From the NCBI GenBank assembly GCA_963734535.1, contig CAVTHS010000002.1, positions 229,551-293,550 on the forward strand: 64,000 bases of DNA. The letters are read 5' to 3'. How positions within the stretch are numbered: the first letter of the stretch is position 1; each line of letters begins with the position of its first letter. The translations under genes were made by a program, and so were the position numbers. Positions 1-64,000 of the stretch are shown piece by piece. Under the pieces are notes generated by a model. The model did no database searches. It was not told where the DNA came from and saw only the letters and a list, made by a program, of their open reading frames with translations. This DNA comes from an uncultured Chloroflexia bacterium (GTDB lineage: Bacteria; Chloroflexota; Limnocylindria; Limnocylindrales; CSP1-4).

Positions 1-21
1 TGGGGAGCGGAGAGGGATCGA

Positions 22-3000
22 ATGATGAAACGGAAGTTGCTGGCCCTGCTGGCGGTGCTGGCGCTCTGCACCACAGCCGCTGGGCCGGTCGTCGCGAAGA
101 CGGCCCTGCCAGCTGGCGCCTCGCCGGCATCTGCAGTCGTCTCCAACGCGCCGGCGCCGGTGTCGCCCGTCGACCAGACGAAGGTTCCCCATTACTTCGG
201 GCCATACCCGAACTGGGCGAACAGCCCGCTCACATTGCCCGACGCGACCGTCACGATCAGCCCAACAGGTGCGCCGGCGGCCTCCATGGCGGTCGGAAAT
301 CCACTCATCGCTCGCCAATACGCGAGTGACGACACGATCAACACGGGTAGCAACACGCTCGGTCAGGGCACTGTCTTCGTGGTCATCCCGGGCGGACTTC
401 CCGCCGGGACACTCACGAGCTTCCAGACATTCGTCCAGAACGCACCCGTGTCGGGCCTGCCGTCTCCGGGCAACACATTCAATGCGTACGTGCTGCATCC
501 GACGAGCAACCCGCTCGTTGCGAACGAATACAGCATCGTCTATGACAGCGGGCCTCAACTCGTTCCCGCGATGGCCGATGGCGTTGCGACCTTCGCCGTC
601 GCGGGGACTCCCACGGTTGCGGCCGGCGACGTTCTTGCCTTCTATGGGCAGGGCATCCCGCTTGACGTGGTCGGCGCCGACCTCGTGGGATATCCCGTCG
701 CGGCAGCGCCGACCAGTCCATTCAGCACGGACACCCTTCCGCAGATCGCTGGCCGGACATATTCATTCGGCGCGACGATCCAGCTGCCCGCTGGTGCGGC
801 CCCGGGTGCGGGCGCGACTGCCGACGCGACTGTCGGTGCCAACGGCGCCGTGACCGGACTCACCATCACGAACCCCGGCCACGACTACACGGCTGCGACC
901 GTGGCGATCGACAGCAGCTCCGGCACCGGCGCAACGGCCAGCGCGGTCGTCCAGACCTCCGGCGTCGTGACCGGCGTTGCGGTTGACGTGGCAGGCGGTC
1001 GCTACGCCGCTCCGTCCGTCGCCTTCAGCGGCGGAGGCGCGACCACCGATGCCACGGGGCATGTGCTCGGTGGCGTCGATGCCGTCAACCTCTCGGTCCA
1101 GGGCGAGGGTTACACGTTCCCAACCGTGGACTTCGATCTGCCTGATGACCCCGCGGGCGTCCAGGCATCCGGCCACGCGGTGTGCGTCGAGGTCAACTGC
1201 GCTCCGGCGGCCTCCGGGACATTCGTGACGGTCACCGGCGTCGCGGTTGACAACGCCGGTTCAGGCTACTTTGCCGCGCCGAATGTCATCATTCGTGACG
1301 GCACGGTGTTCGACCCGATCAACCCGCCGGCCAGTTTCGTCGCGGCCACGGGCACGGCGACCCTGAAGGTTCTGTCCGTCGCGCTCGACACCTTCGGCGC
1401 CGGCTACACGTCGGCTCCGGCGGTCACCTTCGCCGACACCGGCGCAGGGACCGGCGCTCACGCCGTTGCGACGACCGACTTCGGCGCAGTCATCGCCCTC
1501 CATCTCCTGACCCCGGGCAGTGGCTACATCACGCCCGGCGGCATCAAGAAGTTCGTCGACGGCCTGCCCGGCTTGACCCCGGCAGGTGTGAACAACCTCG
1601 GCCAGTACATCCCGGTCGCACAGCCCGACACCACGACCTTCGCGGGCATCGGGACCGGAGCCGACTATTACGTCATCGCGGTCGTCCAGCACCGCGAGCA
1701 GATGAGCTCAAGCCTGCCCGCCACCGGCTCGCTGCTGCGCGAGTACGTGCAACTGTCGACCTCCACCGTGCCCGGCAAGCACGTCGCGCTCATGCAGGAC
1801 AACCTGACCGGCCCCCAGACGCCGATCCTGATGCCCGACGGCAGCCAGGCGTACGGCGTCGATGACCCGCACTACCTCGGCCCGACCATCGTCGCGTCGA
1901 AGGACCACGCGGTCCGGATCGTCTTCTACAACCTGCTGCCGAAGGGCGCCGATGGGAACCTGTTCCTCCCCACCGACACGACGCTGATGGGCTCGGGCAT
2001 GGGTCCCATGGACATGCCGATGGCCTCGCCGACCAACGACGGCACCGTCACCGACGGCGTCCGCAACCCGGTGTGCACCGACAACCCCCAGGACCCCAGC
2101 TGCTTCACCCAGAACCGTGCCACGCTCCACCTTCACGGTGGCGTGACCCCGTGGATCAGCGACGGTACCCCGCACCAGTGGATCACGCCAGCCAACGAGA
2201 CCACCGCATGGCCGCAGGGCGTCTCCGTCCAGAACGTCCCTGACATGGTTGGCGCTGCAGCCCCGGCCGGCGTGCCGGACTGCACCGCGGCCAACGACGG
2301 GTGCCTGACCTTCTACTACACCAACCAGCAGTCGGCGCGGCTGATGTTCTACCACGATCACGCGTGGGGCATCACCCGCCTGAACGTGTACGCCGGCGAG
2401 GCCGCCGGATACGTCCTCACCGACCCGACCGAACAGAAGCTCCTCAGCTCGACCGGCCCGCTGGCGGGCATGGGCGAGGGCATCCCGCTCGTCATCCAGG
2501 ACAAGACCTTCGTCCCGTCGGCCGCCCAGCTGGCCGGACAGGATCCGACGTGGGACGCCTCCCAATGGGGCGGCTACGGGAACCTGTGGTACCACCACGT
2601 CTACATGCCCGCCCAGAACCCGGCGTCGCCGAGCGGCATGAGCGCATTCGGTCGCTGGTTCTACGGGCCGTGGTTCTGGCCGCCGGCGACCCCGGTCAAT
2701 GGCCCCATCGCCAACCCCTATTACCAGATGGATCCCGCGGGCCCGGACGGCGTCATCGGCGCGCCTGGCTCTCCCGCCGCCGCTGACGACTTCACGACGC
2801 CGCTGGCGACGCCGTGCGCCCTCGACAACCCCGCCACGTGGCAGTACCAGGTCGAACCGTTCTGCGAGCCGGCGACGATCCCTGGCACTCCGAACGAGTC
2901 CGTCGGGATGGAGCAGTTCAACGACACGCCCCTCGTCAACGGGACGGCGTATCCGACGACCACGCTCCAGCCGCAGACCTACCGCTTCCGGGTCCTGAAC

Positions 3001-6000
3001 GCATCCAACGACCGCGCCTGGAACCTCTCGTGGTACGTCGCTGACAACCAGACGCCAGGCCTCGATACCGAGGTCGCCCTCAAGGCGTCCGAGCTGGCCG
3101 CTGCGCAGACGGATCCCAACATCGTGCCGACTCCCGACACGACCCTCAGCCCCGAAGGCCCGAGCTGGATCCAGATCGGCGACGAGGGCGGCTTCCTGCC
3201 GGCTCCGACGGTCGTGAAGCCCCAGCCCACCACGTGGATCATCGACCCCACCCGCTTCGACGTCGGCAATGTCGACAAGCACTCGCTGGTCCTGATGCCG
3301 GCCGAGCGCGGCGACGTGGTCGTCGACTTCAGCAAGTACGCGGGCAAGACGCTCATCCTCTACAACGACGCCCCCGCTGCGTACCCCGGGCGCGTCGCGA
3401 CCTACGACTACTACACCGGGATGCCCGACCTGGGCTCCGGCCAGGTGATCCCCGGCTACGGCCCGAATACGCGGACCGTCATGCAGGTCAGGATCGCCCC
3501 CGCGACTCCCGCCCCGGCGTTCAACCTGACGGCGCTCAACAACGCCTTCAAGCACCACGCTGACGGCTCCGGCGTCTTCGAGTCCTCCCAGGACCCGATC
3601 ATCGTCGGCCAGGCTGCATACAACAGCGCCTATGGCACGTCCTTCGTGGCCAGCGGCGACTGCACCAGCCAGACCGCCACGAACAAGTGCGACGGCTTCG
3701 CACGGATCGCCCAGCAGGGCGGCCAGACGTTCCGCTTCGACACCCTCAAGGGCCCGCAGCAGAAGGTCCTGATCGAGCCAAAGGCACTTCACGACGAGAT
3801 GAACTCAGCCTCATTCGACGAGTTCGGGCGGATGACGTCCAACCTCGGGCTCGAGGCCGTGCCGGCGACGCCGGCCGGGCAGAACATCCTGCTCTACCCG
3901 TATATCGCGCCGCCGACCGAGGTCATCGACGGGACCAACCTCCCGGTGGGTGACATCAACGTCCAGGCGATCAGCTCGGGCACCGACGGCACCCAGATCT
4001 GGAAGATCACGCACAACGGCGTCGACACGCACCCGATCCACTTCCACCTGTTCAACGTCCAGCTGATCAACCGGGTGACGTGGGACAACATCATCATCCC
4101 GCCGGAAGCGAGCGAGCTCGGTTGGAAGGAGACCGTCCGGACCAGCCCGCTCGAGGACACGATCGTCGCCGTGCGACCGATCACCCCGACGCTGCCGTTC
4201 GAGGTTCCGAACAGCATCCGGCCGCTCAGCCCGATGGATCCGCTCGGCGCCAACCTGGACCCGCAGGGGCTGATCGTTGACCCGCAGGGCAACATCTCGA
4301 CCCTGACCAACGCGCTCGTCAACTTCGGTTGGGAGTACGTCTATCACTGCCACATCCTCAGCCACGAGGAGATGGACATGATGCGGCCGGTGCTCTATGC
4401 ACTGCCGCCGCTCAAGGCGGACACGCTCGCCTTCGATCAGCCTACGAAGACGCTGTCGTGGAACGACAACTCCATCACCGAGACGTCGTTCGTCGTGCAG
4501 AAGTCTCCTGACGGCATCGTGTGGGCGAACGTCGGTGCGCCCATCGACTCGCCGCTCGATCAGCCGAACATCCATCAGCCGCGGAGCCTGGTTGATCCGG
4601 CGTTCGACCCGAGTGTCCCGACCTACTATCGAGTCGTTGCCCTCAACACAGTGGGAGCGCTCGACTCGGCGACGACCGGGTACTCGAGCAAGACTGTCAA
4701 ATCGTTCTCGGCAGCTCTGCTCGTTGGTCTCGCAACGACAACGACGCTGACGAGTGACGGCAACCCGTCGCTTGTCGGCCAGAACGTGACGTTCACGGCG
4801 ACCGTCACCGGCCCCGGTGTGGCCATCCCGACCGGCACGGTCCAGTTCAGCATCGACGGCACGAACGTCGGCACACCCGTCACGCTGAACGCTTCCGGCG
4901 TCGCGACGTACCCGACCAGCACATTGACCGCGGGGAGTCACCCGGTTGTTGCCACGTACAACGGCGTCCTGCCGTTTGGCGGCAGCAGCGGATCGCTGAC
5001 ACAAACGGTCAACCAGGCCGGCACGTCCACCGTCCTCGCCAGCAGCCTCAACCCGTCCACGTTCGGCGATAGCGTGACCTTCACCGTCCAGGTGACCCAG
5101 CTTGCTGGCACCGTCGTGCCGACCGGCTCGATCAGCCTTGCGATCGACGGCACGCCAACCGTCATTCCGCTCGACGCGGCGGGCGTGGCGACGTTCTCCA
5201 CTTCTGCGTTGGCGGTCGGACCGCACACCGTCACGGCCGACTACCCCGGCAACGCGGCGTTCACCGCGAGCGCAGCCACGCTGCCGACGCAAACCGTAAA
5301 CCAGGTTGTCAGCACGACCATCGTGACCAGCAGCCTGAACCCGTCCGTGTTCGGCGACAGCGTGACGTTCACCGCCACGGTGACCCCGCTTGCGGCCACC
5401 GGCACCGTCGAGTTCTTCGACGGCATCACGAGCCTCGGCCTGCCGGTCGCTCTCACCGGCGGTGCCGCTTCGTTCTCCACGGCCGCCCTCATGCTCGGCG
5501 ACCACCCGATCACCGCCGTCTACAGTGGTGACGTCAGCAACGCCGGCAGCACGAGCGCCGTGCTCACGCAGTCGGTGATCCAGCTCGCGACCGCGACGAG
5601 CCTCGTGAGCAGCCTCAACCCCTCCGTCGTTGGCGACAGCGTGACATTCACCGCCACGGTCAGCCCGTCCACGGCGACTGGCACGATGACATTCACGGTC
5701 GACTCCGTGGCGGTGACGGTGCCGGTCGTCGGTGGCCAGGCGGTGTTCGCCACGACCTCGATGGCGATCGGCAGCCACGCTGTCACCGCAGCCTACTCGG
5801 GAGACGCGAGGTTCCTCGCCAGCACGAGCCTCACGATCACGCAGGTTGTCGGGCCGTTCCTGCGACCCACGACCACCGTCGTCACGAGCAACCGGGTCCC
5901 GACGGCCAACCTCGGCCAGAACATCACCTTCACCGCAACCGTGCGGCCGGTGACCGGCACGGGTATACCGACGGGCACGGTCCAGTTCAACATCGACGGC

Positions 6001-6747
6001 GTGAACGTCGGTGCGCTGGTCACCCTCAACGCCCAGGGCCGAGCGACGTTCGCGATCGCGACGCTCGCAGCTGGTCCCCACAACGTGGTCGCGACCTACA
6101 ACGCTTCGGCGGTCTTCGCCGGCAGCGGTAGCCTCGCCTATGTCCAGGTCGTCAACAGTGCGGCCACGACCACGGTCGTGACCAGCAATCGGAACCCATC
6201 GGCCTCCGGGCAGTCAGTCACGTTCACTGCGCGTGTCACGCCGGCGAATGGACCTGTCGCCACCGGAATCGTCCAGTTCTCGATCGACGGAGCACCCTTT
6301 GGTGCCCCGGTGACCCTCAACGCAACCGGGCGTGCAACGCTCGTCCTGAGCAGCCTCACGGTCGGGGCCCACACGGTCTCCGCCGCCTACCAGGGCAACG
6401 GAAGCGATCTGCCCAGCACAAGCGCCAACTTCACCCAGACGGTGAACAAGGCCACCAGCCGGACGGTCGTCACGACCAGCGGTACCCCGGCCACGCAGGC
6501 CACGCCAGCCACCCTCACGGCGACTGTGAGAGCAGTCGCCCCTGGAGCAGGCATTGCCACCGGCCTCGTTCAGGTCCGCGTCGATGGTGTGAACTTCGGG
6601 GCCGCTGTCGCCCTTGACGTCACGGGCAAGGCGACGATCTCGACCGCTGGCATCGCCATCGGCCGGCACACGATCACCGCCGTCTACGCTGGCGACGCCA
6701 GCTTCAACGGCAGCACAAGTGGCGGCATCACCCAGCGGATCAACTAG
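22..6747 (+). CDS. Large secreted multicopper oxidase with an FN3-like segment and 7 C-terminal Ig-like (Big_3-type) repeats
   Basis: N-terminal signal peptide; four Cu-binding motifs LHLHGG, FYHDH, HPIHFH, YHCHILSHEEMDMM; seven ~90-aa repeats resembling TTT.LTSS.NPS..G.SVTFTATV...Y.G. Confidence 0.9.
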   Translation: MMKRKLLALLAVLALCTTAAGPVVAKTALPAGASPASAVVSNAPAPVSPVDQTKVPHYFGPYPNWANSPLTLPDATVTISPTGAPAASMAVGNPLIARQYASDDTINTGSNTLGQGTVFVVIPGGLPAGTLTSFQTFVQNAPVSGLPSPGNTFNAYVLHPTSNPLVANEYSIVYDSGPQLVPAMADGVATFAVAGTPTVAAGDVLAFYGQGIPLDVVGADLVGYPVAAAPTSPFSTDTLPQIAGRTYSFGATIQLPAGAAPGAGATADATVGANGAVTGLTITNPGHDYTAATVAIDSSSGTGATASAVVQTSGVVTGVAVDVAGGRYAAPSVAFSGGGATTDATGHVLGGVDAVNLSVQGEGYTFPTVDFDLPDDPAGVQASGHAVCVEVNCAPAASGTFVTVTGVAVDNAGSGYFAAPNVIIRDGTVFDPINPPASFVAATGTATLKVLSVALDTFGAGYTSAPAVTFADTGAGTGAHAVATTDFGAVIALHLLTPGSGYITPGGIKKFVDGLPGLTPAGVNNLGQYIPVAQPDTTTFAGIGTGADYYVIAVVQHREQMSSSLPATGSLLREYVQLSTSTVPGKHVALMQDNLTGPQTPILMPDGSQAYGVDDPHYLGPTIVASKDHAVRIVFYNLLPKGADGNLFLPTDTTLMGSGMGPMDMPMASPTNDGTVTDGVRNPVCTDNPQDPSCFTQNRATLHLHGGVTPWISDGTPHQWITPANETTAWPQGVSVQNVPDMVGAAAPAGVPDCTAANDGCLTFYYTNQQSARLMFYHDHAWGITRLNVYAGEAAGYVLTDPTEQKLLSSTGPLAGMGEGIPLVIQDKTFVPSAAQLAGQDPTWDASQWGGYGNLWYHHVYMPAQNPASPSGMSAFGRWFYGPWFWPPATPVNGPIANPYYQMDPAGPDGVIGAPGSPAAADDFTTPLATPCALDNPATWQYQVEPFCEPATIPGTPNESVGMEQFNDTPLVNGTAYPTTTLQPQTYRFRVLNASNDRAWNLSWYVADNQTPGLDTEVALKASELAAAQTDPNIVPTPDTTLSPEGPSWIQIGDEGGFLPAPTVVKPQPTTWIIDPTRFDVGNVDKHSLVLMPAERGDVVVDFSKYAGKTLILYNDAPAAYPGRVATYDYYTGMPDLGSGQVIPGYGPNTRTVMQVRIAPATPAPAFNLTALNNAFKHHADGSGVFESSQDPIIVGQAAYNSAYGTSFVASGDCTSQTATNKCDGFARIAQQGGQTFRFDTLKGPQQKVLIEPKALHDEMNSASFDEFGRMTSNLGLEAVPATPAGQNILLYPYIAPPTEVIDGTNLPVGDINVQAISSGTDGTQIWKITHNGVDTHPIHFHLFNVQLINRVTWDNIIIPPEASELGWKETVRTSPLEDTIVAVRPITPTLPFEVPNSIRPLSPMDPLGANLDPQGLIVDPQGNISTLTNALVNFGWEYVYHCHILSHEEMDMMRPVLYALPPLKADTLAFDQPTKTLSWNDNSITETSFVVQKSPDGIVWANVGAPIDSPLDQPNIHQPRSLVDPAFDPSVPTYYRVVALNTVGALDSATTGYSSKTVKSFSAALLVGLATTTTLTSDGNPSLVGQNVTFTATVTGPGVAIPTGTVQFSIDGTNVGTPVTLNASGVATYPTSTLTAGSHPVVATYNGVLPFGGSSGSLTQTVNQAGTSTVLASSLNPSTFGDSVTFTVQVTQLAGTVVPTGSISLAIDGTPTVIPLDAAGVATFSTSALAVGPHTVTADYPGNAAFTASAATLPTQTVNQVVSTTIVTSSLNPSVFGDSVTFTATVTPLAATGTVEFFDGITSLGLPVALTGGAASFSTAALMLGDHPITAVYSGDVSNAGSTSAVLTQSVIQLATATSLVSSLNPSVVGDSVTFTATVSPSTATGTMTFTVDSVAVTVPVVGGQAVFATTSMAIGSHAVTAAYSGDARFLASTSLTITQVVGPFLRPTTTVVTSNRVPTANLGQNITFTATVRPVTGTGIPTGTVQFNIDGVNVGALVTLNAQGRATFAIATLAAGPHNVVATYNASAVFAGSGSLAYVQVVNSAATTTVVTSNRNPSASGQSVTFTARVTPANGPVATGIVQFSIDGAPFGAPVTLNATGRATLVLSSLTVGAHTVSAAYQGNGSDLPSTSANFTQTVNKATSRTVVTTSGTPATQATPATLTATVRAVAPGAGIATGLVQVRVDGVNFGAAVALDVTGKATISTAGIAIGRHTITAVYAGDASFNGSTSGGITQRIN

Positions 6748-6758
6748 CCCGCCAACAC

Positions 6759-6794
6759 GGGTTCTGCCCGCCGCCCCAAGGGCGGGCAGAACCC
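6759..6794 (+). terminator. Hairpin, likely terminator of the oxidase gene
   Basis: Perfect 14-bp stem GGGTTCTGCCCGCC/GGCGGGCAGAACCC with 8-nt loop, 11 nt after the stop; no strong U-tract. Confidence 0.6.
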
Positions 6795-7270
6795 CACGTT
6801 CCCAGGCAGGACCGCGCCTCGAGACCGCATCTCCGACCCCAGTTCGGTTTGACCATCAAGCATGCGGCCCACCTCGATCAGAGGTGGGCCGTCCCCAACC
6901 TCGGCGTTCTCGATCGTCCCTCGGGTCGTCGCCCAAGTCGTGGTCAACTCTCTTCGCTCCAGTTCGACAGCTCGTCACTGGACGACGACTTCGACCGCGT
7001 CGTGATCCCGAGCCCGCAGCCATTCGGCATCCGTGTGATGTTCACCGAGTCGGCATCGGGACTGTGCCAGGCGCCTCGGTCGTCATCTGGCGCCCGAGTC
7101 CCAGGTCACGCTGGAGGGGCGGACGCTGACGAGGGTGGCCAACAGCCAAGGTACGGCCGTGTCTCCTCGAAGCCGCGGGCGGCGTCGCGTTCCAAATCGA
7201 GACGAGAGACGAGATCCTCGCGTCGAAGGTTCTTCCGCTCCTCGTTAGGGCGGGCCCGCGAGCAGCTCGT

Positions 7271-7804
7271 TCAGCCCCCGCCGAACCGCCAGCGCGTGGC
7301 GTCGGCCGGGAAGCTGGACCAGCCGAAGACGATATCGGGCGTCACGGCCCATATCCCCCCGTCCGGGCTCGACCAGCCGGCCGGGTCCACGACGTACCTT
7401 CGAGGCGGCCGGGCGTACTTGGCGAACGCGGCGACCAGGTCCTCGGTCAGCCCGTCGGGCGCGGCGGCAAGACGGGCGCACGTCCCCTCCACGACGACCG
7501 CGCCGTCGCCGGGCAGCTCGATCCCGACGGAGATCGCGGGATTCGCCTCGATGTTGCGCGCACGGCGGGTGAGCCGTCCGCCCTCGAACCAGAGCCGGCC
7601 CGCGCACCAGGCCGCCCAGATGGGCATCGCGTGCGGTCGCCCGTCAGGGCGCGTCGTCGCGACCCAGTAGGTCTCCGCAGCGGCGAGGTGCGCCTCCGCC
7701 CATGACCACGCGAGCGTTCCCTCGAGCGTGCCGGGGATCCCGTACGTGGGCACGTCGGGACGCTCGACGATCGGCGGCTCGATCGGCGGGAACGCCTCGC
7801 TCAC
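7271..7804 (-). CDS. Pyridoxamine 5'-phosphate oxidase (PPOX) family protein
   Basis: YWVATTRPDGRPHAMPIW...RNIEANP split-barrel signature; GTG start overlaps the stop of the upstream gene. Confidence 0.85.
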   Translation of the reverse strand: MSEAFPPIEPPIVERPDVPTYGIPGTLEGTLAWSWAEAHLAAAETYWVATTRPDGRPHAMPIWAAWCAGRLWFEGGRLTRRARNIEANPAISVGIELPGDGAVVVEGTCARLAAAPDGLTEDLVAAFAKYARPPRRYVVDPAGWSSPDGGIWAVTPDIVFGWSSFPADATRWRFGGG

Positions 7805-8823
7805 GCCGAGATCACGCTCCGCATGATCTGCTCGAGCTTCTCGCGCGCCTCCGGCTGGACGACGCCGGCGGCATCGAGCTCGGCGATCGCCTCGTCACGC
7901 CAGCGGCGCGCCTCCCCGCGCGTGTAGTCCTGGGCGCCGGTGCGGTCCACGATCGCCATGGCCTGGGCGATCTGGCCCGCGGTCGGGTCGGGGTCCGCGT
8001 AGAAACCGAGCAGGCGCGCCCGGTCGTCCGCCGTCGCGTGCTCCAGCGCATAGATGACGGGGAGCGTCTTCTTGTGCTTCGCGAGGTCGGACGGCTCCTT
8101 GCCGGTCGCCTGCTCGCGGCCCCAGATCCCCAGGAGGTCGTCGTTGAGCTGGAAGGCGAGGCCCAGTGCCCAGCCGAACTGGCGGTACCGCGTGATCACG
8201 GCCTCGTCGTCGGTCGCAAGCAGGGCACCCGCCTCGATGCTCGCCGAGATGAGCGCCGCGGTCTTGCGCCCGATCATGTCGAAGTAGAGGTCGACGGTCA
8301 TCGCGGTGTCGTGCTCGCTCGTCCAGATGTCGATGTACTGGCCCTCGCACAGCGCCAGGCAGGTCTCGTCGTAGAGCCGCATGAGGCGAAGCACCGTGGA
8401 ATCGGAGAACCCGAGCGACGTCAGCCGGTGGAGCGCGATCCTCGAGAGCACGAAGACGGCGTCACCGGTGTTGATGGCCTGTGGGATGCCATGCACCGCC
8501 CAGAGGGTCGCCCGGTGGCGCCGTTCGCGGTCACCGTCCTCGATGTCGTCGTGGATAAGGCTGAAGTTGTGGCCCAGCTCCACGGCCGCCGCGCCAGGCA
8601 GCGCGCGCTGCCAGGTGCCGGTGATGGAGGCGAAGGCGAGGAGGCCCAGGAGCGGCCGCAGCCGCTTGCCGGTGGACCCGGAGCCATCGAGGCCCATGTG
8701 GTAGCGGACCATCTCGTACATCCCGTGCGTGGTCGGATCGCGATCCACGACGAGGCGCAGGATCTCGTCCTCGACGGCGCCGATCAGCTCCGGGAGGTCG
8801 AGGGACGCGGGGGAGGTGGGCAC
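7801..8823 (-). CDS. Polyprenyl diphosphate synthase (GGPP synthase-like)
   Basis: GKRLRP, FSLIHDDIED..ERRH, GQYID, KT, FQLNDD motifs. Confidence 0.92.
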   Translation of the reverse strand: MPTSPASLDLPELIGAVEDEILRLVVDRDPTTHGMYEMVRYHMGLDGSGSTGKRLRPLLGLLAFASITGTWQRALPGAAAVELGHNFSLIHDDIEDGDRERRHRATLWAVHGIPQAINTGDAVFVLSRIALHRLTSLGFSDSTVLRLMRLYDETCLALCEGQYIDIWTSEHDTAMTVDLYFDMIGRKTAALISASIEAGALLATDDEAVITRYRQFGWALGLAFQLNDDLLGIWGREQATGKEPSDLAKHKKTLPVIYALEHATADDRARLLGFYADPDPTAGQIAQAMAIVDRTGAQDYTRGEARRWRDEAIAELDAAGVVQPEAREKLEQIMRSVISA

Positions 8824-8945
8824 GGGCAGGATGATAGCAACCTCGACTGGTGCGGCCGTCTCGGGGCGGGTTGTCGTGCGCGACCCGGCTGGTCCTGGCG
8901 ATGGGTCTTCGTGCCGGCGGCGCGGGCGGATGGTACCGTGCGGAG

Positions 8946-9864
8946 GTGCCCGGCCGTCGCCTGTACGTCACCGACGCGATCGTCCTCTCGCGCTTCGACT
9001 TCGGCGAGGCGGACCGGATCATGACGCTCCTCACGCCGGAGCTCGGGAAGATCAAGGCGATCGCGAAAGGGATCCGGCGCCCGACGAGCCGGATCGGTGG
9101 GGCCCTGGAGCCATTGGCGGAGCTGCGAATCCAGCTGGCCCGGGGGCGCACGTTCGACGTGGTCACGCAGGTCACCATGCAGCACACGTGGCTGGGCCTG
9201 CGGGACCGGCTGGAGGTGACCGCTACGGCGTGGTACTGCGCGGAGCTCGCGGAGCGCTCGCTCGAGGAGCGGCACGCGGCCCTGCCCGTCTACCTGCTGC
9301 TGCGCCGCACGTACGAGCTGCTCGATGCGGGGATGTCGCCCGCCCGGGTTGCGCGCTGGTTCGAGATGCGGCTGTGCGACGAGCTCGGGGTGCGGCCGGA
9401 GGTGGACCGCTGCGTCGAGTGCGACCGGCTCCTCGCGCCGGAAGACACCGTGCGCTGGGTTCCTCCGCTCGGCGGCGTCCTCTGCGCCGATCACGCCGGG
9501 CCCTACGGCGATGGCCGCCGGCCTCTCGACCGAGGCGCTCAAGGTGCTCAAGGCGTACCAGCGCATGGATGTCGAGGCGATCGCCGGCCTCCGCCTGCCA
9601 CCCGCGGTGGAGCGCGAGGTCGAGGATCGGCTGGGAACGTTCGTGCGCCACGTGATGGAGCGCGACGTCAGGTCGCGACGGTTCCTCGAGGAGGTGAAGG
9701 CCGGCTACGGGGAGCCGGCGGTCGCGTTCGCCCCGGCGCGGCCGGCGGAGCGGGGAGTCGTGCCCGCTACGGTCGGACCGGCGCCGCGGACGACGCCCGC
9801 GACCGCGTCGACGGTGCTGCCGGTGGCCGCGCCCTCGCCGGCGCCGTCGGGACGTTCCCGATGA
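8946..9864 (+). CDS. recO: DNA repair protein RecO (one +1 frameshift near 9500-9515)
   Basis: DAIVLSRFDFGEADRIMTLLTPELGKIKAIAKGIRRPTSR; CVEC zinc motif; C-terminus STEALKVLKAYQ continues in the 9325..9864 frame. Confidence 0.88.
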
Positions 9865-10280
9865 TCGACCTCGCGACGGAGGCCGGCGCGCGCGCGGCGT
9901 CGCGCCTTCGGGACGAGCTCATCCTCTGGCTGACGACCGTGACCCCGGCCGGCCAGCCGCAGGCCTCGCCGGTCTGGTTCCTGTGGGTCGACGACGAGAT
10001 ACTCCTCTACAGCCGGTCGGACACGCCGCGGCCCGAGAACATCCGCGCGAACCCGCGCGTGGCTGCGAACCTCGACTCCGACGGCGAGGGCGGGGACGTC
10101 GTCTCGATCGAGGGTGACGCACGGGTCGTCCACGAGCACGCCGTCGAGGCCGACGTACCGCCGGCATACGTGGAGAAGTACGCAGCGCAGGTGGCGGCGA
10201 ACGGCTGGACGATGGCGAGCTTCCTCGTCGACTACCCGGTGGAGATCCGGATCCGGCCGACCCGCGTTCGCGCCTGGTAG
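9861..10280 (+). CDS. PPOX-class probable F420-dependent enzyme
   Basis: LWLTTVTPAGQPQASPVWFLW...NIRANPRV...IRIRPTRVRAW; ATGA coupling to the recO stop. Confidence 0.85.
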   Translation: MIDLATEAGARAASRLRDELILWLTTVTPAGQPQASPVWFLWVDDEILLYSRSDTPRPENIRANPRVAANLDSDGEGGDVVSIEGDARVVHEHAVEADVPPAYVEKYAAQVAANGWTMASFLVDYPVEIRIRPTRVRAW

Positions 10281-10465
10281 GAGTCGGCCCCGGACCGGTC
10301 CTCCGGACCGTGGGCGCGCATCGTGCCCGGAGCCGGCACTGCGTCCCAGCGCGCGGGGCGCGCTGGGACGAGGCGTCCCGGGGGCCACCCGAACGTCTGG
10401 TACGATCCGCGGGACCGTCCTCCCGTCCGCGCATGCCACGCGCGGGCCCCTCGTGGAGCTGCCCC

Positions 10466-11884
10466 GTGACCGAACCCCAGCCCGACCCGAACGCCGTCGC
10501 GCCTTCCGTCGCGAACCTCGACGTCATCGTGAGCCTGGCGAAGCGCCGCGGCTTCGTCTTCCCCTCGTCGGAGATCTACGGCGGGATCAACGCCGTCTGG
10601 GACTACGGGCCGCTCGGTGTCGAGCTCAAGAACAACGTCAAGCGCGCCTGGTGGCGGGCCATGGTCCAGGAGCGTGACGACGTGGTTGGCGTCGACGCCG
10701 GGATCCTCATGCATCCGCAGGTGTGGGTGACCTCCGGCCACGTCGGGTCGTTCAGCGATCCGCTCGTGGAATGCGCCTCCTGCCGGCGACGCTACCGGCT
10801 CGACGAGCTGCCCGGCGCGGAGGAGCTCAGCCAGACCGACATCAAGGACCCGGAGATCGTCGACCGCCTGAAGCTGACCTGTCCGGCCGACGGCGGGAAG
10901 CTCTCGGCGCCGCGGCGCTTCAACCTGATGTTCAAGACGTACATGGGACCGGTCGAGGACGAGGCGGCGATCGTCTACCTCCGCCCGGAGACGGCCCAGG
11001 GCAGCTACGTCAACTTCAAGAACGTGCGTGAATCGACCCGCAAGAAGCTCCCCTTCGGGATCGCCCAGATCGGGAAGAGCTTCCGCAACGAGATCAGCCC
11101 GGGCAACTTCGTGTTCCGGATGCGCGAGTTCGAGCAGATGGAGATGCAGTACTTCGTCCGGCCGGGCGAGGGCGCCGCGACCGCGTTCGAGGAGTGGCTT
11201 CCGAAGCGCATGGCCTGGTACGAGGCCTACGGCGTCACTCGCTCCCGCCTGCGCTTCCGCGAGCACGCGCCCGACGAGCTGGCGCACTACGCGAAGAAGG
11301 CGATCGACGTCGAGTACCGGTTCCCATTCGGCTGGAAGGAGCTCGAGGGGATCCACAACCGCGGCGAATGGGACCTTGGCAACCACGCGAAGGCCTCCGG
11401 CGAGAACCTGGAGTACTTCGACCCGGCGACGGACGAGCATTTCATCCCCTGGGTCGTCGAGACGGCGGCCGGTGCCGATCGCGCCGCGTTCACCTTCCTG
11501 ATCGATGCCTATCGCGAGGAGGAGGTCCGCGGCGAGAAGCGGGTCGTGCTTGGAATCCACCCGGACCTCGCGCCGTACAAGGTCGCCGTGCTGCCGCTCC
11601 TCAAGAAGCGGCCCGAGATCGTGGAGCTGTGCCACCGGATCAAGGACGATCTCAAGCGGCAGACGATGGCCGTCTACGACGACACGGCCGCGATCGGCAA
11701 GCTCTACCGCCGCCAGGACGAGATCGGCACGCCGTGGTGCGTCACGGTCGACGTGGACTCGCTCGAGGACGGCAACGTCACGGTCCGCGACCGCGATGCG
11801 ATGACGCAGGAGCGGATCTCGGCCGGCCAGGTCACCCGTTACATCACCGACAAGCTCGACGAGGCGCGGCCCCGGGGCCTGTAG
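10466..11884 (+). CDS. glyQS: Glycine--tRNA ligase, alpha2 type
   Basis: KRRGFVFPSSEIYGG, YLRPETAQG, GKSFRNEISPGNFVFRMREFEQMEM, YRRQDEIGTP. Confidence 0.96.
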   Translation: MTEPQPDPNAVAPSVANLDVIVSLAKRRGFVFPSSEIYGGINAVWDYGPLGVELKNNVKRAWWRAMVQERDDVVGVDAGILMHPQVWVTSGHVGSFSDPLVECASCRRRYRLDELPGAEELSQTDIKDPEIVDRLKLTCPADGGKLSAPRRFNLMFKTYMGPVEDEAAIVYLRPETAQGSYVNFKNVRESTRKKLPFGIAQIGKSFRNEISPGNFVFRMREFEQMEMQYFVRPGEGAATAFEEWLPKRMAWYEAYGVTRSRLRFREHAPDELAHYAKKAIDVEYRFPFGWKELEGIHNRGEWDLGNHAKASGENLEYFDPATDEHFIPWVVETAAGADRAAFTFLIDAYREEEVRGEKRVVLGIHPDLAPYKVAVLPLLKKRPEIVELCHRIKDDLKRQTMAVYDDTAAIGKLYRRQDEIGTPWCVTVDVDSLEDGNVTVRDRDAMTQERISAGQVTRYITDKLDEARPRGL

Positions 11885-12017
11885 CCCAGCGCCGGGCAGG
11901 TCTCCCGGGGGAGCGGCACAGCGCGGTTCGAGGTCCGGGCCACGAAGGTCGGTCGGCGCCGGGGCGGACCTGGCGCCCGTGTCGGCACGCGTAAGGACGC
12001 GATACGCGACGCCGACG

Positions 12018-12187
12018 AGGATTCCCGACGCGGCATCGCGCGTACGCGCTGGGTACGCGGCAACGGCCAGGATTCCCGAACGTGGCATCGCGCGTAAGCG
12101 CTGGGTACGCGGCAACGGCCAGGATTCCCGACGTGGCATCGCGCGTAAGCGCTGGGTACGCGGCAACGGCCAGGATTCCCGACGTGG
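12018..12187. repeat. Left tandem array: about 3.3 copies of a 51-52-bp unit ending at the start of the HTH-nuclease gene
   Basis: Units start at 12018, 12069, 12121, 12172 (partial); consensus AGGATTCCCGACGTGGCATCGCGCGTAAGCGCTGGGTACGCGGCAACGGCC. Confidence 0.95.
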
Positions 12188-12927
12188 ATCCAATTCGACT
12201 CGGCCGCTCGCTCCGCGTCATCCGGCGCTCGCGCGGACTGCGGCAGCTCGACGTCGCGAAGGCTGGCGGCGTCTCGCAGACGCTGGTCTCGGCGATCGAG
12301 CGCGGCCATGGCCAGCATGTCGCCGTAGCGACGCTGGCGCGCGTGTTCGCCGCCCTCGACGCCGACGTCGAGCTCGTGGTGCGCTATCGCGGCGGGACGC
12401 TCGACCGGTTGCTCGACGAGCGCCATGCGGCGACAGTCGCAGCCGTGATGGCCACCCTGGGCGCACGCCGGTGGTTGACCGCCGCCGAAGTCACGTTCAA
12501 CCATTACGGCGAGCGTGGATCGATCGACGTCCTGGCGGTCCACCCGGTCGCGGGCATCGCCCTCGTCGTCGAGGTCAAGACCGAGATCACCTCGGCCGAG
12601 GAGACGCTGCGCCGCCTCGACGTCAAGGTCCGCCTCGGGGCCGGGCTCGCGCGGGAGCGGTTCCGCCTGCCGGTGACCCGCGTCGTTCCTCTCCTCGCGG
12701 TCCTCGACTCCACCGCCAACCGAAGCCGGGTCTCGCGTCTCGCGCCCCTGCTCGATCCTGCGTTCCCGAACCGATCGGCGGACCTGCGCCACTGGCTCGC
12801 GAACCCAGCGACGGCGCCCGGCGGGCTCCTTTTCGTCCGGATTTCGCGCGGTAGTGCTGGTGGTGCTGGTATGTCGGGATCGCACCGCGTTCGACGGCGG
12901 GTCACCGTTGTCGCCAGCCAGCCCTGA
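12184..12927 (+). CDS. XRE-family HTH domain fused to a PD-(D/E)xK restriction-endonuclease-like domain
   Basis: LRVIRRSRGLRQLDVAKAGGVSQTLVSAIERG (XRE HTH); EVTFNHYGERGSIDVLA...VVEVKTE (E..D..ExK); alternative in-frame GTG starts at 12082 and 12133 inside the repeats. Confidence 0.8.
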   Translation: MDPIRLGRSLRVIRRSRGLRQLDVAKAGGVSQTLVSAIERGHGQHVAVATLARVFAALDADVELVVRYRGGTLDRLLDERHAATVAAVMATLGARRWLTAAEVTFNHYGERGSIDVLAVHPVAGIALVVEVKTEITSAEETLRRLDVKVRLGAGLARERFRLPVTRVVPLLAVLDSTANRSRVSRLAPLLDPAFPNRSADLRHWLANPATAPGGLLFVRISRGSAGGAGMSGSHRVRRRVTVVASQP

Positions 12928-12979
12928 GCACGAATCGGGATTGGAGGGCGGGCATGAAGCCCACGATGGCATCGCGAGC

Positions 12980-13180
12980 CGCGCTTACCAGCACCGGGGG
13001 TGCTGCCGCGGGCGGGATGGGGACAGTCGGCGCGCTTACCAGCACCCGGAGTGCTGCCGCGGGCGGGACGCGGGCAGTGGCGCGCTTACCAGCACCGGGA
13101 GTGCTGCCGCGGGCGGGATTGGGACGCCGGCGCGCTTACCAGCACCGGGACTGCTGCCGCGGGCGGGACGCGGGCGCGCG
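12980..13180. repeat. Right tandem array: 4 copies of a 50-51-bp unit with an internal hairpin and a variable 12-13-nt segment
   Basis: Units at 12980, 13031, 13081, 13131; 38-nt core CGCGCTTACCAGCACCSGGRSTGCTGCCGCGGGCGGGA with CAGCAC/GTGCTG stem. Confidence 0.95.
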
Positions 13181-13224
13181 GCGCGCGGCGCACGCCACCA
13201 GCCGCGGCCCGCAGACGTCCCGGG

Positions 13225-14791
13225 TCAGCCCCCTGGGGTGGTTCCGGCCGTTGCCGCCGCCGGGGCGAGCGACGCCGCCGGGGCGAGCGACTCGTCCGTG
13301 GGTGGGTACTCGCCGCGCAGCCACGCGTCGACCGACGCCGCCGCGCGCTTGCCGTCGCCCATCGCGAGGATGACCGTGGCCGCCCCGCGCACGATGTCGC
13401 CGCCGGCGAAGACGCCCGGCAGCGACGACATCCCGTGCTCGTCGGTGACGATGTAGCCGGCCTGGTTGAGCGCGAGGTCCGGCTCGGATGCGGTCAGCAG
13501 CGGATTGGAGCGCGTCCCGATCGCGACCACGACCATCTCGCAATCGATGACGAACTCGGAGCCCTCGATCGGGATCGGGCGGCGCCTGCCGGACGCGTCG
13601 GGCTCGCCGAGCTCCATCCGGATGCAGCGGAGACCGGTCACCCAGCGGTTCTCGTCGGCCAGCACCTCGAGGGGCGCGACCTGCAGCTCGAAGCGGATTC
13701 CCTCCTGCTCCGCGTGGTGGACCTCCTCGGCCCGGGCGGGGAGCTCGGCCTTGCCGCGCCGGTAGACGATCGTCGCCTCGTCCGCGCCGAGCCGCTTCGC
13801 GGTCCGGACCGAATCCATGGCGACGTTTCCCCCTCCGACCACGACGACCCGGTGGCCCTTGAGGACCGGCGTGTCGGATTCGGGGTTCCAGGCGCCCATG
13901 AGATTGACGCGCGTCAGGTACTCGTTGGCCGAGTAGACGCCCTTGTAGTTCTCGCCGGGGACGTTCATGAATACCGGCAGGCCGGCGCCCACCGCCAGGA
14001 AGACGGCGTCGAACCGCTCGCGCAGCTCCCGCAGCGTGTACGTGCGCCCGATGATCGCGTTCGTCTCGATCTTCACGCCCGACGCCACCAGCCGGTCGAC
14101 CTCCTGCTGGACGATGTCCTTCGGGAGCCGGAACTCGGGAATTCCATAGATGAGGACACCGCCGGCCGCGTGGAACGCCTCGAACACCGTGACGTCGTGG
14201 CCCTGCTTCACGAGCTCGCCGGCCGCGGTCAGGCCGGCCGGCCCGGAGCCGACGACCGCGACCGAACGACCCGACGACGTCGGCGCGTTGGCCTTCGAGC
14301 GCGTCAGGGTGCTCCATCGCCCAGTCGGCCACGAAGCGCTCGAGGGAGCCGATGGCGACGGACGCACCCTTCTTCGAGCGAACGCAGCGACCCTCGCACT
14401 GGATCTCCTGGGGACAGACCCGGCCCGTCACGCACGGGAGCGCGTTGTCGTCGAGCAGCGAGGCCGCGGCGCCGTCCATGTCCCCGACGCGGAGCCGCTC
14501 GATGAAGAGCGGGATGTTCACCCGGACGGGGCACCCCTCGATGCAGACCGGGTTCTTGCACTGGAGGCAGCGCTCCGCCTCGAGCATGGCGAGCTGCTGC
14601 GAGTAGCCGAGGTTCACCTCGCGGAAATTGGCCGCGCGCAGGAGCGCGTCCTGCTCCGGCATGTGGCTCCGGTCGATGGTCATCCGCTCCTTGGGGGAAA
14701 GCGGGTGGTCGAACGCCGGGGTGAAGGTCGGGTCGCCGAGGGCCGCGTCCGGTTCCCCCATCCCGGAGGCCGGGGTCGGCTGGTCCGTCAT
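13225..14791 (-). CDS. nfnB: NfnB / GltD-like NADPH-dependent Fe-S flavoprotein (frameshift near 14295)
   Basis: EAERCLQCKNPVCIEGCPV and GRVCPQEIQCEGRC in one frame; VAVVGSGPAGL, YGIPEFRLPK, VVGGGNVAMD, FAGGDIVRGAATVILAM in the next; ATGA coupling to the nfnA-like gene. Confidence 0.82.
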
Positions 14792-15774
14792 GCGCGCGGC
14801 TCCCCGGCTGCGGCGGCTGCCTCCTGCCGCTCGGCGGCGGTCGCGAGGCCCGGGATCAGGCAGCTGCCCTCCGGCGCGTGGATCGGCGCCGAGCCGGACA
14901 CGCCCGCCGAGAGCGCCGAGTCCGCAGAGCCCGGTGCCGCCGTCTGCGCCCCGGCCCGGCGAATGCGCGCCACCTCGAGCGCATGCGCCTCGAAGTCCCG
15001 GTAGGTGCCGAGCCGATCGGCAAGCTCGCGGAAGTCGACCTGGTGGGCGTCGAACTCGGGCCCGTCGACGCAGGCATAGACCGTCTTGCCGCCGACGGCG
15101 ACACGGCACCCGCCGCACATGCCCGTCCCGTCGAGCATGATCGCGTTGAGCGACGCGAAGGTCGGGACATCGTACGGCCGGGTGAGCTCGGCGACCGCCC
15201 GCATCATCGGGACCGGGCCGACCGCGTAGACCGCGTCCACGCCGCCCGCCTCGATCACCTCGCGGAGCGCGTCCGTGACGAAGCCATGACGCCCGTAGCT
15301 GCCGTCATCCGTGCACGTGATGACGCGGCCGGCGCGGCGGAGCTCGTCTTCGAAGATGACCCATTCCTTCGATCGCCCGCCGATGACGCTGATCACCTCG
15401 ACCCCGAGCGCGGCCAGCCCGAGCGCGATCGGGTGCACGACCGCCGTCCCGACGCCGCCGCCGACGCAGACGGCGCGCCCGTGGTCGAGCAGCTCGGTTG
15501 CCTTGCCCAGCGGACCGGCGACGTCCGCGATCGCCTCGCCGGGCCGCAGCGCCACGAGGTCCTCGGTGCTCTTGCCGACGGCCTGGATCACGAGCGTGAT
15601 CGTGCCGCGCTCCGGATCCGCGTCCGCGATCGTGAGCGGGATCCGCTCGGCGCCGGGAGCGCGGTGGACGATGACGAACTGGCCGGGCCGGCGAATCGCC
15701 GCGATTCGCGGCGCCTCGATGACGAGGCGGGTCACGTTCGGCGAGAGCTGGGCCGTGTCAATGACGGTGTGCAT
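14788..15774 (-). CDS. nfnA: NfnA / sulfide-dehydrogenase-beta-like FAD/NAD-binding 2Fe-2S subunit
   Basis: PGQFVIV...ERIPLTIAD, GPLG, GGGVG, TDDGSYGRHGFVT, IMLDGTGMCGGCRV...CVDGPEFD. Confidence 0.85.
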   Translation of the reverse strand: MHTVIDTAQLSPNVTRLVIEAPRIAAIRRPGQFVIVHRAPGAERIPLTIADADPERGTITLVIQAVGKSTEDLVALRPGEAIADVAGPLGKATELLDHGRAVCVGGGVGTAVVHPIALGLAALGVEVISVIGGRSKEWVIFEDELRRAGRVITCTDDGSYGRHGFVTDALREVIEAGGVDAVYAVGPVPMMRAVAELTRPYDVPTFASLNAIMLDGTGMCGGCRVAVGGKTVYACVDGPEFDAHQVDFRELADRLGTYRDFEAHALEVARIRRAGAQTAAPGSADSALSAGVSGSAPIHAPEGSCLIPGLATAAERQEAAAAAGEPRA

Positions 15775-15895
15775 CGGGGCTCCGGAGCGGGGTGGGCATG
15801 TTCGACTCCACTATGCACCGCACGCAGGGATTCGATGCATGCGCAAGGGTGCATGGATCGAGGGGCCGAAAGTCACATCGCCGAGGTGACCGAAC

Positions 15896-15924
15896 CGGCC
15901 CGAAGCAGGTGCTGGTTCGGGCCG
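15896..15924. terminator. Hairpin between ferredoxin and nfnA
   Basis: CGGCCCGAAGCAG-gtg-CTGGTTCGGGCCG, 13-bp stem with one mismatch. Confidence 0.35.
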
Positions 15925-16002
15925 AATGCGCCGCACCCGGCGCCCGCCGACCGGCGGCGTGACCGCGCCCGCCGAGCGGCCCTTGTCAGCCGCCGAGCAG
16001 GG

Positions 16003-16224
16003 TCAGATCGCGACCGCCGCCACCGCCGCCGTCGACCTGGAGGCGGCGACGATCGCCTCGGTCGGGCAGATCTCGACGCCGACGCATCCGCCCGTCGTGA
16101 TGCAGTCCGTGCACACGGCGGGGTCGACGACGTAGACCTCGCCCGCCTTCGAGATCGCCCCACATGGGCACTCCGGCTCGCAGTTCCCGCAGCCGATGCA
16201 GTCGTCGGTGATCGCGCTTGCCAT
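16003..16224 (-). CDS. Small 4Fe-4S dicluster ferredoxin
   Basis: CIGCGNCEPECP and CTDC...CVGVEICP; GAGG RBS upstream. Confidence 0.85.
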   Translation of the reverse strand: MASAITDDCIGCGNCEPECPCGAISKAGEVYVVDPAVCTDCITTGGCVGVEICPTEAIVAASRSTAAVAAVAI

Positions 16225-16237
16225 GTGCGTGCCCTCT

Positions 16238-16675
16238 CTAGAGCGCGGCGACGGCCGGGCCGCCTGCCGCGTCGCCCGGGCCGGGGGGACTGCCGGCGGG
16301 CTGCTGCTGATGCCATTCCTGGTGCCCGGGCCGCGGCGCGCCCGGCGCCGCCCCGGTGTGGAGGTGAACCCGGGGCGCATCCACCGACATGTGGAGGCTG
16401 TCCTTGTTGCACGCGTCGACGCACACGCCGCAGGCGATGCAGCGGAGCTGCTCGATGGCGAAGAAGCGATCCTCCCGCGAGCAGGTCAGCGCCAGGGTCG
16501 GGCAGCGCCTGACGCAGAGCCCGCAGAAGACGCACGTGTCCAGGTCGAACTCGATCGTCCCGCGGGTCCCGGCGAAATGCGGCCGGGTCTCGCTGGGGTA
16601 GCGACGCGTGGCCGGTCGCGACACGAGGTTGCGCAGCGAGCGGCCGACCATGGGGAGGTTGAAGGGGTTGGCCAT
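16238..16675 (-). CDS. echF: Ech hydrogenase 2x[4Fe-4S] subunit F (NuoI-like)
   Basis: PATRRYP, CVFCGLCVRRCP, CIACGVCVDAC; last ech gene. Confidence 0.82.
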   Translation of the reverse strand: MANPFNLPMVGRSLRNLVSRPATRRYPSETRPHFAGTRGTIEFDLDTCVFCGLCVRRCPTLALTCSREDRFFAIEQLRCIACGVCVDACNKDSLHMSVDAPRVHLHTGAAPGAPRPGHQEWHQQQPAGSPPGPGDAAGGPAVAAL

Positions 16676-16676
16676 C

Positions 16677-17762
16677 TCAGCGCTCCGTGCAGCTGATGCA
16701 GGGGTCGATCGTCATGATGATGTTCGGCACGTCCGCGAGGTCGCAGCCCTTGACCAGCTTGATCATGGCCGGGATGTTCGCGAAGGTCGGCGTGCGGGCC
16801 CGGAACCGCTCCAGGTTCTTCGTGCCGTTGGCCTTGATGTAGTAGATGACCTCGCCCCGAGGCTGCTCGAGCCGCTCGAACGTCTCCCCGGTCGGGTTGC
16901 CGCGCACCTTCACGTCGATCGGGGCACCGTCGCCCTTCGGCATCCGCTCGACGGCCTGGCGGATCAGCTCGATCGACTGCGTGATCTCGCGCACGCGCAC
17001 GACGACCCGGGCAAGGCAGTCCCCGGCCGTCTCGAGGACCGGTTCGAAATCGAGCCGGTCGTAGAAGTGCGTCCCGGTGAGCCGCGTATCGAGGGCGATG
17101 CCGGACGCGCGGGCCATCGGGCCGACCGCGTCCACCGCGTGCGCATCCTCCCGGCTCAGGACGCCGACGCCGGACAGGCGATGCCGGATCGACGGGTCCG
17201 TCTCGAAGATGCGGGCGGTCTCGGTGAAGCCGGCCCCGAGCTCCTGCAGCGTCGCCACGATCGCGGCGAGCTCGGAGTCCTCGATGTCGCGGCGCACGCC
17301 GCCGATCTTGTTGACCGAGAAGATGATCCGGCCGCCGGTCGTCTTCTCGAAGATGTCGAGGACCTGCTCGCGCGTCCGCCAGCAGTGCATGAAGAGGTTC
17401 TCGAAGCCGAACGCATCGGCACCGAGGCCCAGCCACAGCAGGTGGCTGTGGACGCGCGACATCTCGGCCCAGATCAGGCGCAGCCAGCTGGCCCGCTCCG
17501 GGACCTCCACGGCCATGATCTTCTCCATGGCCACGGCGTAGCCCATGCCGTGCATGAAGCTGCAGATTCCGCAGATGCGCTCCACGACGTAGCCGAACTC
17601 GCCGAACTCGATTCGCTCGACGAGCGCCTCCAGGCCGCGATGGATGTAGCCGATGGTGGGGATCGCGTCCACGACCTTTTCGTCCTCGAGGACGAGGTCG
17701 AGCACGAGCGGCTCGGGCAGCACCGGGTGCTGGGGCCCCATCGGGACGACGGTGCGCTTCAT
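16677..17762 (-). CDS. echE: Ech [NiFe]-hydrogenase large subunit E (group 4)
   Basis: GPQHPVLPEP, GYIHRGLE, L1 ERICGIC, L2 DPCISC ending TER with no cleavable extension. Confidence 0.92.
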   Translation of the reverse strand: MKRTVVPMGPQHPVLPEPLVLDLVLEDEKVVDAIPTIGYIHRGLEALVERIEFGEFGYVVERICGICSFMHGMGYAVAMEKIMAVEVPERASWLRLIWAEMSRVHSHLLWLGLGADAFGFENLFMHCWRTREQVLDIFEKTTGGRIIFSVNKIGGVRRDIEDSELAAIVATLQELGAGFTETARIFETDPSIRHRLSGVGVLSREDAHAVDAVGPMARASGIALDTRLTGTHFYDRLDFEPVLETAGDCLARVVVRVREITQSIELIRQAVERMPKGDGAPIDVKVRGNPTGETFERLEQPRGEVIYYIKANGTKNLERFRARTPTFANIPAMIKLVKGCDLADVPNIIMTIDPCISCTER

Positions 17763-18154
17763 GCCTTCTTGCCCGCGTGGTCCTTGCCCAGCGCGTCGAG
17801 GCGTGCGCGGATCGCGCTCGGCGAGAACGGCACGATGGTCGAGGTCTTGTAGAGCTGGCCCTTCAGGTCGAGCGCGATCCCGGTGACGTTGACCCCGAAG
17901 AGCTCCCGCATCTCGTTCTCGTAGAGGAACGCGGCACCGAAAAAGGCCGAGATGCTCGGGACCTCCTCGCCGGGGAGGACGTGCTCGCGGAGATGCTCGA
18001 GCCTTCCGTCGTCCTGCGCGAACGACCAGCTGATGTCGAAGGCGCCGCCTTCGGCCTCCTCCGAGGGCAGGATCGAGGTCGTGTTGATGATCGCCAGCCG
18101 CCAGCCGTCCCGCTGGTAGGCGCCGACCCGGTCGAGGAATGCCTGGGGGTCCAT
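17759..18154 (-). CDS. echD: Ech subunit D (NuoC-like)
   Basis: VPSISAFFGAAFLYENEMRELFGV; overlaps both neighbours. Confidence 0.82.
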   Translation of the reverse strand: MDPQAFLDRVGAYQRDGWRLAIINTTSILPSEEAEGGAFDISWSFAQDDGRLEHLREHVLPGEEVPSISAFFGAAFLYENEMRELFGVNVTGIALDLKGQLYKTSTIVPFSPSAIRARLDALGKDHAGKKA

Positions 18155-18579
18155 CACGCGGTCCGCCTTCGCTTCTGCTCGAGCGCCGCGATGCCCTGGA
18201 CCACGCCGTCGATGATGCTCTCTGGGCGGGCGGCGCAGCCGGGAACGTAGACGTCCACCGGCACGACCTGGTCGATGCCGCCCTGGATGTTGTAGGCGCG
18301 GGCGAAGATGCCGCCCGAGCAGGCGCAGGCCCCAACCGCGACGACGACCTTCGGGTCGGGCATCTGGCGGTGGAGGTTCTGGATGATCTCGACGTTCCGC
18401 TCGTTGACGCTGCCGGTCACCAGCAGGATGTCGGCGTGCTTCGGGTTGCCGGTGTTCACGACCCCGAACCGCTCGACGTCGTACAGCGGGGTGAGGCACG
18501 CGAGGACCTCGATGTCGCAGCCGTTGCAGCTCGACCCGTCGTAGTGAAGGATCCAGGGCGAGCGCTTGAAGAGGGACAT
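18154..18579 (-). CDS. echC: Ech hydrogenase small subunit C (NuoB-like)
   Basis: SPWILHYDGSSCNGCDIE, NPKHADILLVTG, GACACSGG, VDVYVPGCAARPE. Confidence 0.9.
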   Translation of the reverse strand: MSLFKRSPWILHYDGSSCNGCDIEVLACLTPLYDVERFGVVNTGNPKHADILLVTGSVNERNVEIIQNLHRQMPDPKVVVAVGACACSGGIFARAYNIQGGIDQVVPVDVYVPGCAARPESIIDGVVQGIAALEQKRRRTA

Positions 18580-18584
18580 CGGAC

Positions 18585-19439
18585 TCACCTGCCCACGAGG
18601 AAGAGCGCGAGCACGTTGCCGCCGGTGAGCAGCAGGGTGACGACCCACGTCGATCGCAGGACCAGCTGCCACTTCGCCCGCGAGGTCGAGTTGTCGACCA
18701 GGATCTCAAGGCCGTAGGCGATCGCGAAGGCGAGCAGCCCGAGCGGCACGCTCCAGTTGAAGAAGAGCACGACGAAGGCGCACAGCAGCGCCGACTCGTA
18801 CCAGTGGGCCAGCTCGACGTAGGCGAGCAGGCGCCCCGACATGTCCGAGGTCAGCCCGCTCACCAGCTCCTGGTGCGGGTGATGGGAGGTCGAGATGTCG
18901 AAGGGCGACTTGCGGAGCTTGATCGTGGCCACGAACAGGAAGGCGAGGACCACGCCGGGCAGCTGCAGCGCGACCAGCACGGGCGAGGCGAGGACACCCC
19001 CGAACGTGCTCTCCCCGGTCACCTTGCAGATGGCCGCCAGCATGAGGATGAAGAACGGCTCGGATGCCAGCAGGACCACCAGCTCGCGCTCCGCCCCCGC
19101 GAAGCTGTAGGGCGAGTTGACCGAGCCTGCCGCGAGGACCAGGCAGAGGGCGGCGAGGGCGAACACGAACGCGGTGAAGATGAGGTCGGTGCCGCCGACG
19201 GCCATCGCCCCTGCCGCGGCCATGAATCCCAGGTGGCCCAGGAGCAGCGGCTCCACGATCGGGTTGACCTGCCGCGCCTCCTTCTGGAAGAGCTTGCCCA
19301 CGTCGTAGAAGGGCTGGAGGAGCGGCGGCCCAACGCGGCCCTGCATCCGGGCGCTGACGATCCGGTCGACCCCGGCGAGGAGGCCGCCGAAGAGCGGCGC
19401 GACGACGACGAACACGAAGCCCCAGACGATCGGGTTCAT
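18585..19439 (-). CDS. echB: Ech membrane subunit B (NuoH-like)
   Basis: DRIVSARMQGRVGPPLLQPFYDVGKL; KLRKSPFDISTSHHPHQELVSG. Confidence 0.88.
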   Translation of the reverse strand: MNPIVWGFVFVVVAPLFGGLLAGVDRIVSARMQGRVGPPLLQPFYDVGKLFQKEARQVNPIVEPLLLGHLGFMAAAGAMAVGGTDLIFTAFVFALAALCLVLAAGSVNSPYSFAGAERELVVLLASEPFFILMLAAICKVTGESTFGGVLASPVLVALQLPGVVLAFLFVATIKLRKSPFDISTSHHPHQELVSGLTSDMSGRLLAYVELAHWYESALLCAFVVLFFNWSVPLGLLAFAIAYGLEILVDNSTSRAKWQLVLRSTWVVTLLLTGGNVLALFLVGR

Positions 19440-21367
19440 CGGGCCACCACCAGCGCGACGAGGCCCGCGGTGGCCAGGACGACCCCGCACACGAGCGTGC
19501 CGGCCCGGAACACGAGCGCCCCGTCGATGACGCCGTCGAGGTAGTAGTTGCGCAGGGTCACGGTCCGTGTCCCACCGAGCGCCGCGCCCATCAGGTGGCC
19601 GGCGTTCGCGCTTCGTCCGCTCGTGTAGAAGTCCGCCTGGTCGTAGCCCGACCGGCGCGAGGACCAGAGGGCGAGCGCCGGCAGGAAGAGCACGGCGACC
19701 AGCATCACGACGACCATCGCCGGGTCGAGGTGGAGGAAGACCACGGGAGCGGCCGAGAAGGCGGTCAGCGCGTACGGACCCACGACGTGCTCGGAGATCA
19801 GGCCCAGCCCGGCTGCAATGCCGATCACGCCGACGGCGAGGACGACCTCGGCGAACCACTCGTAGCGGGTCACCCGCGCCTCGACCGAGCGCTCGTACGG
19901 CTCGATGCTGCGCATCGAGAGCACCTTGATGAGGAGCTTGCCCCAGTAGAAGATCGTGAGCGAGCTCCCGAAGGCCATGATGATCAGGAACGCCGCGCCG
20001 GCGAAGCCGGGGACGTCGAGGAACGCGCGGATCGCGGTCCACTTGGCCACCACGATGCCGAACGGCGCGATGAACATCCCGGCGATCCCCGTCAGGGCGA
20101 GCACGCTGACCCGCGGCATCCGGCTCAGGAGCGTGTCGAAGTTCTCCATGTCCTTCGTGTAGAGCCGGTTCTCCAGCGTGCCGACCACGAGGAAGAGGAG
20201 CGCCTTGGCGACCGCGTGGAAGATCACGATCATCACGCCCACCCAGACGAGCTCGGGCGTGCCGATCCCCGCGCAGCCGACGATCAGGCCCAGGCTGCCG
20301 ATCGTCGAGTAGGCGAGCACCTTCTTCGTGTTCTGCTCGGTCACCGCGACCAGCGAGACGAACAGGAAGGTCAGCAGCCCGACGAACGCCACCAGCGTCC
20401 CGACCGCGGAGCCGGCCATGGCCGGCGACAGGCGCAGCAGGAGGAAGACGCCCGCCTTGACCATCGTGCTCGAGTGGAGCAGCGCGGAGGTCGGGGATGG
20501 GGCGTACATCGCGCCAAGGAGCCAGGACGAGAACGGCATCTGGGCGCTCTTCGTGATCCCTGCCAGCGAGATCAGGGCAATCGCGGGAAGGAGGGCCGCC
20601 GCGGCCGGGCCGGCAGTCAGCTTCGCCAGGTCGAGGCCGTCGGGCTGGCCGGCCAGCAGCAGGATGGCGACCGAGAAGCCCAGCCCGCCGAGCAGGTTCA
20701 TGTTCAGCGCGTCGAAGGCGTAGCCGACCGTCTCCTTCGTGCGGGTGTACCCGATCAGGAGGAAGGAGCACAGCGTCGTGATCTCCCAGAAGACGTGCAG
20801 CATCGGCAGGTCGTTGGACACCACGAGCCCGAACATCGACGCGAGGAACAGGAAGAGCAGGAAGAAGAACGAGGTGCGCCGGCCGCCGATCTGCGGGTTC
20901 GAGCGCTGGTAGTCGCGCATGTAGCCGAGGGCGTGGATGCAGATGAGGGGCCCGATGATCCCGATCACGAGCACCATCACCATCGTGAGCCGGTCGAACC
21001 AGAAGAGTCGCTGCGGGTCGGGATCGGGCAGGTGGCCGCCGAGGTCGAGGTAGAGGGCGATCCCCAGCTGGGCGAGGGCCATGATCGGCGCCAGGACCCG
21101 CCTGTTCTGGAGGCTGACCACCACGATGAAGATGGCGATCATGGCCTCCATGACCAGGATCGCGTGCCCTGGGGTCAGGCCACCGGGCAGGCCGAAGAAG
21201 ACCGCATCCCCGTTGCCGAACGTGAACACGGTGACCAGCGCGGCCGCAGCGACCACGCCGCAGGCCGCGACCACGATCGTGTTCCGGACGGCGCCTTTCG
21301 TCACGACGAGGAGCACGCCGCTGACCACGAGCGGGAAGGCGACCAGGAAGACGATCAGCGGGCTCAT
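19436..21367 (-). CDS. echA: Ech antiporter-like membrane subunit A (NuoL/MrpA-like)
   Basis: FWEITTLCSFLLIGY, KSAQMPFSSWLLGAMYAPSPTSALLHSSTMVKAG, KKVLAYST. Confidence 0.88.
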   Translation of the reverse strand: MSPLIVFLVAFPLVVSGVLLVVTKGAVRNTIVVAACGVVAAAALVTVFTFGNGDAVFFGLPGGLTPGHAILVMEAMIAIFIVVVSLQNRRVLAPIMALAQLGIALYLDLGGHLPDPDPQRLFWFDRLTMVMVLVIGIIGPLICIHALGYMRDYQRSNPQIGGRRTSFFFLLFLFLASMFGLVVSNDLPMLHVFWEITTLCSFLLIGYTRTKETVGYAFDALNMNLLGGLGFSVAILLLAGQPDGLDLAKLTAGPAAAALLPAIALISLAGITKSAQMPFSSWLLGAMYAPSPTSALLHSSTMVKAGVFLLLRLSPAMAGSAVGTLVAFVGLLTFLFVSLVAVTEQNTKKVLAYSTIGSLGLIVGCAGIGTPELVWVGVMIVIFHAVAKALLFLVVGTLENRLYTKDMENFDTLLSRMPRVSVLALTGIAGMFIAPFGIVVAKWTAIRAFLDVPGFAGAAFLIIMAFGSSLTIFYWGKLLIKVLSMRSIEPYERSVEARVTRYEWFAEVVLAVGVIGIAAGLGLISEHVVGPYALTAFSAAPVVFLHLDPAMVVVMLVAVLFLPALALWSSRRSGYDQADFYTSGRSANAGHLMGAALGGTRTVTLRNYYLDGVIDGALVFRAGTLVCGVVLATAGLVALVVAR

Positions 21368-21370
21368 CGG

Positions 21371-21760
21371 TCAGTGCGCCACGGGGAGCAGGTGATCGAC
21401 TTCGTACACCAGGACCTCGGGCGAGACCGGCTTCTCCATGAATCGCTGGACGGGCATCCACCCATCATCCCGGTCCTGGGTCGCCAGCTCGCGATCGGAG
21501 ATCACCTCATCCACTCGGCTGAGCATGATCAATGGCAGCGCGGGGAACTCACCGGCGAGCGTGCGCGCCAGGTCGAACCCGGCCATCCCGCCATCGAGCA
21601 TCGCCTCGAGCACCACGACATCGGGCGCCTCGCGACGCACGGCGTCGAGTCCCTGGGCGGTGGTGGCTGCCGTCGAGACGGCGTGCCCGTCCGCCTCGAG
21701 CGCGGCCGCGTTCCGCGCGACGACCCCCGCGTCGTCATCCACGAGAAGGATGCGTGCCAT
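21371..21760 (-). CDS. Stand-alone receiver-domain protein, atypical (Glu at the phosphoacceptor position)
   Basis: ILLVDDD...PDVVVLEAML...IMLS...FMEKP; stop 3 nt before the echA start. Confidence 0.8.
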   Translation of the reverse strand: MARILLVDDDAGVVARNAAALEADGHAVSTAATTAQGLDAVRREAPDVVVLEAMLDGGMAGFDLARTLAGEFPALPLIMLSRVDEVISDRELATQDRDDGWMPVQRFMEKPVSPEVLVYEVDHLLPVAH

Positions 21761-22017
21761 TCCCGTCCAGTCCCGAGGCGGCCCCGCTCCGCCCGCTCCC
21801 GTGTCCACGGTCCGTTCGGCCGTTTGGACTGTTGTGCTGTTTCAAGGAAGAGCGTATCGATCGGCACATGATTGGCCGCCCGTAGATCGGCCCTTCGGCA
21901 CAGGCCCAACGGCCCGACATGGACGTGCCGAGTCGTCCCGGGCCCCGAGCTCGTGCTCTCGGACCCGTTGGGTCCGGGTCACCGGCATCTCGGCCCTCGC
22001 GCGCTACGATGCTTCGT

Positions 22018-22359
22018 GTGCATGAGTTCTCGATCGCCGAGGCCCTCGCGGCCCAGGTGCAGCGTCACGCGCCCGCGGTGGGACGGGTGACCGAGGTGGA
22101 CATCACGGTCGGCGCGCTGCGCGGTCTGGAGCCCGAGGCGCTCCGGATGTCCTGGGAGGCCGTGACCCACGGGACGCCGATCGCGGGCGCGATTCTGAAC
22201 GTGGACCTGCGGCCGTGGTCCATTGCGTGCTCGACGTGCGGGCGGGCCTGGACGAGCCCGGTCCCGTTCGTCTCCTGCGAATGCGGCGATCCGTCACCCG
22301 TGCCGAAGGCCGGTGACGAGCTCGATCTCGTCGCGCTCACGATCGAGGAGGAACCCTGA
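22018..22359 (+). CDS. hypA: Hydrogenase nickel metallochaperone HypA
   Basis: MHEFSIA, CSTC...CEC, GDELDL. Confidence 0.88.
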   Translation: MHEFSIAEALAAQVQRHAPAVGRVTEVDITVGALRGLEPEALRMSWEAVTHGTPIAGAILNVDLRPWSIACSTCGRAWTSPVPFVSCECGDPSPVPKAGDELDLVALTIEEEP

Positions 22360-22360
22360 C

Positions 22361-23017
22361 ATGTCCGAGGGTGCGCTGACGACCCGCATTCCGCTCGTTG
22401 AGCGGGTCCTGGAGGCGAACGACGAGGTCGCCGCCGACAACCGCGCCGAATTGGAGCGTCGAGGCATCTTCTCGATCGACCTGATCGGGGCGCCCGGCAG
22501 CGGGAAGACCGCGCTTCTCGAGGCGACGCTGCGGGCGCTCGAGGGCCGTCGTCATCCCGCCGTCCTCGTCGGCGACCTCGCGACGCGGCGAGACGGCGAC
22601 CGGCTGGCACGCTGGTGTGACAAGGTGATCCAGATCTCAACCGGTCAGGGCTGTCACCTGGAGGCGAACCAGGTCCGCGATGCCCTCGCCCAGATCGAGC
22701 TGGACGGGGTGGACCTGCTCTTCATCGAGAACGTCGGGAACCTGATCTGCCCGGTGGGCTTCGACCTGGGGCAGGCGGCCAAGGTCGGCCTCTTCAGCCT
22801 GACCGAGGGCGACGACAAGGCGGCCAAGCATCCCTACCTGGTCGAGGCAGCCGACCTCATCCTGCTCAACAAGATCGACCTGCTCCCGCACGTGTCGTTC
22901 GATCGGGCGACTTTCGAGGCGGACGTGCGCCTGCTCAATCCGGGGGTCCCGATCCTCGACGTCTCGGCGACGACCGGCGAGGGGCTCGACGCCTGGCTCG
23001 CCTGGCTCGACCGCTAG
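22361..23017 (+). CDS. hypB: Hydrogenase nickel incorporation GTPase HypB
   Basis: GAPGSGKT, GCHLEA, FIENVGNLICP, EGDDKAAKHP, NKID. Confidence 0.95.
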   Translation: MSEGALTTRIPLVERVLEANDEVAADNRAELERRGIFSIDLIGAPGSGKTALLEATLRALEGRRHPAVLVGDLATRRDGDRLARWCDKVIQISTGQGCHLEANQVRDALAQIELDGVDLLFIENVGNLICPVGFDLGQAAKVGLFSLTEGDDKAAKHPYLVEAADLILLNKIDLLPHVSFDRATFEADVRLLNPGVPILDVSATTGEGLDAWLAWLDR

Positions 23018-23100
23018 GATCGCCCCGCGGCGGGACCGCGCCGCGGCGGCCCCACGGCCGGGTGCGCGTGGGTGCGCGTGGCAGCGCGGCGGCCGACCGG

Positions 23101-23922
23101 TCAGCTTCCGGCGGCAGCGGCAACCTCGCCGGGCGCCTTGCCCTTCGGCCAGTAGAGCTCCTTCTTGACGTGGAACTCCGGGAAGCCGCGCCCCATCAGC
23201 GCGCCTTCGACGTTGAGGATCATCTCGGGGTTGCCGCAGATGTAGACGACCGTCCGGTCCGCGGACAGGTGCAGGTCGTGGCAGACATCGCCGACCACGG
23301 CCTCGACGCGCCCGGTCCGGCCCGCCCAGGCGGCGTTGCGCGGGTCCAGCGGCCGCGAAACCGTGGGGACGTACCGGAGCGGGTAGGAGGCGTCGCGCTC
23401 CAGGCCCTCCAGGATCTCGCGATAGCCCAGCTCCTCGGCGAACGAGACGCCATGCAGGACAACGGTCTTGCGCGGGCTTCCGGCGAGCTGCGTCTGGCGG
23501 ATCATCGCGAGGAACGGAGCGATCCCGGTCCCGGTGGAGACATACAGGTGGGTCCGGTGGTCATCGGGCTCGAGCATGAAGCGACCCTTCGGCCCGATCA
23601 GCCGCATCCGTGCCCCTTCGCGGAGGCGCCAGAGGAGCGTCGTGAACCGGATCACCGGCACCAGGCGAACATAGAGCTCGTAGCCTTCGGTCCCCGCGAC
23701 AGCAGGCGCCGACGCGACGGAGTAGGGGCGCTGCCAGAGCTTGCCATCGGCGAAGACGCCGGCAGTCATGTACTGGCCGGCCTCGAACGGGACCGGATCG
23801 CCGTCGAGCCGCACCCAGAAGCTCGCCAGCTCGGCCGAATGATCCTCGCGGCGGACCAAGGTGGCGTTGTACTGGGGCGCCTCCTCGGCGATGACACGGG
23901 TGTCCTCGACGTGATGGCTCAT
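23101..23922 (-). CDS. Ferredoxin--NADP+ reductase family protein
   Basis: FEAGQY, RPYSVAS, GPKGRF, TGTGIAPF, YICGNPEM. Confidence 0.85.
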   Translation of the reverse strand: MSHHVEDTRVIAEEAPQYNATLVRREDHSAELASFWVRLDGDPVPFEAGQYMTAGVFADGKLWQRPYSVASAPAVAGTEGYELYVRLVPVIRFTTLLWRLREGARMRLIGPKGRFMLEPDDHRTHLYVSTGTGIAPFLAMIRQTQLAGSPRKTVVLHGVSFAEELGYREILEGLERDASYPLRYVPTVSRPLDPRNAAWAGRTGRVEAVVGDVCHDLHLSADRTVVYICGNPEMILNVEGALMGRGFPEFHVKKELYWPKGKAPGEVAAAAGS

Positions 23923-24186
23923 TCCTCGCGGGGCCTCCTGGCGGCGGTGATTCGCGTTCGCCGGACTCGAGTGTAGCCGGAGCCGGGCCTGACTCGCCGG
24001 GCCCGCCCCGGCGGGTCGTTGCCGGCCGGCGGCACGAGCGGGCCATTGGACCCGCCCGTACGGGCCGGACGCGGGTCGGGAGCGGCGGCGCCCAGCGGTA
24101 CAATCGCCGGGTCAGCTTGACTTGGTCATCCCCGCGGCACGCTGTCTCGCGCGTCGCGCCGTGTCCACCACCGGAGGTATCGCTCA

Positions 24187-26952
24187 ATGCCGGAGTCTGC
24201 CACGCGCGCTCACGTCGCCGCCAAGCGCTACATCTACGCCTGGGGCGACGGCCGGGCCGAAGGCCACGGCAGGATGAAGGATCTCCTGGGCGGCAAGGGC
24301 GCCGGGCTCGCCGAGATGACGAACGCGGGCCTGCCGACGCCGCCGGGATTCACGATCACGACCGAGGCCTGCAACGATTACTTCGCCGCCGGCAAGCAGC
24401 TGCCGGCCGGCCTCTGGGATGACGTCCTCGCCGCCGTCCGCGACGTCGAGAAGCAGACCGGCAAGGGCTTTGGGGATCCGAAGAACCCGCTCCTGGTCTC
24501 CGTCCGCTCGGGCGCGAAGTTCTCGATGCCGGGCATGATGGATACCGTCCTGAACCTGGGCCTCAACGAGGAGACGCTGACCGGCCTCGTGGCGCTCACG
24601 GGCAACGAGCGCTTCGGCTGGGACGCCTACCGGCGCTTCATCCAGATGTTCGGACGGATCGTCCTCGACGTCGACGGCGAGCTGTTCGAGCATGCCATCC
24701 AGGCGAAGAAGACCGCCCGTGGCGCGGCCGCGGACACGGACCTGGTTGCCTCCGACCTCCGCGAGCTCGTGACGGAGTTCAAGGCAATCGTCCGCGACGC
24801 GACCGGCCGTGACTTCCCGAGCGACCCGAACGAGCAGCTGGACCTGGCCATCAAGGCCGTCTTCGCGTCGTGGTTCGGCAAGCGCGCCAACGACTACCGC
24901 AACAGCCAGAAGATCGCCCACGACCTCGGTACCGCCGTCAACGTCGTGACGATGGTCTTCGGCAACATGGGCGACGACTCGGGGACCGGCGTCGCGTTCA
25001 CCCGCGACCCGAACACCGGGGAGAAGGAGCTCTACGGGGAGTACCTCGTCAACGCCCAGGGCGAGGACGTGGTGGCCGGCATCCGGACGCCCCAGAAGAT
25101 CAGCCATCTCGCCGACGAGATGCCCGAGGCGTACGCGGAGTTCCAGCGGATCGCGAACCAGCTCGAGCTGCACTACCGGAACGTGCAGGACCTCGAGTTC
25201 ACGATCGAGCGCGGCCGCCTCTACATGCTCCAGACCCGCGACGCGAAGCGGACTGCCGCCGCGGCCGTGAAGATCGCCTGCGACATGGTCGACGACGGCG
25301 TCATCACCAAGGCCGAGGCGGTCGCCCGGATCGAGCCGGCCCAGGTCGACCAGCTCCTGCGCGACCAGTTCGACCCGGTCGCCCGCAAGGTTGCCAAGCG
25401 GATCGCCAAGGGCCTGAATGCCTCGCCCGGCGCCGCCGTCGGGCGGGCCGTCTTCAACGCGGACGTCGCGGTGGAGTGGGTCGGGCGCGGCGAGAAGGTC
25501 GTCCTGGTTCGCGTCGAGACGTCGCCGGACGACTTCCACGGCATGGCCGTGGCGCAGGGGATCCTGACCGCGCGCGGCGGCGCCACGTCGCATGCGGCAG
25601 TGGTCGCCCGCCAGATCGGCAAGCCCTGCGTGGCCGGGTGCGCCGAGCTGGTCGTCGACTACGCGACGAAGACGGCACACAGCTCGGACAGCGGGCTCAG
25701 CTTCGCCGAGGGCGACTGGGTCAGCGTCGACGGCTCCACCGGCGAGGTCTTCGTCGGCGCGCTTCCGACCGTCTCCGCCCGGTTCGAGGACCAGCCGGAG
25801 CTCCAGCGGGTCCTCGGCTGGGCCGACGAGATTCGCCGCCTCCAGATCTGGACCAACGCCGACAAGCCCGAGGAGGCCGCCCAGGCCCGCTCGTACGGTG
25901 CCCAGGGGATCGGCCTTTGCCGGACCGAGCACATGTTCCGCGAGGGCGAGCGCCTGGAGATCGTGCGGGGTGCCATCCTGGTCGCGAATGCCGCGACCCG
26001 GGCAAAGGTGAAGGTGGCCGCGGGCGACGCCCTGGACGCGGACGAGCGGGCCGTGGTGGCCGAGTTCGACGCGGCGATGCGGAAGCTCGAGGTGCTCCAG
26101 CAGGGTGACTTCGAGGGGATCCTGGCGGCGATGAGCGGCCTGCCGGTCGTCATTCGCCTGATCGATCCGCCCCTCCACGAGTTCCTCCCGAACCTCGAGG
26201 ACCAGCTCGTCAAGGTGACCAGGGCCGGCGACGCTGCAACGGAAGAGGACAAGGAGCTGCTCGCCACCATCAAGTCGATGCACGAGCAGAACCCGATGCT
26301 GGGCCTGCGCGGCTGCCGTCTCGGGCTGATGATCCCCGACTTCGTGAAGATCCAGACCCGCGCCATCCTCAACGCCGCCGTGGCGGTGAAGCGGGCCGGC
26401 AAGGATCCGCGCCCGGAGATCATGATCCCGCTCGTCGGTCACGTGAACGAGCTGATCGCGACGCGAGCGCTTCTCGACGCGGAGGCGGAGGCCGTGGTCG
26501 CCACCGCCGGCGAGGCGATCAACTTCAAGTTCGGCACGATGATCGAGATCCCGCGCGCCTGCTGGGTCGCGGACGAGATCGCCAAGCATGCCGAGTTCTT
26601 CAGCTTCGGCACGAACGACCTCACCCAGATGACGTTCGGCTACAGCCGTGACGACGCGGAAGGCGGCTTCCTCCTCAAGTACGTCGAGGACAAGATCCTG
26701 CCCGAGAACCCGTTCCAGACGCTGGACGTGGTGATCGCCGACGAGATGCGACTGGCCGTCGAGAAGGGTCGCTCGACCCGGCCCGACCTCGAGGTGGGCA
26801 TCTGCGGCGAGCACGGTGGCGATCCCGCCTCGATCCACAAGTGCGAGTCGATCGGCCTCAACTACGTCTCCTGCTCCCCGTTCCGCGTCCCAGTAGCGCG
26901 GCTGGCGGCGGCGCAGGCGGTCCTGGTCAACGCGGCCGAGAACGACAGGTAG
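24187..26952 (+). CDS. ppdK: Pyruvate phosphate dikinase
   Basis: LLGGKGAGLAEM, LLVSVRSGA, GGATSHAAVVAR, GLCRTEHMF, SFGTNDLTQ, GICGEHGGDP. Confidence 0.97.
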   Translation: MPESATRAHVAAKRYIYAWGDGRAEGHGRMKDLLGGKGAGLAEMTNAGLPTPPGFTITTEACNDYFAAGKQLPAGLWDDVLAAVRDVEKQTGKGFGDPKNPLLVSVRSGAKFSMPGMMDTVLNLGLNEETLTGLVALTGNERFGWDAYRRFIQMFGRIVLDVDGELFEHAIQAKKTARGAAADTDLVASDLRELVTEFKAIVRDATGRDFPSDPNEQLDLAIKAVFASWFGKRANDYRNSQKIAHDLGTAVNVVTMVFGNMGDDSGTGVAFTRDPNTGEKELYGEYLVNAQGEDVVAGIRTPQKISHLADEMPEAYAEFQRIANQLELHYRNVQDLEFTIERGRLYMLQTRDAKRTAAAAVKIACDMVDDGVITKAEAVARIEPAQVDQLLRDQFDPVARKVAKRIAKGLNASPGAAVGRAVFNADVAVEWVGRGEKVVLVRVETSPDDFHGMAVAQGILTARGGATSHAAVVARQIGKPCVAGCAELVVDYATKTAHSSDSGLSFAEGDWVSVDGSTGEVFVGALPTVSARFEDQPELQRVLGWADEIRRLQIWTNADKPEEAAQARSYGAQGIGLCRTEHMFREGERLEIVRGAILVANAATRAKVKVAAGDALDADERAVVAEFDAAMRKLEVLQQGDFEGILAAMSGLPVVIRLIDPPLHEFLPNLEDQLVKVTRAGDAATEEDKELLATIKSMHEQNPMLGLRGCRLGLMIPDFVKIQTRAILNAAVAVKRAGKDPRPEIMIPLVGHVNELIATRALLDAEAEAVVATAGEAINFKFGTMIEIPRACWVADEIAKHAEFFSFGTNDLTQMTFGYSRDDAEGGFLLKYVEDKILPENPFQTLDVVIADEMRLAVEKGRSTRPDLEVGICGEHGGDPASIHKCESIGLNYVSCSPFRVPVARLAAAQAVLVNAAENDR

Positions 26953-27080
26953 CCCATCGCCAACCGGGCGGGTCACGAACCCGGCCGTCCCAAGCCGGCG
27001 CATCCGCCGGCATCGAGCCACCAGGCGAAGCCCGGCCGCGAGGCCGGGCTTCGTGCCGTCCCGGGTGGGATCATGTCGCG

Positions 27081-28403
27081 ATGCCGCAGCCGACCGAGCC
27101 CGTCCGACGTCGTGATCGGCTGCGCCGGCTCATCGTCGACGTGGAGCCGCTCCGGCGCGACCGGGATTTTCGCATGCTCTGGATCGGCCAGGTGATCAGC
27201 GGGCTCGGCCGCCAGGTCACGGCGATCGTCCTGCCGTACCAGCTGTACGTCCTGACCGGAACACCCCTCGCCATCGGTGCGCTGGCCCTCGTCCAGGTCG
27301 TGCCGATCATGGCCTTCTCGCTCGGCGGGGGCGTCGTGGCGGACGCGGTCGATCGCCGCCGGCTGCTGATCGTCACGCAGATCGGGCTGGCGGTCACGAG
27401 CGCGACGCTCGCGGGGCTCGCACTGCTGCCGGCTCCCCCTGTCCTGGCGATCTACGCGGTCGCGTTCGTCGCCGCCGGCCTCGGCTCGATCGACCAGCCG
27501 GCGCGGTCGTCGGCGGTGCCGCGGCTCGTGCCGCGCGAGCGGCTGCCGGCGGCGCTCGCGCTCGGCCAGCTCAACTTCCAGGCGGCCGGGGTCGTCGGGC
27601 CGGCGATCGGCGGCCTGGTCATCGCCAGCCTCGGCATCGCGGCCGGCTACGTGTTCGATGCGATCACGTTCGGCGCCGCGATCGCCGCGCTCCTCGTCAT
27701 CGCGCCGATCCCGCCGGCCCATGGAGCCGTCCGGCCAAGCCTCGCTGCGATCGCGGAGGGCCTCCGCTTCGCGCGCCGCCGCCGCGCGATCCTGGGCACG
27801 TTCGTGGTGGATCTCAACGCGATGGTCTTCGGGATGCCGACCGCGCTCTTCCCGGTGCTCGCGCTCGACGTCTTCCGCGTCGGTCCAGCCGGGCTCGGCC
27901 TCCTGGCCGCAGCCCCGGCGGCAGGAGCGCTCGTCGGGGCGCTGCTGACGGGGTGGGTCGGGCGCGTCCGGCGGACCGGGCGGGCGGTCCTCTGGGCGTC
28001 CGCGGGATGGGGCCTCGCGATCACCGCGTTCGGCCTGTGCACGTTCAGCTTCCCGCTCGCGCTGGTCTTCCTGGCGGCCGCCGGCGCGGCCGACGTGATC
28101 ACGGCGGTCCTGCGGAGCGCGATCGTGCAGCTCCTCACGCCAGACGAGCTCCGGGGGCGGGTGACCTCCATCCACATCCTGGTCGTCACCGGGGGTCCGC
28201 GCCTCGGGGACATGGAGGCGAGCGCGGTTGCCTCCGTGGCGGGGGCGCAGCTCGCGGTCGTCAGCGGGGGGTTCCTCTGCCTGGTCGGGCTCGTCGCCAT
28301 CATTCGCGCCTTCCCGGAGCTGTCGGCGTTCGACCTCCGCCAGGTCGGCTCGGGTGGGGCGCATGCGCCCGAGCCGGTGGCGGGGACGACGCCGATCGCC
28401 TGA
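27081..28403 (+). CDS. MFS transporter (EntS-like)
   Basis: About 12 hydrophobic segments; GGVVADAVDRRRL motif A; PDELRGRV. Confidence 0.88.
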   Translation: MPQPTEPVRRRDRLRRLIVDVEPLRRDRDFRMLWIGQVISGLGRQVTAIVLPYQLYVLTGTPLAIGALALVQVVPIMAFSLGGGVVADAVDRRRLLIVTQIGLAVTSATLAGLALLPAPPVLAIYAVAFVAAGLGSIDQPARSSAVPRLVPRERLPAALALGQLNFQAAGVVGPAIGGLVIASLGIAAGYVFDAITFGAAIAALLVIAPIPPAHGAVRPSLAAIAEGLRFARRRRAILGTFVVDLNAMVFGMPTALFPVLALDVFRVGPAGLGLLAAAPAAGALVGALLTGWVGRVRRTGRAVLWASAGWGLAITAFGLCTFSFPLALVFLAAAGAADVITAVLRSAIVQLLTPDELRGRVTSIHILVVTGGPRLGDMEASAVASVAGAQLAVVSGGFLCLVGLVAIIRAFPELSAFDLRQVGSGGAHAPEPVAGTTPIA

Positions 28404-28522
28404 CCCTCGCTCTGCGCAGGCCGGCCGCGTCGACGACGGGCGGCCCGAGACGACCCATGGCGGATCCATTTCGGTACCGCTCGGCCATGGGCGAACGGGG
28501 CGTGGACCGCTATCGTTGCCGG

Positions 28523-29815
28523 ATGGCCCCCGGTTCTCGCGCGCAGACACGCACGATCGCGCTGCTTCGTCGCGCCGCGCTCGTCGCGCCGATCCTGCTG
28601 TCGCTCGCCGTGTTCCCGGGCGCCACGTGGGCCGCCGGGCCGCACAACCTCGATGTCATCCCGGCCCCGTTGGCGAGCCAATCCGGCGGTCCGGCCAGGC
28701 CCGCCGTCTCCGCTCCGGGCCTCGGCAGCGCGCAACCGCCCGTCGTGGTCTTCCACGGGCCGCGAACCGACCGGGTCGTGGCCCTCACCTTCGACGACGG
28801 ATATGCCCCCGCGAACGTGCGTCAGATCTTCGGGGAGCTGACGAGGGCCGGCGTCGTCGCCACCTTCTTCGTCAACGGCGCCTATCTTCGATGGGACCCG
28901 AAGCTCTGGCGGTCGATCGCCGAGGCGGGCTACCCGATCGGGAATCACACGGTGCTCCACGAGGACGTTCGAAACCGGCCGCCAGGCCAGGTCGCGGCCG
29001 ACCTCGCCCGAAACGCTCGGCTCGTGCTGGCGGCCACCGGACGGCCAATGATTCCCGTCTTCCGGCCGCCGTACGGCTACCACGACGCGGCCTCCGATGC
29101 CGCGGCCGCCGCGGCCGGCTTTCCGACCATCGTGCTGTGGGACGTGACGGGCGCCGACGCGAGCCTGCGGGCCACGGATGCGAGCGTCCTCGCGAACGCG
29201 AGCGCCGGGCGGCCCGGCTCCATCGTCCTCCTCCACGCCGGCCCGTCAGTCACGCCCCGCATCCTCCCGGCCCTGATCGACAGCTACCGGGCACGCGGGT
29301 TCACGTTCGTGACGGTGCCGGAGCTGCTGGGGATCGCGACGCCCGACCCCGGCCTGCCGCCCGGCGGGTCGACACGAACGGTGCCCGAACCCGGAGCGAT
29401 CGTCGCGCCGACCCCGCCCGCAGTCGCGCCGGCCGGGGACGACCACGGCGTGGCGCCGATCTCGCCGGTTGCGCCGATCTCGCCGGTTGCGCCGGTCACG
29501 CCGGTCACGCCGGGCGGCGTTCCGGCGCCGTCGACCGGTGCCGTGCCGGCGCCGCCGCCCGGCGAGGTCACCGCGGGTCACGGCAGCGGCCCCGCGGCTG
29601 CCGCGCCGCAGGCGGGATGGAACTCACTCCCGCTGCCGCCGACCGTCGCCGGGTCCGGGAGCCTGGAGGGCGCGCCATCGCTCGCGCGTGACGAGGCATG
29701 GGCGCGCGGGCCGGTCCGCGACGGAATCGTCGCGACGGCGACGGTCGCGCTGCTTGGCATCCTCCTGCTCCTGGGGGCGATCGCAGGCGGCCGCGCACGC
29801 CGAGGCGGGTCGTAA
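28523..29815 (+). CDS. Polysaccharide deacetylase (CE4/NodB) with Pro-rich linker and C-terminal membrane anchor
   Basis: VALTFDDG, GNHTVLH, FRPPYG, IVLLH; signal peptide; terminal TM plus RARR. Confidence 0.85.
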   Translation: MAPGSRAQTRTIALLRRAALVAPILLSLAVFPGATWAAGPHNLDVIPAPLASQSGGPARPAVSAPGLGSAQPPVVVFHGPRTDRVVALTFDDGYAPANVRQIFGELTRAGVVATFFVNGAYLRWDPKLWRSIAEAGYPIGNHTVLHEDVRNRPPGQVAADLARNARLVLAATGRPMIPVFRPPYGYHDAASDAAAAAAGFPTIVLWDVTGADASLRATDASVLANASAGRPGSIVLLHAGPSVTPRILPALIDSYRARGFTFVTVPELLGIATPDPGLPPGGSTRTVPEPGAIVAPTPPAVAPAGDDHGVAPISPVAPISPVAPVTPVTPGGVPAPSTGAVPAPPPGEVTAGHGSGPAAAAPQAGWNSLPLPPTVAGSGSLEGAPSLARDEAWARGPVRDGIVATATVALLGILLLLGAIAGGRARRGGS

Positions 29816-29823
29816 CCCGGCCG

Positions 29824-31260
29824 ATGCGAGCCCCAACGGCTCGCCCGCTCCTCGTGCTCCTGCCGCTCGGGTTGGCGGCGCTGCTCGTCGGGGCTGGGGT
29901 GGCAGCGCTCACGGCCCCGTCGCCCCAGGCGCCCGGGCCGGGCGGCGGGAGCCCGTCGCCCGTCGCGGCGATCCAATCCGCGGCGCCCGCCTCGACGCTC
30001 CCGCCGCTCCCGCCGAGCACATCCCCAAGTGCGCAGGTCGGGACGCCGACCCCGAGCACGCAGATCGGGACCCCGACCCCGAGTGCGCAGGTCGGGACCC
30101 CGACCCCGAGCACGCAGATCGGGACCCCGACCCCGAGCGCGACCGCGACGCCCGCCTCAGCAGCCCCGAGCTCGTCGCCAGTGGCGTCACCCCCAGGGCC
30201 GGTGGCCGTCCCGCAGCACGATCCGGTGAAGTTCGGGTTCGCGGCGAAGGGGATGCGCGGCGAGGTGATGGCGTTCGCCACGATCCCGGAGATGGCCTAC
30301 GCTCGCGACACCCTGGACTTCTCGGCCGTCTCCACGCTCGTCTTCTTCAGCCTCCAGGCGGGGGCGGACGGTGCGCTCCTGCACGACTCCCGCTGGCGGG
30401 CCTGGAACGGATCGGTCTTCGACGCCGTGCGGGACCGGGCGCACGCTGCCGGGACGAGGGTCGTCGTGGCCGTGTCGCGCTTCTCGTGGTCACCGGACGA
30501 GACGGCGATCACCAGCGCGCTGCTCGGAAGCTCCGCGCATCAGCAACGGCTCGCCCGGGAGATCGCGGCAGAGGTGGTCCGGCGTGGGGTGGACGGCGTC
30601 AACGTCGATCTGGAGCCAGTTCCGGTGGGCCAGGCCGGCGCGTTCACGTCATTCGTGCGACGCCTCCGCACCGCGCTCGATGCGGCCGGTTCCGGCCTGC
30701 AGCTCACCGTGGCCATCACCGGCTACTACTCGTCCTACGACGTGCGCGGGCTGGTGGCGCCCGGCGCGGCCGATGCGATCTACCTGATGGGGTACCACTA
30801 CGCCGGGTGGTGGTCGAAGCGGGCCGGCTCCAACGCGCCCCTCGGCGGGGCGGGCTACGACGTGGCGGACACGATCGCGAAGCTTCGCGCGGACGGTGTC
30901 CCGGCGGAGCGGCTGATCGTTGGCGTCCCGTACTACGGGCACCTCTGGCCCACGGCGACCGGTGCGCTGAACGCGCCGACCGTCGGGCAGGGAAGCGACA
31001 TCCAGCTCGCGAACGGTCTCTCGATCCTCGCCACGGTCGCGGCCCACTGGGATCCGGTCCAGCGCGTGACGTGGGCCGCCTGGCGCGAGAACGGGACGTG
31101 GGTCCAGCTCTACCTCGACGACCCGCGAGCGCTCGCCGCGAAGTGGGCCCGATTCCGCGCGCTCGGCCTTCTCGGGACCGGGATGTGGACGATCGGGTTC
31201 GAGGGGCGCCCGGGCGAGGCGAACGCGGCGCTCCGCGAGGCATGGTTGACGGGTCCCTGA
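29824..31260 (+). CDS. Glycoside hydrolase family 18 protein
   Basis: VDGVNVDLE, YLMGYHY, LIVGVPYYG, GTGMWTIG; N-terminal TM or signal plus Pro/Thr linker. Confidence 0.82.
   Translation: MRAPTARPLLVLLPLGLAALLVGAGVAALTAPSPQAPGPGGGSPSPVAAIQSAAPASTLPPLPPSTSPSAQVGTPTPSTQIGTPTPSAQVGTPTPSTQIGTPTPSATATPASAAPSSSPVASPPGPVAVPQHDPVKFGFAAKGMRGEVMAFATIPEMAYARDTLDFSAVSTLVFFSLQAGADGALLHDSRWRAWNGSVFDAVRDRAHAAGTRVVVAVSRFSWSPDETAITSALLGSSAHQQRLAREIAAEVVRRGVDGVNVDLEPVPVGQAGAFTSFVRRLRTALDAAGSGLQLTVAITGYYSSYDVRGLVAPGAADAIYLMGYHYAGWWSKRAGSNAPLGGAGYDVADTIAKLRADGVPAERLIVGVPYYGHLWPTATGALNAPTVGQGSDIQLANGLSILATVAAHWDPVQRVTWAAWRENGTWVQLYLDDPRALAAKWARFRALGLLGTGMWTIGFEGRPGEANAALREAWLTGP
30025..30141 (+). repeat. Intragenic 27-bp tandem repeat x4 encoding PS(A/T)Q(V/I)GTPT
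   Basis: Two variants alternate, giving a 54-bp superunit present twice. Confidence 0.85.
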
Positions 31261-31385
31261 CGCCCCCCCTCGCCGGTGCCGCGCAACGACGGTGCGGGCG
31301 GGTTCAGGCGTTCTTCAGCGATTGGGTATACAACGTGGTCGGGACGCGGAGGACCGCCCCCGCTTCGCCCGGACAGGAGCCCCGC

Positions 31386-32528
31386 ATGGACCAGCCGACC
31401 TTCACCCCGCCGGAGCCGGAATCGGCTGGGGCGCACCTCCCCGAGCCCGCACAGGTCCAGGAACCGGCTGGTGTTCCGAAACCTGCCTTCCCCGTTGGCC
31501 ACGAGCACCCCGCCGAGCCGGCGTACGTTGCTGAACCCGCGTTCCCTCCCGTGCCGACCTCCGTTGCGGGGCCGGCACGTCACGACGAGTGGGCGCCGAT
31601 TGCGGGCGCCCCGGCCGGCCCCGCGATGGGGGACCTCGGAACCTGGGCGCCGTCCGCGGCGGAGCCGGTGTACAGGCCGCCGAGCGGACCCGGGCGGCCG
31701 ACACGCGCCGGTGGGGCGCGTCTGGTCGTGATGGCGGCCGTCCTGTCGGCGGTGCTTTCGTCGGCGATGACGTTCGCGGCGCTCCAGCTCGGAACCGCGG
31801 GCACGGCCGCCACGCCGGCCCCGGCGGCCGGGCGAGCCGCCACCCCTGCCGCGTCGTCGCCGGCCCAGGGGTCGCTCACCGCAGTCGGCGGCGTGGGCGT
31901 TGCGACGCGCGTGGCCGCAGACGCGGCGGCGTCGGTGGTGACGATCGCTACCGAGCAGGCGGGCGTCTTCGATCCGTTCACCGGCGGTGCAGGCTCGACC
32001 GGCAGCGGCTCCGGGTTCGTCGTCTCCGCAGACGGGCTCATCCTCACGAACAACCACGTGATCAACGGGGCAACCACCATCAGCGTCGTCTTCGACGGCG
32101 GCCGGCAGCTCGCCGCGACGGTCGTCGCGGCCGACCGGCAGCTCGACCTTGCCCTGGTACGCGTCTCCGCCACGGACCTGACCCCGCTGGCGCTCGGGGA
32201 CTCCGCCGCGCTCACGGTCGGCGAGGTCGCGATCGCGATCGGCAGCCCGCTCGGCACGTTCTCCGACACGATCACGCAGGGGATCGTGTCGGGTCTCGGC
32301 CGGACGATCGACGTGAGCGACGGCGTCTCACGGCGGACGATCCACCTGACCGGCCTTATCCAGACGGACGCTGCGATCAACCCCGGCAACAGCGGTGGAC
32401 CACTCCTCGACGCGGCGGGGAAGGTCGTCGGGATCGTCACGGCGAGCGCCAGCAATTCGCAGGGGGTCGGGTTCGCGGTGCCGATCGCGGCGGCGCTCCC
32501 CCTGATCAAGGGCGCTGCGGGGAGCTGA
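31386..32528 (+). CDS. HtrA/DegP-like trypsin-fold serine protease without PDZ domain
   Basis: GSGFVV, LTNNHV, DLAL, QTDAAINPGNSGGPL; one TM; ends just after the protease domain; AGGAG RBS. Confidence 0.88.
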   Translation: MDQPTFTPPEPESAGAHLPEPAQVQEPAGVPKPAFPVGHEHPAEPAYVAEPAFPPVPTSVAGPARHDEWAPIAGAPAGPAMGDLGTWAPSAAEPVYRPPSGPGRPTRAGGARLVVMAAVLSAVLSSAMTFAALQLGTAGTAATPAPAAGRAATPAASSPAQGSLTAVGGVGVATRVAADAAASVVTIATEQAGVFDPFTGGAGSTGSGSGFVVSADGLILTNNHVINGATTISVVFDGGRQLAATVVAADRQLDLALVRVSATDLTPLALGDSAALTVGEVAIAIGSPLGTFSDTITQGIVSGLGRTIDVSDGVSRRTIHLTGLIQTDAAINPGNSGGPLLDAAGKVVGIVTASASNSQGVGFAVPIAAALPLIKGAAGS

Positions 32529-32546
32529 CGCCGCGGCGGCCGGACC

Positions 32547-33413
32547 TCAGGCGCTCCGGCTGCCCCGTTCCTGACCGCCATCCGGGCCGCTCTCGCGGAG
32601 GAAGCGCTCGATCTCGGAGATGAGGTCGTCGCCGGACGGGCGACGCGCCTCGTCGACGGTCGCCTCCAGCCGCTCGACGTAGGCGCGCGTTCCCTCGTCG
32701 GCGGCCGTCGCCGCGTCCAGGCGTTCCAGCACCTGGCGAGACTCGTCCCGGAGCGCGCCCGGGGCCACCTCGTGGCCGAGGTGACGGCTCAGCACCCGGA
32801 GCAGCTCGACTGCGGCCGGAACGTAGGCCCCGGTCACGTAGTGCGGCACCTGCGCGAAGTACCCGACGGCCGGGATGCCGGCCCGCGCGATCGCATGGTC
32901 CAGGACCGAGATCGCCGCCGCCGGCACCCGCAGGATGCCGTCGGGAGCGGGCATCACGTTCGCACGGAGGAGACCCGGCGCCGACTCCGTTCCCAGGATC
33001 GGGACGTCGCGCGTATGTGGCACGGCCGCCGGGATGGCGCCGAGGCTGATCCACTCGGCGACGCCCAGGCGCCGGGCAAGCTCGACCGCCGACGCCGACA
33101 GCTCGCGCCAGAGGAAGTCGGGTTCCGGCCCGGTGAGGACCAGCACATCCTGCTCGCCGACCTTCGTCCGGCGGAGGGTCAGCTCGGGCCACTCGAGGGT
33201 TGCCGGGCGGCCGTCCACGATGTCGAGCGTCGGCCTCCGCGCGCGGTAGTCGTACAGGCGATCGTCGTCGAACGTCGCGACGCGCGCGCCGCCGTCGGCG
33301 ACGTGGCCGGCGGCGGCCGTCGCAGCCCCGCCGGCGTCGACCCACCCGTCGAGGGCGGCAATGACCACGGGGGCGACCAGGTCGCCGGCGTTCTCGATCT
33401 CGAGCAGGACCAT
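32547..33413 (-). CDS. PAC2 family (proteasome assembly chaperone-like) protein
   Basis: LDGWVDAGGAA, YDYRARRP, GPEPDFLW, VPHTR, QVPHYV. Confidence 0.85.
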   Translation of the reverse strand: MVLLEIENAGDLVAPVVIAALDGWVDAGGAATAAAGHVADGGARVATFDDDRLYDYRARRPTLDIVDGRPATLEWPELTLRRTKVGEQDVLVLTGPEPDFLWRELSASAVELARRLGVAEWISLGAIPAAVPHTRDVPILGTESAPGLLRANVMPAPDGILRVPAAAISVLDHAIARAGIPAVGYFAQVPHYVTGAYVPAAVELLRVLSRHLGHEVAPGALRDESRQVLERLDAATAADEGTRAYVERLEATVDEARRPSGDDLISEIERFLRESGPDGGQERGSRSA

Positions 33414-33564
33414 GCGCGGAAGCATACGGCGCCGGCCGACGCGTGCAGGAGGACCAAGAAATCGTTGGCGCGACATGCAATTCTTGACACCGGCGCGTCC
33501 CACCCCTGAACAGACCCCTGGCCCGGTGCCCGGGCCCTGGGTTGCCCTGCCCTGGAGGCCGCGG

Positions 33565-34911
33565 ATGGATGCTGGCGAACGGAGCCGCCCTTTTCACTGG
33601 ACCCTGAAGCGCGAGGGCGTCATCGCCCCGGACGAACGGCTGCCGTGGGGGCAGACGATCGCGGTTGGGCTCCAGCACATCTTTGCGATGTTCGGCGCGA
33701 CGGTCCTCGCCCCGATCCTGATGGGCTTCGACCCGAACACGGCGATCCTGTTCTCCGGCATCGGGACGCTCATCTTCTTCGTGATCGTCGGTGGGCGCGT
33801 GCCCAGCTACCTCGGCTCCAGCTTCGCCTTCATCGCGGTCGTCAATGCCGCGAGCGGGCTCGCATCCGGCGGCACGCCGAACTTCGCGGTCGCGCTGGGC
33901 GGCATCATCGCGGCGGGCGCCCTCTACGCCGGGGTCGGCGTGGTCGTGATGGCCGTCGGGTACCGCTGGATCGAGCGCCTGATGCCGCCCGTGGTGACCG
34001 GAGCGGTCGTGGCGGTCATCGGCCTCAACCTCGCCCCGGTCGCCATCAGCGACCTCGCCGGCAAGGATGCGGCCACCACGTCGTTCAACCAGCTCATCGG
34101 CCTCTTCACCGTCCTGAGCGTCGCCGCCGTCGCCGTCTACGCGCCAGGCATCCTGCGCAGGCTGCCGATCCTCCTCGGCGGCGTCATCGGCTACGTCGTC
34201 TACCTCGTGCTGGCGAACGGGATGGGCATTGGCCCGGCGATCGACTTCACCAAGCTGGGCGACGCGGCCTGGATCGGGATGCCCAACTTCACCGCCCCGT
34301 CGTTCTCGATCAACGCCATCACGTTGATCGCCCCCGTCGCGCTCGTGCTGGTGGCCGAGAACCTGGGCCACGTCAAGGCGGTCGGGGCCATGACGGGCCG
34401 GAACCTCGACCCATACCTGGGGCGGGCGTTCCTCGGCGACGGCATCGCCACGATGGTCGCGGGCTTCGGGGGCGGGACCGGCGTCACCACGTACGCCGAG
34501 AACATCGGCGTCATGGCCGTCACCAAGATCTACTCGACGCTCATCTTCGTGATCGCGGCGATCGTGGCGATCGCGCTCGGCTTCTCCCCGAAGTTCGGGG
34601 CCCTCATCGGGACGATCCCGTGGGCGGTCCTTGGTGGTCTCGCGATCGTCCTGTTCGGCCTCATCGCGGCGACCGGCGCCCGGATCTGGGGCGAGAACAA
34701 GGTCGACTTCAGCAGCAGCCGCAACCTCATCACGGTCGCCGCGGCGCTGACCATGGGTGCGGGCAACTTCACGGTGAAGATCGGTGACTTCGAGATGGGC
34801 GGAATCGGAACCGCGACCCTCACCGCGATCATCCTGTACCAGGTCCTGAGCGCCCGGGGCGGCGGGGCCGTGGCTCCGGAACCTGCGCCAGTGGCCACGA
34901 CGTCGGCGTAG
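33565..34911 (+). CDS. NCS2 nucleobase:cation symporter (UraA/RutG-like)
   Basis: GLQHIFAMFGATVL, PSYLGSSFAFI, ENLGH, TTYAENIGV. Confidence 0.92.
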   Translation: MDAGERSRPFHWTLKREGVIAPDERLPWGQTIAVGLQHIFAMFGATVLAPILMGFDPNTAILFSGIGTLIFFVIVGGRVPSYLGSSFAFIAVVNAASGLASGGTPNFAVALGGIIAAGALYAGVGVVVMAVGYRWIERLMPPVVTGAVVAVIGLNLAPVAISDLAGKDAATTSFNQLIGLFTVLSVAAVAVYAPGILRRLPILLGGVIGYVVYLVLANGMGIGPAIDFTKLGDAAWIGMPNFTAPSFSINAITLIAPVALVLVAENLGHVKAVGAMTGRNLDPYLGRAFLGDGIATMVAGFGGGTGVTTYAENIGVMAVTKIYSTLIFVIAAIVAIALGFSPKFGALIGTIPWAVLGGLAIVLFGLIAATGARIWGENKVDFSSSRNLITVAAALTMGAGNFTVKIGDFEMGGIGTATLTAIILYQVLSARGGGAVAPEPAPVATTSA

Positions 34912-35011
34912 GGCGTCGCGCACCCGCCGGCCGGGACGCCGGCTTCGGCCGTCCCGACCGTCGGCCCTCTTCGGGACGTTCGGCCCTCCGCGGCAGGGGA
35001 TCGCCGCGCCT

Positions 35012-35068
35012 ACGGTGCACGATGCACCGGACGGTGCACGATGCACCGGACGGTGCACGATGCACCTG
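35012..35068. repeat. 3 tandem copies of a 19-bp unit containing a 7-3-7 palindrome
   Basis: ACGGTGCACGATGCACCGG x3 (one change in the last copy); CGGTGCA/TGCACCG inverted. Confidence 0.9.
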
Positions 35069-35137
35069 GCAAGGGCACGCGGGATCCGCGCGATCGCCGC
35101 GTGCGGCCGGACCGGGCTATCAGCGAGGGGATGAACC

Positions 35138-35647
35138 ATGAAGGTGCTTGTCAGCGCCGCCTCCAGGCACGGCGCGACCGCCGAGATCGCCGGCGCGATC
35201 GGCGAGACGCTCACGGAGGCCGGCATGGAGGCCGTCGTCCTGGCGCCCGATGCCGTCACGACGCTCGATGGATACGACGCGGTGATCCTTGGAAGCGGCA
35301 TCTACGTGGGACACTGGATGGACGCGGCGAAGAACCTCGTCGAGCGCCATTCGGCTGCCCTCGCCTCGCGGCCGGTCTGGCTCTTCTCCAGCGGGCCGAT
35401 CGGGGAGCCTCCGAAGCCCGAGGAGGATCCGGCCGACATCGCCGAGATCATCGAGTCGACCCATGCCCGCGACCACCGGCTCTTCGCCGGGAAGGTGGAC
35501 AAGGCCGTCCTGGGCCTCGGCGAGAAGGTGATCCTCAAGGCCGTCCGGGCGCAGGACGGGGACTTTCGTCCCTGGGAGGACGTCCGCGCGTGGGCGGGCG
35601 GGATTGCCGCGACCCTCAAGGCCGAATCGCCTGCCGCAGGAGCGTGA
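35138..35647 (+). CDS. Flavodoxin-domain protein (HemG-like)
   Basis: SRHGATAEIA, YDAVILGSGIY, VWLFSSGP, GDFRPW. Confidence 0.85.
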   Translation: MKVLVSAASRHGATAEIAGAIGETLTEAGMEAVVLAPDAVTTLDGYDAVILGSGIYVGHWMDAAKNLVERHSAALASRPVWLFSSGPIGEPPKPEEDPADIAEIIESTHARDHRLFAGKVDKAVLGLGEKVILKAVRAQDGDFRPWEDVRAWAGGIAATLKAESPAAGA

Positions 35648-35707
35648 GCGCCAAGCGCTCCCGCCGCATGGTGGACGGACGGGCGCCGGATCGGTGAGGT
35701 GCACTCG

Positions 35708-36113
35708 ATGAAGCGGGATCTTCAGGCGCGCTGCGGCGGTCTTCTTCGCCCTGCACGGCCTGGTTCACGCGATGGGCTTTGCCGCCGCGTGGCAGCTCGC
35801 GACGCTCCCCGAGATCGCGTACAGGACCACCGCGCTCAACGGCGCCGTCGAGATCGGCGACCTGGGCGCGCGCCTCCTGGGGGTCGGCTGGCTCGTCAGT
35901 GGAGGCGCGTTCCTGGTCGCCGCGTGGGCCACCTGGCGAGATGCGCCGTGGGCCCTTCGCGGGGCCGTCGTCGCGGCAACTGCCTCGATGGTGATCTGCG
36001 CCCTCGGGCTCCCGGATGCCTATCGGGGCCTCGCGATCGACGTCGCGATCCTGGTCGGTGCCGGCCTGCTCGTGGTCGGGCGTTCCGTCCGCCTGGGCTC
36101 GCTCGTCCGCTGA
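35708..36113 (+). CDS. Small membrane protein (one extra G near 35716)
   Basis: GAGGTG RBS plus ATG; removing one G from CGGG gives MKRIFRRAAAVFFALHGLVHAMGF... with about 4 TM segments. Confidence 0.65.
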
Positions 36114-36278
36114 CGGGGCTCGCTGCCCCGCACGGATGGAAGCACAGCCCATCGCGGGTCGGTGACTCGGCCTGCCGCGGCGCACCGCCGCCTCTGATAC
36201 GAGGGTCCTCCGGTGGGCGCTGTGCGCCGTCGACCGGCCGCGCCCGTCGCGCTGGCCGCCGGGTGGGTCCCGAAACGC

Positions 36279-37307
36279 CTACCCGGCCCTCGCGACCGTG
36301 TCGCCGACCTCGCGCGCAAGCGCGAACCGGAGGCCTCCGTAGGCCACCAGGTCGACCGCGAGCCCGCCAAGGCCCGCGAGCTGCGAGCTGTAGAAGACGA
36401 ACACCTGGGTGATCAGGATCCAGACCAGGAGTCCGCGCATCAGCCACCGGTAGGCGTCCGCGTGCGACGCGTGGAGGCTCAGGATGCCCCGCGCGACGAG
36501 GACGGCGCCCGCGAGCGTCGAGACGAGCTGGGCCACCGTCGCGGCGGCTGAGGTCTCCGGCGCACCCGGCGCGGGCGCTTCCTTGGTGACCACGAGCACG
36601 CCGAGGACCGCGAACGCCGTGTAGGCGATCACGCCGACGACGAGCGCTCGCTCGGACCAGGGGTTCGCCATGACGGCCCGGTAGGCGTCGCCGAGCCCCC
36701 GGCGAATCCGTTCGATCGGCGATTCCGTGTCCGGGATTCCGGGAAGCCCGGCGACGTACCGCCGCAGGAGAAGGGTCAGCTCGGATTCCGGGTCGGCCTG
36801 GCGTAGCAGCCGGTGGATGCGCGCCCGGTCGTCGGGCTCGATCGGCCGGTCGAGGGTGCTCTCCAGCAGGGCGAGCGCATTCGCCAGCGCCTCGTTCGGA
36901 CGCAGCATTCGGCGTCCGATCAGCGTCCGAGTCGCCAGGAAGGTGGCCACGAAGGTCACGTAGATCACCGCCACCGCGGGCCGGAAGAAGTAGTCGTTGT
37001 CGGCGGTCACGAACTTGCCGATCTCGTCCACGAACGTGCCGAAGCCCAGGCCGGCCACGACCGCCGCGACGTGCTGGGCAGACCGGTCGAGGTACGCCAG
37101 CAGGAGCATGAGCGCGGCGAGCATCAGCAGGCCGCCCCACAGGAGGTGGGCGATGTGGATCCCGCTCGCACCGAGCTGCGGATAGCCGGTGACGGCGAGG
37201 AAGGCCCGGATCGCGAGGAACGAGACAACCGCGGCGATGAAGAAGCTCTCGAGCAGGAGCGCGGCATCCGCGTTGCGCATCCATCGGGCGAGGTGTCGAT
37301 CGGTCAT
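36279..37307 (-). CDS. Hypothetical multi-pass membrane protein
   Basis: HIAHLLWGG, GFGTFVDEIGKFVTADNDYF; many hydrophobic helices. Confidence 0.75.
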   Translation of the reverse strand: MTDRHLARWMRNADAALLLESFFIAAVVSFLAIRAFLAVTGYPQLGASGIHIAHLLWGGLLMLAALMLLLAYLDRSAQHVAAVVAGLGFGTFVDEIGKFVTADNDYFFRPAVAVIYVTFVATFLATRTLIGRRMLRPNEALANALALLESTLDRPIEPDDRARIHRLLRQADPESELTLLLRRYVAGLPGIPDTESPIERIRRGLGDAYRAVMANPWSERALVVGVIAYTAFAVLGVLVVTKEAPAPGAPETSAAATVAQLVSTLAGAVLVARGILSLHASHADAYRWLMRGLLVWILITQVFVFYSSQLAGLGGLAVDLVAYGGLRFALAREVGDTVARAG

Positions 37308-37347
37308 CGCGTCGAGAATAGCGTCGCCACCGACGGGTGCGGCTCGG

Positions 37348-39984
37348 CTATCGAACGGTGTATCGGGCGACCAGGCTCCACGCGCTCGCGCCGTTGGAGG
37401 TCGTGGCGCCGGCCGACGACCGCACGTACCACGATCCCGGGAGGCCGAATCGCCAGGCCAGCCGGGCCCTCCCGGTCGCGTCGGTGACCACCGACACGCG
37501 GCGATAGAGGACCCAGACCGTCCCGATCCGGCGGTAGACGACGTAGCTCACCGTGGCCCGCGGGAGCCCGGCACCGGCAGGCCGGACGCTCGAGGTGAAG
37601 GTGACGGTGGTCCCCCGGGCGATCGTCTTCGCCGGGCGGATCGACGCGGTGAGCGCGATCGACTGGCGGACGATGACCCGCACGGGATAGCTGGTGGCGG
37701 CCGGGAGGTCCGGGCCGCCCTCGAAGCGGACGCGGTACCAGCCGGTCACGGTCGGCGCGGTGCTCACGACGAGCCCACCGGTCGCATCCGTCGACAGGCT
37801 CCCCGATGAGGTCCAGTGGAGGCCGTCGACCGATCGTTCGACCGCGAGCGGCTGGCCCCCCGTGACCGGAACCGGAGCGAAGCTGGCGGTCAGCGCCGCC
37901 GTCGCGCCGAGCGTGATGGTGCCCTGTCGGGCAGCCAGCGTCAGCGGGAGGGCCGAACCCGGGTCGAGGATGTCGAACGGTGCGGATGAGGCCGGCGCCA
38001 GTCCGCTCGCGTCCGCCCGGATCACGTAACCGCTCCCGGGTCGATCGATCGAGCAGTCGACGAAGGTGGCGACACCGCCGACCGCCGCCCGGGTGAGCCC
38101 GTTGGGGCACGCGAGCGTTGCGCCGGTCGGGTTGCTCCCGAGCGAGATTGCCACGCTGCCGGTGCTGCCGGGGCCGAGCCCGACGACGAGCCCCGCGGCG
38201 TCGACGAGCTGCACGGTGGGCTGTCCGGTGAGCGGCGCGCCGGCGACCGCGCCGGTCGGGGGCGTGGCGAACGCGAGGGCCGCGGCCGGTGAGAAGGGGA
38301 GCGGGCCGAGGTCCAGCCGGCCCGCGCCGAAGGTCGAGTTCGGGACATTGCCGCCGAGGGGGAACGCATGCGAACGGAGCCAGTCGGCCAGCTGGGTCGG
38401 GGTCAACGTGGGGCGTGCCTGCAGGACCTGGGCTGCGGCGCCGGTCACGAACGGCGCCGACTCGCTCGTCCCGCAGAACGGGTTGTCCGTGGTCGTGGGC
38501 GCACAGTCGGCCGCGACGAGGTCGGGTTTCGTCCGCCCGTCGAGCGTCGGGCCACGCGAGCTGTAGGACTCGATGACCGTCGGTCGGTCGAGGCTGACCG
38601 CACCGACCGCGAGCATCCCGGGGTTCGCACTGTCGGCCGGGGTGGGCAGGGTGCCCTCCGCGACCTGCTGCGTCAGCTCGACATCCTCGCTCGTGCCGAC
38701 GAGGAGCTGCATCCGGGGCGTCGGGGCGCCGGCGACGCGCCGGATCCTGATGCCGTACGTGCCGGCGCGGGGGGCCTGGTACTCGACGACCTCGAACGGA
38801 TCGCCGGCGCCGGCCTGGACGTCCCTCGACGAGGCGACCAGGGTCGACCCGGAATAGAGCTCGAGGTCATAGTTGTTCGCCGATGCACCCCATGGATCGG
38901 CCCACCGGATCGCCAGGGTCACGTCGGCGCCGGCGGCCAGCGTCATGCTGTCGGACTCCACGCCGGGGGCGAACTCGAGCAGGCCGTCATCGTTGGTGTC
39001 GCTCCAGGCGCCGGTCCACCCGGAATCGCCCGCGTTGCCGGCCGCGTTCACCCAGAGCGCACCGGCCGCCACGGCCTGGTCCACCAGCCCGTAGAGCGAA
39101 TCGCCGTACGGCGAGGTGCCGTCGCCCGGTCCCTCGAAGATGAGGCCGGAGAAGAACGACGCGTTGATGATCCGGACGCCGTTCCCGGTCATCCAGGCAA
39201 CGGCCCGCTGCTCGTCGAGCGACGAGATCGGGTCCGCCACGTACAGGTCGATCCCGGGGGCCATGTCGAAGACCGCCTCGGCCACGGCGGTCCCGTGTGT
39301 CTCGCCGTTGGCGCAGTCGGCCAGGTCCGAGGTGAAGGATCCCACGGCCGTGTAGCAGTGCGCATGGACCACCGCCGGTACGTCGCTCCCGAGCCGCGAC
39401 GCGATCCCGGCAAAGCCGCCGTCGATGATCCCGACCTTCACCCCGGTTCCGGTCAGGCCCGCGGCCTGCCAGGCAGTCGACCCGTGGAGCGCCACGGCTG
39501 GGCTGATACTCCCGGTCACCGGGCGCCGCCGGATCGGGCGGATCGCCCGGATGCCGTCGACTCCCGCGAGCGTCGCCAGGCGGTCCGTCGCGACGTAGGC
39601 CTCGACCGTTCGCTCCGCGCGGTTTACGACGCGGGCGCCCGCACTCGCCAGGGCGTCGAGGGCCGGGCTCGCCGTGCTGCCGTCGAGCTCGATCGCCACC
39701 GCCACCGCGGGTTCGCCCGGGCGATCTTCGGTCACGAGCCCCGCGACGAGCCGGCCCCGCTCGGCGGCGGAGATACGCCCGGACGCGAGCTGCCAGAGCG
39801 GCTCGCGCAGGATCTCGCGCAGCGACGGGTGCGCAGACACCCCGGAGGCCGGTCCGACCCTGGCGCCCGACCCGGGCTCCGCGCCCACCGCGACGCCGCC
39901 GGCGACCATCGTGGCGCCCAGCGACAGGCAGGCCGCGACCGTGGCCAGCAACAGGCGGCGAGAGTGTCGGCGAACTCGGGGCAT
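37348..39984 (-). CDS. Secreted S8 subtilisin-like serine peptidase with C-terminal beta-rich domains
   Basis: Triad motifs GIIDGG, HGTAVA, GTSESAP; oxyanion AAGN; YSSRGP...KPD; signal peptide. Confidence 0.88.
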   Translation of the reverse strand: MPRVRRHSRRLLLATVAACLSLGATMVAGGVAVGAEPGSGARVGPASGVSAHPSLREILREPLWQLASGRISAAERGRLVAGLVTEDRPGEPAVAVAIELDGSTASPALDALASAGARVVNRAERTVEAYVATDRLATLAGVDGIRAIRPIRRRPVTGSISPAVALHGSTAWQAAGLTGTGVKVGIIDGGFAGIASRLGSDVPAVVHAHCYTAVGSFTSDLADCANGETHGTAVAEAVFDMAPGIDLYVADPISSLDEQRAVAWMTGNGVRIINASFFSGLIFEGPGDGTSPYGDSLYGLVDQAVAAGALWVNAAGNAGDSGWTGAWSDTNDDGLLEFAPGVESDSMTLAAGADVTLAIRWADPWGASANNYDLELYSGSTLVASSRDVQAGAGDPFEVVEYQAPRAGTYGIRIRRVAGAPTPRMQLLVGTSEDVELTQQVAEGTLPTPADSANPGMLAVGAVSLDRPTVIESYSSRGPTLDGRTKPDLVAADCAPTTTDNPFCGTSESAPFVTGAAAQVLQARPTLTPTQLADWLRSHAFPLGGNVPNSTFGAGRLDLGPLPFSPAAALAFATPPTGAVAGAPLTGQPTVQLVDAAGLVVGLGPGSTGSVAISLGSNPTGATLACPNGLTRAAVGGVATFVDCSIDRPGSGYVIRADASGLAPASSAPFDILDPGSALPLTLAARQGTITLGATAALTASFAPVPVTGGQPLAVERSVDGLHWTSSGSLSTDATGGLVVSTAPTVTGWYRVRFEGGPDLPAATSYPVRVIVRQSIALTASIRPAKTIARGTTVTFTSSVRPAGAGLPRATVSYVVYRRIGTVWVLYRRVSVVTDATGRARLAWRFGLPGSWYVRSSAGATTSNGASAWSLVARYTVR

Positions 39985-40069
39985 CGCCGTCAGGGTAGAA
40001 CCCCGGGGCCGAATCCGCCCGGATGACCCGGCGGGCGATCCGGAGGGCTCCGGTGGCCAGCCGCGAGTG

Positions 40070-41539
40070 TCACGACGCGACCTGCCGCCGTTCGGCTGGC
40101 CGTGCCGGCCCCCCCGGTACGCCCTGCGAAGCGCCGTCGACGTGCTGCGGCAGGTCGCTTGGGCCGATGTTCTGGTTGGCGTTGAACACGTTGGACGCGT
40201 CGTACTGCCGCTTGATCTCGGCGAGCCGAGCGTAGGTTGCCGGCGGGTACGCGGCCCGAAGCCTCGCCTCGCCCTCGTCGCCGAGGAAGTTCGCGTAGGC
40301 GGGCGCGTCGCGCAATCCGAGCGCATCCGCGTATTCCTGGGTCCAGGCGGCGTGCCGGTCACCGTCGACCACATCCGCGAACGGCGTGATGACGCTCAGC
40401 ATGATCGGGCAGTCCCGGTGCGCGAACGCCGTCGCGTCGGCCGGGATCCGGGCCATCGCACCGCCGAGAACGCGGATCTGGGTCATCGCCGCCGGCGAGC
40501 TCGGCGACGCCATTCGCTCCAGGATCGTGTCCACGATCGCGTCCTCGAGGGACTCGAGGAGGAGCGAGCGGGTGACGTTCGGGGAGCGCCGCTCGGCCTC
40601 GGCCGTGAGCGCGTAGATGTCCGGGTACGGCATCGGGCGGACCATGTCGGCGATGGGGGTCGCCAGCGCCCGGAAGGGGGCCAGCGCGCGCTGGCCCGCC
40701 TCGAGGTCGCCGGCGTGGACCACGAGGATCGCGATCATGGGACGGCCGTGCGCCTCGGATGGGATGAACGGGAGCGGCGGTGCGGACATCAGCGACGCGA
40801 TCACGGTGAGCTCGTCGGGGGCGCTCGCCGCGATCGGCACGATGCCGCAGAGCACGTCGCGGGTCGCGGGCAGGAAGAGCGCGCCGGCCGTGACGACATC
40901 GACCGGGTGGAGGCGATACTGCAGGCGCGTCACGATCCCGAAGTTGCCGCCGCCGCCCCGCACGGCCCAGAACAGGTCGGGGTTGGACGTGTCGCTGGCG
41001 ACGAGCAGGTCGCCGTCCGCGGTGACGATCTCGACCGCAGCCAGCGAATCGATCGTCAGGCCGTGCTTCCGGGTCAGGAACCCGATCCCGCCACCAAGGG
41101 TGATTCCGGCGATCCCGACCGAGGCGGTATCACCGAACGGGGTCGCGAGGCCGTGGGCCGCTGCGGCGCGAGTGTATTCGCCGGCCGTGACGCCGGCCTC
41201 CGCCCAGGCGAGCCGTTGTTCGGGATCGATCTCCACGCCGCGCATCTCCGCGAAGTCCACCATGACGGCGTCGTCCGCGACCGCGTGGCCGGCCAGGCTG
41301 TGGCCGCCGCCGCGGACCGTGAGCCTGAGGCCTGCGTGGCGAGCGAACGCGATCGTCCGCGCGACGTCCGCGGCGCTCCCGACCCGGACGACGAGGGCCG
41401 GGCGGCGGTCGTGCACGGCGTTGTGGACCTGCCGCGCGACGTCGTACTCCGCGTCACCGGGCTCGATGACGCGCCCCGCGAGACCGGCGCGCAGCGCGTC
41501 GAGGGACGGGACGGATTCGGCGGAAAAGGACGCGGTCAT
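40070..41539 (-). CDS. FAD-binding oxidoreductase (VAO/berberine-bridge family)
   Basis: VRGGGHS, GITLGGGIG, FWAVRGGGGNFGIVT, RLAEIKRQYD; AAGGAG RBS. Confidence 0.9.
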   Translation of the reverse strand: MTASFSAESVPSLDALRAGLAGRVIEPGDAEYDVARQVHNAVHDRRPALVVRVGSAADVARTIAFARHAGLRLTVRGGGHSLAGHAVADDAVMVDFAEMRGVEIDPEQRLAWAEAGVTAGEYTRAAAAHGLATPFGDTASVGIAGITLGGGIGFLTRKHGLTIDSLAAVEIVTADGDLLVASDTSNPDLFWAVRGGGGNFGIVTRLQYRLHPVDVVTAGALFLPATRDVLCGIVPIAASAPDELTVIASLMSAPPLPFIPSEAHGRPMIAILVVHAGDLEAGQRALAPFRALATPIADMVRPMPYPDIYALTAEAERRSPNVTRSLLLESLEDAIVDTILERMASPSSPAAMTQIRVLGGAMARIPADATAFAHRDCPIMLSVITPFADVVDGDRHAAWTQEYADALGLRDAPAYANFLGDEGEARLRAAYPPATYARLAEIKRQYDASNVFNANQNIGPSDLPQHVDGASQGVPGGPARPAERRQVAS

Positions 41540-41695
41540 CGGGGGCTCCTTGGTCGGTCGATGCGGGATGCCCGAAGCGTACCGGCGCCGCCCCACCAGC
41601 GCTGCCGACGAACGCCCGACGTGCGCCATCGACGAATGCCAGCGTCGGCGCCGCCGTTCGTGGCTACCGGCGCAGGATCGGGCCACAATAGGCCG

Positions 41696-42358
41696 ATGGT
41701 CCAGCCTCCCGAGACTCGCCCGAATGCGGTTCGCTCCGCGGTCGTCTTCGACCTTGGCGGCGTCCTGATCGACTGGGACCCGCGGCTCCTGTATCGGACG
41801 ATGTTCGGCGGGGACGAGGCCGCGATGGAGGTGTTCCTCGCCACCGTCTGCACGCCGGAGTGGAATGCGCGCCAGGACGCCGGCCGGCCGTTTGTCGAAG
41901 GCGTGGCCCGGCTCGTGGAGGACTTCCCCTCGGAGCGGGAGCGCATCGTGGCGTTTCACGAACGCTGGCCGGAGACCCTCGGCGAGCAGATCCCGGGAAC
42001 GGTCGCGCTTCTGAACGAGCTGCATGAACGGGCCGTGCCGCTCTACGCGCTCAGCAACTGGTCCGCGGAGACGTTCCCGATCGCCCGGGCGCGCTTCCCG
42101 TTCCTGGGGCAGTTCGAGGGGATCGTCATCTCCGGGGAGGAGCGCGTCTCCAAGCCCGACCCTCGCCTCTACCAGGTCCTCTTCGATCGCTACCGGCTGG
42201 ATCCGCGCACCGCCGTGTTCATCGACGACGCACCCCGGAATGTCGAGGTCGCCGCCGGGCTGGGGATGCTGGGGCTGCAGTTCGCCGGAGCGGCGCCACT
42301 GCGCACCGCGCTCCAGGCGATCGGGCTCCTCGACGGATCGGTCACCGCTGCCGGATAG
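41696..42358 (+). CDS. HAD-family hydrolase
   Basis: VFDLGGV, ALSN, KPDPRLY, FIDD. Confidence 0.88.
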   Translation: MVQPPETRPNAVRSAVVFDLGGVLIDWDPRLLYRTMFGGDEAAMEVFLATVCTPEWNARQDAGRPFVEGVARLVEDFPSERERIVAFHERWPETLGEQIPGTVALLNELHERAVPLYALSNWSAETFPIARARFPFLGQFEGIVISGEERVSKPDPRLYQVLFDRYRLDPRTAVFIDDAPRNVEVAAGLGMLGLQFAGAAPLRTALQAIGLLDGSVTAAG

Positions 42359-42393
42359 GCCACCGCACCGAGGCGGCCTGCGCGGCGGCTCGT

Positions 42394-43153
42394 TCAGGAT
42401 CGGACGGACAGGGACGTGAAGAGCGCCTCCAGGACCGTGCTGAAGAGGTCGGTCTGGGTGTCCCGGCAGGTGAACGTGAGGACCGCGGCGCGCCCGTCCG
42501 GCATCGGGACGATCATCTGACTGCCCGCCAGCGCGGAACCCTTCATCGTGTAGCGGTACGCACCGACGAACCCGCCGACGGTCCCCGGCCCGTCCGGCGT
42601 CCAGGGCTGGTACGCGAGCGCCGACGCGAGGCCGTATTCCTTCGTGATGGATGCGGCCTGGCCCGCGATCCACGCCTCGATCCCGCTCACGGGCGCGTCC
42701 ACCCACGTGACGTTGAGGTTCGGCGTGAAGCCGTTCACAGCGTTCTCGGCATCGAAGGCGAAGAGCGAGACGCCCCCGGTCGACATGTCGTCCGCAACGG
42801 CCGCGGCCGAGTCCGTGGATACCTCCGGATGGGCCGCTCGCCACGTCGCGAATGAAGACTCGCTCGCGATGTCGCGTGCCGTGATGGTGATCCAGCCGGC
42901 TGGGACCTCCGCGAACAGCTCGTCCGTGCCGGCGACGTCGGCGATCGACGTCGTGACGGTGTCGGCGGCGGCGGATGGGATCGGCGTCGATTCGAGCGTG
43001 GCGGTTGCCACCGGGGTCGCGATCGGGGTCGGTGCGGGCGTCGCGGGCGGGGGTGTGCTCGGGCGCGACGGTCGGCGCCGGGCTTGCCCCACCGCCACAG
43101 GCCGTCAGGACCAGCAACGCGACCGTGGCACATGAGCTGAGCCGGCGAAGCAT
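42394..43153 (-). CDS. Putative lipoprotein (frameshift near 43062)
   Basis: MLRRLSSCATVALLVLTAC lipobox; Pro/Thr linker and globular domain in the 42394..43098 frame; one extra C in GCCCG. Confidence 0.65.
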
Positions 43154-43419
43154 CGGACGTGGACCTCTCGGATGGCCCCGGCGACGATCCGGCGCCGGGA
43201 AGGATGGACGGTGGCGTGCGGCGGGACGCGCACCCGGATCCTTCCACCGCGGCGGGCTGCCCGGCGATGGTCCCTTCGTCGCCTCCACGCCGCCAGAGGG
43301 CCTACGCCGGTCCCGAGCGAATGCCGCCTGTCTCTGGCCGGAGGCACCGCATCGCCGCCCCAAGCGGTGTCGCCGCCCCGAGCTGCATCGCGCGTCAGGA
43401 CCCGGTTGATCCCGGACAA

Positions 43420-43510
43420 GCGCCTGCCCCGGTGTCGGAGGGAGATTCGGCGACACCGGGGCAGGAAGGAGGGGAGGATTCGATTCGAGGCGGGACCGGC
43501 GCGGTCCCTG
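43420..43510 (-). ncRNA. Candidate structured RNA: two hairpins with CU-rich, anti-SD-like single-stranded parts
   Basis: Perfect 15-bp stem 43423-43437/43451-43465; 7-bp stem 43492-43508; minus strand reads UCCUCCCCUCCUU between stems and AUCUCCCUC in the loop. Confidence 0.35.
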
Positions 43511-43672
43511 TGCCGTGGTGGAGTGTCGCGCCGCCGATCCGTCGCGTCATTACGGGGCGTCATGATCGATCGGCCCACGGCCTGTCAGACCGAAGCCGAT
43601 CGGCCCGGGGCCGGTCGTTCGACCGCAATACCGGCCGGAGTGCGCACGACCAACCGCGCCGACAGTTCGTGC

Positions 43673-44044
43673 ATGACGGCCTGTCATGACAGCCCGCACG
43701 CCGGCGAACCGTCGCTGTCGGCGCTCCTCCGCTCCGCCGCGCTCGACCCGGAGCGGGCCGTCCGCGAGTACCGCGACGAGGCACGGGTCGCCGCCCGGAG
43801 CCACGCGATCCTCGACGCGTTCTCGTACCGTCGCCTCCTGGCGCGCTGCCGACGCTACCAGCTGGCCGCGCTGCTCGTCGAGGAACGCTGCGGCGCGTGC
43901 GCCCAGCCATGCGTCCCTGCCCCGTCCGGGTTCGGTCCCGGGATCCTCGAGCGAAGGCTCGAGGGCGAACCCCGCGCGGAGAGGCGCCCGGGCGCCCGGC
44001 GACTCGACGACCGCCTCGGCCGCCCGGCGCTGGCCCCCGCCTGA
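43673..44044 (+). CDS. Hypothetical protein with CxxCxxxC cluster
   Basis: 3' part of ORF 43172..44044; helical-looking, CGACAQPC; no clear RBS. Confidence 0.4.
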   Translation: MTACHDSPHAGEPSLSALLRSAALDPERAVREYRDEARVAARSHAILDAFSYRRLLARCRRYQLAALLVEERCGACAQPCVPAPSGFGPGILERRLEGEPRAERRPGARRLDDRLGRPALAPA

Positions 44045-45232
44045 TCACCCCGACTCGACGGTCGCCAGGTCGAATGGGCGGATACGCCACGTCAGGACGA
44101 GGACCGCCCCGACGATCGTGGCGAGGGCGAGGAACCCCGCCGTGAAGCTCCCGGTCGCGTCGAGCAGGGTTCCGACGAGGGGAGGTCCGAAGATCGCGGT
44201 GAGGAGGCCGCCCCACCCCACGAACGCCTGGGCCGAGGCGGGGCTCATTGGAGCGCTCGCGGCGGCCCCGTTGAAGACGGCCGCGTACGGGAACCCGACG
44301 CCGAGGCCCGTGACGATGAGGCCCGCGATCGCGACCGGCAGCGTCGGCGCCAGCGCGACCATCGTGAGGCCGGCGGCGGCGAGCGCGAGCCCGGCCCGGA
44401 CGAGGCGGACCGGCCCGAGGCCGGCCTCGAGGATCGCGCCGCCCGATGCGCGCGAGACGATTCCCGTGACCAGCGTCAGCGAGCCGAGCAGGCCGGCTGC
44501 CGCGAGCGAGAGCCGGAAGGCGTCCTCCAGGTAGAGCGTGACCCACGTGCTGACCACGATCGCCATCCCGAAGCCGCACATGTGGCTCAGGGCAAGCAGC
44601 CAGGTGTTGCGCTCGCGAAGCGCGAGGACCAGTGCATCCAGCGCCCCGCTGCTGGCCGGCGTCCGGGGCTCACCCGGGGCCAGGAGGGTCCATACCACCC
44701 AGGCCCCCGTCACCGCGACCGCCGAGAGCGTGAAGGCGAGCCGCCAGTCGCCAGATGGGCCGGCCAGGATCGGGATGTAGGCAAGGGTGATCCCGGAACC
44801 GAGCAGGAACGCCGCGCCGTAGAGGCCCTGCGCCAGGTGCCGGCCGCGATCGTCGAAGATCGAGCGCGTGTACGCGGCGCCGGCAGCGAACCCGAAGCCC
44901 GATCCGAGGCCGCCCAGGACGCGCCACGCGAGGAGAGCCGGGAACGTCGGCGCCAGGAGGCCCGTGCCGAGATTGCCGATCGCCACGAGCAGGAACCCCA
45001 GGGTCACCGCAGGCCGCGTGCCGATCCGATCCGCGATGGCGCCGCCGGCCAGCATCGTGGACGCGGCCCCCGCGAAGAACGCGGTGGCGATGGCGCCCGC
45101 ATCCGCGGATGACAGGCCGAACTCGGCCCGGATCAGCCCGAGGACCGGGCCCTGGATCGTGTAGTTCGTGGCCACCGCGACGGCGACGGTGCAGATGAGC
45201 AGGAGCGCTCTCCGGCGCGACGTGGCTGGCAT
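44045..45232 (-). CDS. MFS transporter
   Basis: About 12 TM segments; GAIADRIGTR motif A. Confidence 0.85.
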   Translation of the reverse strand: MPATSRRRALLLICTVAVAVATNYTIQGPVLGLIRAEFGLSSADAGAIATAFFAGAASTMLAGGAIADRIGTRPAVTLGFLLVAIGNLGTGLLAPTFPALLAWRVLGGLGSGFGFAAGAAYTRSIFDDRGRHLAQGLYGAAFLLGSGITLAYIPILAGPSGDWRLAFTLSAVAVTGAWVVWTLLAPGEPRTPASSGALDALVLALRERNTWLLALSHMCGFGMAIVVSTWVTLYLEDAFRLSLAAAGLLGSLTLVTGIVSRASGGAILEAGLGPVRLVRAGLALAAAGLTMVALAPTLPVAIAGLIVTGLGVGFPYAAVFNGAAASAPMSPASAQAFVGWGGLLTAIFGPPLVGTLLDATGSFTAGFLALATIVGAVLVLTWRIRPFDLATVESG

Positions 45233-45438
45233 CCCGCGAACTGTAGCGGCGCCGAGCTCCGGCGGCGGCCCCAGCCAGCGACCACGGCGTCGGGCTGCAC
45301 CCCGCCGCGACGGCGCGATGGCAGGCTGCGACGATGCACGACTCCGGGATCCGGGCGCGAAGGGACCGGAGTCCCGCCCATCGTCCGTTGATCGACGGTA
45401 TCCTCGATCCGAAGACGCTGAAAGGGAGAAGGATCGTC

Positions 45439-45915
45439 ATGATCAGCGACGAGGTCCGCGACCTGCTCATTGCCCAGGTCGGGAACGAGCTCAACGCCCA
45501 CCAGGCCTACTACGGGATCTCGCTCTATTTCGAGGCGCAGAGCCTCAAGAAGTGGGCGGCGGTGTTCCGCGCCCAGTCGGTCGAGGAGGCCCAGCACGCG
45601 TCGAAGATCATCACCTTCCTCGTCGACAACGGGGTGCCATTCGAGCTGCCCGCCCTCGGACCCGGGACCACCCGGTATGCCTCGGCGCGGGAGGCGGTCC
45701 GCGCCGCCCTCGAGAGCGAGCTCCGCGTCACCGGCCAGTTCGATGCGCTCGCCAGCGCTGCGCAGACGGCCGTCGATCACCGCAGCCTCCAGTTCCTCCA
45801 GTGGTTCATCGAGGAGCAGGTCGAGGAGGAGCGCACGATGCGCGAGCTGCTCGACCTGATCGACAGCGGGATCAACCTCTTCCTCGCCGAGCAGCTGCTC
45901 GAGGGGAAGGCATAG
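45439..45915 (+). CDS. Ferritin
   Basis: ELNAHQAY, EEAQH, E..VT, FLQWFIEEQVEEE ferroxidase residues. Confidence 0.9.
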   Translation: MISDEVRDLLIAQVGNELNAHQAYYGISLYFEAQSLKKWAAVFRAQSVEEAQHASKIITFLVDNGVPFELPALGPGTTRYASAREAVRAALESELRVTGQFDALASAAQTAVDHRSLQFLQWFIEEQVEEERTMRELLDLIDSGINLFLAEQLLEGKA

Positions 45916-46106
45916 CCGGACTCCCGGGGGGTCCATCGGGCCCCGGCCGGGCCCTCGCCGACAGATCGGTGCCGCACGCACGTCCACCCATGCCCCATTG
46001 AACCCTCGCAGGAGGACGGCCGGTCGTTGCGGGCGTGCTCTCGGGCCACATGTCAGACTGGCGGGTCCCAGCGTTCCACCTCTCACGCCCCGGAGATCGC
46101 CCGATC

Positions 46107-46565
46107 ATGAGCAGCACCGTCTACCTATCCGCGAGCGGCATCGTGAGCGTCCATGCCGAGCTCGAGCAGCTCACAACCGTCGAGCGGCCCGTCGTCATCG
46201 CCCGGATCGCCGCGGCGCGCGAGCTCGGCGACCTCCGGGAGAACGCGGAGTACGAGACGGCCCGCAAGGAGCAGTCGATCCTCGAAGGGCGAATCAACCA
46301 GCTGACGGTGCTGCTGCGCGATGCCGTCCAGATCGAAGGCTCATCGACGACCCACGTGAGCCTCGGCACGACGGTCACGGTCGAGGACGATCAGGGCGAG
46401 GAGACATACACGATCGTGGGCAGCCACGAGGCCGCCCCCGCCGACGGGCGCATCAGCAGCACGTCGCCCGTGGGCAGGGCGCTCATGGGCGCGCGTGCCG
46501 GCGACCGGGTGATCGTCGCCGCCCCGAGTGGCGCCTTCGGGCTGCGAATCCTCTCCCTGGCCTGA
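46107..46565 (+). CDS. greA: Transcription elongation factor GreA
   Basis: GDLRENAEYETAR, YTIVGSHEA...ISSTSPVGRAL. Confidence 0.9.
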   Translation: MSSTVYLSASGIVSVHAELEQLTTVERPVVIARIAAARELGDLRENAEYETARKEQSILEGRINQLTVLLRDAVQIEGSSTTHVSLGTTVTVEDDQGEETYTIVGSHEAAPADGRISSTSPVGRALMGARAGDRVIVAAPSGAFGLRILSLA

Positions 46566-46568
46566 CTC

Positions 46569-47073
46569 TTACCGAGCAGTCTGCCGTGCGCGGCGCATCG
46601 ACAGTCCCGCGCCCAGGACGCCGGCCAGCACGATGACGAGGATCACCGGAAGACGGAGCGCCGGCCGGGTCGCGGACGGGATCCCGCTGCGGCGCGGCAT
46701 CGGTCGGGGGCGGACTCTGGATGCCGCCACCGGCTCCGCCCGCCGTCTCGACCGCGACGACCTGGGTGGTCGCGGTGCGCTGCCCCGAGGTGGCCACGAG
46801 CGTGTAGGCGCCGCCGCGACCGGGACCGGCATCGATGGTCGTGGTGAAGGAGCCGGCTGCATCGGCCGTGAGCGTTCGCGTCTCGTCCGGGTGGCTGTCC
46901 CGCTGGATCACCAGCGTGACGTCGATCGAGGCCGGGAAGCCCGAACCGGCGACGTCGATCTCCCGGCCGGGGACGACGGTGGCCTGGAGCTCGGGTCCCG
47001 CGGCGGCAACGGTCGCGGGGAGGACGAGCAGGGTCGCGAGGACCAGGAGCGCGAAGGGGACGCGGCGGGACAT
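46569..47073 (-). CDS. Small secreted protein with C-terminal PPPTD, TM and basic tail (frameshift near 46650-46700)
   Basis: Signal peptide and Ig-like body; TM LPVILVIVLAGVLGAGLSMRRAR lies in the adjacent frame. Confidence 0.55.
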
Positions 47074-47246
47074 CGTGCGTTCCTCGGTGCGGTTGGAGCT
47101 GGATGGACGCCGGACGCGCCCAAGCCCGGTTCGGTTCCCTGTCGGGAATCACGTCCGGCACGTCGCCCGGCGGCTCGCTAGGCTTCCAGGATCGAACGAC
47201 GGGCCGCCGCTGCGAAGCCCCGATTGCCTGGAGGAGGCGCGCGTCG

Positions 47247-48178
47247 ATGAGCGGAATCGGTGGATACGGGGGACGTCGCCTCGCGACGATGCTCGGGCCG
47301 GCGGGGGTCTGGAGCTGGGCGCTGCAGCGGCTGGGAGCGAGCGACGCGGGAGCGGCCGCCCGTGGGCTCGAGGCGATCGGCTATCCCGCCGTCTGGATCC
47401 CCGAGACGCTCGGCAACAAGGAGGTCTTCAGCCACGCGGCGGTCCTCCTCGCGGCGACGCAGCGGATCGCCGTCGCCTCGGGCATCGCCAACATCCATGC
47501 CCGCGACCCGATGGCGATGGCCAACGGCGCGAGGACGCTCGGCGAGGCCTATCCGGGCCGCTTCATCCTCGGCATCGGCGTCAGCCACGCGCCCTCGGTC
47601 GCGACCCGCGGCGGCACGTACGGGCCGCCGCTCGAGACGATGCGCGCCTACCTGGACGCGATGGCCGCCGCCCCGTACGGCGCGCCGGAGCCCGCAGCCG
47701 CCCGTCCCGGTCGTGCTCGCGGCGCTCGGGCCACGCATGCTCGAGCTCGCCGCCGAGCGCGCCGATGGCGCGCACCCCTACTTCGTCCCGGTCGAGCACG
47801 CAGCCTTTGCCCGCCGGCATCTCGGCCCGGAGCCGTGCCTCGTCGTGGAGCAGACGGCCGTGCTCACCACGGACCCCGTCGAGGGGCGCCGGATCGCGCG
47901 CGCCTTCGCGAAGAACTACCTCGCCCTTCCGAACTACGCGAACAACCTGCGGCGCCTCGGCTGGGGCGACGAGGACCTCGCCGGGACCGGGAGCGACCGC
48001 CTGATCGACGCGGTCATCGTCTGTGGCGACGTCGACGCGATCGTCGGGCGGGTCCGGGCCCACCTCGACGCCGGGGCCGACAACGTGTGCCTCCAGCTGC
48101 GGTCCGATTCATCGTCGGACCCGGCCCTCGGCGCCCTCGCGGAGATCGGCGCCGCGCTCCTCGGAGACGGGACACTAG
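47247..48178 (+). CDS. LLM-class probable F420-dependent oxidoreductase (frameshift near 47692, probably a second near 48170)
   Basis: VWIPE, ASGIANI, RFILGIGVSHAP then VVLAALGPRMLELAAERADGAHPY...LPNYANNL; end inferred from a TAG one base out of frame. Confidence 0.78.
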
Positions 48179-48261
48179 GTCGGCCCGGCCAGCGGGCTCG
48201 GGAGGCCAGGGCCATCTGGCGCTCGGCGCGGCCAGTCTCGCGCGGACGCGCCGACCCAGCG

Positions 48262-49204
48262 TCAGGTTCCGGCAAGCCGCTCCACCACCCGGGCCAGCTC
48301 GTCGATGTCGCCGACCATGAACGACGAGATGCCCAGGCGTTCGCGGAGCACACGGAACTTCTCCACCAGCCCGTCGATCGTGCCGACGAAGATGTGCGGC
48401 GCCTCGAGGACGTCATCGACGGTCAGGTCGACCGCGGTCCGGCCGCGCAGGTGCTCCACGACCCGGGTCGCCTCGCCACGCGGGTCCGCCGTGACGGTGA
48501 TCGGCCAGCCGGACGGGTAGACGTTGAAGACCAGGTCGTCGAAGCGGTCGCCGGCGGCCTCCCGCACCCACGCGATCTTCTCCGCCGTCGCGGCCACGGT
48601 CAGCGAGCTCGGGTCCGAGCGCTGGCCGGACAGGATCCGTGGCGCCAGGCCCACGATGTCCGCCTCGCGGCCGGCCAGCGCGAGCGTCCGTCGCCCGCCG
48701 CCGCCGATCAGGAACGGCGGATGCGGCCGCTGGACCGGCTTCGGGTGGCCGTCCAGGTCCCGAATCGTGTAGTGCTCGCCGGCGAACGCAGAATGGACCG
48801 TCGCCGAAGCAGCCCTTCAGGACGGCGACGGCCTCCTCCAGGCGCGCCTGGCGGACCGGCGTCGGATCGAACGACAGCCCGATCGCGTCGTATTCGGGTC
48901 GGTTCCAGCCGGCCCCGATCGCCACGTCCAGGCGGCCGCCGCTGAGCACGTCCAGGCTGGCGAGGTCCTGCGCGAGCACGGCCGGGTGGCGCAGGTCGTT
49001 GTTGTGCACGAACGCCGCGATCCGCAGGCGCTCGGTCGCGGCCGCGATCGTGGCGAGGGCGGGGATCGGCGAGAGCTGCTCGATCAGGTGATCAGGGACG
49101 ACGAGGGCGGTGAAGCCCATCGCCTCTGCGCGCCGGGCCTCCGCGGCCAGGGCGGCGCCGTCCATGACGGCCTGGATCGAGGCAAGAAACGTGAACGGTC
49201 GCAT
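48262..49204 (-). CDS. LLM-class probable F420-dependent oxidoreductase (frameshift near 48790)
   Basis: VVPDHL, NNDLRHPAVLAQDLASLDVLSGGRL, GAGW; then PKPVQRPHPPFLIGGGG in the next frame. Confidence 0.82.
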
Positions 49205-49326
49205 CGCGGAAGCCTACCCCGCGTCGACGGCCATGACGTGCCTGGCGTCATCGGCCTGCGACCGGGCGGCGACGCCTGCGGAAGGCGCCCGATCCGGCCG
49301 AGCGAGTGCCCAACGCAGGGGGGAAC

Positions 49327-50353
49327 CTACGGAGCCGCGGAGGGAGACGGGCTGGGCGCCGTCTGGCCGAGCAGCGACTTGAGATCGAAGATCGTGCCGT
49401 TGCCCGACGGCAGGAGCATGACCGAGATCTTGTCGCTCAGCTTCTGGATGTACTGGTACTGGAGGATCTTGTCGCTCAGGGAGGCGTTGAGCGTGGCGTT
49501 GGCTGTGCCTGACCGTTGGCGAGCTGGATGGTCGCCTGGCCTGGCCCTTGGCCAGGGTGACGTTGGCGTCCGCCTGGCCCTGGGCGGCGGCCACCGCCTG
49601 CTGTGCCTGGATCTGCTTCTGGGCCAGGATCTGCTGCTCGGTCTGGACCTGCTGCTGCGCCACCTGCTTGTCTTCGATGGCACCCTGGAAGGCGTCCGAG
49701 AACGCGATGTTCGCGATGTAGATGTCGTCCACGACGATGTGGTACTGGGACAGGTTGGCGGCGAGCTGCGTCTTGGCGAGCGAGCGGATCTCGTCGCGCT
49801 TGGCAAGGATGTCGTTGACCGAGTAGTCGGGCACGACGGTCTTGATGAAATCGTTGAAGGCCGGGTCGATGATCTTGGCCGCGAAATCCGTGCCCACGCG
49901 CTGGTAGAGGTCAGAGGCGAACTGGCCGTCGATGTGGTAGTTCATCGTGCCGGTGAGCTTGACCGTCTGGAGCTCCTTGGAGGCGGCATCGATCTCCTGG
50001 AACTGGTGCGGCTGCACCCGTGTGTCGACGTTCACGACCTGCTGGACGATCGGCATGATCACGTGGAGGCCGGGCTGTAGCGTGCCGACCTGGACCTGGC
50101 CGAAGTTGGTGGCGACGCCGACGTTGCCCGCCGGGACCTCGACGAACGGGCCGGAGATCCCGATCACGAGCACGGCGAAGCCGAGGATCGAGCCGGCGAC
50201 GCCTCGGACGAGATGACTCCTCGGAACCGCCCGGTCGTCCCGCCCTCGACTGACCGCCGCCGCGGTGCGGCTGATCGGCATCACGATCCCCAGCCCGACG
50301 CTGAGCAGCAGGATCAGGATGCCGAACAGGATCACGAACAGGTTGAGCATCAC
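49327..50353 (-). CDS. SPFH/prohibitin family membrane protein (two 1-nt deletions near 49502 and 49538)
   Basis: VPAGNVGV...PGLH, SKELQTV, FSDAFQGAIEDKQVAQQ; restoring two bases gives AQATIQLANGQAQANATLNASLSDKILQYQYIQKL. Confidence 0.82.
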
Positions 50354-50451
50354 GGCGGGTCTCCTCAGGGTCGATGGTCCATCCTAGCGCCGCGGCGCCG
50401 GCGATTCCGGGTTGCGCCGGGGCCGGGGACCCGGCGGGACGAAGCCGGGGC

Positions 50452-52458
50452 TCAGCCGGCGAGAACCCCGACGGGTGCGGAGGCCGCTGGCGTCGCGCCC
50501 ACCGGGCTCGGCCGGCCCAGCAGGTAGCCCTGTCCGAGCGTGACGCCGAGCTCGCGCAGCATCTCCAGCTCGACCCGCTGCTCGATGCCCTCCGCGATGA
50601 CCTCGCAGCCGGCCCGGCCCGCGAAGTGGCGCAGGCCGGCGATCATCGCCTGGCGGGTCACATCGCGATCGACATGCCGTACGAGGCTGATGTCGATCTT
50701 GAGGAAGCGCGGCCGCAGCTCCACGACGTGGCGCAGGCTCGCGAACCCAGCCCCGGCGTCGTCAACGGCAAGGCTGACCGTGGGGCCGAATCGCGCGGCG
50801 GCGCGGCCGACTGCCCCGTAGTTGTCGATCTCGATGTGTTCGGTGACTTCGAGCACGATCCGCCGCGAGCGACCGGCCAGGAGCCGGGCAAGCCGCCGCG
50901 AGTGGATGATCGCGTCCGGCGACGCGTTCAGGCTCAGCCAGGCGCCGGGCGCCAGGGCCTCCGAAGCGTCGAGCGCGGCCGCGATGCAGGCAACCTCGAG
51001 GTCGACGCCCAGCCCGACCGAGTGGGCGTCGGCGATCATCCGGTCGGGTGGGGTACCGTCTGCAAACCGCGTGAGCGCCTCGTACCCCACGCGCACGCCC
51101 GATCCGAGCTCGACGATCGGCTGGAAGACAGGGCTCAGGCCGTCCCGCGCCAGCGCACGTCGGACCCGTCCCCGGAGCAGCTGGTCGCGGTGACCGGACT
51201 CGAGCGCGCGGCTGAGCAGCGCGCTGGCGGTCGCCGCGAACTCGCCGACGGCCGGCAGGCGGTCCACCAGGTGTCGTGCGTAGTCCTCGTCGCACGTCCC
51301 GGCGGCGATGAGTCCGAGCAGGCCCTCCCCGTTGCGAATCGGTGCATAGGCCATCGCGCGGAGGCCCGTCTGCGCGGTGAGCTGGCCGTACAGGCCATCC
51401 TCCGGACGCGGCGCGAATCGCTCCGCCCACGATCCCTGGGCCGCGCGCTCGTACAGGTATGCCGCGCGCGCGGCCGGCAGCCGCCGGCCGATGGTCGCCG
51501 GCAGGCCGTCGGGCCCACGAAGGGCGAGCGGCGTCGCCAGCTCGGGGCCGACGAAGTTGACGATCGACGCGACGTCGATTCCGGGCAGGCCGAAGAGCTC
51601 GTCGCAGATCTCGGCCGCCGTCGCCTCTGCGGTCGCGGCGGGTTGGAGCCGGCTCAGGGCCGCCGCCACGTGGGCTCGCTCGCTGAACTCGCGGGCGAGC
51701 CCAGACTCGAGGCGGCGAATCTCGGTGACGTCGCTCAGGAAGCCGATCATCGAAGCCAGCCCGTCGACCTCGGCCCAGGAGGCTCGCACGTCGACGAGCA
51801 CCAGGCCGCCGTCCTTGCGCCGGTAGGGGACCGACCGTGCCATGGGGAGTCTGCCGTCCGCCACGGCCTCCAGCTGCTCGCGGACCATGGGCAGGTCCGC
51901 GGGAGGATGGACGTCCACGATCGTCAGCTCGAGCAGCTCGTCGTGTGCATAGCCCAGCAGGGCGCATGCGGCGGGGTTGACCCAGCGGAACCGCTCGGAC
52001 GCCCGGTCGGCCACGACGATCGCCTCGATCGTGCCGTCGAAGATGGCCGCGTAGCGGAGCTCGGACGCGACGAGAGCCCGCTGGGCCCGGTGGGTCTCGG
52101 TGACATCCGCGATCGTCCCGAACATGCGCACCGGACGCCCCGACGCGTCGAGCTCGAGGGCGCCGCGCCCGTGCACCGAGCGTTCCTCGCCGGTGTCGAC
52201 GCGAACGATCTGATACTGGCGGTCGAACGGGCGTCTGCGCCCGAGCACCTCCTCGGCGAAGTAGGCGACCATCGCCTCGCGCTCGGCCGGGTGGACGAGC
52301 GACGCCCAGCCATGCACGGACCGTTCGAACGACGCATCGATCCCGTAGATCGCGTCGAGGCCCTTCGAGCTCACCCAGACTCCCGACGGGATGTCGAGGG
52401 AGTAGGAGCCGATCCGCGCGACCGCCTCGACCTCGTCGAGCAGGCCGCGGTCAGGCAC
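50452..52458 (-). CDS. PAS-PAS-GAF-EAL c-di-GMP phosphodiesterase
   Basis: VHPAER and VHPPAD PAS motifs; FQPIV, YEALTRF, LEVTEH, VDDAGAGFASL, LKID, IAEGIE, GQGY; start uncertain. Confidence 0.87.
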   Translation of the reverse strand: MPDRGLLDEVEAVARIGSYSLDIPSGVWVSSKGLDAIYGIDASFERSVHGWASLVHPAEREAMVAYFAEEVLGRRRPFDRQYQIVRVDTGEERSVHGRGALELDASGRPVRMFGTIADVTETHRAQRALVASELRYAAIFDGTIEAIVVADRASERFRWVNPAACALLGYAHDELLELTIVDVHPPADLPMVREQLEAVADGRLPMARSVPYRRKDGGLVLVDVRASWAEVDGLASMIGFLSDVTEIRRLESGLAREFSERAHVAAALSRLQPAATAEATAAEICDELFGLPGIDVASIVNFVGPELATPLALRGPDGLPATIGRRLPAARAAYLYERAAQGSWAERFAPRPEDGLYGQLTAQTGLRAMAYAPIRNGEGLLGLIAAGTCDEDYARHLVDRLPAVGEFAATASALLSRALESGHRDQLLRGRVRRALARDGLSPVFQPIVELGSGVRVGYEALTRFADGTPPDRMIADAHSVGLGVDLEVACIAAALDASEALAPGAWLSLNASPDAIIHSRRLARLLAGRSRRIVLEVTEHIEIDNYGAVGRAAARFGPTVSLAVDDAGAGFASLRHVVELRPRFLKIDISLVRHVDRDVTRQAMIAGLRHFAGRAGCEVIAEGIEQRVELEMLRELGVTLGQGYLLGRPSPVGATPAASAPVGVLAG

Positions 52459-52711
52459 GGCGGCAGCCGGGCGCGTTGACGCGACGGCTGGGAACTTCGT
52501 GGAGTGCCCGGGACGGGGCTCGGTGGTCAGGTTGAGACCTCTGCGCTGTCTGGGGGACGATCCTTCATCGACGGGGCGACCCGGTTCCGCAGCGAACCAT
52601 AGGCTCGCGACGGGGCAGATCCGGCTGGGTCGTCGGTACTCTGATCGGCGCCGGAAGTCCGGCCAGCGTCACCCGGTGTCCGGCATCCGGTCCGCACGCG
52701 AGGCCCGTCGA

Positions 52712-53080
52712 TCAGGCCGTCGTCTCGTCGTCGTCGGCCGCCCCGGCCTCGACGTCGCCGTCCTGGGCCGCCTTCTCCGTCCTGCTCAGGTGGCTCGCCT
52801 CGATGAGCGTGGCCCGGCCATCGCGGTCCTTCCAGCGCGTCTGGACCTGCACCTCCTCGCGCTCACCGATCAGCCGCAGGACCACGGTGTAGCCGGAACC
52901 TCCTGCGCGCTCGATCCGTTCGACCGTCGCGCTGTCCGAGGGCAGCGGCAGGAGGGCGAGCACCTCGCCGAGGTTGTGGCGCAGCTCCGGGCTGAAGTCC
53001 TCGATCACCCGGTCGATGTCGCCGGCGACGGCCGCGGCACAGAGTGCCTCGGCGCGCTCGCGAACGTCCTGTTCGTCCAT
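52712..53080 (-). CDS. Hypothetical protein
   Basis: Protein-like composition; GAGGG upstream of ATG. Confidence 0.65.
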   Translation of the reverse strand: MDEQDVRERAEALCAAAVAGDIDRVIEDFSPELRHNLGEVLALLPLPSDSATVERIERAGGSGYTVVLRLIGEREEVQVQTRWKDRDGRATLIEASHLSRTEKAAQDGDVEAGAADDDETTA

Positions 53081-53196
53081 CGGACTGCCCTCGAACGTGA
53101 GCGGGTGACGGCCACGTGCCGCTCCACGGAGCCCCACTCTACGTCAGGCGGCGCGGGACGGCCCCTGGTCGTGTCGATGGTCCGTGGTCGTGCGCC

Positions 53197-54714
53197 TCAC
53201 GGGCTCCAGAACGCGACCTCGCCAGCCGCGAGCGACCGGCTGTCCGTCCCGTCCGCCGGGACAACCACGATCTTCGTGCGCCCCGTCCCGTCGACGAGGG
53301 GAAGGACGATCGATGCGCTATCGGGCGACCAGAACCGGTGGCTCAGGGCGAACTGGTCGAAGTACGGCAGGACCTGGCCCACCAGGGTGGCTGCGGGCTG
53401 CACCGCGCGCTCGGATCGGACCTCGCCGGTCCCGACGTCGATGAACGCGAGCCGAACCTCGGCCCCCGGCGACGGCGTCGCGGCTGCGACCGGGCGGATC
53501 CCCTCGGCAGCCGTGAGGGCGGGGATCACCCCGGCGGTCTGGTCCCTGGGACGTGCCAGCCGGAGCGCCGCGATCGTGCGCCCGTCGGGGGACCAGAAGA
53601 ACGCGACCACGAAGCCCTCGACGAGCGTCCGGGCGAGTCCGGAGCGCGCGTCGATCAGCCGAAGTGGGCCCATCGGGAACCCGGACGATGCCGCGCCGGG
53701 CGTCGCCGCGCCGATCGTGGCGAGCGTGTCGCTGGCTGGGTCGAAGACGAACGCGGCCGGGCCGAAGACCTGCGTTCCGTGCTGGCCTGCGCCGTCACGG
53801 GCCGCCACCACGATCTCGCCCGTCGACGGCGTGGTCGACCGCACGTATGCCATGTACCGGCCGTCGTGGCTCGCGCTCGCGGCGCGGAAGTCGCCCGTCC
53901 CGGCCACGGCCGGCGCGACCGGGGAGCCGTCCAGGCCGACCTCGCCAACGAACGCGCTCGGTCCGATCCCGACGTGGAGAAGCAGCCGATCCGCGCCCTC
54001 CCAATCGAAGTAGAGCGGCGCGCCCCGGCGGATGACGGCGCCCGGCGCGCTCCCGTCGATGGGCGCCGAGCCGTCGGCCGGCGCGAGCCGCAGTGAGAGT
54101 GCGGCCGGCTCCGTCACGAGGAAGGCGACCTGCCGGCTGTCCGGGGTCCAGTAGAGGTAGAACGGAGGGCGGTTCGGGCTCCGGTAGATGACGACCGGCC
54201 GGGCGCCGTCGCCGGGGTCCCCGCGCCGTATCGTGAAGACGTAGATCGACGTGTTCACCGCGGTGGTGCCGACCGCGGCAATGTGCGAGCCGTCGGGCGA
54301 CCAGGTCGGGAACCCGAAGGCGACACCGGGCACGGCGTAGGAGACGACCGAACCGCCGCGCTCGTCCATCGTGGTGAGGGCGCCGTTCGCGTCCACGACC
54401 GCGATCAGCCCGTCCGTGACCGTCCGCAGCGGGGCCGCGGCCGAGGTGCCGGGAAGCGGCGGCGCGACGTCCCGTGCTCCGGACGCCGCGGCCGAAGCCC
54501 CGGGCGGCCCTGGCGCGTCTCCCCGCGAACCTGACGAGCCGGTCACGAATCCGGTCGCCGCGACGATCGCGATGGCCGCGAGGACACCGACCAGCGCGAG
54601 CGGGCGGACGATCCGGGGCCCGCCTGGAGCGCGATCGCCCGCATCCTCGGGCACACGGGCGACCGGCGTCTCGGGCACCGGCTCCAGCTGGCTGTCGGCT
54701 CGGGGCTCAGGCAT
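53197..54714 (-). CDS. Membrane-anchored TolB-like beta-propeller protein
   Basis: Repeated WSPDG/WTPDS/WSP motifs; one N-terminal TM. Confidence 0.78.
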   Translation of the reverse strand: MPEPRADSQLEPVPETPVARVPEDAGDRAPGGPRIVRPLALVGVLAAIAIVAATGFVTGSSGSRGDAPGPPGASAAASGARDVAPPLPGTSAAAPLRTVTDGLIAVVDANGALTTMDERGGSVVSYAVPGVAFGFPTWSPDGSHIAAVGTTAVNTSIYVFTIRRGDPGDGARPVVIYRSPNRPPFYLYWTPDSRQVAFLVTEPAALSLRLAPADGSAPIDGSAPGAVIRRGAPLYFDWEGADRLLLHVGIGPSAFVGEVGLDGSPVAPAVAGTGDFRAASASHDGRYMAYVRSTTPSTGEIVVAARDGAGQHGTQVFGPAAFVFDPASDTLATIGAATPGAASSGFPMGPLRLIDARSGLARTLVEGFVVAFFWSPDGRTIAALRLARPRDQTAGVIPALTAAEGIRPVAAATPSPGAEVRLAFIDVGTGEVRSERAVQPAATLVGQVLPYFDQFALSHRFWSPDSASIVLPLVDGTGRTKIVVVPADGTDSRSLAAGEVAFWSP

Positions 54715-54867
54715 CGCACGAACGATACGCAACCGCTCGCCCTGCGGATCTCGCGGGCGGGGCCTGACGCGTTGTCTCGTGAAGCGGGACACGAACAAGG
54801 AGATCGCGGGCCTGCGCCCGCGATCTCCGGTGGATGTGGAGGTCCTCGGCGAGCGAGGCCGCCGCTG

Positions 54868-55495
54868 TCAGTGGTCGCTGCCGCCGCCACTGCCACCACC
54901 TGTGCCGCCCTTGTCGTCGAGGCTCGCGGCCGCCGCGGGGGTGGCCGTGCCGGCCGCGTCGTTGCCCTTGTCGTCTGGGCTCGCGGCCGGCTGGGCCGTC
55001 GCGGCCGCCGCGGGGGTGGCAGTGCCGGCCGCGTCGTTGCCCTTGTCGTCTGGGCTCGCGGTCGGGGAAACCGTTGCCTTCGCGGTGGGCGTCGCGGTTG
55101 CCGCGTCGTCGGTGCCCTTGCCGCCCTTGTCATCGGTGCTCGCGGCAGGCGAGCTCGTGGCCTTCGGGGAGGCGCCGTCATCGGAGCCCATTGCGCGGTC
55201 GTCGGGGCTCGCGGTCGGGGAGGCCGAGTCATCGGTGCCGTTGCCGCCGCGGTCGTCGCCGGGCTCGAGCGTGGGCGCGGCGCTCGCGGCGAGCTGCGTG
55301 GTCGTCGCCGGGCTCGAGCGTGGGCGCGGCGCTCGCGGCGAGGCGGTCGTCGGTCACGCTCGCCGACGGGCTGGCGGCCACCAGGCTGGGGTGGTCCTCG
55401 CGGGTCTGCTGCTCGCGGGCGAGGGCCACGCCGCCGAAGAGGAGGAGTCCGGAGGCCACCACCATCAGGGTCGTGGTCAGATTGCGTCGCGTCAT
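54868..55495 (-). CDS. Secreted low-complexity Asp-Asp repeat protein (frameshift near 55298)
   Basis: Signal peptide MTRRNLTTTLMVVASGLLLFGGVALA; repeats LAASAAPTLEPGDD and ASPDDKGNDAAGTATPAAAA; ends DDKGGTGGGSGGGSDH. Confidence 0.7.
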
Positions 55496-55715
55496 CCTGG
55501 GAGCCTCGTTTTCTGCTGTCTGGCTTCGCTGCCGGGCCTGTCGTGCCGGGCGTTCGCTGACCAGAACGATGGGGTCCGGCGCTGCCGGGCACCACGGGCG
55601 CAGGGCTCCGACGCGACCCGGACCTTGGTCTGAGGTCGTTTCGGGCCCGGGGACCGATCCCGGGCCGCGCAGGCCGCTCCTACAATGGCGGCCCGCACCG
55701 CACTGGGAGGAGAGC

Positions 55716-57200
55716 GTGCTCCGACGGCCGATCGTCGGGCTCATGGCATGGACGCGACGCCTCCGGAGGCGGCTGGCCGTCCGTCCGTCGGCGTGGCGCC
55801 GAACGCGCTTCGACCTGGCAGGGATGCCCCTCGCCCGACGGTACCTGCTCCTCAGCCTCGTCTTCGTCGTGGTTGGGGGCGGAATGGTCGCCTTCGTGCT
55901 GGGCCAGCTGATCGAGACGAGCGCCATCAACCGGATCACGTCCGAGACCGCCCTGTACGTGGAGAGCTTCGTGGTGCCGGACCTGCAGTCGCTGGCGGCC
56001 AGTGCGACCCTGCGCCCTACCGAGATCGACTCCCTCCGGCGCCTGCTGACCGACTCGCCCTTGAACCAGAAGATCGTCTCATTCCGGATCTGGTCGACTG
56101 ACGGCCGGATCGTCTACAGCCCGTTGCCGGAGCTCATCGGGCGCCAGTTCGACATGTCGGGGGAGCGCGGCCAGGCAGCACGTGGCGCGGTCATCGGGAG
56201 CATCAGCGACCTGTCCGACGCCGAGAACATCTACGAGCGGCAGCGCTGGAGCCGCCTCATCGAGATCTACCTGCCTGTCCGCGCGACCGGCTCGTCGGAC
56301 ATCATCGCGGTCGCTGAGTTCTACCAGCTCCCGGACGAGCTGGAAGCCGAGGTGAACAGGGACCGCCTGATCGCCTGGGGGCTGGTGGCGGGAGCGACGG
56401 TCCTCGCCTACCTCGCGCTCGCCCGGGTGGTTCGCCAGGGCAGCGAGACGATCCTTCGCCAGGAGGGCGAGCTCCGCGAGCGAGTGCGCGAGCTCTCGTC
56501 GCTGCTCGACCAGAACGCGCGGCTGAGCGACCGGATCCGCCACGCGGCAGCGCGGACCACCGCCCTGACCGAGCAGGAGCGCCGCCGGATCGGCTCCGAC
56601 CTCCACGATGGTCCGACCCAGACCCTCGCCTTCGCGATGCTCCGGCTGGACGCGGTGGGAGGACGTCTGGAGGCGGCGGGCCAGGCGGGCGACCCCGACC
56701 TGCGCTCGGTTCGCAGCGCGCTCCAGGAGGCGATGGCCGACATGCGCCTGATCGCCGCCGGGCTCGACACGCCCTTGCTGGAGCGGACCGCACCGGCCGA
56801 GATCGTGCAGCGAGCCGTGGCCGACCATGAGCGCCGGGCCGGCATTCGGGCCGCCGTGGACGTCACCGGCATCCCGCCGCGTGCAACGCTCGCGACGAAG
56901 ATCGCGCTGTACCGCATCCTGTCCGAGGCGCTGTCGAATGCCGCCCGGCACGGTGGCGGCGCGGACGTCGAGGTCAGCGTGAAGAACGCCGACGCTGGAT
57001 ACCTCGTCGTCGAGGTGAGCGACGCGGGTCCCGGCTTCGACGCGAGCAGGAAGCCGGGCCGCGGCCATCTCGGGCTGGCGGGCATGCGCGAGCGCGCGGA
57101 GCTGCTCGGCGGCCGGTTCGAGCTGGAATCCAGCCCGGGTGGGGGCACGCGGGTGCGAGCATTCCTCCCGCTCGAGGGACCACAGGACGACGAGACATGA
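55716..57200 (+). CDS. Sensor histidine kinase (HisKA_3 type)
   Basis: Two TMs; ERRRIGSDLHDGPTQ, EALSNAARH, DAGPGF, GLAGMRERA; start could be 55743. Confidence 0.9.
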   Translation: MLRRPIVGLMAWTRRLRRRLAVRPSAWRRTRFDLAGMPLARRYLLLSLVFVVVGGGMVAFVLGQLIETSAINRITSETALYVESFVVPDLQSLAASATLRPTEIDSLRRLLTDSPLNQKIVSFRIWSTDGRIVYSPLPELIGRQFDMSGERGQAARGAVIGSISDLSDAENIYERQRWSRLIEIYLPVRATGSSDIIAVAEFYQLPDELEAEVNRDRLIAWGLVAGATVLAYLALARVVRQGSETILRQEGELRERVRELSSLLDQNARLSDRIRHAAARTTALTEQERRRIGSDLHDGPTQTLAFAMLRLDAVGGRLEAAGQAGDPDLRSVRSALQEAMADMRLIAAGLDTPLLERTAPAEIVQRAVADHERRAGIRAAVDVTGIPPRATLATKIALYRILSEALSNAARHGGGADVEVSVKNADAGYLVVEVSDAGPGFDASRKPGRGHLGLAGMRERAELLGGRFELESSPGGGTRVRAFLPLEGPQDDET

Positions 57201-57856
57201 CGGAGCCGATCCGGATCCTCGTGGCGGACGACCACCCGCTCTTCCTCGAAGGACTCGTGGCGACCCTGTCCGGCGACGAGGAGATGCAGGTGGTGGCCAC
57301 CGCCGTCGATGCGTCGGGCGCCGTCCATGCTGCCGGCGAGCATCGGCCCGACCTCGCCCTCCTGGACGTGGCCATGCCCGGCGGGGGGCTCGAGGCCGCT
57401 CGGCTGATCGGCACCGCCAGCCCGGCGACCCGCGTCGTCATGCTCACGAGCTCCGAGAACGAGGACAACCTGGTGGCCGCGATGAACGCGGGCGCGAAGG
57501 GCTACGTCCTCAAGGGAATCGCCGGCCGCGAGCTGCGGGCCATCCTCAAGTCAGTGCACGGCGGCGATGTCTACGTGGCGCCGGGGCTCGCCTACGGGAT
57601 GATCCAGGGCCTCACCAGGCCACGTGCCCGCGATCCGCTCCAGGAGCTGACGAAGCGCGAGCGCGAGGTCCTCGAGCTCGTCGGAGCCGGCCTCTCCAAC
57701 GCCGAGATCGGCGGTCGTCTCGGCCTCGCCGAGAAGACGGTGAAGCACTACATGACCGCCATCCTCGGCAAGCTCGAGGTGGGCAGTCGCGTGGAGGCGG
57801 CACTGCTCGCCTACAAGGCCGGGATGGGCGAGGGCGCGGACCCGAAGCGGACCTGA
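57197..57856 (+). CDS. NarL/LuxR-family response regulator
   Basis: VADDH, LLDVAMP, LTKREREVL...SNAEI...EKTVKHY. Confidence 0.93.
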   Translation: MTEPIRILVADDHPLFLEGLVATLSGDEEMQVVATAVDASGAVHAAGEHRPDLALLDVAMPGGGLEAARLIGTASPATRVVMLTSSENEDNLVAAMNAGAKGYVLKGIAGRELRAILKSVHGGDVYVAPGLAYGMIQGLTRPRARDPLQELTKREREVLELVGAGLSNAEIGGRLGLAEKTVKHYMTAILGKLEVGSRVEAALLAYKAGMGEGADPKRT

Positions 57857-57893
57857 GGCCCGCCCGGCGGATCTCGCGCGGCGGGGCCCGGGC

Positions 57894-58754
57894 TCAGGCC
57901 GGGATGGGCGGGTCGGATGTCACGTCGGTCAGCTCGACCTCGATATACGGGAGCGTGGTGCCGTCCGGCAGCGTCCAGACGGCGGCACCACGGACGGGCA
58001 GTCGCAGGTCCTCGAACTCGCCGTATGCGTACGTCGGCGCGGACCACGGGCGCAGCTCGAAGCCCTTTCCGACCATCGCGTGTCGCTCGGAGCGGAACTC
58101 GACCAGGCGGCCATCCGGATCGATCTCCATGACGCCGGTGGCCCGCAGGTCGCCGTCGACGATCGAGACACGCACGGAGGTGTCGTCGATCGCCTCCCAG
58201 GAGACCCGGTCGCGCAGGAAGGCACTGGGGAACCACGGCATCTCGCTGAGATGGCGCAGGAGGGATGCCTGGTCCATCTCGGGCCCGCTGGCATTGACGA
58301 ACGGGACCATCGAACCGCCCTTGATCGTCATCATGCCCCGGCCGTCGACGTAGCCATCGCGACCCCGGACCAACGGGATGCCGGCGAGGGGGACGGTGGC
58401 ATCCCAGATGAACCCGGGAGGCTCGACCGAGTACCACTGCTCGGCGACGATCGGGAACGACGCCCCGTTCGGGCCCGTTCGCATCCGGCAGGACTGGCGG
58501 ACGCGGACCGTGTCGACCAGCCGGCGTCCGACAACCCCGGCGTATCGAAGGTATCGCTGGGCGGGCTCGGGAAGGCCGGCCAGCATCGCCTCGGTCACGA
58601 CCGGCTCGTGGGGCGGCCGGGATCGATCCAGGAGTCGGCGGCGATCGATGGCGACGATCCGATCGAAACGCCGGCCTGCCGCCACGAGCAGCGCGACGAG
58701 GCCCCCGGCGATGACCGCGGCCCCAAGGACGAGGCGAGTGAGTGCGCGAAGCAT
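57894..58754 (-). CDS. Conserved membrane-anchored protein (DUF6544-like)
   Basis: LPEPAQRYLRYAG, PPGFIWDA, GPEMDQASLLRHLSEMPWFP; GGAGG RBS. Confidence 0.75.
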   Translation of the reverse strand: MLRALTRLVLGAAVIAGGLVALLVAAGRRFDRIVAIDRRRLLDRSRPPHEPVVTEAMLAGLPEPAQRYLRYAGVVGRRLVDTVRVRQSCRMRTGPNGASFPIVAEQWYSVEPPGFIWDATVPLAGIPLVRGRDGYVDGRGMMTIKGGSMVPFVNASGPEMDQASLLRHLSEMPWFPSAFLRDRVSWEAIDDTSVRVSIVDGDLRATGVMEIDPDGRLVEFRSERHAMVGKGFELRPWSAPTYAYGEFEDLRLPVRGAAVWTLPDGTTLPYIEVELTDVTSDPPIPA

Positions 58755-58901
58755 GGATGGCACCTCCATGCCCGATGGTCCGCCGCGCTCGCGTCGTGCG
58801 TCAGGGCCGGACGTCGCGGCCGTGCGGGATGGAGGTCCCGAGCTCCGGCCCCGGGCGCCGGGTGGTCGCACCCGCGGGGCCGTCCCGCCGCGCGAACAGG
58901 G

Positions 58902-59084
58902 TCAGGCGCGCCTCGCGTCGCCAGGGTGCTCCAGGTGCCAGGTGCAGTCGCTGCACAGCGCGAGCGGCCCATCGAGCGTGCGCATCTGTCGGTGCCCGTC
59001 ACGCGGGTCGAACGGCCGCAGGCACTCCGAGCAGCGGACGGGGACGCTGGATCCGGACGCTGCCAGCGGGCGGTCGGTCAACAT
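58902..59084 (-). CDS. 60-aa putative zinc-ribbon microprotein
   Basis: CSEC...CSDC; GAGG 7 nt before ATG. Confidence 0.5.
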   Translation of the reverse strand: MLTDRPLAASGSSVPVRCSECLRPFDPRDGHRQMRTLDGPLALCSDCTWHLEHPGDARRA

Positions 59085-59303
59085 CGTGAATGCCTCGAGA
59101 CGGTGTGCGGAGGCCGCGCTGGCGGGCCGCCAGGAGTTGGGCACGGCAGACTCCCGCTCGACGCGGGGATGGCCGGATTGTCCCGCCTGGGTGCCGTCCC
59201 GGCATGACGGCCCGTCATGTGCGCGTGCGTGCCTCGCGGTTTCCGCACCGTCCGTCGACGGGCACGCCGGGGCGGCCCGTCCCGAGATGCGAGGGGGCGG
59301 CTG

Positions 59304-59994
59304 CTAGCCCCCGTGCGTCGGCGCCGAAGGCGCGACGGCCCACGCGGGCGACCACTGCTCGCGCCGGATACGGTCCACCTCGTCGGGCGCGATCTCGGGC
59401 ACCGGCCCGAACGCGAGGGCGCGAAGATACGCGTCAGCGACGCCTTCGACCACGGACGCCGCGTTGTACGCATGGTCGACGGTCGGGCCGATCGCGAGCA
59501 CGCCGTGGTTTCGCAGGAGGCAGGCGCTCCGGTCATGCAGCGAACCGGCCGTGAGCGCGGCGACCTCGGCCGTCCCGCCGCGCGCGTACGGCGCGGTCAC
59601 GATGCCTCCGCCGCAGGCGGCGACCAGGCCGTGCAGGATCGGCGGGATCGCGATGCCCATCGCCGCAGCCGCCATCGCGGCCGCGCTGTGCGTGTGGACG
59701 ATCCCCCCGACGTCCGGGCGGCGCCCGTAGGTGAGCGTGTGGAGCGGCAGCTCGGACGTGGGCTTCAGCGCGCCGTCGACGATGCGCCCATCCAGCCGCA
59801 CGATCACCACGTCGGACGGGCTGCATCGTGTCGTATGGGGTGCTCGCGGGCGTCATCGCCACCAGCCCCGGGTCGTCGGCGATCCGCATGCTGATGTTGC
59901 CCGCGGTGAAGAAGACGAGCCGCTCGGCAAGGAGGCGCTGCGCGAAGAGGTGGACGCGCTCGCGCGCCTCGCTCCAGGTGGACGGCACGGTCAC
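59304..59994 (-). CDS. Class II aldolase/adducin family protein (frameshift near 59818)
   Basis: TAGNISMR...MTPAS then KPTSELPLH, VHTHS, LLRNHGV; GTGA coupling to mtnA. Confidence 0.82.
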
Positions 59995-61055
59995 CCTGCC
60001 TGCCTCCCGCGCTCGCTGCCCGTGAGCTCGGCGAACGGCGGATGGAGCATGCCCACGTCCGTGATGAACGCGGTGACCAGGTCGTGCGGCGTGACGTCGA
60101 AGGCGGGGTTCCAGGCGGGCACGTCCCGGGGCGCGGCGGCATGTCCCTGCCAGGTCCGCACCTCGTCGGCCGGCCGCTCCTCGATCACGATGGCGTCGCC
60201 GGACGGGATCGCGAGGTCGAACGTGGAGCTGGGCGCGGCGACGTAGAACGGGACGCGGGCGTGCCGCGCCGCGAGGGCCAGCCCGAACGTGCCGACCTTG
60301 TTCGCCGTGTCGCCGTTGGCGGCGATCCGGTCCGCGCCCACGACCACGGCGTCGACCCGGCCGGCGTGGAGGAGCGCTGCGGCCGCGCTGTCGACGATGA
60401 GCGTGACGTCGATCCCCGCGTCCATCAGCTCCCAGGCGGTCAGGCGGGCGCCCTGCAGGAGGGGCCGGGCTTCGCACGCGAAGACCTGCACCGGCTCGCC
60501 GGCGGCGGCCTTGGCGTAGACGACGCCGAGCGCCGTGCCCCAGCCGAGCGTGGCCAGCCGGCCGGCGTTGCAGTGGGTGAGGATGCGGGTCGCGGAGGCG
60601 AGCTCGGCGCGACCGTGTTCGCCGATCCGGCGACACGCCTCGCGGTCCTCGTCGAGGATGCGCAGCGCCTCGCCGAGCGCTCGTTCGCGGATGGCGGCCG
60701 GGCTCGGTTCGCGCGCCGCCGCGCCGCGCACCCGGTGGACGGCCCACGACAGGTTGACCGCGGTCGGCCGGGCGGAACCGACCCGCGTCACGAGCCGGTC
60801 CAGCGCTTCGAGGGCGTCGTCCCGGGACGCCGGCCGTGCCTCGTCCAGGCCGAGCACCATGGCCAGCGCGCCGCAGACGCCGATCGCCGGCGCGCCGCGA
60901 ACGGCGAGCCGGCGGATCGCGTCGATCGCCGCCTCGACGGTCTCGAGACGGAGGATCTCGCGGACGCCGGGGAGCCTCGTCTGGTCGATGATCTCGATCG
61001 CGTCGCCGAGCCAGGCGACGGTGCTGAAAGCCGTGCCCGGCGCGACCGGGATCAT
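59991..61055 (-). CDS. mtnA: S-methyl-5-thioribose-1-phosphate isomerase
   Basis: IDQTRLP, VRGAPAIG, RPTAVNL, LTHCNAGRLAT, GADRIAANGDTANKVGT, NPAFDVTP. Confidence 0.93.
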   Translation of the reverse strand: MIPVAPGTAFSTVAWLGDAIEIIDQTRLPGVREILRLETVEAAIDAIRRLAVRGAPAIGVCGALAMVLGLDEARPASRDDALEALDRLVTRVGSARPTAVNLSWAVHRVRGAAAREPSPAAIRERALGEALRILDEDREACRRIGEHGRAELASATRILTHCNAGRLATLGWGTALGVVYAKAAAGEPVQVFACEARPLLQGARLTAWELMDAGIDVTLIVDSAAAALLHAGRVDAVVVGADRIAANGDTANKVGTFGLALAARHARVPFYVAAPSSTFDLAIPSGDAIVIEERPADEVRTWQGHAAAPRDVPAWNPAFDVTPHDLVTAFITDVGMLHPPFAELTGSERGRQAG

Positions 61056-61180
61056 GTGCCAGCCTGGCACGTGCCGTGAACGATTCGCATCATGCGTCGA
61101 TCGTACGTCGCTTCCTGGATCGAGGTTCGGTTTCCCGCCGTGCACCGCGTCGCCACCCGCGATTGACCCTGGGGAACGAG

Positions 61181-61228
61181 ATGTAAACGTGACTTGACAT
61201 CCAGGTCGATGTCAAGCTACCTTTCCAT
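61181..61228 (+). promoter_or_regulatory. Sigma70-type promoter overlapped by two imperfect palindromic operators
   Basis: TTGACA 61194-61199 and TACCTT 61218-61223; ATGTAAA-N6-TTGACAT and ATGTCAA-N6-TTTCCAT. Confidence 0.7.
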
Positions 61229-61230
61229 CC

Positions 61231-61437
61231 ATGCAGAACGACGTGCGCCAGCTGCGAACGGGGATGGCCTTACGCCAGGAAGACCTGGCGAAGGCGATGC
61301 GGGTGTCGCGGCAGACGATCAATGCCATCGAGACGGGCCGGTACCTGCCGTCCCTGCCGCTGGCGATCGCGCTGGCGCGCTTCTTCCGCAAGCCGGTGGA
61401 GGACCTGTTCCATGGAGACGATGGCGATGGGCGCTAA
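61231..61437 (+). CDS. Cro/C1-type (XRE) HTH transcriptional regulator
   Basis: LRQEDLAKAMRVSRQTINAIETGRYLPSLPLA. Confidence 0.92.
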   Translation: MQNDVRQLRTGMALRQEDLAKAMRVSRQTINAIETGRYLPSLPLAIALARFFRKPVEDLFHGDDGDGR

Positions 61438-61804
61438 GTGGGCGATGCCGGCGTTCGGGCTGCTGATGGGGGCCGTGCTCTTCGTCGCGTCCGCCGTCGG
61501 GGGCCAGCCCGGCCCCGGGCTCGGGATGTTCGCGGTCATGGTCATCTACAGCGGAGTCCTGGTCGCATTCGGCGGTCGAAGCGAGACCGTGGGCGTGCTC
61601 CGTGGCCAGCCGGTCGACGAGCGCCTCGCGAGCTTCAGCGTCGCTGCGACAGCCATCGCGGGGCTGGCGGCGATCACGGTGGCGCTGGGTGGCTTCCTGT
61701 GGCAGATCGCGCACGGCCAGAGCGGGTCGGACTTCGCCCTGGTAGGCGCTGCCGCCGGCATCGCCTACATCGGTGCGCTCCTGTGGTTCCGCTGGCGCGG
61801 GTGA
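61421..61804 (+). CDS. Small membrane protein (DUF2178-like) coupled to the HTH gene
   Basis: About 4 TM segments with a central DER motif; overlaps the HTH gene end. Confidence 0.72.
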   Translation: MAMGAKWAMPAFGLLMGAVLFVASAVGGQPGPGLGMFAVMVIYSGVLVAFGGRSETVGVLRGQPVDERLASFSVAATAIAGLAAITVALGGFLWQIAHGQSGSDFALVGAAAGIAYIGALLWFRWRG

Positions 61805-61870
61805 CGCAGGGCTGGTCATCGTCCGACGTACCCGCGATCGCGACCAGCGCGGCGTCCGTCGAAGGCGAGA

Positions 61871-62389
61871 TCACAGGGCGAGCGTCATGTGGACGTCGTC
61901 GGGCTCGTGCTCGAGCAGCTCGGGGATCGGCGCGGCCGTCGGCGTGAAGCCCCGACTCCGATAGAAGCCGACCGCCGATTCGGACGGGGTCGCGGAGACG
62001 TACAGCTGGCGCGCGCCGCCTGACCGGGCCAGCGTTTCGATCTCGGCGACGAGGGCCGCCGCGGCCCCGAGACGCCGGTGAGCCCGGTCGACGAAGAGAG
62101 CTTCGAGCTGGTCGATCCCGGGCCAGATCGCGCGGCGCAGCGTCGCGATCCCGACAAGCCGGGTTCCCGCGAACGCCCCGAGGGCGACGCCCGACGCGGG
62201 CACGAACGCGCGCCAGCGCGCCTCGAACGCGCGCCACTCGGCGTCATCGCGAGGCGGCCGGTGCCACTCCTCGGGGCGGGCATGGATCGCCGTGCCGCGC
62301 TGCTCGAGCACGACGGACCCGTCCTCGGTGACGTCGATCTCCGCCGCACGGCCGAGCTCGTTCACGTCCAGCCCGCGGATCTCGATCAT
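61871..62389 (-). CDS. GNAT N-acetyltransferase
   Basis: LFVDRAHRRLGAA, SAVGFYRSRGF. Confidence 0.88.
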   Translation of the reverse strand: MIEIRGLDVNELGRAAEIDVTEDGSVVLEQRGTAIHARPEEWHRPPRDDAEWRAFEARWRAFVPASGVALGAFAGTRLVGIATLRRAIWPGIDQLEALFVDRAHRRLGAAAALVAEIETLARSGGARQLYVSATPSESAVGFYRSRGFTPTAAPIPELLEHEPDDVHMTLAL

Positions 62390-62475
62390 CGCGACACATT
62401 GACACGTCGCGGCGGCCCGGGGCGGCCTGCTGCGTTCAGACGTGCACCCGTGGCCCAGCCCGGCGCTCGGGGAGG

Positions 62476-63399
62476 CTATGGCTCCGACGCCGTCGGTTCA
62501 CCAGCAGTGCAGACGCGGTTCCGCCCGGCGCTCTTGGCACGGTAGAGGGCGGCGTCGGCGGCGGCAAGGAGCTCGTCCTCGGTCTGGCCCTGTGTCCATC
62601 GGCTGACCCCGAAGCTCAGCGTGATGGCGACGTCCCCGGCCTTCGTCGGGATCGGGTGATCCGCAACGGCGGCCCGCAGGCGCTCGAACACCATGCAGGC
62701 GTCGGCATCGCCAGCGTGCCGGGCGAGCACTACGAACTCGTCCCCGCCATAGCGCCCCAGGACGTCATGGCCGCGCAGGTTGGCCGTGATCCTGCGCACC
62801 ATCCCGACGAGCGCCTCGTCGCCGACCTGGTGGCCGTACGTGTCGTTGACGGCCTTGAAGGCGTCCAGGTCGCAGATCCCGAGGGCGAGCCCGTCGGGGT
62901 GCCGACGCTCCTCGGAGATGGCCCGCGTCAGGACATCGCCGAATGCCCGGCGATTGAGGGCGCCGGTCAGTGGATCGTGCGTCGCCTCGTGGGCGAGCGC
63001 GTCGCGCGCCTCGAGCAGTCGCGCCTGCAGCTCGATCATCCGCCGGCCCACGTCCACCCGCGCGCGCAGCTCGCCGGGGTCGAACGGCTTGGCCAGGTAG
63101 TCGTCGGCTCCGGCCTCCAGGCCCGCGACGACGTCGGCCTTCTCTCCCTTCGACGTCAGCAGGATGAGGTAGGGCGGCTGGTCGGACTCCAGGCTCCGAA
63201 CGCGGCTGCATACCTCCACGCCGGAGAGTCCCGGCATCATCCAGTCGAGGATCGCGAGCGCCGGTGCCTCGGGACGCCGCATGGCCTCCCAGGCTGCCGT
63301 TCCGTCCACGGTGGCAACCACCTCGTGGCCCCATTTCCTCAATACGCCCGTCAGGACGAGGCGCGACGTGAGGTCGTCGTCGGCGACCAGGATCCTCAC
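62476..63399 (-). CDS. REC-GGDEF diguanylate cyclase
   Basis: ILVADDD, LDWMMP, DPLTGALNRR, RGHD I-site, GRYGGDEF. Confidence 0.92.
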   Translation of the reverse strand: MRILVADDDLTSRLVLTGVLRKWGHEVVATVDGTAAWEAMRRPEAPALAILDWMMPGLSGVEVCSRVRSLESDQPPYLILLTSKGEKADVVAGLEAGADDYLAKPFDPGELRARVDVGRRMIELQARLLEARDALAHEATHDPLTGALNRRAFGDVLTRAISEERRHPDGLALGICDLDAFKAVNDTYGHQVGDEALVGMVRRITANLRGHDVLGRYGGDEFVVLARHAGDADACMVFERLRAAVADHPIPTKAGDVAITLSFGVSRWTQGQTEDELLAAADAALYRAKSAGRNRVCTAGEPTASEP

Positions 63400-63403
63400 C
63401 GTG

Positions 63404-64000
63404 TCAGCCCGGCTCGTCCGGTCGTGGGCCCAGGTCGGCCGAGAAGATCGCCATCGCCTCGCGAAGCCGGCTGAGCTCGGACTCGAGCTCGTGGAGACGG
63501 GCACTGGCGGCAGCCAGGTCGCCCGCCGACCCCGCCTTCTCCATCTCCCAGGCCACCGCTCGCAGGGCTTCGCCGCCGACCGTGGCCGACGCGCCCCGGA
63601 TGGTGTGGGCCCCGCGGATCGCGGCCGTGGCGTCGCCCGCGTCGAGGGAGCTCCTGAGGGCCTCGATGAGCCGCGGAGCGTCCTCCAGGAAGCCGTCCAC
63701 GACGATGCGTGCCAGCGCCCGGTCGCCCATGAGGCGGTCCATCATGCCCGATGCGTCGAAGACCGGAACCTGGGACTCGGATCGCGTCGCGGGCGAAGCC
63801 AGGCTGGGCGCCGCGGCAGCGCGACCATCCGCCGCATCTGCCGCGTGCGCGTGCACCGTCGGAGTGGCCTCCTCCAGCGGCAGCCACCGATCCAACGCCG
63901 TGGCCAGCGCCTCCGGTGAGATCGGCTTCGTGACGTAGTCGTCCATCCCGGCTTCCAGGCATCGATCCCGGTCGCCCTGCATGGCGTGGGCGGTCATCGC
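63404..64000 (-). CDS. C-terminal REC plus HPt part of a hybrid histidine kinase (truncated by the window edge)
   Basis: [25 protein letters not shown]; HPt AHTIRGAS. Confidence 0.85.

Follow-up and report, generated by a model that had tools for sequence, protein, structure and literature searches.

A dispensable XRE-HTH/PD-(D/E)xK gene of Limnocylindria and its short repeats: a possible counterpart of REPIN/RAYT partnerships

The window analysed here, a 64,000-nucleotide stretch of DNA from an uncultured Limnocylindria-type Chloroflexota bacterium, contains between glyQS and nfnB a gene for an XRE-HTH/PD-(D/E)xK protein, P0001, that is accompanied by short repeats. With a probability of about 0.45, the locus represents a dispensable, vertically inherited gene with its own short-repeat family, encoding a putative site-specific DNA-binding nuclease; the same rough figure applies to its reading as a repeat-nuclease partnership comparable to that of REPINs and RAYTs, although with a different class of nuclease. 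The anatomy recurs across the protein family: tandem repeats are enriched beside the genes, an inverted copy inside the coding region co-varies with the copies downstream, and further units are dispersed in the genome. A preliminary description of the locus had proposed an analogous repeat-associated nuclease system in which two inverted arrays bracket the gene. In spirit this holds (flanking repeats, dispersal and protein fold), while the picture of two inverted arrays does not. The features of the locus, in positions of the window, are the following:

11898 to 13212 (limits approximate), no strand assigned: presence/absence insert between glyQS and nfnB, comprising leader, left array, gene and right array; known from an empty allele in G023 and a contig of run X5
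12018 to 12187, plus strand: left array, 51 bp x3.3 (TRF, 96% matches, score 317)
12141 to 12163, plus strand: proximal upstream motif pair, GTAAGC and, one helical turn on, GGTACG; putative operator/promoter element
12171 to 12176, plus strand: -10-like hexamer CAGGAT, 7 nt before the GTG (by-eye comparison of upstream regions)
12184 to 12927, plus strand: gene for the 247-aa XRE-HTH/PD-(D/E)xK protein P0001 (ORF, translation, homologs, AlphaFold2 model)
12196 to 12378, plus strand: XRE-type helix-turn-helix domain, residues 5-65 (Pfam and VIA-align)
12421 to 12843, plus strand: predicted PD-(D/E)xK nuclease-fold domain, residues ~80-220 (VIA-align, Foldseek, residue conservation)
12487-12489, 12526-12528, 12571-12573 and 12577-12579, plus strand: codons of the predicted catalytic residues E102, D115, E130 and K132, respectively
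12847 to 12871, minus strand: inverted, degenerate unit copy in the coding DNA of the variable linker, residues 222-230 (inverted repeats I3-I5)
12926 to 12937, plus strand: conserved motif GAGCACGAATCG overlapping the stop codon, also found in gene-less 3' modules
12980 to 13173, plus strand: right array, four ~50-bp units (TRF 50-bp x3.9, 87% matches, score 295)

According to the ORF list and its translation, a single ORF of 247 aa (12184, GTG, to 12927) lies between the two tandem arrays. Its upstream neighbour is the glycyl-tRNA synthetase gene (glyQS), which ends at 11884, and its downstream neighbour is an nfnB/gltD-like gene, convergent with the P0001 gene and with its stop at 13225. 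The preliminary description was accurate in placing one ~247-aa gene between glyQS and nfnB and in the dimensions of the arrays, given as 51-bp x3.3 on the left and 50-bp x4 on the right and measured by TRF at x3.3 and x3.9. Such arrays are rare (52 with a period of at least 30 and a score of at least 150 in the 3.2-Mb genome), and two of the 52 flank the P0001 gene. The whole insert is absent from G023, the closest relative by GlyQS (92% identity), in which the stop codons of glyQS and nfnB are separated only by a 26-bp spacer where no unit-like target was seen. An empty allele is also indicated by one contig of run X5, which joins 11897 directly to 13273. The comparison of relatives for an empty site, proposed beforehand, found 16 of the 30 genus loci examined to be empty; empty and occupied alleles both exist. 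Free-standing homing endonuclease genes would show such presence/absence at a fixed site along with a recognisable intact target in empty alleles and recent horizontal spread. Among the orthologs at this site, however, divergence of the family protein follows that of GlyQS (82, 84, 74, 73, 60, 56 and 52% for P0001 versus 81, 76, 78, 75, 70, 73 and 69% for GlyQS, ortholog by ortholog).

Homologs of P0001 (223 cluster representatives at E <= 1e-30) form a family with many paralogs, confined almost wholly to Limnocylindria-type Chloroflexota. As judged from profile matches and from the AlphaFold2 model (mean pLDDT 89), the N-terminus belongs to the XRE-family HTH proteins of the five-helix HTH_3/HTH_31 type. 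In Pfam it is matched by HTH_31 (33.5 bits, cut-off 27; E 5e-8), HTH_3 (31.2, cut-off 23) and HTH_37 (27.6, cut-off 27), the HTH models covering residues 5-67, and Pfam gives no domain besides the HTH at residues 5-65. VIA-align superposes this domain on C.AhdI (Z 11.4; 62 residues, rmsd 1.6) and HigA2 (Z 11.2), and its nearest HTH relatives are C-proteins, HipB and HigA (Z 10-11.4; E 1e-10 to 1e-6). The C-terminal half is predicted to have a PD-(D/E)xK fold with an intact E-D-ExK set, and thus to be a nuclease. The secondary structure of the model (H69-94, E98-107, E110-120, E125-132, H138-160 and E166-174) forms an alpha-beta-beta-beta-alpha-beta core, on whose strands 1-3 the four residues are placed; among 49 family members, E102, D115 and E130 do not vary and K132 is at least 90% conserved. 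VIA-align gives Z 10.0 to the Upx nuclease domain 9wuf (116 aligned, rmsd 3.0), 9.3 to AF1548 (1y88), 8.7 to NucS (2vld) and 8.4 to Can2, and Foldseek matches the R2 endonuclease domain, SduA and XisH (E 1e-4). Both the XRE HTH and the E..D..ExK motif reported in the preliminary description are therefore recovered, and the structural check that it called for returned the nuclease fold.

Sequence libraries say little about this second domain. It is covered by no model of Pfam, NCBIfam or PADLOC; defence-system and curated family libraries match the HTH alone; a sequence search of solved structures returns HTH proteins only, to which a profile search adds one weak restriction endonuclease match to the C-terminal part (E 9e-4); and the ESM Atlas search gives unnamed Chloroflexota clusters only. 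Family genes stand alone with 100-500-bp spacers on either side, and no recombinase, partner toxin, methylase or endonuclease gene was found among their neighbours.

On the upstream side, the left array is a threefold tandem copy of the upstream motif, the -10-like hexamer and the GTG start, with in-frame GTGs at 12082, 12133 and 12184; as 51 bp correspond to 17 codons, the ORF stays open across it. The orthologs in G045, G003, G010, G051 and L177-L179 have one copy of the upstream segment and lack the array, which among the ortholog loci compared is found in this assembly only. Judged by this comparison, the left array is a species-specific, recent and separate triplication of P0001's own promoter/operator-like region. 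The motif itself is widely shared: across 80 family genes, the 100 bp before the gene contain [GA]TAAG[CT] 44 times in forward and never in reverse orientation (35 of 80 loci), a density of 5.5 per kb versus about 0.03 per kb in distant flanks. It is laid out as a direct repeat with copies about 11 bp apart, and the pair is kept in the P0001 orthologs. The upstream arrays of other family members (L039, L046 and L049) are amplified 11-bp copies of this motif, which suggests that the P0001-type protein, or its regulator, binds there too. Genome-wide, a loose pattern of the motif pair gives 145 matches, of which a few strict double-TAAGC sites stand out. By eye, most of 47 upstream regions show a NANNNT hexamer that precedes the start codon by 7-8 nt, a sigma-70 consensus scan of the locus gave 0 promoters, and the sequence suggests a leaderless P0001 transcript.

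These upstream sequences lead to an alternative that is unlikely and has several observations in its favour, namely that P0001 is an autoregulated transcription factor, acting mainly as a repressor. The upstream motif would then be its operator, the downstream units extra sites or a 3' terminator or stabiliser, and the gene-less clusters a regulon; arrays would lengthen where replication slips on DNA that is bound or in hairpin form, and oligomerisation or sensing would be the role of the nuclease fold. The HTH relatives named above are themselves autoregulators, the upstream motif has a strict orientation and position and is tandem-amplified in L039, L046 and L049, the core of the downstream unit is palindromic like the sites of dimeric HTH proteins, and the genes are fixed in position rather than mobile. 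Against this, the invariant E-D-ExK set argues for an active nuclease, and an operator within the protein's own coding DNA that co-varies with downstream copies (see below) would be unusual for a repressor. In addition, the upstream motif is scarce downstream of family genes (5 forward and 2 reverse in 7.9 kb) and an intrinsic terminator scan of the locus found 0.

The right array is of a different kind. Its four units, with TA heads at 12986, 13037, 13087 and 13137, each consist of the TA head, a 6-bp hairpin (CAGCAC/GTGCTG) and a G-rich tail, although TRF can alternatively read the array as a 100-bp unit x2. A unit type of ~36-40 bp (TA head, short hairpin or palindrome, purine-rich tail) is widespread after family genes, where the stop codon is followed by one to four units in direct orientation, spaced about 50 bp apart, the first of them often starting right at the stop codon. 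The model R1, whose seeds were chosen by a TA-plus-hairpin filter that makes stem pair counts on them circular, scores the four units of the window at 30-37 bits. Homologous arrays follow the orthologs in G045, G010, G004, L177 and L178, and the right array has counterparts in several independent assemblies; its copy number is 4 in L177 versus 3 in L178. Around the stop codon, the pattern GAGCACGAWYCG matches the orthologs as well as solo modules at the hisA-fusA site (G000, G023 and G045; G000 being the genome of the window), at USP-ctb (G000) and at G045:C14. The array is not a CRISPR: units run head to tail with 10-15 variable bases and no spacers, and no defence-system model matches beyond the HTH.

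The claim that the two arrays share motifs in opposite orientation does not survive comparison with shuffled sequences. The best left-versus-right local alignment scores 18 direct and 17 inverted, against 17.0 +/- 3.1 and 16.2 +/- 2.7, respectively, in 500 dinucleotide-preserving shuffles, 26% of which match or beat the observed inverted score; the interpretation of the two arrays as inverted copies was rejected because the alignment is at shuffle level. The 8-mer GCGCTTAC/GTAAGCGC is truly common to both arrays, its left copy being part of the family-wide upstream motif, but its presence in the right array is no more than expected by chance. The recurrence of TGGCATCGCG at 12967 was correctly noted (repeat family D3). 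What brackets the gene is thus not a pair of inverted arrays: the left one is the triplicated promoter/start region, unrelated to the right one, and the inverted partner of the right-hand units sits within the 3' coding region of P0001.

This in-gene arm (I3-I5) comprises 25 nt that are 72-76% complementary to units 2-4 of the right array. In the window the arm is weak (19/25; strict alignment score 20, not above the cross-locus control). Across 80 family loci (852,720 bases, both strands), the R1 search gave 80 matches at E <= 1, of which 49 lie on the plus strand at or after the stop codon (21 of these are seeds) and 16 on the minus strand within the final ~170 nt of the gene (no seeds among these); the remainder are 1 minus-strand match downstream, 5 matches within 300 bp upstream, at 4 of the 80 loci only, and 9 elsewhere. 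In many family members the DNA for the tail, together with the stop codon, lies between inverted repeats of ~25-35 bp that are 80-200 bp apart. The in-gene and downstream arms change together, locus by locus, across the family: the in-gene arm fits its own downstream unit better than those of other loci, exceeding the cross-locus 95th percentile at 26 of 75 loci (own versus other over the 75 loci, Mann-Whitney p 4e-15), versus only 9 of 75 in a control using the same regions without reverse complementation. Unit type differs among the three close paralogs in G000, and five more distant ones show no such inverted repeat.

Complementary arms around a 3' end also raise two further explanations. 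In the first, which is very improbable, the arrays would act as RNA, being either co-transcribed with the gene and cut into unit RNAs that bind or regulate the nuclease, in the manner of type III toxin-antitoxin systems, or formed of 3' UTR units that pair with the in-gene arm of the mRNA and so affect its translation or decay. A tandem hairpin array does adjoin the predicted nuclease gene, 4 of the 6 arm-unit mismatches in the window would be G-U pairs in sense RNA, and the orthologous unit in G010 preserves its stem via a G-U pair. Across 41 loci, however, 89 G-U versus 76 A-C mismatches amount to no G-U excess (p 0.35), and at stem positions 7-23 the sense strand often has C-A. A structured RNA was rejected on unremarkable fold z-scores (-0.1, -1.1 and +1.1, no better than shuffles) and on the Rfam search, which gave no match at the gathering score (the sole match was SECIS_3, 18 bits against a gathering score of 63); the array-derived-RNA system offered as an option in the preliminary description is accordingly without support from fold z-scores, Rfam or the mismatch counts. 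In the second explanation, the most improbable of those weighed here, recombination between the in-gene unit and a downstream unit would flip the basic-tail segment and switch the protein on or off. The spacing of the inverted repeats around the tail and stop codon would suit such inversion, and several downstream copies would provide several end points. Nevertheless, no strand-change joint was seen among the 15 listed of 41 (from four runs with patchy cover, in Logan contigs, which hide minor forms), the orientation is the same in all orthologs examined, the inter-unit spacers are too short for alternative tails, and no recombinase gene stands beside family genes.

The expectation that homologs carry flanking tandem repeats is borne out as an enrichment. 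Of 76 family genes, 24 are followed by an array within 300 bp, compared with 17 of 439 other genes (p 8e-12), and 13 of 77 are preceded by one within that distance, compared with 22 of 513 (p 1.6e-4). These counts are not independent because the genomes compared are related; 52 of the 76 family genes are without an array within 300 bp downstream. Arrays make up 12.9% of the sequence within 250 bp downstream of family genes and 6.7% within 250 bp upstream, compared with no more than 2% at distances above 500 bp. Coordinates of family genes for this test came from tblastn, and the other genes from a crude GC3-based gene caller. The GC3 of family genes is below that of neighbouring genes, for which reason this caller recovers only 15 of 80 of them.

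Repeat units also occur away from family genes, as the preliminary description had suggested should be searched for. In G000, P0001-type units without a nearby family gene are found at C3:359520-359609, C8:363076-363215 and C10:~285300-285480, and the genome has about a dozen units at four loci in total. These copies were detected by profile and covariance searches; blastn-short for exact dispersed copies returned the arrays themselves only. Five other genomes yield 46 unit matches, of which 12 are gene-adjacent and 34 are spread over 24 gene-less loci. In each genome the gene-adjacent matches all lie next to a single family gene, the best match of that genome and the same ortholog throughout. 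A minus/plus unit pair 110-200 bp apart is present at 6 of the 24 gene-less loci, and the alignment of one solo locus to its master gene begins at the in-gene arm (-125) and ends at +75. In the solo copies at G045:C14 and G000 USP-ctb, the sequence upstream of the inverted arm continues gene-like, and these two may be decayed paralogs rather than mobilised modules.

The fate of the units at USP-ctb can be set beside the presence of the gene. The arrays there are intact in G000, G045 and G010, the three genomes with a P0001 ortholog, and degenerate or deleted in G022, G053 and G023, the three without one, even though G022 and G023 are closer to G000 at this locus. Gene loss at this site was considered and rejected, a family gene being found there in 0 of 30 relative loci. 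At least two unit matches occur in 6 of 9 occupied versus 0 of 16 empty genomes, a comparison in which gene-adjacent units count trivially and the degenerate units of G023 are missed; these genus scans scored 150 of several thousand candidates per genome. Degenerate units are visible by eye in G023. The statement that no transposase is present in the window can be extended for the HUH/Y1 type, since a PF01797 search found none in the 90%-complete G000, the control search being positive in 6 of 14 genomes.

Dispersal of this sort could also arise with no functional link to the protein, if the units were an independent family of REP/MITE- or VNTR-like repeats, moved or amplified by host processes and gathering in the slack intergenic DNA beside dispensable genes. 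This is rather improbable. In keeping with it, some long intergenic regions (C3, C6:113579 and C8) contain 50-bp arrays but no family gene, relatives have no family gene at USP-ctb, the family genes stand alone within roomy spacers, and copy number varies between L177 and L178 as in a VNTR. Tolerance of insertions would, on the other hand, leave unexplained why a unit recurs in coding DNA at the same protein position (the 16 minus-strand R1 matches), why the first unit so often starts at the stop codon, why the arms co-vary locus by locus and why gene-adjacent units always lie beside the same ortholog in five genomes.

A partnership between protein and repeat would account for these observations as follows. 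The in-gene inverted copy and the downstream direct units jointly constitute an inverted-repeat module around the basic C-terminal tail and the stop codon. A P0001-type protein would recognise the units by binding and then cut or recombine there, and repair would duplicate the units, homogenise their sequences and occasionally copy them elsewhere. Arrays, inverted pairs and solo copies would be the outcome of such propagation, as RAYT is thought to act on REP/REPIN. In its fullest form, which is somewhat unlikely, this would be a repeat-nuclease symbiosis independent of HUH enzymes, in which a domesticated XRE-HTH/PD-(D/E)xK nuclease recognises a hairpin unit that forms part of its gene's 3' end and, through cutting and templated repair, spreads this unit or the entire inverted-repeat 3' module into tandem arrays and new intergenic sites, each paralog in Limnocylindria maintaining its own small repeat 'population'. 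Several results count against the partnership: the clear inverted repeat is found at only 26 of 75 loci, the arm in the window is degenerate, the more distant paralogs in G000 show none, most family genes have no array close downstream, and copy number is small (about a dozen, versus hundreds for REPINs). Moreover, since the upstream motif differs in sequence from the downstream unit, it is not self-evident that one HTH would bind both.

If true, the partnership would imply that repeat-nuclease associations arose more than once, here in an abundant, uncultured soil lineage. It would also explain the odd 50-bp intergenic arrays of Limnocylindria genomes, provide a rare case of a DNA element that resides in the gene of its own enzyme and shapes the coding sequence, and offer a compact testable system of a 247-aa protein and a ~40-bp site. 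Even if their role is regulatory, the upstream motif and the 3' module form a new, widespread set of cis-elements in Limnocylindria. A literature search found no paper naming Limnocylindria together with tandem repeats and, among the matches listed, nothing relevant on XRE/restriction endonuclease-like proteins with intergenic tandem repeats in Chloroflexota. REP/REPIN are the textbook case of short repeats upheld by a dedicated enzyme, and to our knowledge only the HUH-type RAYT is known in that role.

Measured against the features of REPIN/RAYT systems, as described in PMC3337134, the locus is similar in that a small predicted nuclease gene is accompanied by short palindromic repeats of its own type, in the intergenic dispersal of that repeat as singles, inverted doublets and tandem clusters, in a repeat type of its own for each gene copy, and in a fixed gene position with vertical inheritance and no jumping. 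The cognate repeats here are 3' and in-gene, with upstream R1 matches confined to the 4 of 80 loci mentioned. Dispersal as doublets or clusters extends to the three G000 loci and the 24 elsewhere, far fewer than for REPINs, and the pairing of gene and repeat type is seen in the three differing G000 paralogs and in the gene-adjacent units that lie beside the best match only. The differences are that P0001 combines an XRE HTH with a PD-(D/E)xK fold rather than HUH/Y1, no Y1_Tnp match existing in the protein or in G000; that units number about a dozen, not hundreds; and that one arm lies in the coding region, the arrays are direct with a ~50-bp period and each genome has several paralogs.

Other known systems resemble parts of the locus. 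The N-terminal domain and the oriented, repeated motif just upstream of the start are as in XRE autoregulators (C.AhdI, HipB/HigA), in contrast to which P0001 carries HTH and nuclease fold in a single chain and lacks an adjacent partner toxin, methylase or endonuclease gene; the C-box of C-proteins has an inverted layout, whereas the motif upstream of P0001 is a direct repeat. With Upx, AF1548, NucS/EndoMS, Can2/Card1, Shedu SduA and R2, P0001 shares the predicted core fold (Z 8.4-10.0 over 100-116 residues) and the placement of E-D-ExK, but a sequence identity of 12-19% only, and we know of none of these nucleases that is tied to a cognate repeat family. As in the type III toxin-antitoxin system ToxIN, tandem hairpin-bearing repeats adjoin a nuclease gene; ToxI repeats, about 36 nt long, precede the toxin gene, and ToxN is folded differently, while here the array is downstream, an inverted copy lies in the gene and the fold and G-U tests found no RNA signal. 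Finally, mycobacterial MIRU are tandem intergenic repeats of 40-100 bp whose copy number differs between strains. The P0001 locus is akin to these VNTRs in the strain variation of L177 and L178 and in a left-array unit that is a multiple of 3 and in frame, and it differs from them in that its repeats are bound to one gene family and include an inverted copy within the gene.

Between the glycyl-tRNA synthetase gene (glyQS), which precedes it, and a convergent nfnB/gltD-like gene, the window holds one ORF with a tandem array on either side, an arrangement reported in the preliminary description and recovered here by TRF and ORF reading. Its parts are the following.

Features of the P0001 locus (window coordinates)
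12018-12187: left array, 51 bp x3.3, 96% matches (TRF)
12082, 12133 and 12184: GTG codons of the left-array units
12184 (GTG)-12927, + strand: P0001 gene, 247 aa, sole ORF between the arrays
12847-12871: inverted arm within the gene
12980-13173: right array, 50 bp x3.9, 87% matches; alternatively a 100-bp unit x2 (TRF)

The window corresponds to C2:229551-293550 (C denotes the contig) of the source genome, G000 (3.2 Mb, 72% G+C, 14 contigs, 90% complete), which contains just 52 arrays of period ≥30 and score ≥150, two of which are those flanking P0001. The two had been thought to share motifs in opposite orientation, but their best local alignments score 18 (direct) and 17 (inverted), the level of 500 dinucleotide-preserving shuffles (17.0 ± 3.1 and 16.2 ± 2.7, respectively). 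Rather than being bracketed by two inverted arrays, the gene has a triplicated 5' region on its left, and the inverted partner of the right-hand units lies inside the gene itself. Other sizeable arrays in the window are found at 30023-30141 (54 bp x2.2, with a 27-bp subunit x4) and 54924-55120 (75 bp x2.6; both by TRF), and elsewhere in G000 intergenic arrays built from different units, their periods close to 50 bp (42-59), occur at C6:113261-113738, C8:362849-363026, C8:363503-363687 and C13:29057-29173. In this lineage, intergenic arrays generally seem to favour such a period. A GGTAAGC motif lies in the C6:113469 region.

The sole Pfam match of P0001 is an XRE HTH (residues 5-65), and its C-terminal half gave no added match in NCBIfam or PADLOC. 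The earlier assignment of this half to the PD-(D/E)xK nucleases agrees with the AlphaFold2 model (pLDDT 89, pTM 0.69), which comprises the HTH, a long helix and an alpha-beta-beta-beta-alpha-beta core. In VIA-align, residues ~80-220 match the Upx nuclease domain (Z 10.0), AF1548 (9.3), NucS (8.7), VC1899 (8.5) and Can2 (8.4), and Foldseek matches are the restriction-like endonuclease of R2 elements, SduA and XisH. Across 49 aligned members H81, E102, G112, D115, E130, K148 and R150 are invariant, and K132 is conserved at ≥90%. By these residues, the model and the structural matches, P0001 has the fold and catalytic set of the PD-(D/E)xK class and is a predicted nuclease. The family is a large one, with 223 cluster representatives at E ≤ 1e-30 (1988 match P0001 at E ≤ 0.001, some via the HTH alone), and its loci come, by record titles, nearly all from Limnocylindrales/Limnocylindria, Chloroflexota or uncultured Chloroflexia MAGs. 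Within the genus, 23 of 24 genomes contain at least one family match, versus 0 of 16 of the sister family, and G000 has eight paralogs, of which five are distant and three form a close group (with 44% and 39% identity to P0001). The GC3 of the P0001 gene is 0.84 against 0.94 (0.92-0.97) in neighbour genes, according to our own GC3-based gene caller, whose thresholds call only 15 of the 80 family genes; low expression or foreign origin could account for the lower value.

The 300 nt past the stop codons of 80 family loci contain a recurring unit made up of a TA head, a hairpin for which TAGCACC...GGTGC is frequent, and a tail rich in purines (GGCAGGA, for example), present in 1-4 copies ~50 nt apart, the first often starting at the stop codon. 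The unit of the window (TACCAGCAC-loop-GTGCTG-G-rich tail) aligns without gaps with those of the family, and the right array is this family-wide 3' element. A covariance model, R1, was built from 28 seed units selected by a TA-plus-hairpin filter, which makes the seed pair statistics circular; searched over both strands of the 80 loci, 852,720 bases in all, it gave 80 hits at E ≤ 1.

Positions of R1 hits at family loci
Plus strand, at or after the stop codon: 49 (21 are seeds)
Minus strand, within the last ~170 nt of the gene: 16 (0 seeds)
Minus strand, downstream: 1
≤300 bp upstream: 5
Elsewhere: 9

The minus-strand hits within genes fall in DNA coding for a linker that is variable and modelled with low confidence; it joins the last conserved strand to the basic tail, which is conserved as well. 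When the last ~160 nt of each gene were aligned with the reverse-complemented 270 nt that follow that gene, using the downstream sequences of other loci as control, the median score was 23 for own-locus and 19 for cross-locus pairs (Mann-Whitney p 4e-15), and 26 of 75 loci exceeded the cross-locus 95th percentile, versus 9 of 75 without reverse complementing. These inverted arms (25-37 nt) are alike within a locus and wholly different between loci. The arm in the window is degenerate (19/25 against units 2-3) and alone not significant; that of the ortholog locus L177 is clearer by eye (22/28). Since the arm mismatches at 41 loci are balanced (89 G-U vs 76 A-C, p 0.35), the inverted copy is read as a DNA-level feature with no pointer to sense RNA. 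Support is lacking for the suggested array-derived-RNA system, as for a type III toxin-antitoxin system and other RNA readings; an inversion switch is possible yet unsupported, and these readings are jointly improbable. The number of units turns over, as seen in a pair of metagenome contigs: their flanks are almost identical (80% orthologs), and one carries 4 units, the other 3. In the closest paralog (G000 C8:88048-89250), ~137 codons follow the family domain before the stop, where the first downstream unit starts, and a six-array cluster lies within 13 kb downstream.

On the upstream side, the family motif [GA]TAAG[CT] is strictly oriented, often doubled ~11 bp apart and located at roughly -50 to -25. 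The first 100 bp upstream contain 44 forward and no reverse copies (35/80 loci), a density of 5.5 per kb versus ~0.03 per kb in distant flanks. In most of 47 upstream regions inspected by eye, the start codon is preceded at 7-8 nt by a NANNNT hexamer, a position that suggests leaderless transcripts; a sigma-70 promoter scan returned zero matches. Motif pair, hexamer and GTG make up the 51-bp unit of the left array, repeated three times in frame, and this array is the triplicated 5' region of the P0001 gene itself. It is known from the G000 assembly alone, the orthologs of G045, G003, G010, G051 and L177-L179 having a single upstream segment and no left array, while the upstream arrays of loci L039, L046, L049 and L031 are amplified 11-bp versions of the motif. 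An autoregulating XRE protein with cis sites would explain the upstream motif but leaves the in-gene copy and the invariant catalytic set unexplained, and is regarded as unlikely. Strict double TAAGC motifs away from any family paralog (G000 C2:154434-154449, C3:89963-89980 and C7:27684-27701) may be further targets of the motif binder, or chance.

Array cover (period ≥20, score ≥80) was measured on the 80 family loci with 6-kb flanks.

Array cover by distance from the family gene (percentage of bases)
0-250 bp: downstream 12.9%, upstream 6.7%
250-500 bp: downstream 6.0%, upstream 2.6%
Beyond 500 bp: at most 2% on either side

Tandem repeats are indeed enriched in the 300-bp flanks of homologs, with arrays downstream of 24/76 family genes vs 17/439 other genes (p 8e-12) and upstream of 13/77 vs 22/513 (p 1.6e-4), p-values that overstate the case because the loci are kin. 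The other genes come from the same loci, as called by our crude GC3 script, leaving out flanks near the family gene. A purely neutral VNTR, functionally unlinked to the gene, is improbable, as it leaves the in-gene placement and the co-variation unexplained.

Dispersed copies of the repeat, which the preliminary description proposed to look for, were found at three further sites in G000, near which the family HMM found no family gene.

Dispersed P0001-type units in G000
C3:359520-359609 (flanking genes: hisA and a fusA-like gene)
C8:363076-363215 (USP-ctb; flanking genes: a USP and a CoA-transferase gene)
C10 ~285300-285480

The whole 3' module, consisting of the inverted arm, GAGCACGAATCG (which in the gene overlaps the stop codon) and units, is recognisable at the C3 and C8 sites and at C14 of the related genome G045. 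The copies at G045:C14 and USP-ctb may be truncated or decayed paralogs, because they extend into sequence resembling the gene's last ~75 codons; a family gene was found at 0 of 30 USP-ctb loci of relatives. At this site intact arrays occur in G000 (3 units), G045 (4) and G010 (3), all with a P0001 ortholog, whereas the array is degenerate in G022 and G053 and deleted in G023, all without one; nearest to G000 at this locus are G022 and G023 (100% and 99% vs 98% and 96%). Because n=6 genomes, the apparent tracking of ortholog presence by array state is no more than suggestive. In five other genomes, R1 gave 46 hits at E ≤ 0.01, of which 12 adjoin exactly one family gene per genome, the best match to the family profile, and the other 34 are spread over 24 gene-less loci. 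At six of these 24, a minus and a plus unit are separated by 110-200 bp, as in the 3' module of the gene itself; one solo locus aligns with its master gene from the in-gene arm (-125) to +75, and others share the ~35-nt unit alone. Chance hits are rare, since 31 of 42 genus genomes, with only 150 candidates scored in each, give none at E ≤ 0.01. The unit differs in each of the three close paralogs of G000, where extra copies exist for the P0001 type only. At the C3 site, a wrong frame of hisA (L139:638-1393, G000 C3:358637-359392) is open for 252 codons, and a search with its translation finds the same frame in two relatives; open frames, even conserved ones, say little in 72% G+C DNA.

At its own site, next to the 3' end of glyQS, the gene was surveyed in 30 loci of the genus.

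State of the glyQS-nfnB site
Family gene present: 8 loci (G000, G045, G051, G003, G010, G048, G008, G004)
First 32 codons remaining: 1 locus (G006)
glyQS directly beside nfnB: 16 loci
Neither seen within reach: 5 loci

The site is likewise occupied in G021, and the 16 empty sites are of the kind sought in relatives. The nearest relative by GlyQS (G023, 92%) has a 26-bp glyQS-nfnB spacer, a contig of sequencing run X5 joins 11897 to 13273, and the insert is dispensable. As the identity of the resident family protein drops roughly in step with that of GlyQS, old vertical inheritance with repeated loss fits better than recent homing. Orthologs are frameshifted in G003 and G051; broken or split ones in three relatives (L121/L182 in G003, L114 in G051 and G011:C10:49684-50182) reflect either decay of a dispensable gene or MAG assembly errors. 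The G006 remnant (L125, locus 2554-2764), whose 32 codons are closely preceded by a 21-bp x3.5 array, retains the 5' end of the gene, whereas relics at other sites retain the 3' end.

The anatomy of the locus and its repeats is solid, and no earlier description of it was found as far as the literature search went. As to function, P0001 would tentatively be a repeat-maintaining nuclease, with a probability of roughly 0.45. The nearest known arrangement is that of REPIN-RAYT, in which a nuclease gene that keeps its position and is inherited vertically has its own type of palindromic repeat on its flanks, also dispersed as doublets and tandem clusters (PMC3337134). The analogy drawn earlier with REP/RAYT stands for the cognate dispersed repeats accompanying a nuclease gene but not for enzyme class or copy number: no HUH/Y1 domain, the class of the REPIN-RAYT enzyme, was found in P0001 or in the G000 genome, and unit copy numbers are at least an order of magnitude lower. 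Because of these two differences the P0001 locus is not a member of REPIN-RAYT, yet by analogy it may work like one.
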